Shown piece after piece: positions 1-64,000 of a stretch of DNA of 64,000 nucleotides (position 1 is its first letter; each line of letters starts with the position of its first letter). The position numbers and the translations under genes were made by a program. This stretch comes from Eledone cirrhosa. Its lineage: Eukaryota. The notes beneath the pieces were generated by a model. The model saw nothing but the letters and a program-made list of their open reading frames with translations. It had not been told where the DNA came from and did no database searches. The stretch lies in the NCBI GenBank assembly GCA_964016885.1, contig OZ024760.1:23622001-23686000 (forward strand). Direction: 5' to 3'.

Positions 1-11820: not shown

Positions 11821-14005
11821 ATAATCGGTTCTACTTTAGGCACAAGGACGGACATTGGAAGTGGAGGGGAAAATCAATTGAATCGACCCCAGTACATTAA
11901 TGGTACTATATGTTATCGACCCAGTAACGATGAAAGGCGAAGCTAACCTTAGCGAAGCTAGCATCAGCGAAGCTAACCTCAGCGAAGCCTACCTCAGCCA
12001 AGCTAACCTCAACGAAGCCTACCTCAGCCAAGCTAACCTCAACGAAGCTAACCTCAGCCAAGCTAACCTCAACGAAGCTGACCTCAACGAAGCTAACCTC
12101 AGCGAAGCTAACCTCAGCGAAGCTAACCTCAGCGAAGCTAACCTCAGCGAAACTAACCTCAACGAAGCTAACCTCAGCGAAGCTAACCTCAACGAAGCTA
12201 ACCTCAACGAAGCTAACCTCAGCGAAGCTAACCTCAGCGAAGCTAACCTCAACGAAGCTAACCTCAGCGAAGCTAACCTCAGCGAAGCTAACCTCAACGA
12301 AGCTAACCTCAGCCAAGCTAACCTCAACGAAGCTAACCTCAACGAAGCTAACCTCAGCGAAGCTAACCTCAGCGAAGCTAACCTCAACGAAGCTAACCTC
12401 AGCCAAGCTAACCTCAACGAAGCTAACCTCAACGAAGCTAACCTCAACGAAGCTAACCTCAGCCAAGCTAACCTCAACGAAGCTAACCTCAACGAAGCTA
12501 ACCTCAGCGAAGCTAACCTCAGCGAAGCTAACCTCAGCGAAGCTAACCTCAGCGAAGCTAACCTCAGCGAAGCTAACCTCAACGAAGCTAACCTCAACGA
12601 AGCTAACCTCAGCGAAGCTAACCTCAGCGAAGCTAACCTCAACGAAGCTAACCTCAGCGAAGCTAACCTCAGCGAAGCTAACCTCAACGAAGCTAACCTC
12701 AGCAAAGCTAACCTCAGCGAAGCTAACCTCAGCGAAGCTAACCTCAGCGAAGCTAACCTCAACGAAGCTAACCTCAGCCAAGCTAACCTCAGCCAAGCTA
12801 ACCTCAGCGAAGCTAACCTCAGCGAAGCTAACCTCAACGAAGCCTACCTCAGCCAAGCTAACCTCAGCGAAGCTAACCTCAGCGAAGCTAACCTCAGCGA
12901 AGCTAACCGCAACGAAGCTAACCTCAGCGAAGCTAACCTCAGCGAAGCTAACCTCAACGAAGCTAACCTCAGCCAAGCTAACCTCAACGAAGCTAACCTC
13001 AACGAAGCTAACCTCAGCGAAGCTAACCTCAGCGAAGCTAACCTCAGCGAAGCTAACCTCAACGAAGCTAACCTCAACGAAGCTTACCTCAGCCAAGCTA
13101 ACATCAGCGAAGCTAACCTCAGCGAAGCTAACCTCAACGAAGCTAACCTCAACGAAGCTTACCTCAGCCAAGCTAACCTCAGCCAAGCTAACCTCAGCCA
13201 AGCTAACCTCAGCGAAGCTAACCTCAACGAAGCTAACCTCAGCGAAGCTAACCTCAGCGAAGCTAACCTCAACGAAGTTAACCTCAACGAAGCTAACCTC
13301 AACGAAGCTTACCTCAGCCAAGCTAACCTCAGCCAAGCTAACCTCAGCCAAGCTCACCTCAGCGAAGCTAACCTCAACGAAGCTTACCTCAGCCAAGCTA
13401 ACCTCAGCCAAGCTAACCTCAGCGAAGCTAACCTCAGCGAAGCTAACCTCAACGAAGCTTACCTCAGCCAAGCTAACCTCAGCCAAGCTAACCTCAGCCA
13501 AGCTAACCTCAACGAAGCTTACCTCAGCCAAGCTAACCTCAGCCAAGCTAACCTCAGCCAAGCTAACCTCAGCCAAGCTAACCTCAGCCAAGCTAACCTC
13601 AGCCAAGCTAACCTCAGCCAAGCTAACCCCAGCGAAGCTAACCTCAGCCAAGCTAACCTCAGCCAAGCTAACCTCAACGAAGCTTACCTCAGCCAAGCTA
13701 ACCTCAGCGAAGCTAACCTCAACGAAGCTTACCTCAGCAAGCTAACCTCAGCCAAGCTAACCTCAGCGAAGCTAACCTCAGCGAAGCTAACCTCAACGAA
13801 GCTTACCTCAGCCAAGCTAACCTCAGCCAAGCTAACCTCAGCCAAGTTAACCTCAGCGAAGCAAGCCCCAGCGAGGCCAGCCTCAGCGAAGCTAACCGCA
13901 GCGAAGCTAGCCTCGGCGGAGTTAGAACTCAGAGCGTAAAAGGACGTAACTCTATGCTACAAATCATGGTGTCCGATGCTTTACCGATTCTGCCGATCCA
14001 CTGCC
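11821..14005 (-). mobile_element. tRNA-derived SINE interrupted by an internal 15-bp expansion
   Basis: Left flank TTAGGCACAAGG..TGGTACT..TATCGACCCAGTAACGATGAAAGGC; right flank CTCGGCGGAGTTAGAACTCAGAGCGTAAAAGGACGTAACTCTATGC..TACCGATTCTGCCGATCCAC. Joined, they give one collinear SINE. Confidence 0.85.
11936..13919. repeat. 15-bp minisatellite (GCGAAGCTAACCTCA)n, ~130 units, forming a 679-aa pentapeptide-repeat-like ORF (11900-13939)
   Basis: Strict 15-bp period with AGCG/AACG/AGCC variants. Translates EANLS/EANLN/QANLS; a 1-bp deletion near 13738 switches it to AKLTS. Also open on the minus strand. Confidence 0.95.
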
Positions 14006-14241
14006 CTTATAATGCACCGCAACAACTTATAAATCCTATAACACAGATAATGTCACCATCGACTAATATCCTAATTTCCAAAGCGAAGAATTTCTGGAAA
14101 TCAGAAATAAAATACAAATTTATAAAACAGAGAAAGAATGCGTTTTAAAAATAGTTCTGGAAAATTCTTAATACATGAAATTAAATTAACAACGAATGTA
14201 GGAATTCAAGAAAAAAACGAAACACAACATATGACGAAATG

Positions 14242-14290
<49 letters not shown>

Positions 14291-14700
14291 GAGAAGGACT
14301 GAAACCAAGAGGTATGAGATGAAATGAAAGGAAGAACAATAAAAGAAGATAAAATAAGATTTTCAAGAGAGGTGAAAAAGAAGTGGAGTGAGAAAGAAAA
14401 GTGAAAAAACAAAAATTCGTGTTGATAATTCTAAATAAAAATAAAAAAAAAATAAGCTGCAAGATACGTTTGTACTTAAAATAGAAAAATCTAGAAAAGT
14501 AAATGAGATAATGAATGTGAATATATATCTGTTTGTGTGTGTGTGAGAAAGAGAGAGTGTGCGTGTGTGTCGGTCGGTGAGAGAGTGTGTGGGTGTGTGT
14601 GGGTGTGTGAGTGCATGTGTGGGTGTCAGGTTATAGGTATATATGTCTATTGCGTATTTACATATATATATGTATATATATATATGTATATATATGTATA

Positions 14701-15291
14701 TGCTACTGGTAACATGTATCCCAGTACAACCTGTCCCATGGTCGGGTCGTTGGCGACTAAACTGGCAACCCCACCAAGGTTTCTTGGCGAGGAGGGTGAC
14801 TTTGGACATCCTGCAGGACTAAAAACAAAACCTGTCAAAGGGCAAAGGAGCTCTTTAGAGTCAATGGCCATCCAAAATCACTGGGAGAAATGACCCCTTA
14901 GCCTTTGTCAAGGCAGAATTCTAGGAGAAGGAAAACTCTGATATAACACCTGCAACCCTGATGGTATCCAATGATGTTGACTTGTTCTTCTTTTTGGTAA
15001 ATATTATCTTGGTTAAGAGAGTGGGACTGGCTTTGTGCAGTGCCTTTGCTCACTATAAAAGCTTCACGGCACAGGCATTGCTTTATATCTGGAGATCTCT
15101 CTGCACTTGTCGTCACATGGTACCATGGGCCCAGCACTATGTGTCAATAATTGTCACAAGTGTAGTGTTTGTACCAGAGTTTTCAAGTCGCTGGCTGGAC
15201 TAAAAAGTCACACTCGTTCAGCGCATCGGTAGGGGTTCTCCTACATGGATATAAAGTAATGGCCGTACTCGAAAACGAGTTGGCAGCCACC
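14701..15291 (+). mobile_element. Family A element (copy 3)
   Basis: High identity to 5420-6011; embedded in (TA)n. Confidence 0.8.
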
Positions 15292-15324
15292 ATATATATG
15301 TATATATATATATATATGTGTATG

Positions 15325-15359
<35 letters not shown>

Positions 15360-15578
15360 GTATATGTATATGTATATATATATATATGTATATGTATATG
15401 TATATATATATGTATATATATATATATGTATATGTATATATATATGTATATATATATATGTATATGTATATGTATATATATATGTATATATATGTATATA
15501 TATGTATATATATATGTATATATATATATATATATGTATATGTATATATATATGTATATATATATATGTATGTATATG

Positions 15579-15613
<35 letters not shown>

Positions 15614-15712
15614 GTATATATACGTATATATATATTTATATGTATAAGTATATATATGTATATATACATATATGTATATATATTTGTATATATATGTGTA
15701 TATACATATATG

Positions 15713-15758
<46 letters not shown>

Positions 15759-15760
15759 CA

Positions 15761-15806
<46 letters not shown>

Positions 15807-15822
15807 TATATGTATACATGTA

Positions 15823-15879
<57 letters not shown>

Positions 15880-16005
15880 ATATATATATTGACATAACAT
15901 ATATACTGTCTCTCTATCTCCCTTATACATATATATATGTGTGAGTGTTTACATGTATTTGCGTATGTTTCCTTAGTTGAAAATATGACGAATCTGTCTA
16001 TGTAC

Positions 16006-16080
<75 letters not shown>

Positions 16081-16166
16081 TCTCTCTCTCTCTCTTTCTC
16101 TCTCTTTCTCTGTCTAACTCTATCTCTCTCCCCCTCTCTCCCTATATCTCTATCGCCTCTCACTCA

Positions 16167-16211
<45 letters not shown>

Positions 16212-16366
16212 ATTTAGGTATGTGTGTAACTACATAGATATTTTAATTAATAAGTCACCTTCATATTATAAAGATCTACGCATAAGCATTGACGGATTGT
16301 ACGTGTATATATAAATGCATGCGCTTGAATACGTATATACATATGTATGTATATAGATACATATGA

Positions 16367-16468
<102 letters not shown>

Positions 16469-16482
16469 ATGTATTTAATTAC

Positions 16483-16548
<66 letters not shown>

Positions 16549-16568
16549 TCATATATGTATATATAGTA

Positions 16569-16600
<32 letters not shown>

Positions 16601-16771
16601 ACATATTCATATATGTATACGTATTCATATATGTATATATAGTAATATATAGTAATATATATATATATATTTATACATACGCATATATGTATATATGTAT
16701 ATATATATTTATATATATGTATATATATATTTATATATACTCATATACATATATATATATATTTATATATA

Positions 16772-16807
<36 letters not shown>

Positions 16808-16861
16808 CATATTCATATATACTCATAGATATATAGATATATTTATATATATTTATATATA

Positions 16862-16905
<44 letters not shown>

Positions 16906-17231
16906 CATATGCAAATTAATCGTGCAGAAAGCAATGTAATCTCTTCTAGTCGCACGCATAATTTAACACAATCTCGCCAAACAGCTAGCGATTACTCGCC
17001 TAGAAATCGGAAAAAGATTAAACCGAGGAAGACATTGCCATATTTCTAAGCAATTTTGTGCCTCATCAACTTCAAGAGTTTCTGCATTTGGTTGCAATTG
17101 GTGTCTTGGTGGATTCCAGTCGAAACAACAATTTCGTCGTGTTTAGTGAGAATGCAACATAAATACGTTAATACGTTAAAATATATAGACGCTTCTGTCC
17201 TTCCTTAACTATACATCGTTACATCCTTATG

Positions 17232-17290
<59 letters not shown>

Positions 17291-17403
17291 TTATTTATAA
17301 AAATGTATATTTATATGTATATTTATATAAATATACATATATATATATACACAAATATACATACATATATATACATAAACATAACACTTTATATATACAT
17401 ATA

Positions 17404-17461
<58 letters not shown>

Positions 17462-17664
17462 CATAAATGCATGTATATAAAGAGATAGATATATTCATAT
17501 ATATATATACATATACATAAATACATATATATATAGAGAGAATTTCATATATATATATATATACATATATACATATAGGGGCCGATGGCAACTTCTTTTT
17601 CTGTCTTTAAGCGTCTTCCTTCTACTTTATAAACTAGTGTGTCGCTTCACTGTCCTCTTTCCTC

Positions 17665-17855
<191 letters not shown>

Positions 17856-18896
17856 AACAATATATGTAATGTTCTCCACGAGAAAGACAGTTTGTGACTA
17901 ATATTGACAGTAGATACAAACCTTCGTGGTTACTTCTGTAATCAACGATTTACCACGTGTGCTATCCAGGAATTAATCTATCTTTCTGAGATCACAGGCT
18001 GTGATCTATTATCAAAAGATGATCTCTGGCTCAAGCGACAAATATCGTATTTCAAATAATGGCAGTCTGCTAGCTGCTTACTAGATACTAAAATAATTAA
18101 TCAAATAAGTAGTTGACTAATTAATGAAAAAGAGCTGACACAGACAGATGTGGAGATGAGGTGAAGTGGTGATGGTGGAGCAGGAGGGGAAGAGAAGAAA
18201 AAGATGATGATGATGAAGTCGAAGAAGATGAAGAAAAGAAAAGAGAAAGAGAAGAAAGAAAAAAAGAAGAAAAAGAATGAGAAGAGGAAAAGAAAAAAAG
18301 TAGAAAAATAATGAGAAGAGGAAAGGGAAAAGAAGAAAAGAGAAAGAGAAGAAGACGAATAATAATAAGAAGAAATAGAACGATATACGAGACAGTGTAT
18401 ATCTTCATTAAATAACACTAATTAATTTATAGCGCAATGGTCGAAAGGAAAAGCTGGGACGTCAATGATTTATATATTTGTGTGATAGAAAAACCCGGTC
18501 AGTGTTATGTTTAGTACAAACAATAGATAGCTATAAATGCTTTGTGTTGTATAAATACAAGTCATCCTTTACTGAAAAATCTTCGTGGAGATTTTTACAT
18601 TGATATGTGTTAATGGTTAAAAATACCCCCAAAAACAAAAACAAAGGAATAACCAAACAAAAAGAAGATTTAAGTTACATTACGCCATTTTGTTTTGTCC
18701 TACACTGAATTAGGTTTTGAGTGTTACACATTACTGATTAATAATTCATTTGCTTTTGTTAATGAAACATTAATTGGTGTTTTATTCGGATTTTATGACA
18801 CTTTCCTTAGAGACTGGCTCATTTCCGGGAGAATTTTTGAGCAAACGTTAAAACACTAACACGTGATCTGTATATGTGTATGTATGTGTGTATAAG

Positions 18897-18937
<41 letters not shown>

Positions 18938-19187
18938 ATGTATGTAAACACTCACACACATACACACAAACATACGAACTCAAAATTACTCTCATATACG
19001 CACACACATACACACACACCCACACACATATATTTATGTATATATATACATGCAATTGTGTGTGTGAACATATATATGTACATATATTTATATATTATAT
19101 GTATGTATATATATATATATATTTATATATATATGTATATATATATATATACATAACATATATATATATATATATATACACATACAC

Positions 19188-19220
<33 letters not shown>

Positions 19221-19229
19221 CACATACAC

Positions 19230-19262
<33 letters not shown>

Positions 19263-19276
19263 CATATACACATATG

Positions 19277-19312
<36 letters not shown>

Positions 19313-19476
19313 CATAACATATATATATACACACATACACATATGTGTATATATATATACATATACACACACACATATGTATATATATATATATATATAT
19401 ACATAATATATATATATATATATATACATGATACATATTTATATATATATATATATGTATGGAGACATGTGAATAC

Positions 19477-19507
<31 letters not shown>

Positions 19508-19509
19508 GA

Positions 19510-19547
<38 letters not shown>

Positions 19548-19558
19548 GAGACATGTGA

Positions 19559-19611
<53 letters not shown>

Positions 19612-19740
19612 CACATGTCTATATATATATATATATACATACACATGTCTATATATATATATATATACATAACATATATATATATATACACACACACATA
19701 TGTGTATATATATATATATACATATACACACACACATATG

Positions 19741-19774
<34 letters not shown>

Positions 19775-20051
19775 ATGTGTGTGTGTGTGTATGCACTCTG
19801 TCATTTATTGCCATGCTAGTTAAAACAAAATAAAATTGTATTGAACAGATAAGCCAATACATTCATGAAAGGAAAGTTAAAATGGCGGAGGAAAACTGAA
19901 GTAGATAAGGAAAAACAATAAGGGGAGATAACACAAAAACGAAGATTTCAGCGTAGTTAATGATTTATAAAGAAAAGCAATAAACTAGAGAGTGAAAAAA
20001 TTAATAATACATCCGGGTCCTATACAGAATCATTTGAATTGTTCTCGAATA

Positions 20052-20497
20052 TACGAGGGTCGGCTAAAAATGTTATAAGTTGACCAAGATATTTTATGGA
20101 ATCAACAAATATTTTTCAACCTAGTCCTTGGAAAGAAGCAATGCAGTGATTCATATGAAGAGTTGAAATTACCGCGTGATTGAATGATTTCATAGCTTTA
20201 ACATCACTCCTGCATAGTCAGCCTATGACCAAGATGCTCTCATGGAATGACCAAAGGGGTGTGGTTTTTCAAGATAGTCCTTGGACAGGAACAATGCGCT
20301 GACTAATGAGATGAGTTGGAATTAACGCATGCAAGATTTCACAGCATTAACATAACTCCTGCACAGTCAGCCTCTGACCAAGTTACTCTCATGGAATGAC
20401 CAAATGAGGTGTGTTTTCAACACAGTCCCTGGACAGAGACAATGCAGTAATTAATAAGAAGAGTTGGAATTAAAGCATGCAAGATTTCACAGCTCTA
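20052..20497 (+). mobile_element. Mariner-like MITE amplified as ~3 head-to-tail units of ~147 bp
   Basis: Starts TA|CGAGGGTCGGCTAAAAA (Tc1/mariner-type terminus). TGACCAAG recurs at 20081, 20226 and 20375. Confidence 0.6.
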
Positions 20498-20660
20498 GCA
20501 CCACTTGTTCATAGGTTGAGAGATAGAAAGTTATTTGTAGCTAATATAATTAAATATCTCAACGAAGAGAACATATTTACACAATGTATGTGTTGGCATT
20601 TGTTAAACACAATCAGTCTGTCTCTGTCTCTCAGTCTCCCTCTCCATCTCTCTCACTTTT

Positions 20661-20710
<50 letters not shown>

Positions 20711-21024
20711 GTGGGAGAAGAGGGATTGCGGAGAGAGAGGGGAGACAGAGAGGAGAGAGAGATATAGTTAGAGGTATATATATATGCATGTATATGTATG
20801 TATAAAGATAGATATTCATATATAAGTGTAATATATATATATATATATATAAAATCTCTGAAGAAGTGACAACTGATTATACATTTGCTATCGAATACTT
20901 GCTAACCTTATATGATTACGCAAGCAGCGATACATAGGTATTCCGTCTGTTACAGAAACATATGTCAATACCTAATAAATTTCTTTTCAAAAAAAGCACT
21001 TTCATTTTATATTCATCTTTTATA

Positions 21025-21085
<61 letters not shown>

Positions 21086-21095
21086 TTATTTATTT

Positions 21096-21170
21096 ATTAA
21101 AATAACAGTTTAAAGTTTAAGCAAAGAATCGCTGCTTTCACCCTTAACGGGATCTTCTGAAACTAAAAAA
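21096..21170 (-). ncRNA. PLE-like family 2 fragment with a variant hammerhead (CAGAAGA core) at 21114-21164
   Basis: Minus strand: AGTTT-CAGAAGA-T-CCC GTTAA GGG-T-GAAA-GCA..TGC-TT-AAACT, matching the fold at 52777-52827. Confidence 0.6.
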
Positions 21171-21251
21171 ATCAATTTGTGAACGCAGAAGTAAATATTT
21201 AGAAAAACGTTGCAACTGAATGAAGACAGGAAGACGAAACTTTGGTTCGTT

Positions 21252-21525
21252 GAAACGTTCCCTGGCAAAGAGAGGAAAAAAACGAAGATAATACGTCATT
21301 ATTCGGAACGTTGAAAGCTATTACACGCAAAGACAAAACCAAGTTTATGGTATAAATGAAGTCGAAGACTAATATCCTATTTAGTGGTTCGTGGAGACGT
21401 TCCCTGGCAATGAACGGACAAAACGAATATAATACGTCATTATGTAGACAGATGAGTTCACTTACACGCACAGACATAACCACGCCAATGGTATAAATGA
21501 AGTCGTAGAGTAAAAATTCTATTTA
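21252..21525. repeat. Diverged tandem duplication, unit ~142 bp
   Basis: ACGTTCCCTGGCAA, ATAATACGTCATTAT and ATGGTATAAATGAAGTCG each recur ~142 bp apart. Confidence 0.8.
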
Positions 21526-22226
21526 CGAGACCGAATGATTCTCGGCTTCACAGTTAAGAATAATGTAAATAAATTACAGAGGTAAATGAAATGAACAAAA
21601 ATTAAATAAATATATGCACGCATCCATACACGTACATACACATGCATACGCGAAAACACCCGCCATGAGGAAGCAAATACAAGCACGTACACAAAAAAAC
21701 ACGCACGCACATACAGAACTCACGCAACACCTCTACCCTCACACATACGAACGTATACACCAAATACGCATAAAAATATCTATAAAAAAAAAAATATATA
21801 TATATATATGTGTATACACATATGTTCGCTAAACGAACGTCAACCAAAACACAAAGTACACATATACACACACGCTACATACGTACGAACCCGCATACTG
21901 ACACTGACGCAAAAACTTACGTATACACACAACCATATGCACATGTACCAGTATATATAATATAATATATACGCCTATATCATATACAAGAAAATGTACG
22001 TACGAGAAAGTATACGTACCTACACAAAACATATAGGTAAAATATACTTACCTATACAAATAAGTAATGGCATAAACAAAAGATGTATTAGCTACCACAT
22101 CAAGATGTAAAATATCCGCGTATAGTTCGTACTATCCGTTAGGGTATAATGTTGGGCTGTAATACAGGAAAGTTTTTGCAATTTATGTTTACAAGCCAAA
22201 ATTGACTCAGATTTTTCGCTTAAGAT

Positions 22227-22416
22227 GTGGTGGATGGGCAGAATTGGTAGAGCGTGGGACACCATGCCTTGACACATGGAGTTACGGCCCTTGCCATTCC
22301 GATTTCAAATCCCGCCGAGGTAAACTCTGCCTTTCATCCTTACGGGGGTCGATAAAATAAAGTACCAGTAATGCACTGAATAATTGCGGGCCTTGTGCCA
22401 AAAAGTAGAAATAATT
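22227..22416 (+). mobile_element. tRNA-derived SINE, full length
   Basis: A-box-like GGCAGAATTGGTAGAGCG, B-box-like TTCAAATCCCGCC, core GCCTTTCATCCTTACGGGGGTCGATAAAATAAAGTACCAG, tail GGCCTTGTGCCAAAA. Confidence 0.85.
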
Positions 22417-22498
22417 TTATATCTATATATATATTTATATAGATACACATATATACAGTATATTAATAAATGGAAACTATATTTATAAAACCATATAT

Positions 22499-22543
<45 letters not shown>

Positions 22544-22550
22544 CGTCTAA

Positions 22551-22599
<49 letters not shown>

Positions 22600-22896
22600 T
22601 ATGTATATATGAATATATATACATGCGTATATATATATATATACATACGTATATAAATAAATATATATATATATACATACGTATATAAATACATGTATAT
22701 ATATATATACATACGTATATAAATAAAAATATATATATATATACATACGTATATAAATAAATATATATATATATATATACATACGTATATATATATATAT
22801 ATATATACATATGCATATACACATACGTATATATATATATATATATACATACGTATATATATATATATGTACATACGTATATATATATATACATAC

Positions 22897-22932
<36 letters not shown>

Positions 22933-22959
22933 GTATATATATATGCATATATACATACG

Positions 22960-22991
<32 letters not shown>

Positions 22992-23010
22992 CATATATAT
23001 ATATACACAC

Positions 23011-23055
<45 letters not shown>

Positions 23056-23211
23056 CGTCTGTATGCGTGATACAGACGTATGTGGGCGTACGACTTCATG
23101 AAGAATGTTTTATACAAATCATATGTTAGACTTGGACAAAACCTGTTCAGACAGAAGAGCAGGCGTGCACACATCACACCCACATACATTACATATAATA
23201 TACATATGTGT

Positions 23212-23458
<247 letters not shown>

Positions 23459-23547
23459 CATATGTATATATATATATATGTATATATATATCTAAATATA
23501 TACATATGTATATATATATATATGTATATATATATATAAATATATAC

Positions 23548-23591
<44 letters not shown>

Positions 23592-23649
23592 GTATATATA
23601 TATATATATATATACATATGTATATATATATGTATATATATATATATTG

Positions 23650-23767
23650 GTAAACGGAATAGAAAATGCTGACAAATTGTTCACAGTCGAAAAACGGTTT
23701 AATTAGGAATAAAAGAGTATTAGTGATTGTATGGGTTAGTATTCAGTTGTGGTTTTAAGTTTTTATG
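23650..23767. mobile_element. Short TA-embedded dispersed repeat (second copy at 28039-28138)
   Basis: About 100 bp near-identical in both places: GTAAACGGAATAGAAAATGCTGACAAATTGTTCACAG... Confidence 0.75.
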
Positions 23768-23816
23768 TATATATATATATATGTATAAATATATATATAT
23801 ATATATGTATATATTT

Positions 23817-23925
<109 letters not shown>

Positions 23926-23928
23926 TAC

Positions 23929-23969
<41 letters not shown>

Positions 23970-23982
23970 TATATATTTTATA

Positions 23983-24039
<57 letters not shown>

Positions 24040-24118
24040 ATATATGTATATATATATATATACATGTATATATGTATGATTATATATGTGTGTATATATA
24101 TATGTGTGTGTGTGTGTC

Positions 24119-24168
<50 letters not shown>

Positions 24169-24170
24169 CG

Positions 24171-24201
<31 letters not shown>

Positions 24202-24332
24202 TGAGAGGGAGAGATGTATATGTCGGTTCATACATACAAGTGTATGAGTTTGTGTGTGTATATATATACATATGTATCTATACTTACATGCTTGCCCAAT
24301 ATACATACATAACATACATGAGCACATATATG

Positions 24333-24364
<32 letters not shown>

Positions 24365-24492
24365 CATATATACACATATACATATATACATACCACACGT
24401 ACCTACATACATATATATATACATATATACATACATGCATATATATAATTTTAGTAAGTAAGTTAATTTATATAATTTTCTTATTTTACGTC

Positions 24493-24539
<47 letters not shown>

Positions 24540-25756
24540 GACATACATAAATAACACACGTACATGCATACATACATAGACACAGATGCATACATATATA
24601 CATGCATGCATACATACATACATACATACATACATACATACATACATACATACATACATACATAACACACTTACGGATAAAGCATACATAAGACACGTAC
24701 GTACATACATACGTACATATACATACAGAACACACATACGTATATAGCATATATCAGACACGTACATACATACATACATACATACATACATACATGCATA
24801 TACACATGAAATACACGTATCTACATACATGACATACGCATACATACATACATACATACATACATACATACATACATACATACATACATACATACATACA
24901 TACATAGCACACGTACGTTTATAGCCTGCATTAGACACGTATGTACATACATACATACATGCATACATTCATACATAACACACGTACTTATATAGCATGC
25001 ATAAAACACGTATGTACATACATACATACATACATACATACATACATACACGTACACACGTACACACGTACATACATACATACATACATACATACATACA
25101 TAACAGACGTACGTAAATACGTACACACACACATCATACATTCATAGTTGAAAACACATACATAGCATACAAAACACACGTACGTACATACTACATACGT
25201 ACATATATGAGCATACATACAGTCATACGTAAGTACTGTTTACAGTAACAGCATAACTAACATGCATTTATGTGCAATGACTGTACGTCATGTTAGCTGA
25301 AGGCTATCTACCTAAATTTTTGAATACCTGATGCGAACATAGCACGAGGAATCTTATAGCTTTTACAGCACTGTCTGCAAATAGCTGCTTTCAATCGTTA
25401 ATTGAATTATATCATCATGCCTAAACTTGTTGATGTTTCCACTGTCATTCCATTGTCATAACTCACTAGCTTTGTTTCTTTTTATGAATGTATTTTATCA
25501 TTGTACTTTATATATATATATATGTAGTTACATACTTGCATAGCTCTCTACCTGGTTACTCTCTTAGTTATATAGATACATATTCATATAGTTATATATC
25601 CATCTATATATATATATATATATATAGGAACCGGTAAGACCCCGACAAATGAAACAGTTCTAGTCCTGTAGAGTCTCATCTATATTAAAACTTGTATACT
25701 CTGCTATGTATTGAGTTTCTTACTGCCTGTGGTTACTTCCGATTCAACCCGGAATA

Positions 25757-25851
<95 letters not shown>

Positions 25852-25924
25852 TATAAAACTATATGAATATATATATATATATATTTATGTATATATGTAT
25901 TCGTGTAGTTACGTATCTATATAC

Positions 25925-26669
25925 TTACGAACTGTCTCACCTACGAGCTGTCTCACCTATGTACACTATATTCTTATAAGAATTCTATATGTACACTATA
26001 TTTCATAAGAATATAGTGTACATAGGTGAGACAGCTCGTAGTATAGGGGAACGGATAAATGAACACTGGCGAGACCTTCAAGATAGTAAAGAATCATCTG
26101 TACTCTACCAACATGCTAAAATAGAACATAAGGGTAAATAAGAGAACATAGAAATAAAAATAGAATCTACACACAGAAAAGACGCAATGTTTAGACAAAT
26201 CGCAGAGGCAATAAGCATAAATGAACTCCAACCAAAATTAAATAGAAAACATGAATGGAACAGCAACATCACAACTTACAAATAAGGACAAAATGAAAAC
26301 ACACATAGAACAAACAACCAACCAGTAACATGTAAATAAACAAATAAATAAACAAATATAAACACACACAGACACCCAGATGTAACACATGTGCAAACTA
26401 AGCACACAGCACACACAAAAACAAGATGGCGTAGGACAGAACAAAGGAGAGGCACAAAAACAAAGAGAAGAATCCCTAGTCACTGAAGAGGTCACACAAT
26501 GCGTGACGAAAGAACGTTGACAATATATGAACAATCATCTGGTTGTGGAACCAACCAACCAACCGGAAATTTATAAATTCTTAAATTTATAAATATGTTA
26601 TAATAAATTGAAGTGCTCACCTGGTGCGTGTGTTTCTTATTGGCAACATGGCCCTCCCAAAGTATAACA

Positions 26670-26670
<1 letters not shown>
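25925..26670 (+). mobile_element. Penelope-like element 3' end: GIY-YIG endonuclease relic, 3'UTR with hammerhead-like core, and 5' fold-back
   Basis: 26013-26285 reads IVYIGETARSIGERINEHWRDLQDSKESSVLYQHAKIEHKGK*ENIEIKIESTHRKDAMFRQIAEAISINELQPKLNRKHEWN (YIG, R..EH, R..EA and LN motifs). CTGAAGAG-GTCAC..GTGAC-GAAA at 26483-26511. Inverted copy 25942-25977 / 26005-26040. Confidence 0.9.
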
Positions 26671-26702
<32 letters not shown>

Positions 26703-26765
26703 CATATAGTTATATATACATATATATAGATATATACATATAGTTATATATATATATACATATAG

Positions 26766-26819
<54 letters not shown>

Positions 26820-26821
<2 letters not shown>

Positions 26822-26937
26822 TAAAATAACAGATTAAAGTCTAAGCAAAGAATATTTGCTTTACGGTTCTTATATATTTGATATATATTTTCCTTATCGA
26901 GCCATCTTTGGATTTTAGTCTTCAATTTTATTATTAT

Positions 26938-26940
<3 letters not shown>
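26820..26940. mobile_element. PLE-like family 2 copy lacking the central palindrome
   Basis: Matches 52715-52747 joined directly to ~52849-52937. Confidence 0.75.
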
Positions 26941-27020
<80 letters not shown>

Positions 27021-27208
27021 GAGTAATATATGTAAATATATATATATACATATATTACTCTATGTATATATATATATATATATATAACTCTATGTATATA
27101 TATATATATATATATATATAACTCTAGTTATATATATATATATATATAACTCTATTTATATATATATATATATTTATATAACTATATGTATATATATGTT
27201 TATATAAC

Positions 27209-27246
<38 letters not shown>

Positions 27247-27670
27247 CAGTTTTATAAATATATATATATATATTCATATTAATATATTCATATATTTATT
27301 TATCTATATACATATATATGTGTATAGTTATATCTCTGTATATTTAAATATCTATATAGTTATATATTTAATAATATTAATAACAAAAATAAACAAAAGG
27401 TAGTTACTTAACATCACCTCTATTGTTTTTATTATATATATTTCGAAGATGCAACATAATCCAAAACATGTTAGTTATTTATGTAGACATTTATGAATAT
27501 AGTTATATGTTTATATGTTTATGTAGTTATGTAGTTATGTATTTTTTATGTAGTTGTAGTTATATAGATTCCATTGTTACTTTGAAAATAATCTTGATCC
27601 TGTGTATTGTGTAGTTCGTGTATTCACGCATGTACATTGGGTCAGTGACACAAACATCTACATACATTTA

Positions 27671-27741
<71 letters not shown>

Positions 27742-27801
27742 CAATATTTGTTTTGAGACACGATTTCATATAAAAATCTCGCAAAACAAATTCATCGCCT
27801 T

Positions 27802-27845
<44 letters not shown>

Positions 27846-27846
<1 letters not shown>

Positions 27847-27920
27847 TAAAAGTTATACAAGGTTCAATGAATACATCAAAGAATGAGTTTTACATCAGAT
27901 TGGAAGCACTCAACAGGAAA
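27846..27920. mobile_element. Short dispersed repeat, reverse complement of ~44510-44580
   Basis: CAAGGTTCAATGAATACATCAAAGAATGAGTTTTACA..AGATTGGAAGCACTC versus GAGTGCTTCCAATCT..TGTAAAACTCATTCTTTGATGTACTCATTGAATCTTG. Confidence 0.7.
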
Positions 27921-27991
27921 AAGGTGTTCCAGTGTTATTAATATTAATTCAAAATATTAATTTACATCTATTTTGTTAATATTTTGAATTA

Positions 27992-28036
<45 letters not shown>

Positions 28037-28140
28037 TAGTAAACGGAATAGAAAATGCTGACAAATTGTTCACAGTTGAAAAATGGTTTAATTAGGAATA
28101 AAAGAGTATTAGTGATTGTATGGGTTAGTATTCAGTTGGG

Positions 28141-28480
28141 GTGTGGCACGCCGCCCAGGCTTTGCTCCTCCTCTCGACCACGTCATCTTCTGTATTCCCA
28201 ATCTTTGCTCCCAGATACGGGAAATCCTCAACCAATTCTAGCGCCTTCCCGCCTACATTCATAATCTTCTCCGGCTTCTTAATATTGTCTACCAGATATT
28301 TCTCCAGTCTCCACATGCTGCATCAAATACTCTGCCTCCTTCACTGTATTTGTCACCAGAACTATGTCGTTAGCAAATTCAGCATCGGATATATTTTTGA
28401 CCTTAACTTTCCTGTTCTCAGCCGGTGTTACAGTAAAACAAATGTTCTGATGTTTCTCCAGCGCAAGACGCATACAGTTT
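28141..28480 (-). pseudogene. RTE LINE reverse transcriptase fragment (inverted 5' part)
   Basis: Minus strand: ISDAEFANDIVLVTNTVKEAEYLMQHVE (YADD-like), then KALELVEDFPYLGAKIGNTEDDVVERRSKAWAACH. Confidence 0.85.
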
Positions 28481-28499
28481 GAGATTGGTGCGGGAATCG

Positions 28500-28945
28500 T
28501 ACCTTGTAAATACCTGAAGATCCGTTTCTTCGTTGCTGTAGTGGAGTATGTGCTGCTGTGCGACTCTGAGACTTGGACAGTGACCAAGAAATTCACCCAG
28601 ATGATGGATAGGGGCTACAAGAGAATGCTGATGATGATGGCTCTGAACATTAATCTGTATTTAATGAGGACGAAGAACTCAGATCTGTACGGGAGCCTCC
28701 CAAATGTCAGCTCGAAAGTAGCAGAGAGGAGACTGAGGTTAGCTGGACATGCTCTCCGACATCTAGAGTTGACACTACACGCATTGCTCCTGTGGGAGCC
28801 CTCTACACGGACACACTGGAAGAGGAAGTCCGAGGTTAACATATGTTGATGCGCTAAGGACAGACATTGGTTTCTTGGAGTCGCAGGACATGGCAGCGTT
28901 AATAAGGGACAGAAACCGCTGGAGAGAACTCGTCCATGGATCTTT
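28500..28945 (+). pseudogene. RTE LINE C-terminal fragment (sense 3' part)
   Basis: Reads KIRFFVAVVEYVLLCDSETWTVTKK..RMLM..ALNI..LYGSLPNVSSKVAERRLRLAGHALRH..LLWEP..RGSPRLTYVDALRTD..RDRNRWRELV. Confidence 0.9.
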
Positions 28946-28984
28946 GGTAATGGAATGAATATATTGTGTTGTTCATTATGTAAT

Positions 28985-29046
<62 letters not shown>

Positions 29047-29646
29047 CATACATACATGCAGCAGAAATATGTAATACATTCCAAACATGTTGCATCTAAT
29101 AACTGCATACACACATGTACAGATACAAAGCGTATCCACGTGCACACAAATAACTCAAAACATACACATCCACACATACAATAACATGCATATCTACACA
29201 TGCATGCAGACATACATATCTACCTAGTTGATGTTGTGTAAATTCCAATGAGAGGGTCTTGTAACTATGTTAGAAACCGACTCTCTCTCTATTGGCAAAC
29301 AATGGTGAAATCCTCAAACAAGAAGAACATACATACATACATTCTTTTGTATGTATATGCGGACCGTCAACGAAACAGAACAACACGTAACCGTACAGTA
29401 CAATAATCATATGTACTAGTTTAATGCTTGGTATAGTATAAAAAGTCACTTAACGTTTCGGACGACATCATTTCATCGGAGAATAGAATTAGTCATTGGT
29501 GTAGAAATAGAAAGATAGTTATGATAAAGAAAATGAAGGACTGTATTCATATATAGGAGGAAACCTCGTACGCTATTTGCACTCCATCGTGTGTGTATGT
29601 TTTGTACGTATACAATATCTATATATACATATGCGTATACAATATC

Positions 29647-29678
<32 letters not shown>

Positions 29679-30009
29679 AACTACAAGCAGGCACGTGTGT
29701 TATTTAATCGCCTTACAGCTTCCACTCACCTTCTACATCATCTCCTTATATCTCAATTTTTGACAGGTGACTAATTACTCACTCACTCTCTCTCTCTCTA
29801 TCTATCTATCTATTCATCTATCTATCTCTCACCCTCTCTCTCTTTCTCTCCGCCCAACATCGTCAGTTATTCCTCTAACTACTTATCTAACATATCAACT
29901 TAACTTCATAGAAATGCCTCTCAAAAGTTCTTCTTCCCTCTCTCCTTCTTACATCACCTTTCCATGCACAGCCACTGCTTTCCCTTTCCAAATTCAAATT
30001 CCGAGACTA

Positions 30010-30435
30010 CGTTTCTAACCTAATAATTGTTTCTAGTTTAGGCACAAGGCCAGCAATTATCCAGTGCATTACTGGTACTTTATTTTATCGACCCCGTAAG
30101 GAGGAAAGGCAAAGTCAACCTCGGCGGGATTTGAATTCAGATCATAAAGGGACGTAACTCTATGCTTCAAAGCATGGTGTCCGACTCTCAACCGATACTG
30201 CCAATCCACCACCATTTCTAACCTAATAATTGTTTCTACTATTGACACAAGGCCAGCAAATTAACCAGTACATTACTGGTACTTTATTTTATCGACCCCG
30301 TAAGGATGAAAGGCAAAGTTAACCTCGGCGGGATTTGAACTCAGAATGGCAAGGGCCGTAACTCTATGCGTCAAAGCATGGCGTCCGACACTCTACCGAT
30401 ACTGCCAATTCACCGCCCGTTTCTAACCTAATAAT
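30010..30435 (-). mobile_element. Head-to-tail SINE dimer with three copies of an 18-bp target sequence
   Basis: SINEs at ~30025-30213 and ~30228-30417. C(G/A)TTTCTAACCTAATAAT at 30010, 30213 and 30418. Confidence 0.9.
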
Positions 30436-30735
30436 GAAACTACTTGACATTAATTTGCACTTTTACTTACACACGCACACACACACAAACACACTCGCAC
30501 ATTCACACTCACACACAAACACACTCGCACATTCACACTCACACATTCACACACGACCACAGACACAGTTACACACAGTCACACACACACAGCACACACA
30601 CACACACATATACATATATATATATGTGTGTGTGTGTTTGTGTAATGAGTGTGTATATATGAGTATCATTTTTGTTGTGAGAGCGCATGTGCGTTTATTT
30701 ACACACACACACACACTCTCTCTCTCTCACACTCT

Positions 30736-30801
<66 letters not shown>

Positions 30802-30986
30802 AGTACATACATGCATATAATATATATATATATATATAATCTTGTATATGTATCTATATATATATTTATTTATATATATATATATTATATGCATGTATGT
30901 ACTTATAAACATATATATATATACATATGCTTTTATCTGTATGTATGTATATATATATATATGTATATTATATGCATGTATGTATT

Positions 30987-31022
<36 letters not shown>

Positions 31023-31035
31023 GCATGTATGTATT

Positions 31036-31083
<48 letters not shown>

Positions 31084-31095
31084 GCATGTATGTAT

Positions 31096-31165
<70 letters not shown>

Positions 31166-31190
31166 TATATATTATATGCATGTATGTATT

Positions 31191-31242
<52 letters not shown>

Positions 31243-31779
31243 CTTAAATTTCAAAATCTTTAAACAATCCACTTCCCCATTCTTGATAATATACAATTTA
31301 CCAGCGTTTACAATTCTCTGTACTTTAATTTAATTTTCTAAAGTTACCTTATTGAATTTTATCAAAATTCTTTCAATGTTTATATATATTTTTATTTGTT
31401 ATATATCTTTATTATTATCATCATTTTATTTATTTTTTACTATTATTTTAAAATTATTTAAATTTTCTGAAACTTCAATGTCAAGTCTTTTTAAAATTTT
31501 ATTTTTTTTTTAAGTTTATCAGTTTTCATTTCACTGTCAGAATTTTTTTTTTTTTTTATAAATTTTTTTTTATTTTCCTGTTTATTTTTTTTTTATTTTC
31601 CTGTTTATTTTTTTTTTTTCTGTTCAATTTATTTAATTCATTTTAGTTCAATTTATTTTCTTCTAGAAAATTCTCCTATGATTTATATATTTTATTTCTT
31701 ATAAATATGTAAAGTTTATAGTTTATTGTTTTTCTATTTCACTTGAAGAGTTTTTTGTTCCCGTTCATATTATTGGTAA

Positions 31780-33547
31780 TGTGTATGTGTGTGTATGTGT
31801 TCGTATGTGTGTGTATGTGTTCGTATGTGTGTGTATGTGTTCGTATGTGTGTGTATGTGTTCGTATGTGTGTGTATGTGTTCGTATGTGTGTGTATGTTT
31901 ACGTATGCGTATGGAATGGTTTTGTGTATGTATTATTTGTGTGTTCGTGTCTGTATGTGTTCGTATGTATGTTTATGTGTGTGTATGTGTTTGTATGTGT
32001 GTGTGGAATGATATTGTGTATCTGTTACGTATGTGTTCGTATGTGTGTATGTGTTCGTAAGTGTGTGCATGCTTTCGTATGTGTGTATATGTGTTCGGAT
32101 GCGTGTGTGTTCGTATGTGTGTGTATGTGTTCGTATGTGAGTAGTTTTGTGTGTATATGTTATGTATCTGTATGTATGTGTGGTGTGTGGTGTATGTAGT
32201 ATGTATGTGTGTGTGTGTGTATGGTGTGTGGTGTATGTATGTATGTGTTTGAGTGTGTATGTGCTTGTGAATGTGTTCATCTATTGTGTGTGTATGAATG
32301 TGTTTGCGTGTGTATGTGCCGGGGGTGGGCTATATGCTTATATATGTGTTTATATGGGTTTGTGCTAGTGTATGTGTTTCTGTGTGTTTGTGTATGTGTA
32401 TCCGGTGTGTATGTGTGCGTGCGTGTATGTGTATGTGTATGTTCTTGTGTATATATGCATGTGCAATGGTATCTATGCGTATGTGTTTGTGTATATGTGT
32501 ATGTATATGTGATGCAGTTTGATGTAGTGTGTATGTGTATGAGCATGTACGTATTTGCAATGGTGTGTATGCGCATATGTATGGGTATGGATATGTAATG
32601 CAGCTTGATGTGCAGTGTATGTGCATGAGCATGTATGTGCAACGGTGTGTATGCGAATATGTATATGTATGTATATGTGATGCAGTTTTATGCGCTGTCT
32701 ATGTGTATGAGCATGTATGCATGTGCATTCGTGTGTATGCGCATATGTATGTGTAAGTATATGCTATGCAGTTTGATGTGATGTGTATATGTATGAGCAT
32801 GTATGCATGTGAAATGGTGTGTATGCGCATATGTATGTGTGTGTATATGTGATGCAGTTTGATGTGCGGTGTATGTGTATGTGCATGTACTTATGTGCAT
32901 CTGTGTGTATGTGCATATGTATATGTATGTATATGTGATGCAGTTTTATGTGCTGTGTATATGTATGAGCATGTATATATGTGCAACGGTGTGTATGCGC
33001 ATATGTATGAGTATGCATATGCGATGCAGTTTGATGTGCTGTGTATGTGTATGATCATGTATGTATGTGCAACGCTGTGTATGCGCATATGTATATATGT
33101 GTATATGTGATGCAGTTTGATGTGATATGTATATGTATGACGATGTACCCATGTGCAATGGTGTTTATGCGCATATGTGTGTGTAATTATATGCTATGCA
33201 GTTTGATGTGGTGTGCATGAGCATGTACGTATCTGCAACGGCGTGTATGTGTTTATGTAGGTGTAAGTATATGCGATGTGGTTTAGCGTGGTGTGTATGA
33301 GCATGTACGTATGTGCAACGGCGTGTATGTGTTTATGTAGGTGTAAGTATATGCGATGTGGTTTAGCGTGGTGTGTATGAGCATGTACGTATGTGCAACG
33401 GCGTGTATGTGTTTATGTAGGTGTAAGTATATGCGATGTGGTTTAGCGTTGTGTGCATGAGCATGTACGTATGTGCAACGGCGTGTATGTGTTTATGTAG
33501 GTGTAAGTATATGCGATGTGGTTTAGCGTGGTGTGCATGAGCATGGT
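31780..33547. repeat. TG-rich array grading from 20-bp units (TTCGTATGTGTGTGTATGTG) into 80-bp units
   Basis: GCATGTACGTATGTGCAACGG recurs at 33301, 33381 and 33461; diverged versions from ~32440. Confidence 0.9.
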
Positions 33548-33624
33548 GTATTTCGGTGCAATCTCGCATGCACGACATTCCATTCTAGAAACATTCTAAG
33601 ATTCTCTGCTACAGTGATTTAAAT

Positions 33625-33857
33625 ACAGCAGCAATAAACAGCAGATATTTTGCAGTTGCAACCCACACCAACCGACATTACCGGCATGCCAGATCTTAAG
33701 ATATTTAGGGCAATCAAACTAATCAGGCACAATAGAAGCAGCATTAGCAGCAGCAGCAGGTTTAGCAGCGGTGTCTCAGTGTCGTCACCATCAGCAGCTG
33801 CTGCAGTTGTAGGGCAGCAGCAACTGCAGCTGCATTTCTGTAGACATCGCTGTAAAC

Positions 33858-33893
<36 letters not shown>

Positions 33894-36410
33894 ACAACAA
33901 CACACACTAGAAGCATCGTAAGCAGCAGTTGCAATGGCAGCAGCAGTTGTAGCAGCGGTGGCATCAGTGTCGGCGCTATCATCATCAGCAGCAACTGCAG
34001 TAGAGCCCGCTGTAAAATCATCATCATCATCATCAACAACACACAATATAAGCATCGTAAACAGCATTTGCAGCAGCAGCAGTTGTAACAGCGGCTTCAG
34101 TGTCAGCGTCATCAGCAACAGCAGCTGTACAGCAGCAATAACTGCAGCTGCATTTCAGTAGACACATCTGCGAAATCATCATCAACAACGCACAATAGAA
34201 ACAACGTAAGCAGCAGTTACAGCGTAAGCAGCAGTTACAGCATTAGCAGCAGTTACAGCGCATGCAGCAGCAGAAGCAGCAGCCGTGGCATCAGTGACGG
34301 CACCAACAGCCTCTCCAGCTGCACAGCTGCTTTTCAGCAGACATCGCTGTAAAACCATTATCATCAACAACACACAATAGAAGCATCGTAACCAGCAGTT
34401 GCAGCAGTAGCAGCAGTAGCAGCATAAGTAGCAACAACAGCAGAAGCATTTGTAGCTGCGGCTTCACCATCAGCAGCAGCAGTAGAGCCGCAGCAGGAAA
34501 TGCAGTTGGAATGCAGTAGACACCGCTGTAAAGTCATCGTCACCAACAAATTCATAAGCAGCAGCAGTCTCACCATCAGCAGCTGTTGGTGCAGTAGACA
34601 CCCCTGTATAATCATCATCATCATCAGCAGCAGTCGTGGTTGTGTCATCGTCAGCCCTGCAGCAGCAACATCTGTAGCTGGTGATCTAGGAGACGCCACT
34701 TTATAATAACCAACTGCAGCATCAGCAGCAACAACTGTATCTGGTGATGCAGGTGGCGGCGCTGTTTAACCATCCTCTTAGCAGCAACAGCAGCACTTTC
34801 AGCAGTAAATGCAGCTTGTAGTGCAGTTGATATAATCACCATCAACACCAACAGCAGCAGAAGTAACGCTACGTATATCAGCTGTACAACTGCAGTTGAT
34901 GGTGCAGTTGACATAATCACCATCAACCTCATCAGCAGCAGAAGTAGCAGCCCCATCTGTAGTTATACAGCAGCAATGACAGCAACTGTTGATGCAGTTG
35001 ACATAAACAGCTGCAACACTAACAGCAGCAGAAGTAACGCTACCAATATCAGCTGTACAACTGCAGCTGATGGTGCAGTTGATATAATCCGCATCAACAG
35101 CAGCTGTAGACCAGCAGCATCTATAGCTGATAGTGCAGTCGGCATCATGATCATCAATACCAACATAAGCAGTTATACAGCAGCAGCAACTACAGCTGGT
35201 GCTGCAGTTGTCATCATATTCATGAACGCCATCATCTGCAGCAGTAGCCACACCATCATCACCTGTACAGCAGCAACAACTGCAACTGGTAGTCCAGTAG
35301 ACATTACTGTGTAATCAACATCATCAACACCATCAGCAGCCGCAGTGGCGGCACTATCATCAGCTGAACTGCAGCATAAACTACAGCTGGTGCTGCAGTT
35401 GGCATAACCATCATCAACATCGTCAGCAACTGTAGAGCAACAACAACTACAGCTGGTGCTGCAGTTGGCATAAACACCATTAACATCGTCAACAGCTGTA
35501 GAGCAACAACAACTGCAGCTGGTGGTGCAGTTCACACCACTCTATAGTCATCACCATCAAAACCCTCAGCAACAGCAATGGCGGCGGTAGCAGCACCATC
35601 AACAGCTCAACTGCAGCAACAACTACAGCTGGCCGTGCAGTAGACATGATAATTATCAACAACATGAGCTACAGCCGTTGTGGCATTACCAGCACAACCA
35701 ACAGCTGCACGACTGCAGCTAGTGGTGCAGTAGACACTGTTTTATAGTCATCAGCAGCTATATAACAGCAAAAACTGCAGCTGGTGCAGCAGTCGACATC
35801 TTAGTGTATAACCATCAGCAGCAGCATCAACAGTAGAATCAGCATCGCCAACATCAGCTGCAAAGCAACAATGACAGCAGCTGGTAGTGCAGTTAACATT
35901 ATTCAACACCATCAGCAGCAGCAGAAGCTACGGCAGCCTCACCAGCTGTAGAGCAGCCATAACTGCACCTGGTGCTGCAGTTGACATTACTATATAACCA
36001 TCACCATCAACACCACCAGTAGCATCAGTAGATGCATCAGCAGCAGCTGTGCAGCAGTAGGCATAATCATCATCAACACTATCATCTGGTGGTGTTGTTG
36101 ACACAGTCACCATCAACGCCATCAGCAACAGCAATAGCGGCAGTAGCACAAGTAGCAGCAGCATCAACAGTTGTAAAACAGCAACAACTGCATCTGGTGG
36201 TGCAGTTGACATTAATGTATAATCAGCAACATCAACAGCACCATCAAAAGCAGCAGCTATACAGCAGCTACAACTGCATCTGGTTGTGCAGCAGCCATTA
36301 CTATGTAATCAACACCATCAACATCATCATCAGTAGCGGCACTATACAGCAGCAACAACTGCAGCAGGTTTTTCAGCAGCCATTACTCTGTATACATCAT
36401 CATTATCCAA
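33625..36410. repeat. Degenerate CAG/CAT/CAA cryptic minisatellite with ~65-80-bp subunits
   Basis: Recurrent CAGCTGGTGCTGCAGTTG(G/A)CATAA..CCATCAAC motifs; no long coherent ORF. Confidence 0.85.
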
Positions 36411-36564
36411 ATACAACCTCTACGGCACAGTCGCCATCTTGCCACTTTTTGAAACACTTCTTTGTCTCGCCTCTCTCTCTCACTTTCTCTCATCTCTCTC
36501 TCACTCTCTCTCACTCTCTCTTATCCCACTCCCTCTCTCGCTCTCTCTCGCTCTCTGTCAATAC

Positions 36565-36633
<69 letters not shown>

Positions 36634-36635
36634 TG

Positions 36636-36674
<39 letters not shown>

Positions 36675-36691
36675 GTATATATGTATATATG

Positions 36692-36808
<117 letters not shown>

Positions 36809-36829
36809 GTATATATATATATGTATATA

Positions 36830-36891
<62 letters not shown>

Positions 36892-36896
<5 letters not shown>

Positions 36897-37072
36897 GTTT
36901 CTACGTTTTGGCACAAGGCCAGCTATTACCCCAGTGCATTACTGGTACTTTATTTTATCGGCCCCGTAAAGATGAAAGGCAAAGTTAACCTCGGCGGGAT
37001 TTGAACTCAGAATGGCAAGGGCCGTAACTCTATGCATCAAATCATGGCGTCCGACCCTCTACAATACTGCTA
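36892..37072 (-). mobile_element. tRNA-derived SINE
   Basis: Near-identical to 30228-30417. Confidence 0.9.
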
Positions 37073-37539
37073 ATATAATGGAATATATAAATATATACAT
37101 ATGTAATCATAATATATATATATATATATGTATATATATATGTATAATATATATATGAATGCATATATATACATATATACACATAGATATACATATAAAA
37201 TATGCATATATATATACATTATATATATATGTATACCTATGTAATATGTATATATACATAAATATATATATGTATGTATATATATGTAGGTACATTTTCC
37301 TCTTTATATAATACTATATTTTTATTATTTCTCTCTCTCTCTTTCTCTCTCTTTCTTTCTCTCTTTCTCTCTTTCTCTCTCTATCTCTCACTCTCTATCG
37401 AAGTATTTCTCATGATATTTATGCATTCCCTCTCCATGCAGCCATCACCATGGAAACATCACATTAGCAATATGTCGTTGTCTTATTTAGAGTGCAACGG
37501 GTGCATAAATGCATCTCACTTTATGTTTTCAGCCTCCTG

Positions 37540-37630
<91 letters not shown>

Positions 37631-37657
37631 TATATATATATAAATATATATATATAC

Positions 37658-37771
<114 letters not shown>

Positions 37772-37784
37772 ATGTATATATGTA

Positions 37785-37875
<91 letters not shown>

Positions 37876-37914
37876 ATGTATATATGTATATATATATATA
37901 TATGTATATATGTA

Positions 37915-38002
<88 letters not shown>

Positions 38003-38158
38003 AGTGTGTATATATATATATATGTATATGTATACATATATATATTTATGTGTATATATATATATGTATATATATGTATATATATATATATGTATATACA
38101 TATGTATTTGTATATATGTATATATACATATGTATTTGTATATATGTATATATATATG

Positions 38159-38234
<76 letters not shown>

Positions 38235-38361
38235 GTTTATATATATATATATATGTTTATATTATATATGTTTTTATATATATATATATATATATATATA
38301 ATGTATATATATATATATATATATATACATGTTTATATATATATATGTTTATATACTTATT

Positions 38362-38393
<32 letters not shown>

Positions 38394-38451
38394 TATACAT
38401 ATATATGCATATGTGTGTATATATATATACATATATGTATATATATATACA

Positions 38452-38484
<33 letters not shown>

Positions 38485-38492
38485 TATACATG

Positions 38493-38547
<55 letters not shown>

Positions 38548-38660
38548 ATATATATATATACATATATGTATATATATATATGCATATGTGTATATATATA
38601 TAAATATACATATGTGTATATATATATATATATACATATGTGTGTATATATATATATACA

Positions 38661-38705
<45 letters not shown>

Positions 38706-38861
38706 GTGTATATATATATATATATATATGCATATATGTATATATATACATATTATATGTATATATATAGATACATATATGTATTTATATATAGATACAG
38801 ACATATATATGTATACATATATATACATACAGACACACATACACACACACACATACACACA

Positions 38862-38913
<52 letters not shown>

Positions 38914-39509
38914 TATAAGTATGTTAGTGTAACAACAATTTATTGATGTACACAGGTTGGTTTATATACTATTAACATCGAGGGAGAAGGAAAGAGAGTG
39001 AGAGCGTGCGAGATTGGGTGACTCGGTGAATCACTGGCAACATTTACGTGAATATGTAATTTCAACACGTAAAACCATCAAGCTGAAACCTAAACGATGT
39101 GTCAACTCCTACTAACAACCATATTTGTTACGTGTGCAAGCAACATTATTATATAAGTAAATAGAAAATAGAACACGTCAACCTTAAGGCCTTATATAAC
39201 ATTGAAAGACCACAAAGAAAAATGGATTGCTAATGTAAAATGTTGGTTCATTAGCCAACAAAACGTGCAGTGGGGATAGTAAGCTAACACATTTTACATG
39301 CAATGAATACCAAAACAAGATATATACCGCACTTAACACAATGGAAGTGTAGTACAAACGCCTCTAATAATTGGTTTAACATTGTTCAAGAATAAGATTG
39401 ATATTCTGAAGTTGTATCCATATATTTCAAAATGTCGTCATTTCTAATCTGAAATCTGTACAATGTTGTAAAATATATACTGCAACGTATCGCAAATTGG
39501 TATATATAT

Positions 39510-39562
<53 letters not shown>

Positions 39563-39666
39563 AGGAGGTTATAGTTTGAAATTAGAGATAGAACAGATAC
39601 TCTATACCATTTCCTGTCAGCATGACTTGGCAAGCTATTTAGAACACTGGTTTGACAACTTTATTC

Positions 39667-39701
39667 CCTCTGAAGAAGAGATATTATCTCGAAAATTTAG
39701 G
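39667..39701 (+). ncRNA. Minimal type I hammerhead ribozyme in a TA-flanked PLE-like insert (~39560-39818)
   Basis: CCT-CTGAAGA-A-GAGAT ATT ATCTC-GAAA-AT-TT-AGG; palindromic AAATTT stem III. Confidence 0.6.
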
Positions 39702-39815
39702 ACATTTAAATAAATCTAAGGTAAAAGACTAATTGTCAACAATACCTTTTGCATTTGCATTGTTTATTCTATGTCCATACCTGCATTGTTTTGGCTTTAT
39801 TATACATATACAAAC

Positions 39816-39903
<88 letters not shown>

Positions 39904-39907
39904 ATAA

Positions 39908-40030
39908 AGTGGTTATACAACAGTTAGTTCACCATACCGAGAACAATTGTTTCGCCTTAGCGGTTCTTCAGATCCTCTAAGGTGAAACAATTGTTCTCGG
40001 TATGGTGAACTAACTGTTGTCACAACCACT
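39908..40030. mobile_element. Fold-back PLE-like mini-element, family 3
   Basis: Two ~60-bp inverted arms centred at ~39971. Minus strand reads CTGAAGA-A-CC GCTAA GG-C-GAAA-CAATTG-TT-CTCG. Confidence 0.75.
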
Positions 40031-40080
40031 CCTACCTAACTCATTCGTTTGCGATTCCAATTCCCTTACCACTCAGACTT

Positions 40081-40330
40081 CGGTGGATTGGCAGAATCGG
40101 TAGAGGGTCGGACGCGATGCTTTGACTTATAGAGTTACGGCCCTTGCCATTCTGAGTTCAAATCCCGCCGAGGTTAACTTTGCCTTTCATCCTTATGGGG
40201 TCGATAAAATAAAGTACCAGTAATACCAGCAGGAGGAGAAGAAGAAGAAGAAGAGGAAGGAGAAGAAGAAGAAGAAGAAGAAGAAGAAGAAGAAGAAGAA
40301 GAAGAAGAAGAAGAAGAAGAAGAAGAAGAA
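40081..40330 (+). mobile_element. tRNA-derived SINE ending in (GAA)n
   Basis: CGGTGGATTGGCAGAATCGGTAGAG..GAGTTCAAATCCCGCCGAGGTTAACTTTGCCTTTCATCC..GTCGATAAAATAAAGTACCAG. Confidence 0.9.
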
Positions 40331-41309
40331 GGGGAAGCAAAAAAAAAAAACATATCCAGATATGTAGATAAACGATGCTAAAGGAATTAATCTCTCGACC
40401 ATGAACTCAAAACACAGCGGACCGGAACGATTACTGATTGGCTCCTGTGTTGTGTTGGGGTGGGCTTGGCTGGGCTGGGCTGTGGTTAATTGCCACTAAA
40501 AATAAAAACAATTATTTCATATCACCATGTGAAAGTAACATTCCGTGACATTCTACTCACTGATTTGGTTACTAAGTACATGGCCTATGGTTGTGTGTCT
40601 GTGTGTGTGCGGGTGCGTGTGTGCGGGTGCGTGTGTGCGTCTGTATGTGTGTATGTGGATATGTGTAAGTCTATGTGTGTGAGTATGTATGGCTGTGCAT
40701 GTGTGTGTGTCTATATGGTTGGGTGTGTGGGTGGGCGTGTGTCTGTGTGCGTGTGTCTGTATGTGTGGATGTGTGTGTGTGTGTGTGGATGTGTGCGTGT
40801 GTCTGTGTGTGTGGATGTGTGTGTGTATGTATGTGTCTGTGTGTGTAGGTGTGTGTGTGTCAGTATGTGTGCGTATGTATGGAGGTGTGCGGGTGCGGGT
40901 GTGCGTCTGTATGTGTGTATGTGAATATATGTAAGTCTATGTGTGTGAGTATGTATGTGTGTGCATGTGTGTGTGTCTAATTGTGCAATTGTGTGTGTTC
41001 TCTCTATATGATTTGCGTGCGTGTGTATTTATTATAGAATGTGTATGTATCTGGTTCTAATATATATGTCTGTGTCTGAGAGTGTGTGGCTATGTGTGCA
41101 TGTGTGTGCAGTTGTCTCTCTATGTGATGTGTATCCGTGTGTATTTATTATAGAATGTGTATGTATATGTTTCTAATATATATATGTGTGTCTGAGAGTG
41201 TGTGGTACATTTGTTATCTGAATACATGTGTGTCTGTGTTGTGTGCATCTGGGTCTGTATATGTATGACTGTATATATATATATATATATATATATTACA
41301 CACACACAA

Positions 41310-41400
<91 letters not shown>

Positions 41401-41415
41401 AACACACACCACACA

Positions 41416-41465
<50 letters not shown>

Positions 41466-41592
41466 CACACATAAACACACACACACATATATATATATAT
41501 GTGTGTGTGTCTATATATATATATATATATGTATACATATATATATGCATATATATATATATATATACACACAAAGATATATATATATATAT

Positions 41593-41639
<47 letters not shown>

Positions 41640-41664
41640 TATATATATGCATGTATATATATAA

Positions 41665-41737
<73 letters not shown>

Positions 41738-41800
41738 TATATATATGCATGTATATATATAAATACATATATATGTATATATATATATATATATATATGC

Positions 41801-41881
<81 letters not shown>

Positions 41882-41891
41882 TGTATATATA

Positions 41892-41937
<46 letters not shown>

Positions 41938-41986
41938 TATATATATATATATGTGTGTGTGCATATATATATATATATATATGCAC

Positions 41987-42017
<31 letters not shown>

Positions 42018-42904
42018 CATATATATATATATATATAAACGTTTGTATTTGTAAAGCCATACATACATATATATACTTATATATATATGTATGTATGTAT
42101 ATACGTATATATATGTATGTATATATATATATATATGTGTGTCTGTCTGTGTGTTTACATGTTTGTATGCGATAATGTGCACGTGTCTTTTCTGTGTTAT
42201 GTGCATGGGTGGATGTATGTATCTCTACTTGTGTATATGTCTGTGTATGTGTGTGTATGTGTGTGTATGTGTGTGTATGTGTATGTATATGTGTGTGTAT
42301 GTGTGTGTATGTGTGTGTATGTGTGTGTATGTGTGGGTATGTGTATGTAACCGTGTGTATATGTGTGTGTATGTGTGTGTATGTGTGTATGTGTGTATGT
42401 GTGGTATGTTATGTGTGTGTGTGTATGTGTGTGTATGTGTGTCTATCTGTGTGTATGTGTGGGTATGTTTATGTATGCGTGTGTGTGTATGTGTGTGTAT
42501 GTGTGTATGTGTGTGTATGTGTGGGTATGTTTATGTATATGTGTGTGTATGTGTGTGTATGTGTGTGGATGTGTGGGTATGCTTATGTAACTGTGTGTAT
42601 GTGTGTGTATTTATGTGTATGCGTGTATGTGTGTGTATTATGTGTGTAGGTGTGTGTAAGTTTGTATAACCGAATCTATATACGTGTCGTGTGTATTTCT
42701 GTACTTGTGACCTTTTTTAATATGCAAAAAATGTTAGTCTTAAAAAAATTACATTTGTAAAATCGTCATGCATCATTAGTGACTGCATCTGACGTACTTG
42801 GTTTATTGCGATTTATGCAGTGCTGGATATAATTAGGTATAACAAGCAGAAACGGCAATAAGTTAGGAAATAAATACAACAAAACAAGAAAACATTACAA
42901 TGCA

Positions 42905-44292
42905 TTAATGTCTGGTGGATTTTAGTGCTGAGAAAACTGAGACACTCATCCTCTCAAGAAAACCTCTACTCTGGTGCACTCTACATGTAAATGGAGTTTC
43001 ACTGAAGCAGGGTGAGGTGTTCAAGTATATCGTGTCCCTCCTCACGTGAGATGGAAAGCAGGAGGCTGAATTAAGTGCAAGAAATGCAGCAGGCTGAATT
43101 AGGTTCAAGAAATGCAAGAGGCTGAATTAGGTTCAAGAAATGCAAGAGGCTGAATTAGGTTCAAGAAATGCAGCAGGATGAATTAGGTTCAAGAAATGCA
43201 AGAGGCTGAATTAGGTTCAAGAAATGCAGCAGGCTGAATTAGGTTCAAGAAATGCAAGAGGCTGAATTAGGTTCAAGAAATGCAGCAGGCTGAATTAGGT
43301 TCAAGAAATGCAAGAGGCTGAATTAGGTTCAAGAAATGCAGCAGGCTGAATTAGGTTCAAGAAATGCAAGAGGCTGAATTAGGTTCAAGAAATGCAGCAG
43401 GCTGAATTAGGTTCAAGAAATGCAAGAGGCTGAATTAGGTTCAAGAAATGCAGCAGGCTGAATTAGGTTCAATAAATGCAAGAGGCTGAATTAGGTTCAA
43501 GAAATGCAGCAGGCTGAATTATGTTCAAGAAATGCAAGAGGCTGAATTAGGTTCAAGAAATGCAGCAGGCTGAATTAGGTTCAAGAAATGCAAGAGGCTG
43601 AATTAGGTTCAAGAAATGCAGCAGGCTGAATTAGGTTCAAGAAATGCAAGAGGCTGAATTAGGTTCAAGAAATGCAGCAGGCTGAATTAGGTTCAAGAAA
43701 TGCAAGAGGCTGAATTAGGTTCAAGAAATGCAGCAGGCTGAATTAGGTTCAAGAAATGCAAGAGGCTGAATTAGGTTCAAGAAATGCAGCAGGCTGAATT
43801 AGGTTCAAGAAATGCAAGAGGCTGAATTAGGTTCAAGAAATGCAGCAGGCTGAATTAGGTTCAAGAAATGCAGCAGGCTGAATTAGGTTCAAGAAATGCA
43901 GCAGGCTGAATTAGGTTCAAGAAATGCAAGAGGTTGAATTAGGTTCAAGAAATGCAGCAGGCTGAATTAGGTTCAAGAAATGCAAGAGGCTGAATTAGGT
44001 TCAAGAAATGCAGCAGGCTGAATTAGGTTCAAGAAATGCAGCAGGCTGAATTAGGTTCAAGAAATGCAAGAGGCTGAATTAGGTTCAAGAAATGCAGGAG
44101 CTCATGCATCAATTCGCCAGCTTCAGCATTCAGGAATCAGAAGAAGGGAGACGGGCGTAAAGGCCATAACCCGCTATCTTCAATTCGGTTTTTGTGTCAA
44201 CCTTTCTCTATGATCATGAATTTTGGGTAATGACCGAAAGAATATGAACTTTATTACAAACGGCCGAAATTGGATTCCTCCGAACGGTCTTT
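42905..44292 (+). pseudogene. RTE (Expander-like) LINE fragment split by a satellite
   Basis: Left: SAEKTETLILSRKP..LHVNGVSLKQGEVFKYIVSLLT*DGKQEAELSAR. Right: AIFNSVFVSTFLYDHEFWVMTERI*TLLQTAEIGFLRTV. The two parts are collinear RT thumb sequence. Confidence 0.85.
43064..44098. repeat. 28-bp satellite, ~37 units, mostly alternating to form a 56-bp higher-order unit
   Basis: GGCTGAATTAGGTTCAAGAAATGCA followed by AGA or GCA, mostly in alternation. Confidence 0.97.
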
Positions 44293-44348
44293 CGAGTAGC
44301 ATTCCTCGATACACTGCGTTCCTCGATATACTGCGTATCTCAATTAAA

Positions 44349-44399
44349 TTTTATTATACATATTTCGGAGGTACAACAGTACGTCCTCATCAGACAAAA
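44349..44399 (-). ncRNA. Type I hammerhead ribozyme (PLE-like insert ~44340-44580)
   Basis: TTTTGT-CTGATGA-GGA C GTAC TGTT GTAC C TCC-GAAA-TATGTA-TA-ATAAAA: canonical core with all three stems pairing. Confidence 0.8.
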
Positions 44400-44575
44400 C
44401 ATAATGATACATGTAATACCGTGAGATGTTAAATGGTTAAGATTAAATCAAGGTAGTGATTAACCTAAGAGAAAACTCAACAGTTATACTCTAATAATAA
44501 TAAATTCACTGTAGAGTGCTTCCAATCTACTGTAAAACTCATTCTTTGATGTACTCATTGAATCTTGTTTAACTC

Positions 44576-44644
<69 letters not shown>

Positions 44645-44672
44645 ATCAAAAGATGGTTAAAAGAGTTCCATG

Positions 44673-44743
44673 TATTTTATTATGCGCATTTCAAAAACAA
44701 ATATCATCATGCAATAACATTTGCGTTTTCGTCAGATAAAATA
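44673..44743 (-). ncRNA. Type I hammerhead ribozyme, left arm of fold-back element 44642-45010 (family 4)
   Basis: TATTTTAT-CTGACGA-AAAC GCAAATGTTATT GCAT GATGATATTTGT TTTT-GAAA-TGCGCA-TA-ATAAAATA. Confidence 0.85.
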
Positions 44744-44813
44744 GGGAGACATGATATGACGGTTAACATACACTTGTGAATAGTGCAGTTTAAATCAACA
44801 TATCATGCCTCCC

Positions 44814-44884
44814 TATTTTATCTGACGAAAACGCAAATGTTATTGCATGATGATATTTGTTTTTGAAATGCGCATAATAAAATA
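44814..44884 (+). ncRNA. Type I hammerhead ribozyme, right arm (family 4)
   Basis: Exact inverted copy of 44673-44743: 8-bp stem I, palindromic TGCGCA stem III, AUA cleavage triplet. Confidence 0.85.
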
Positions 44885-45013
44885 CATGGAACTCTTTTAA
44901 CCATCTTTTGATCTTATATATTATTTATACTCCAGTCCTACAAACTGTAGAGTGCTTCTTATCCGATATCTGCATTGCTTTATTGTACTACAATAAAACT
45001 CACCTCCTACATT

Positions 45014-45067
<54 letters not shown>

Positions 45068-45384
45068 GAGAGAGACCTGACACCCGGCAACGAATTTTGG
45101 ATCTCTGTGTAGATGGATGCAACTGACATTGGTCATTGAAGTACTTTGGCTCACCTCATGTTTCTCATGAGAAGGAAGTCATGTCCTTACATGGCATCAC
45201 TCTTTAAGTAGAGGAATTCTTGGGCAGCTGGTTCATTGCATTATTTTATATTACTGGCGACTTGAACGTATCTAAAGTAGCTGGGTTTTTCACTCTCTTT
45301 ATTTTTCATGACATTACGTGTGTATCTCGATTTTGTTGTTGTTACAGTTAAAATGTTTGTGGAGGTGGCTAGTTGTTTTGTTGA

Positions 45385-46330
45385 TGTGAAGGCTGTTGGG
45401 TTTTGTTTTTGTTGTTATTTATGTGGTTGTGTATGTGGCTTTTTTTTTTTGTTGTGCTTGGGGAGATGGGGGCATTTTTGTTGGTGTTGCTGAGTGGTTG
45501 TGGTGGTGGCGGGTGTTTTGTTGTTATGAAGGCTGTTGGGTTTTGTTCTTGTTGTTATTTATGTGGTTGTGTATATGGCTTTTTTTTGTTGTGCTTAGGG
45601 AGATGGGGGCATTTTTGTTGGTGTTGCTGAGTGGTTGTGGTGGTGGCGGGGCTTTTGTTGTTATGAAGGCTGTTGGGTTTTGTTCTTGTTGTTATTTATG
45701 TGGTTATGTATGTGGCTTTTTTTTGTGGTTGTGGAGATGGGGGCACTTTTGTTACTGTTGTTGATGTGGTTGTGATTGTGGTGGGTGTTTTGTTGTTGTG
45801 AAGGGTGTTGGGTTTTGTTCTTGTTACTGTTGTTGATGTGGTTGTGGTGGGTGTTTTGTTGTTGTGAAGGGTGTTGGGTTTTGTTCTTGTTGTTATTTAT
45901 GTGGTTGTGTATGTGGCTTGTTTTTTGTTGTGGTTGTGGGGATGGGGGCATTTTTGTTGGTGTTGTTGAATTGGCGGTGGCGGGTGTTTTGTTGTTGTGA
46001 AGGGTGTTGGGTTTTGTTGTTCTTCTTCTTGTTTATGTGGTTGTGTATGTGGCTTATTTTTGGTTGTGGTTGTGGAGATGGAGGCATTTTTGTTGCTGTT
46101 GTTGATGTGGTTGTGGTGGTGGCGGGTATTTTGTTGTTGTGAAGGCTGCTGGGTTTTGTTCTTGTTGTTGTTTATATGGTTGTGTATGTGGCTTGTTTTT
46201 TGTTGTGGTTGTGGAGATGGGGCCATTTTTGTTGCTGTTGTTGATGTGCCGGTGGCGGGTGTTGTGTTGTTGTGAAGGCTGTTGGGGTCTGTATTTATTG
46301 TTGTGGTTGTTGGTTTTTTTTATTATTGTT
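45385..46330. repeat. GT/GTT-rich minisatellite, unit ~137 bp
   Basis: TGAAGG(C/G)TGTTGGGTTTTG..TTATTTATGTGGTTGTGTATGTGGC..GAGATGGGGGCATTTTTG recurs about 7 times. Confidence 0.9.
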
Positions 46331-46974
46331 TATGTGGTTCTGGAGATGGGTGTATTTGTATTGCTGTTGATGATATAGCTGTGGAGGTTAAGGTGGATAT
46401 TCCTGTTTTTTGTTGTAGGTTTTTCTATTTTGTTTTTCCTTTCGTTATGTCGTGCAAATTTATGTTTTCGGAAACCAAACTGCAAATGTCTGTACTTGCG
46501 AATGTCTGTTACTTTCATTGTCTTATATTTTTCTTTCTATTTATCTTTCCTTTCCTCCTTTTTTCTTTTCTCTGATTCGAATTCGTGTATTTCGTGTATT
46601 CAAACATTAATAGACTGCTCTCTTTTAAAGGTGTGAATTCACTTTTCCTCCTACTTCATTTTATTTTCAGTAACATTTACTACACCTCCAGTAGAGGAAA
46701 CCGTATGGAAAATTATTGCAAACGCAACACAATTTCGTAAAGAAAGAAACAAATGTAGTGTAATTTCTAAGACACGACTGTTGCTTGTCTTAAATATTCC
46801 TCGTATAGAAGTGCTGACATTCAGATGTTCTCTGTTTGTAAAATAACCCAACAAGGAAATCAAGAACGTGCACATACGCCATAACTCAACCAAAATTTCC
46901 GCGACACTTCTGCACACGACCAACACAAAAACTAATACTTTGCAATATATTAAGAACTATTATTTTAAATAAGG

Positions 46975-47163
46975 GCCGTGGATTTTCAATATCGGTAGAG
47001 GGTCGGACGCCATTCTTTGCAGCAAAGGGGTACGGCCCTTGCCATTCTGAGTTCAAATCCCGCCTAGGTTAACTTTGCCATTCATCCTTACGGGGTCGAT
47101 AAAATAAAGTACCAGTAATGCACTGGGAAATTGCTGGCCTTGTACCAAAAGTAGAAACAATTA
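46975..47163 (+). mobile_element. tRNA-derived SINE, full length
   Basis: Matches 22227-22416 and 40081-40228. Confidence 0.9.
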
Positions 47164-47394
47164 TTTCAACAATTCGTCTAACATATTTACATCTCTCTTG
47201 TTACTCTCTTTCTCTTTCTCACTATCTCTCTCTATATCTCTCTTTCTCACTATCTATCTATCTATATCACTCTCTAACTATCTATCTTTCTATCTATTTA
47301 TCTGTCTATCTATCTCCATCTCTCTCTCTTTCTCTGACATTCTCTCTCCCTCGCTCTGTCTCTCTCACTCACTCTCTATCTATCGATCTATGTC

Positions 47395-47471
<77 letters not shown>

Positions 47472-47564
47472 ATATCTATCTATCTCTCTTTCTTTCTGTC
47501 TCTATCTATCTATCTATCTATCTATCTCACAATTTCTCTCTCTTTCCCTCTCCTTTTCTCTGAC

Positions 47565-47633
<69 letters not shown>

Positions 47634-47727
47634 TATATCTCAATCTCACTCAATCTATCTATTCTATCAGTTTCTTTCTCACCCCCTCTCTCTCTCTTTC
47701 CCTCCCTTTCTCCCGCTCTACCTTACC

Positions 47728-47822
<95 letters not shown>

Positions 47823-48122
47823 AACGTTGTTCCGTTTATCATCACATGCATTCTAACACATTTGTATAAGTTTTATTTTCTCTACAATAGACCCTCGTGG
47901 ATACGATGAAAAAAAAAATATTTACAATATTAATAGTAATAATTCTAGTAAAGTTAATAACAATAAAAATAATGATAATAATAATGATAAAATATTTATT
48001 AGATTTTTCATTATTAATATTTTTCTCATTATTAATATTTTTCTCATTATTATTTTATTATAATTAATATTAATGCAAATCATTGTTGTTCAACTCATTA
48101 TTACTATTACTATTATTATTGT

Positions 48123-48170
<48 letters not shown>

Positions 48171-48362
48171 CACTACTGTTGTTGTTCTTGTTAGTGTGGC
48201 TTTATATTTGTCTGTTAACACTATGTAAATACAATCCTTATCACGCGTTCATTGAATTTAAATGAATGGTACAAAATATAATGAAGGCTACTTGGTGCGG
48301 AAGAAGAGAGAATGGATATATGTATATGTGTATGTCTGTGTTAGTGTGTGTGTGAGAGAGTG

Positions 48363-48404
<42 letters not shown>

Positions 48405-48474
48405 TATATATATATATATACACATATATATATATATATAATTATATATATATATATGTATATTCATATATATG

Positions 48475-48561
<87 letters not shown>

Positions 48562-48867
48562 GTTATGGAATACTCTTAGCTTCTCGCTACAACAATTTCT
48601 ATACTTTTCATTTATATTTATATATATATATATATAATATATGTATATTCATATATATGTATATATATATAATATATATATATATGTATATTCATATATA
48701 TGTATATATATATAATATATATATATGTATATTCATATATATGTATATATATATAATATATATATATGTGTATTCATATATATGTATATATATATAATAT
48801 ATATATATGTATATTCATATATATGTATATATATAATATATATATATGTATATTCATATAAATGTAT

Positions 48868-48898
<31 letters not shown>

Positions 48899-48906
48899 GT
48901 GTACTC

Positions 48907-48940
<34 letters not shown>

Positions 48941-48997
48941 ATGTATATTCATATATATGTATATATATATATATTCATATGTGTGTATGTATGTATG

Positions 48998-49040
<43 letters not shown>

Positions 49041-49054
49041 CGAGAGAGAGATTG

Positions 49055-49092
<38 letters not shown>

Positions 49093-49529
49093 ATGTGTGT
49101 ATATAGTGTATATATATATATATATTCATATTTATATATTATCTGTACACCGGGAATCTATTTGCATTGAGCTTGATATCAATGGATGTCGTGTGAACAA
49201 TATTCTCTGTCGGTTGCTCTCAGGTTTTTATTCTTTTCTCCTTTAATCCGTTGACATACACGAGATTTCATTTCCATCGTAATCTTCTTCGCCGTAGTTA
49301 AGTCAACATTACTAATATAGTTAATGCTTGGAAGTATGAATATTTAATTAGAGATAACTATGCAATGAGCAAAAAACAACATTTATCAAAAATTTAACGA
49401 ATTATTTTGTTTCTCTTAAGCCAAAACTTATTCACTAAGCTGGAGCTTATCTCGGGATACAATGTGATATTAAGGGCTATATAAATGTGTATATGAAGCT
49501 AGTCCGTTGCAAGTTTAATCCTGAGCTAT

Positions 49530-49935
49530 TTGTTACAGCGTTTTACGTTCTGAGTTTAAATCCCACACAGGTCGATTATTGCCCTTCGTGCTTGCAGGGT
49601 CGATTAAGTACTAGTTTTGTACTAGGGTCCATAAGCCCGACTTTCATTTCTCCTCAAAGTTGTGACCGTTGTACCTAAATCAAAAATGATATTATCTCAT
49701 TAATGGAGCATACGCTTCACCGAACTTGCCGAATCAGTGACCAAATAATCTCTAAGTATAATACAAGGTCGTACCTAGCTGGCAGCGAATTGGCTGAGAA
49801 GGGGAAGCTTTGACTGAATCATTAGAACAGCAAATAGATTATCTTGTGTTGTATGTTCCGTCTGTCTGTACACGGAGTTCTAATCCCACCTTGGTCGACT
49901 TCGACTTTTATAGATTTGACGTAGATGGAATAATG
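49530..49935 (+). mobile_element. Two old, degenerate SINE copies (similar relics at 51138-51300 + and 63470-63650 -)
   Basis: TTTACGTTCTGAGTTTAAATCCCAC..GGTCGA..GGGTCGATTAA and GGAGTTCTAATCCCACCTTGGTCGACTTCG. Confidence 0.6.
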
Positions 49936-49949
49936 TAGGAATACATGGT

Positions 49950-50582
49950 CTTTCGCTGGTGGAACTCGTATAGATTATCTCGAGATATTTTGCAGTTCTT
50001 TTTATCCGGCTCTTTGATATTTCACTGGTGGAATTCGTATAGATTATCTCGAGATATTTTGCAGTTCTTTTTATCCGGCTCTTTGATATTTCACTGGTGG
50101 AATTCGTATAGATTATGACGACATATTTTCACTATTTTTATGCGGCTATTTGGACTTTCCCTGCTGGAATTCGTATAGTTTATGATGAGGTATTTTGCCG
50201 TATCTTTTCCTGGCTATTATGTTTTTATCCGTCTATTTGGGTTTCCACTGGTGAAAGTCATACCGATTATGACTATATATTTTCAGTGTTTTTATCTGGC
50301 TATTTGGTATTTTATTGGTAGAATTCCTATAGATTATGACGAGGTTTTTGCAGTATTTTTTCCTGGCTATTTGGTCTTTCCCTTGTGGAGTTCCTAAAGA
50401 TTATGACGAGGTTCTTGCCGCATTTTTATCCAGCTATTTGATATTTTACTGGTGGAATTCGTATATATTATATCGAGAAATTTTTCATCATTTTCATCCG
50501 GCTCCTTTCTCTATCACCGGTGAAATTCGTATATATTATGTCGAAAATCTTTGCAATATTTTTATCGGGTTCTTTGATATTC
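49950..50582. repeat. 69-bp tandem repeat, ~9 progressively diverged units
   Basis: CTGGTGGAA(T/C)TCGTATAGATTAT at 49956, 50025 and 50094, with degenerate copies after. Confidence 0.9.
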
Positions 50583-52012
50583 TGTGCCGAAAACAAACAA
50601 AAAATAAACAGTGTGGCCAGACAGAATGAGATATGATCCACCAGCTTTTGTTGCCTTCCACTTACGAGCAATTGGTCAACTTGGGGGCCATAGTTGAACC
50701 ACCGTTGTCCAAGTTTCCACGCAGTATGATGGAGCCCGTAACAACACAATTGCTACGCTATCTTAGTTTAACTGACTGCTCCTGAAGTGATATAGATAGA
50801 ATAGCAATTTATCAATTGACCAATGAAAGTACTCCGTATTGATTTATTGATTTTGTTTTTCCACTAGAATAATAAAATTCGATAATTATTTAAAACAATA
50901 TCTAATATATTAAAATTAATTGCCCGTGGCGAACGAATTTTGTGATAAAAAAAATAATTATCTAAAATGAAATGAATAAATAGCATGAATTGATGAGCGC
51001 CATTTGTGTTGTTGTTGTTTAATAAGACTTAGGTCAGTGCTGATTGAACAGACCTTTGAAAACCTATGACCAAAGCAATCAAGCCGTGACCATCCAATCT
51101 GTTTTTGTCGATTAATGTCTATATGTTGTCTAATGCATGGGCGTCGAATTGGCAAACGGGTTAGAACGTCATGTGAAATGATATATATAGTTATTAATAC
51201 CGTTTCTCTCAGCTCTGAGTTCGAATCCCACTTTGGTCAAAGTTGATATATACTGACGTGGGTATATTGGGGTGGCTAAACAAAAATACAAGTCCTGTAC
51301 TGGTGTCATTTATTCTTCTATCTATCTTTCTCGATTTCTTTCTATCCATCGTGTTCTCTCTCTCACTCTGGCTCACTTTCATATATATGTATATATATAA
51401 TTATATATGTACATATACTTATACACACACACACATACACACACACACATATATATATATACATATATATATAATATATACGTATGTATATAAAGTATAT
51501 ATACATACGTTATATGTATATAACTGTGTTCATTTTTCTTTTATATACTATTATAATATATGGCTCGGAAATATCTCTTTCTCAGAGCTATTTCTTTGTA
51601 AGAGACTATTTTGAGTTCCTAACTCAATATATACCTTTGATATATATATATATATCTGATATATATATATTATTTCTGAAGACGGCATATGTATGTGTTG
51701 GTATGTATATTCTATTTGATAGTTTGTATAATTTTGTATAATTTTGTACATAGATCTTTTGAATAGTCATGCCAATTCTAACACATATATGTCCTAGAAA
51801 CGATCGTTAAATAATGAACTTTTTTTGTTTAATATAAGGAACTGTTTCATTGTTTTATTCATTATTTTTTTAATATTCTATCTTGACTCTGTATTCCGTT
51901 TATCTTTCACCGAAAGTGATTTTTGAATGCATCTCTTCTTTCCATGATATCCGAATTACATTGAGTTCTTCATACGGATTGGACACAACCGTAAACTTTT
52001 GGTAGATTTATC

Positions 52013-52062
<50 letters not shown>

Positions 52063-52065
<3 letters not shown>

Positions 52066-52204
52066 GTAGAATACTGGTGGATTATATCCGTAGTAGTAGA
52101 ACACTCAGTCTATGGGACGAGTTTGGTAGAAGTTCCACAACAGTTAGTAGTTCACCATACCGAGAACAATTGTTCTCGGTATGGTGAACTAACTGTTGTG
52201 GAAT

Positions 52205-52205
<1 letters not shown>
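52063..52205. mobile_element. Family 3 mini-element with palindrome centred on CAATTG
   Basis: 5' part matches 58105-58176. Inverted arms ~52132-52169 / 52170-52204. Confidence 0.75.
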
Positions 52206-52270
<65 letters not shown>

Positions 52271-52310
52271 ATATATTAATAAATGGAACCTATATTTATA
52301 AAACCATAAT

Positions 52311-52375
52311 TATTTTATTATATATATTTCAAGGGCAACCAAGGCAGCCTTGGTACGCTTTCATCAGATAAAATA
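52311..52375 (-). ncRNA. Type I hammerhead ribozyme, intact arm of fold-back element 52269-52660 (family 5)
   Basis: TATTTTAT-CTGATGA-AAG CGT ACCAAGG CTG CCTTGGT TGCC CTT-GAAA-TATATA-TA-ATAAAATA. The mirrored copy at 52463-52527 has GAAA>AAAA. Confidence 0.8.
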
Positions 52376-52656
52376 CAAAATTTGTTTTATAAATATCCAG
52401 CGAATTTTCAACCGTCAAGGTTGTTTTCCACGTTTATGTCAATATTTATGAAACAAATTTTGTATTTCATCTGATGAAAGCGCACGAAGACTGCCTTGGT
52501 TGCCCTTAAAATATATATAATAAAATAATTATGGTTTTATAAATATAGTTTCCATTTATTAATATATTGAATATTTACTCCAGTATCTGTCGAGTTCTTT
52601 TTAACAGTTATAAACTTTTAAGTTTGTTGGAATCCCAACAAATTAAATATAACTTC

Positions 52657-52711
<55 letters not shown>

Positions 52712-52715
<4 letters not shown>

Positions 52716-52937
52716 TAAAATAACAGATTAAAGTTTAAGCAAAGAATCGCTGCCTCACCCTTAACGGGATCTTCTGAGTTTCAGAAGATCCCGTTAAGGG
52801 TGAAAGCAGCGATTCTTTGCTTAAACTTTAATCTGTTATTTTAATAAATATTTGCTCTACGGTTCTTATATATTTGATATATATTTTCCTTATCGAGCCC
52901 TCTTTGGATTTTAGTCTTCAATTTTATTATCATTACT
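52712..52937 (+). mobile_element. Fold-back PLE-like family 2 element with variant hammerhead at 52777-52827
   Basis: Two ~67-bp inverted arms centred at ~52779. AGTTT-CAGAAGA-T-CCC GTTAA GGG-T-GAAA-GCA..TGC-TT-AAACT. Confidence 0.75.
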
Positions 52938-53710
52938 ATATATATAAATATATATATATATTAAAACAAAAACAGAAGGCTGGATTGGAGAATGTTCGTT
53001 AGTATTTTACTTCCACGAAAGCACTATACATATTTCGATTATGATGCAAGACAAGGCAATATCATCAGATGTTATATGAAGTATAATGTAATAGGATTGC
53101 TTTGAACAGAAGTTAGAAGAAAAAGTGGACTGATTCGATTCGAGGACAGTCTGCTAATTTGGTGTTTTTTTATCGTTACAGGGCGTTCCCCGAATATATA
53201 TTTCCATCAATCTATCTATATAGCTATCTTTAGCTCTCTGCGCTGGAATATATCGACTGTGTTCAGACATGTAGAGGGGATAGATTGCACTACGTCTATG
53301 ATGCTCACAACAAGCCCAAAACGCGAAACCATGATGAGATATAAAGAATAGCTGAAAATTATACATTTCGTTTTGTCTTTGTTGCGGTTTTTGCGGTATT
53401 TTGTTCTTGTTTTTCTAAATTCCAAAGTCGATTGATCAGACCTATGATGAAATGGAATCTTGTAATTCTCAGAGAAAAAGGAGAGAGAACGAAAGAGATC
53501 GAGAGTGAGTGGGGAGAATAGAGAGTTAGTAGATAACTATGTTGATAGGCAGATATACATATGTGTTTATATATATTTACACGTATAAGCAGCTCGACCG
53601 TGTCACATGTATACACATGCATATTGAATTTCTTTGAAGTATTAATAAAAGCTAACAAAATGATTACATATATATATACATATATATATATACATACACA
53701 CATATATATC

Positions 53711-53741
<31 letters not shown>

Positions 53742-53789
53742 TCATAAAAATATATTTAGCTATGATAAAGTTGTATCTATCGATATATA

Positions 53790-53856
<67 letters not shown>

Positions 53857-53982
53857 CATAACATGTTCGCATAACTTAAATATCTGCATAGGCATGTGTA
53901 CATTGTCTGTGTATATACATGTATACATACATGCATACATATATATATATATATATATATAAATATATATACATATATATAG

Positions 53983-54023
<41 letters not shown>

Positions 54024-54045
54024 TGTATGTATTTATGTATGTATG

Positions 54046-54108
<63 letters not shown>

Positions 54109-54467
54109 AAGAGAGAGAGATAGAGAGAGAGAGCGAAAAAGAGAGAGAGAGTGAGAGACGAAAATATCGATGTGAAGATCAATGAGAAAGTATTAAAAAT
54201 CAAACAGTAAGCGTGGATTTCACAAAAAACTAACGAAACGAAAGAAAAACAAACGAAGAAACATCCAAATCTCACCACTGGGAGTTGACTGTAGCAGATT
54301 ATCTTTACAGACAGAGCGAGTGAGTTCTACGCTAGTATACGTAGTCCTTTGAAATATATATCCATTAATACTTAGAAAAAAAACTACAGAACATAACGTC
54401 GATAAACTTAAAACTATATAAGTAAATATATATCAAATTTCCTATTGAATAGACTACATATATTTAC

Positions 54468-64000: not shown

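What the first reader, a model, noticed from the sequence alone, without database searches (positions are those of the whole stretch)
11821..14005. A 679-aa pentapeptide-repeat ORF created de novo by expansion of 15 bp of a SINE
Seen: the array sits exactly where sister SINEs read AAAGGCAAAGTTAACCTCGGCGGGATTTGAACTCAGA. The unit GCGAAGCTAACCTCA is that segment between two GGC/AGC microhomologies. The ATG (11900) and stop (13939) both come from antisense SINE sequence. Established: A-[D/N]-L-x-x is the consensus of pentapeptide-repeat (PF00805) beta-helix proteins, which are mainly bacterial and include DNA-mimic gyrase binders such as Qnr and MfpA. Inference: convergent mimicry rather than horizontal transfer. 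It is an annotation trap, but also a plausible one-step route to a foldable de novo protein.
Basis: partly seen in the sequence, partly recalled or inferred. Interest (0 to 1): 0.75.

Follow-up and report, generated by a model that had tools for sequence, protein, structure and literature searches.

The report
SINE-born minisatellite mimicking pentapeptide protein
A 15-base piece inside a very common short jumping element, likely in an octopus genome, is repeated 132 times and happens to spell a bacterial-type beta-helix protein motif, but the repeat is likely neutral DNA rather than a gene, because the same expansion recurs elsewhere and the copies show no sign of protein-level selection.

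Summary
Observation confirmed with corrections. A 132-copy, 15-bp array (11937-13918) interrupts one SINE copy just after its B box. The 679-codon antisense ORF is real and hits PF00805 (622 bits). With an alignment, AlphaFold2 folds a 240-aa piece as a beta-helix (pLDDT 90; the full ORF alone gave 32). The evidence points to a neutral by-product. The A-N-L codons and an in-frame ATG already exist in unexpanded SINE copies (223 exact-motif copies). The same register is duplicated at 9 other places, plus a 37-copy array. All four open frames of the array pass the PF00805 cut-off. Ten of 11 other PF00805 places examined in this genome are also tandem arrays. Variant types match neutral expectation (3 of 15 synonymous; 20% expected). 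A 1-bp deletion near 13737, not confirmed by reads, shifts the frame at residue 613; without it the ORF would be 749 aa. Horizontal transfer is rejected. Expression was untestable. This is a SINE-derived minisatellite and an annotation trap; an expressed de novo solenoid remains about 5% likely. Earlier scan notes describe transposon-derived satellites elsewhere in this genome and 15-bp pentapeptide arrays in phage genes; my word search found none joining a SINE to a pentapeptide ORF.

The parts
11821..11936 (-). 3' part (body and tail) of a tRNA-type SINE copy, long form
   Evidence: Aligns to window sisters; 9 differences in 60 nt from the column majority of 30 sister copies
11937..13918 (.). 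15-bp minisatellite, 132 copies, consensus GCGAAGCTAACCTCA; three spread variants give S>N (41 units), E>Q (36) and N>Y (11) in the ANLSE frame
   Evidence: depth check
13919..14006 (-). 5' head of the same SINE copy; its Pol III-like A and B boxes both depart from sister copies
   Evidence: Sisters carry TGGCAGWATCRG and GTTCAAATC; neither pattern matches in this copy. Box consensus patterns are recalled.
11900..13939 (+). 679-aa ORF antisense to the SINE: 13 SINE-derived codons, about 600 aa of ANLSE-type repeats, then about 67 aa in the AKLTS frame
   Evidence: PF00805 621.7 bits; exact sequence not in the 15-billion protein collection
11900..11902 (+). First ATG, a private substitution in this SINE copy; T at position -3
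   Evidence: 1 of 30 sisters has ATG at this slot
11930..11932 (+). SINE-inherited in-frame ATG; in unexpanded sisters it opens a micro-ORF, typically MKGEANLGGI-stop
   Evidence: 28 of 30 sisters
13737..13738 (.). 1-bp deletion (14-bp unit) that shifts the frame; real allele or assembly error is unresolved
   Evidence: no listed contig carries it, and two collapsed repeat contigs carry an extra C there
13920..13928 (-). Altered B box; the same changes remove the TGA that closes the ANLSE frame in sisters (AGA at 13924-13926)
   Evidence: TGA in 26 of 30 sisters
13717..14148 (+). Continuation of the ANLSE frame beyond the deletion (143 codons, stop at 14146-14148); without the deletion the ORF would be 749 aa
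   Evidence: the 82-aa non-repeat tail has no Pfam match

Best explanation
This is a 15-bp minisatellite sitting inside one SINE copy, likely born by a microhomology-mediated tandem duplication and expanded by slippage or unequal exchange, and its pentapeptide-repeat ORF is likely a non-functional by-product. Shown: the unit equals the SINE segment bounded by a GGCG microhomology right after the B box; the antisense strand of unexpanded copies already reads M-K-G-E-A-N-L; the unit has no stop in 4 of 6 frames; the same register is duplicated at other SINE copies. Inferred: the duplication mechanism; spread of variant units by turnover within the array; a possible contribution of the GCGAAGC mini-hairpin (51 occurrences in the array) to this array growing far longer than its sisters; and the absence of a protein product.
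For: Flanks are SINE on both sides. 223 copies carry the same ANL-coding motif, and 0 of the 30 examined are duplicated. The same 15-bp register is duplicated at 9 other places with 2-15 copies, and independently as a 37-copy array in another SINE copy that also passes PF00805 in two frames (L175). Period 15 is the commonest period, 6 of 36 places, among the first 100 listed rows (contigs C1-C2); Poisson P = 0.002, or 0.05 after correcting for 29 periods (hand count). Distinct substitutions in 129 units: 3 synonymous, 12 non-synonymous, 0 stop, against 9/35/1 possible (P = 1.0). Six units break the core Leu (to I, R or P). All four open frames pass the PF00805 cut-off of 20.2 bits: 621.7, 290.3, 146.7 and 25.3. 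A PF00805 scan of the genome (150 of 4191 candidates scored) gave 12 places; of the 11 others, 10 are tandem arrays of period 15 or 30, one with a 6461-codon open frame, and one is an ordinary exon. About 5% of random 15-mers (156 and 169 of 3000) reach 30 bits on a proxy HMM, a level that 7 of 9 PF00805-positive array units reach.
Against: This array holds the best PF00805 scores in the genome, and only 2-3 of 3000 random 15-mers match as well on the proxy HMM, which is however built from hits to this sequence. The three variants that spread (Q, N, Y) are all among the 14 best-tolerated of 36 possible non-synonymous changes (P = 0.05; circular for the same reason). The SINE's TGA is lost in the ANLSE frame and a second ATG was gained. 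With 15 change types the neutrality test is weak, and concerted evolution blurs it. Real phage genes built from near-identical 15-bp units are reported in earlier scan notes (unchecked), so unit homogeneity alone does not exclude a gene.
Confidence: 0.87

Rival explanations
1. Young de novo gene: the locus is transcribed antisense to the SINE and translated from the ATG at 11900 or 11930 into a long right-handed quadrilateral beta-helix that is, or is becoming, subject to selection.
For: In-frame ATG inherited from the SINE; TGA lost. AlphaFold2 with a 62-row alignment gives pLDDT 90 and pTM 0.85 for a 240-aa piece, matching designed solenoid 4yfo and HetL 3du1 at TM 0.81-0.82. Crystallised synthetic 'beta1' solenoids are 40-50% identical. 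Spread variants are residues common in natural pentapeptide proteins. AATAAA occurs at 14283 and beyond.
Against: Neutral variant spectrum and core-Leu breaks; frameshift in the assembly; single-sequence model pLDDT 32; the alignment-driven model shows only compatibility with the fold; no confident capping helices (first 30 residues pLDDT 48-52); no TATA-like match and 12 upstream ATGs in the 500 bp before the ORF; many unrelated arrays give equal or longer PF00805 ORFs.
Confidence: 0.05
2. Horizontal transfer or contamination: a bacterial (cyanobacterial-type) pentapeptide-repeat gene inserted into the SINE.
For: Protein hits up to 64% identity, mostly labelled pentapeptide-repeat proteins. 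25 plasmid records match at 60-80% DNA identity; the 8 listed are cyanobacterial pentapeptide genes.
Against: The listed DNA matches start and end inside the array. The unit is the SINE's own sequence and is continuous with both flanks. Third codon positions are nearly invariant between units. Shorter stages of the same expansion exist at other SINE copies. Read depth fits a nuclear locus.
Confidence: 0.01
3. The array acts at DNA or RNA level: a hairpin-forming, CpG-containing tandem repeat that silences the SINE copy or affects local chromatin or a nearby gene.
For: GCGAAGC occurs 51 times and is a mini-hairpin with Tm 76.5 C (PMC13037366, section 2.3 read). The array has GC 0.52 in an AT-rich window. 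The copy's Pol III boxes are altered.
Against: The two commonest variants remove the motif (35 and 40 occurrences). I recognised no host exon among the 80 filtered open frames listed for the window (by eye). Sister duplications arise without the motif. Predicted folding of 60-mers is weak, about -3 kcal/mol.
Confidence: 0.05
4. The long array is an assembly artefact.
For: Tandem arrays are error-prone (general knowledge); no contig covers 13848-13901 or carries the 13737 deletion.
Against: Depth ratios match assembled k-mer copy numbers in 3 of 4 stretches tested (22.2 vs 18-20; 7.0 vs 7.3; 3.9 vs 3.9; the fourth 4.9 vs 7.5). Variants are patterned along the array.
Confidence: 0.02

Closest known systems
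SINE-derived satellites (sSat) of squamate reptiles (PMC10702118; abstract and Discussion read)
   Same: Tandem repeats made from an internal part of a SINE; minor variants keep SINE sequence at both ends; arrays range from short internal duplications to long arrays; some primary duplications are favoured.
   Different: Here the unit is only 15 bp, the genome is likely molluscan, and the unit encodes a protein-family consensus on the antisense strand, which the parts I read do not discuss.
TE-derived minisatellites in human, and microhomology-mediated tandem duplication (PMC3389668, abstract and part of Results; PMC13167724, abstract and opening paragraphs)
   Same: 23% of human mini/satellites derive from TEs; hotspots exist within AluS; single-copy segments flanked by short direct repeats duplicate and then expand, mostly neutrally.
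   Different: The microhomology here is only 3-4 bp, against 5-20 bp flanks in the human survey; the product is a 2-kb open frame with a SINE-supplied ATG.
Pentapeptide repeat proteins, PF00805 (HetL 3du1, Np275/276 2j8k, designed beta1 solenoids 4yfo/4yc5; review PMC8145042, passages read)
   Same: Repeat consensus (ANLSE fits the updated consensus), HMM match and predicted quadrilateral beta-helix.
   Different: No homology by descent; no confident capping helices; about 120 uninterrupted repeats before the frameshift; no codon-level sign of selection; expression unknown. Qnr, MfpA and AlbG are only 11-21% identical.
A genuine pentapeptide-repeat exon in this genome (L164, G000:C2:267.17 Mb; KCTD9-like by recall)
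   Same: Passes PF00805 (70.7 bits).
   Different: Diverged repeats, no 15-bp DNA periodicity, and AG and GT splice-like borders: what a real animal pentapeptide gene looks like.

Membership tests
Pentapeptide repeat proteins (PF00805) | At least 8 contiguous repeats of the consensus; above the Pfam cut-off | tested here: met
   621.7 bits against 20.2; but the three other open frames also pass
Pentapeptide repeat proteins (PF00805) | Right-handed quadrilateral beta-helix | tested here: inconclusive
   pLDDT 90 with alignment and TM 0.81-0.82 to 4yfo and 3du1; pLDDT 32 for the full ORF without alignment; prediction only
Pentapeptide repeat proteins (PF00805) | Terminal capping helices or a partner domain | tested here: inconclusive
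   N-terminal helices in the model fall on repeat sequence at pLDDT about 50; the tail has no Pfam match; the C-terminus was not modelled with an alignment
Pentapeptide repeat proteins (PF00805) | Descent from a pentapeptide gene, with purifying selection on codons | tested here: not met
   Unit derives from SINE DNA; 3 of 15 change types synonymous against 20% expected
Pentapeptide repeat proteins (PF00805) | Expressed as a protein | not testable with these tools
   No proteomics or ribosome profiling available
Qnr/MfpA gyrase-binding DNA mimics | C-terminal helix dimer and loops projecting from the coil (QnrB1) | tested here: not met
   Uninterrupted repeats without loops; 11-21% identity; features from PMC8145042 passages
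SINE-derived minisatellite | Unit homologous to an internal SINE segment, with SINE continuing on the flanks | tested here: met
Microhomology-mediated tandem duplication | Short direct repeat bounding the unit in the unexpanded allele | tested here: met
   GGCG (4 bp) in L120; GGC is the only period-15 match of 3 bp or more in the majority-type copy tested. The mechanism itself is inferred.
tRNA-type SINE | High-copy short element with internal Pol III A and B boxes | tested here: met
   217,437 exact-motif copies; boxes found in 3 of 3 sisters checked; no Rfam or ARAGORN hit
Nin-DC/Deu SINE superfamily | Conserved central domain after the B box | not tested
   Resemblance recalled from memory; no reference sequence available; passages of PMC4824008 and PMC4758252 did not give one
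De novo gene | Non-coding ancestral state identifiable | tested here: met
   Sister copies carry only a roughly 10-codon micro-ORF; these are paralogues, the orthologous site was not available
De novo gene | Transcription and translation | not testable with these tools

The most novel reading that the evidence does not exclude
A 200,000-copy SINE carries, on its antisense strand, an ATG followed by one pentapeptide-repeat unit bounded by a microhomology, so a single duplication-expansion repeatedly creates ATG-started beta-solenoid ORFs. At this locus the product (679 aa, or 749 aa if the single-base deletion is an error) is transcribed, translated and folds: a one-step birth of a regular protein fold from non-coding DNA.
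Probability: 0.05. Interest if true: 0.8.

Novelty: new member of a known kind. Interest (0 to 1): 0.3.

Why it matters
As it stands, it is a clean worked example of minisatellite birth inside a SINE, with stages from 1 to 132 copies in one genome. It is also a practical warning: PF00805 hits, DNA hits to cyanobacterial genes and confident alignment-driven AlphaFold models can all arise from non-coding 15-bp repeats, which could create false horizontal-transfer or gene calls in repeat-rich animal genomes. If expression and folding were shown, it would be direct evidence that a repeat-protein fold can arise de novo in one mutational series. The locus makes that long-standing idea cheap to test.

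Tried and rejected
1) Single-sequence AlphaFold2 of the full ORF was uninformative (pLDDT 32), so it was not used for a fold search. 2) Expression: no RNA holder listed; this is no evidence either way. 4) The frameshift at 13737 stayed unresolved, because contigs collapse the repeat. 5) The control search for duplications at another SINE motif was confounded, because that motif recurs naturally at 33 bp in the long SINE form; the hotspot claim therefore rests only on the period count (first 100 of 2119 rows). 6) Mini-hairpin as cause of the first duplication: not supported; the 9 other duplications lack it and 0 of 30 hairpin-bearing sisters are duplicated. Its role in later growth rests on one locus. 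7) The 27-kb C1 satellite (ADLNR) resembles the SINE unit but has no SINE flank; its origin is left open. The C28, C955 and C3 arrays found with the protein query are not inside a SINE. 8) No orthologous locus could be examined (no relatives held). 9) Rfam and ARAGORN found nothing; the exact protein look-up was negative. 10) Literature: seven searches. 'Pentapeptide repeat' plus 'minisatellite' gave 4 papers, none by title or abstract about a SINE-derived pentapeptide ORF. The library lacks most subscription journals, and no supplements were read.

Full report
What is there. Tandem Repeats Finder reports a 15-bp array at 11937-13918 with 132.2 copies and 91% matches. An ATG-started frame runs from 11900 to 13939, 679 aa. 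The window lies in a 3.0-Gb genome and is dominated by microsatellites and transposon remnants; I recognised no host exon among 80 filtered open frames (by eye). That the animal is an octopus is inferred from my recall of such genomes and from earlier scan notes; I did not test it. Read depth in three runs of one sample fits the assembled copy number, though they may be the assembled sample.

The host element. Both flanks align to repeats elsewhere in the window at 74-89% identity and meet at the unit. Read on the minus strand, sister copies have Pol III-like A and B boxes (3 of 3 checked; box patterns recalled), so this is a tRNA-type SINE and the ORF is antisense to it. The array starts directly after the B box, and both boxes are altered in this copy. 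The majority motif occurs 217,437 times in the genome. A minor variant that already reads GAAAGGCGAAGCTAACCT occurs 223 times. In the 30 of these that I examined, none is duplicated, 28 have an in-frame ATG three codons before E-A-N-L, and the typical antisense reading is MKGEANLGGI-stop. So the A-N-L codons and the ATG at 11930 predate the expansion. The ATG at 11900 and the loss of the TGA at 13924 are private to this copy; 1 of 30 sisters shares both. The flanks differ from the sister majority at 15 of 98 positions.

How the array arose. In an unexpanded variant copy the unit is bounded by a 4-bp direct repeat, GGCG. In a majority-type copy, GGC at the same place is the only period-15 match of 3 bp or more. 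The same register is duplicated at 9 other places with about 2-15 copies. A further SINE copy on C17 carries an independent 37-copy array of the same segment. Among the first 100 of 2119 rows of a spacing search, period 15 was the commonest, 6 of 36 places (hand count; P = 0.002, or 0.05 after correction). My control motif was confounded, so 'hotspot' is suggestive only. This fits microhomology-mediated tandem duplication followed by expansion (PMC13167724, abstract and opening paragraphs; PMC3389668, abstract and part of Results) and SINE-derived satellites (PMC10702118, abstract and Discussion). The unit contains GCGAAGC, a mini-hairpin with Tm 76.5 C that needs a GNA loop (PMC13037366, passages and section 2.3). 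It is absent from the majority SINE and present 51 times here. It may have helped this array outgrow its sisters, but that rests on one locus.

The pentapeptide match. The ORF scores 621.7 bits on PF00805. Its nearest solved sequences are designed beta1 solenoids, HetL and Np275/276. With a 62-row alignment, AlphaFold2 models a 240-aa piece at pLDDT 90, and Foldseek matches it to 4yfo and 3du1 at TM 0.81-0.82. The full ORF without alignment gave pLDDT 32. The match is not specific. The unit leaves four frames open, and all four pass the cut-off of 20.2 bits: 621.7, 290.3, 146.7 and 25.3. A PF00805 scan of the genome scored 150 of 4191 candidates and gave 12 places. Of the 11 others, 10 are tandem arrays of period 15 or 30, with open frames up to 6461 codons, and one is an ordinary spliced-looking exon. 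The 37-copy and 15-copy SINE arrays also pass PF00805. On a proxy profile about 5% of random 15-mers reach 30 bits, while only 2-3 of 3000 reach this unit's level of about 60. The proxy is biased toward this unit. Still, the textbook quality of ANLSE is a lucky draw, and this array is the best PF00805 place in the genome.

Is it under selection as a protein? In 129 units there are 15 distinct substitutions: 3 synonymous, 12 non-synonymous and no stop. Of the 45 possible changes, 9, 35 and 1 fall in those classes, so the spectrum is as expected without selection. The three variants that spread are all non-synonymous, and six units break the core leucine. In the other direction, the three spread variants are all among the 14 best-tolerated of 36 changes (P = 0.05, circular). 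The test has low power. A 14-bp unit at about 13737 shifts the frame at residue 613 from EANLS to AKLTS, and only that shift reaches the stop at 13937. No listed contig carries the deletion, but contigs collapse the repeat, so it is unresolved. Without it the frame would run to 14148, giving 749 aa. The number 679 therefore hangs on one unverified base. The 500 bp upstream have no TATA-like match and 12 ATGs. Expression could not be tested.

Horizontal transfer. Protein hits reach 64% identity, and 25 plasmid records match at 60-80% DNA identity, the 8 listed being cyanobacterial pentapeptide genes. The listed matches are confined to the array, while the unit is the SINE's own sequence and intermediate stages exist. 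This is convergence.

Verdict. A SINE-derived minisatellite whose unit happens to encode a pentapeptide-repeat consensus: a new member of a known kind, and a strong annotation trap. As a translated sequence it would probably be compatible with a beta-helix, but it fails the descent-and-selection test for membership of the pentapeptide family. The bold reading, an expressed de novo solenoid, is not excluded, and I put it at about 5%. I found no paper describing a SINE-derived pentapeptide ORF in seven searches of the held library (listings only unless stated). Also seen as passages: PMC4824008, PMC4758252, PMC8145042. No supplements were read. A word search of earlier scan notes for SINE plus pentapeptide found none; related notes are listed under earlier findings.

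Noticed in passing
L173/L174 (G000:C1:307.188-307.207 Mb, minus strand): A 15-bp satellite of more than 1200 copies gives a 6461-codon open frame of MNLHG repeats with an ATG in most units; the 1332-aa part tested scores 595 bits on PF00805. No SINE flank in the part fetched.
   Followed up: partly
L175:1886-2442 (G000:C17:629.9-630.4 kb): Independent 37-copy expansion of the same SINE segment; units mix the segment with the neighbouring B-box sequence; two frames pass PF00805.
   Followed up: yes
L164:1438-1632 (G000:C2:267.17 Mb): A genuine-looking pentapeptide-repeat exon with AG and GT borders, KCTD9-like by recall.
   Followed up: partly
L179/L180 (G000:C1:18.96-18.99 Mb): About 27 kb of 15-bp satellite reading ADLNR; the unit resembles the SINE segment, but no SINE lies at either end.
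   Followed up: partly
L034/L181 (G000:C28:111.53 Mb) and L036-L050 (G000:C955:0.76-0.90 Mb): Large 15-bp satellites reading PSNLS or PSNLT, with open frames up to 1752 codons.
   Followed up: partly
L083:1486-1891 (G000:C1:71.90 Mb) and G000:C2:398.465 Mb: Other arrays containing the same motif: a 27-bp, 15-copy array from the SINE, and a 37-bp array of unexamined origin.
   Followed up: partly
L117: One unexpanded sister copy independently shares three private states of the window copy (upstream ATG, CAG after the unit, TGA to AGA) yet is not closer overall.
   Followed up: partly
window 33858-36385: Degenerate 9-86 bp tandem repeats reading as Ala/Thr/Val/Asp-rich on the minus strand, possibly a decayed low-complexity coding region.
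   Followed up: no
window 43054-44097: A 28-bp minisatellite, 37 copies, 92% matches; origin not examined.
   Followed up: no
window 30012-30435: Head-to-tail dimer of the SINE with a 204-bp period.
   Followed up: partly
window 28282-28983: Frames resembling the end of a LINE reverse transcriptase remnant (recalled resemblance).
   Followed up: no
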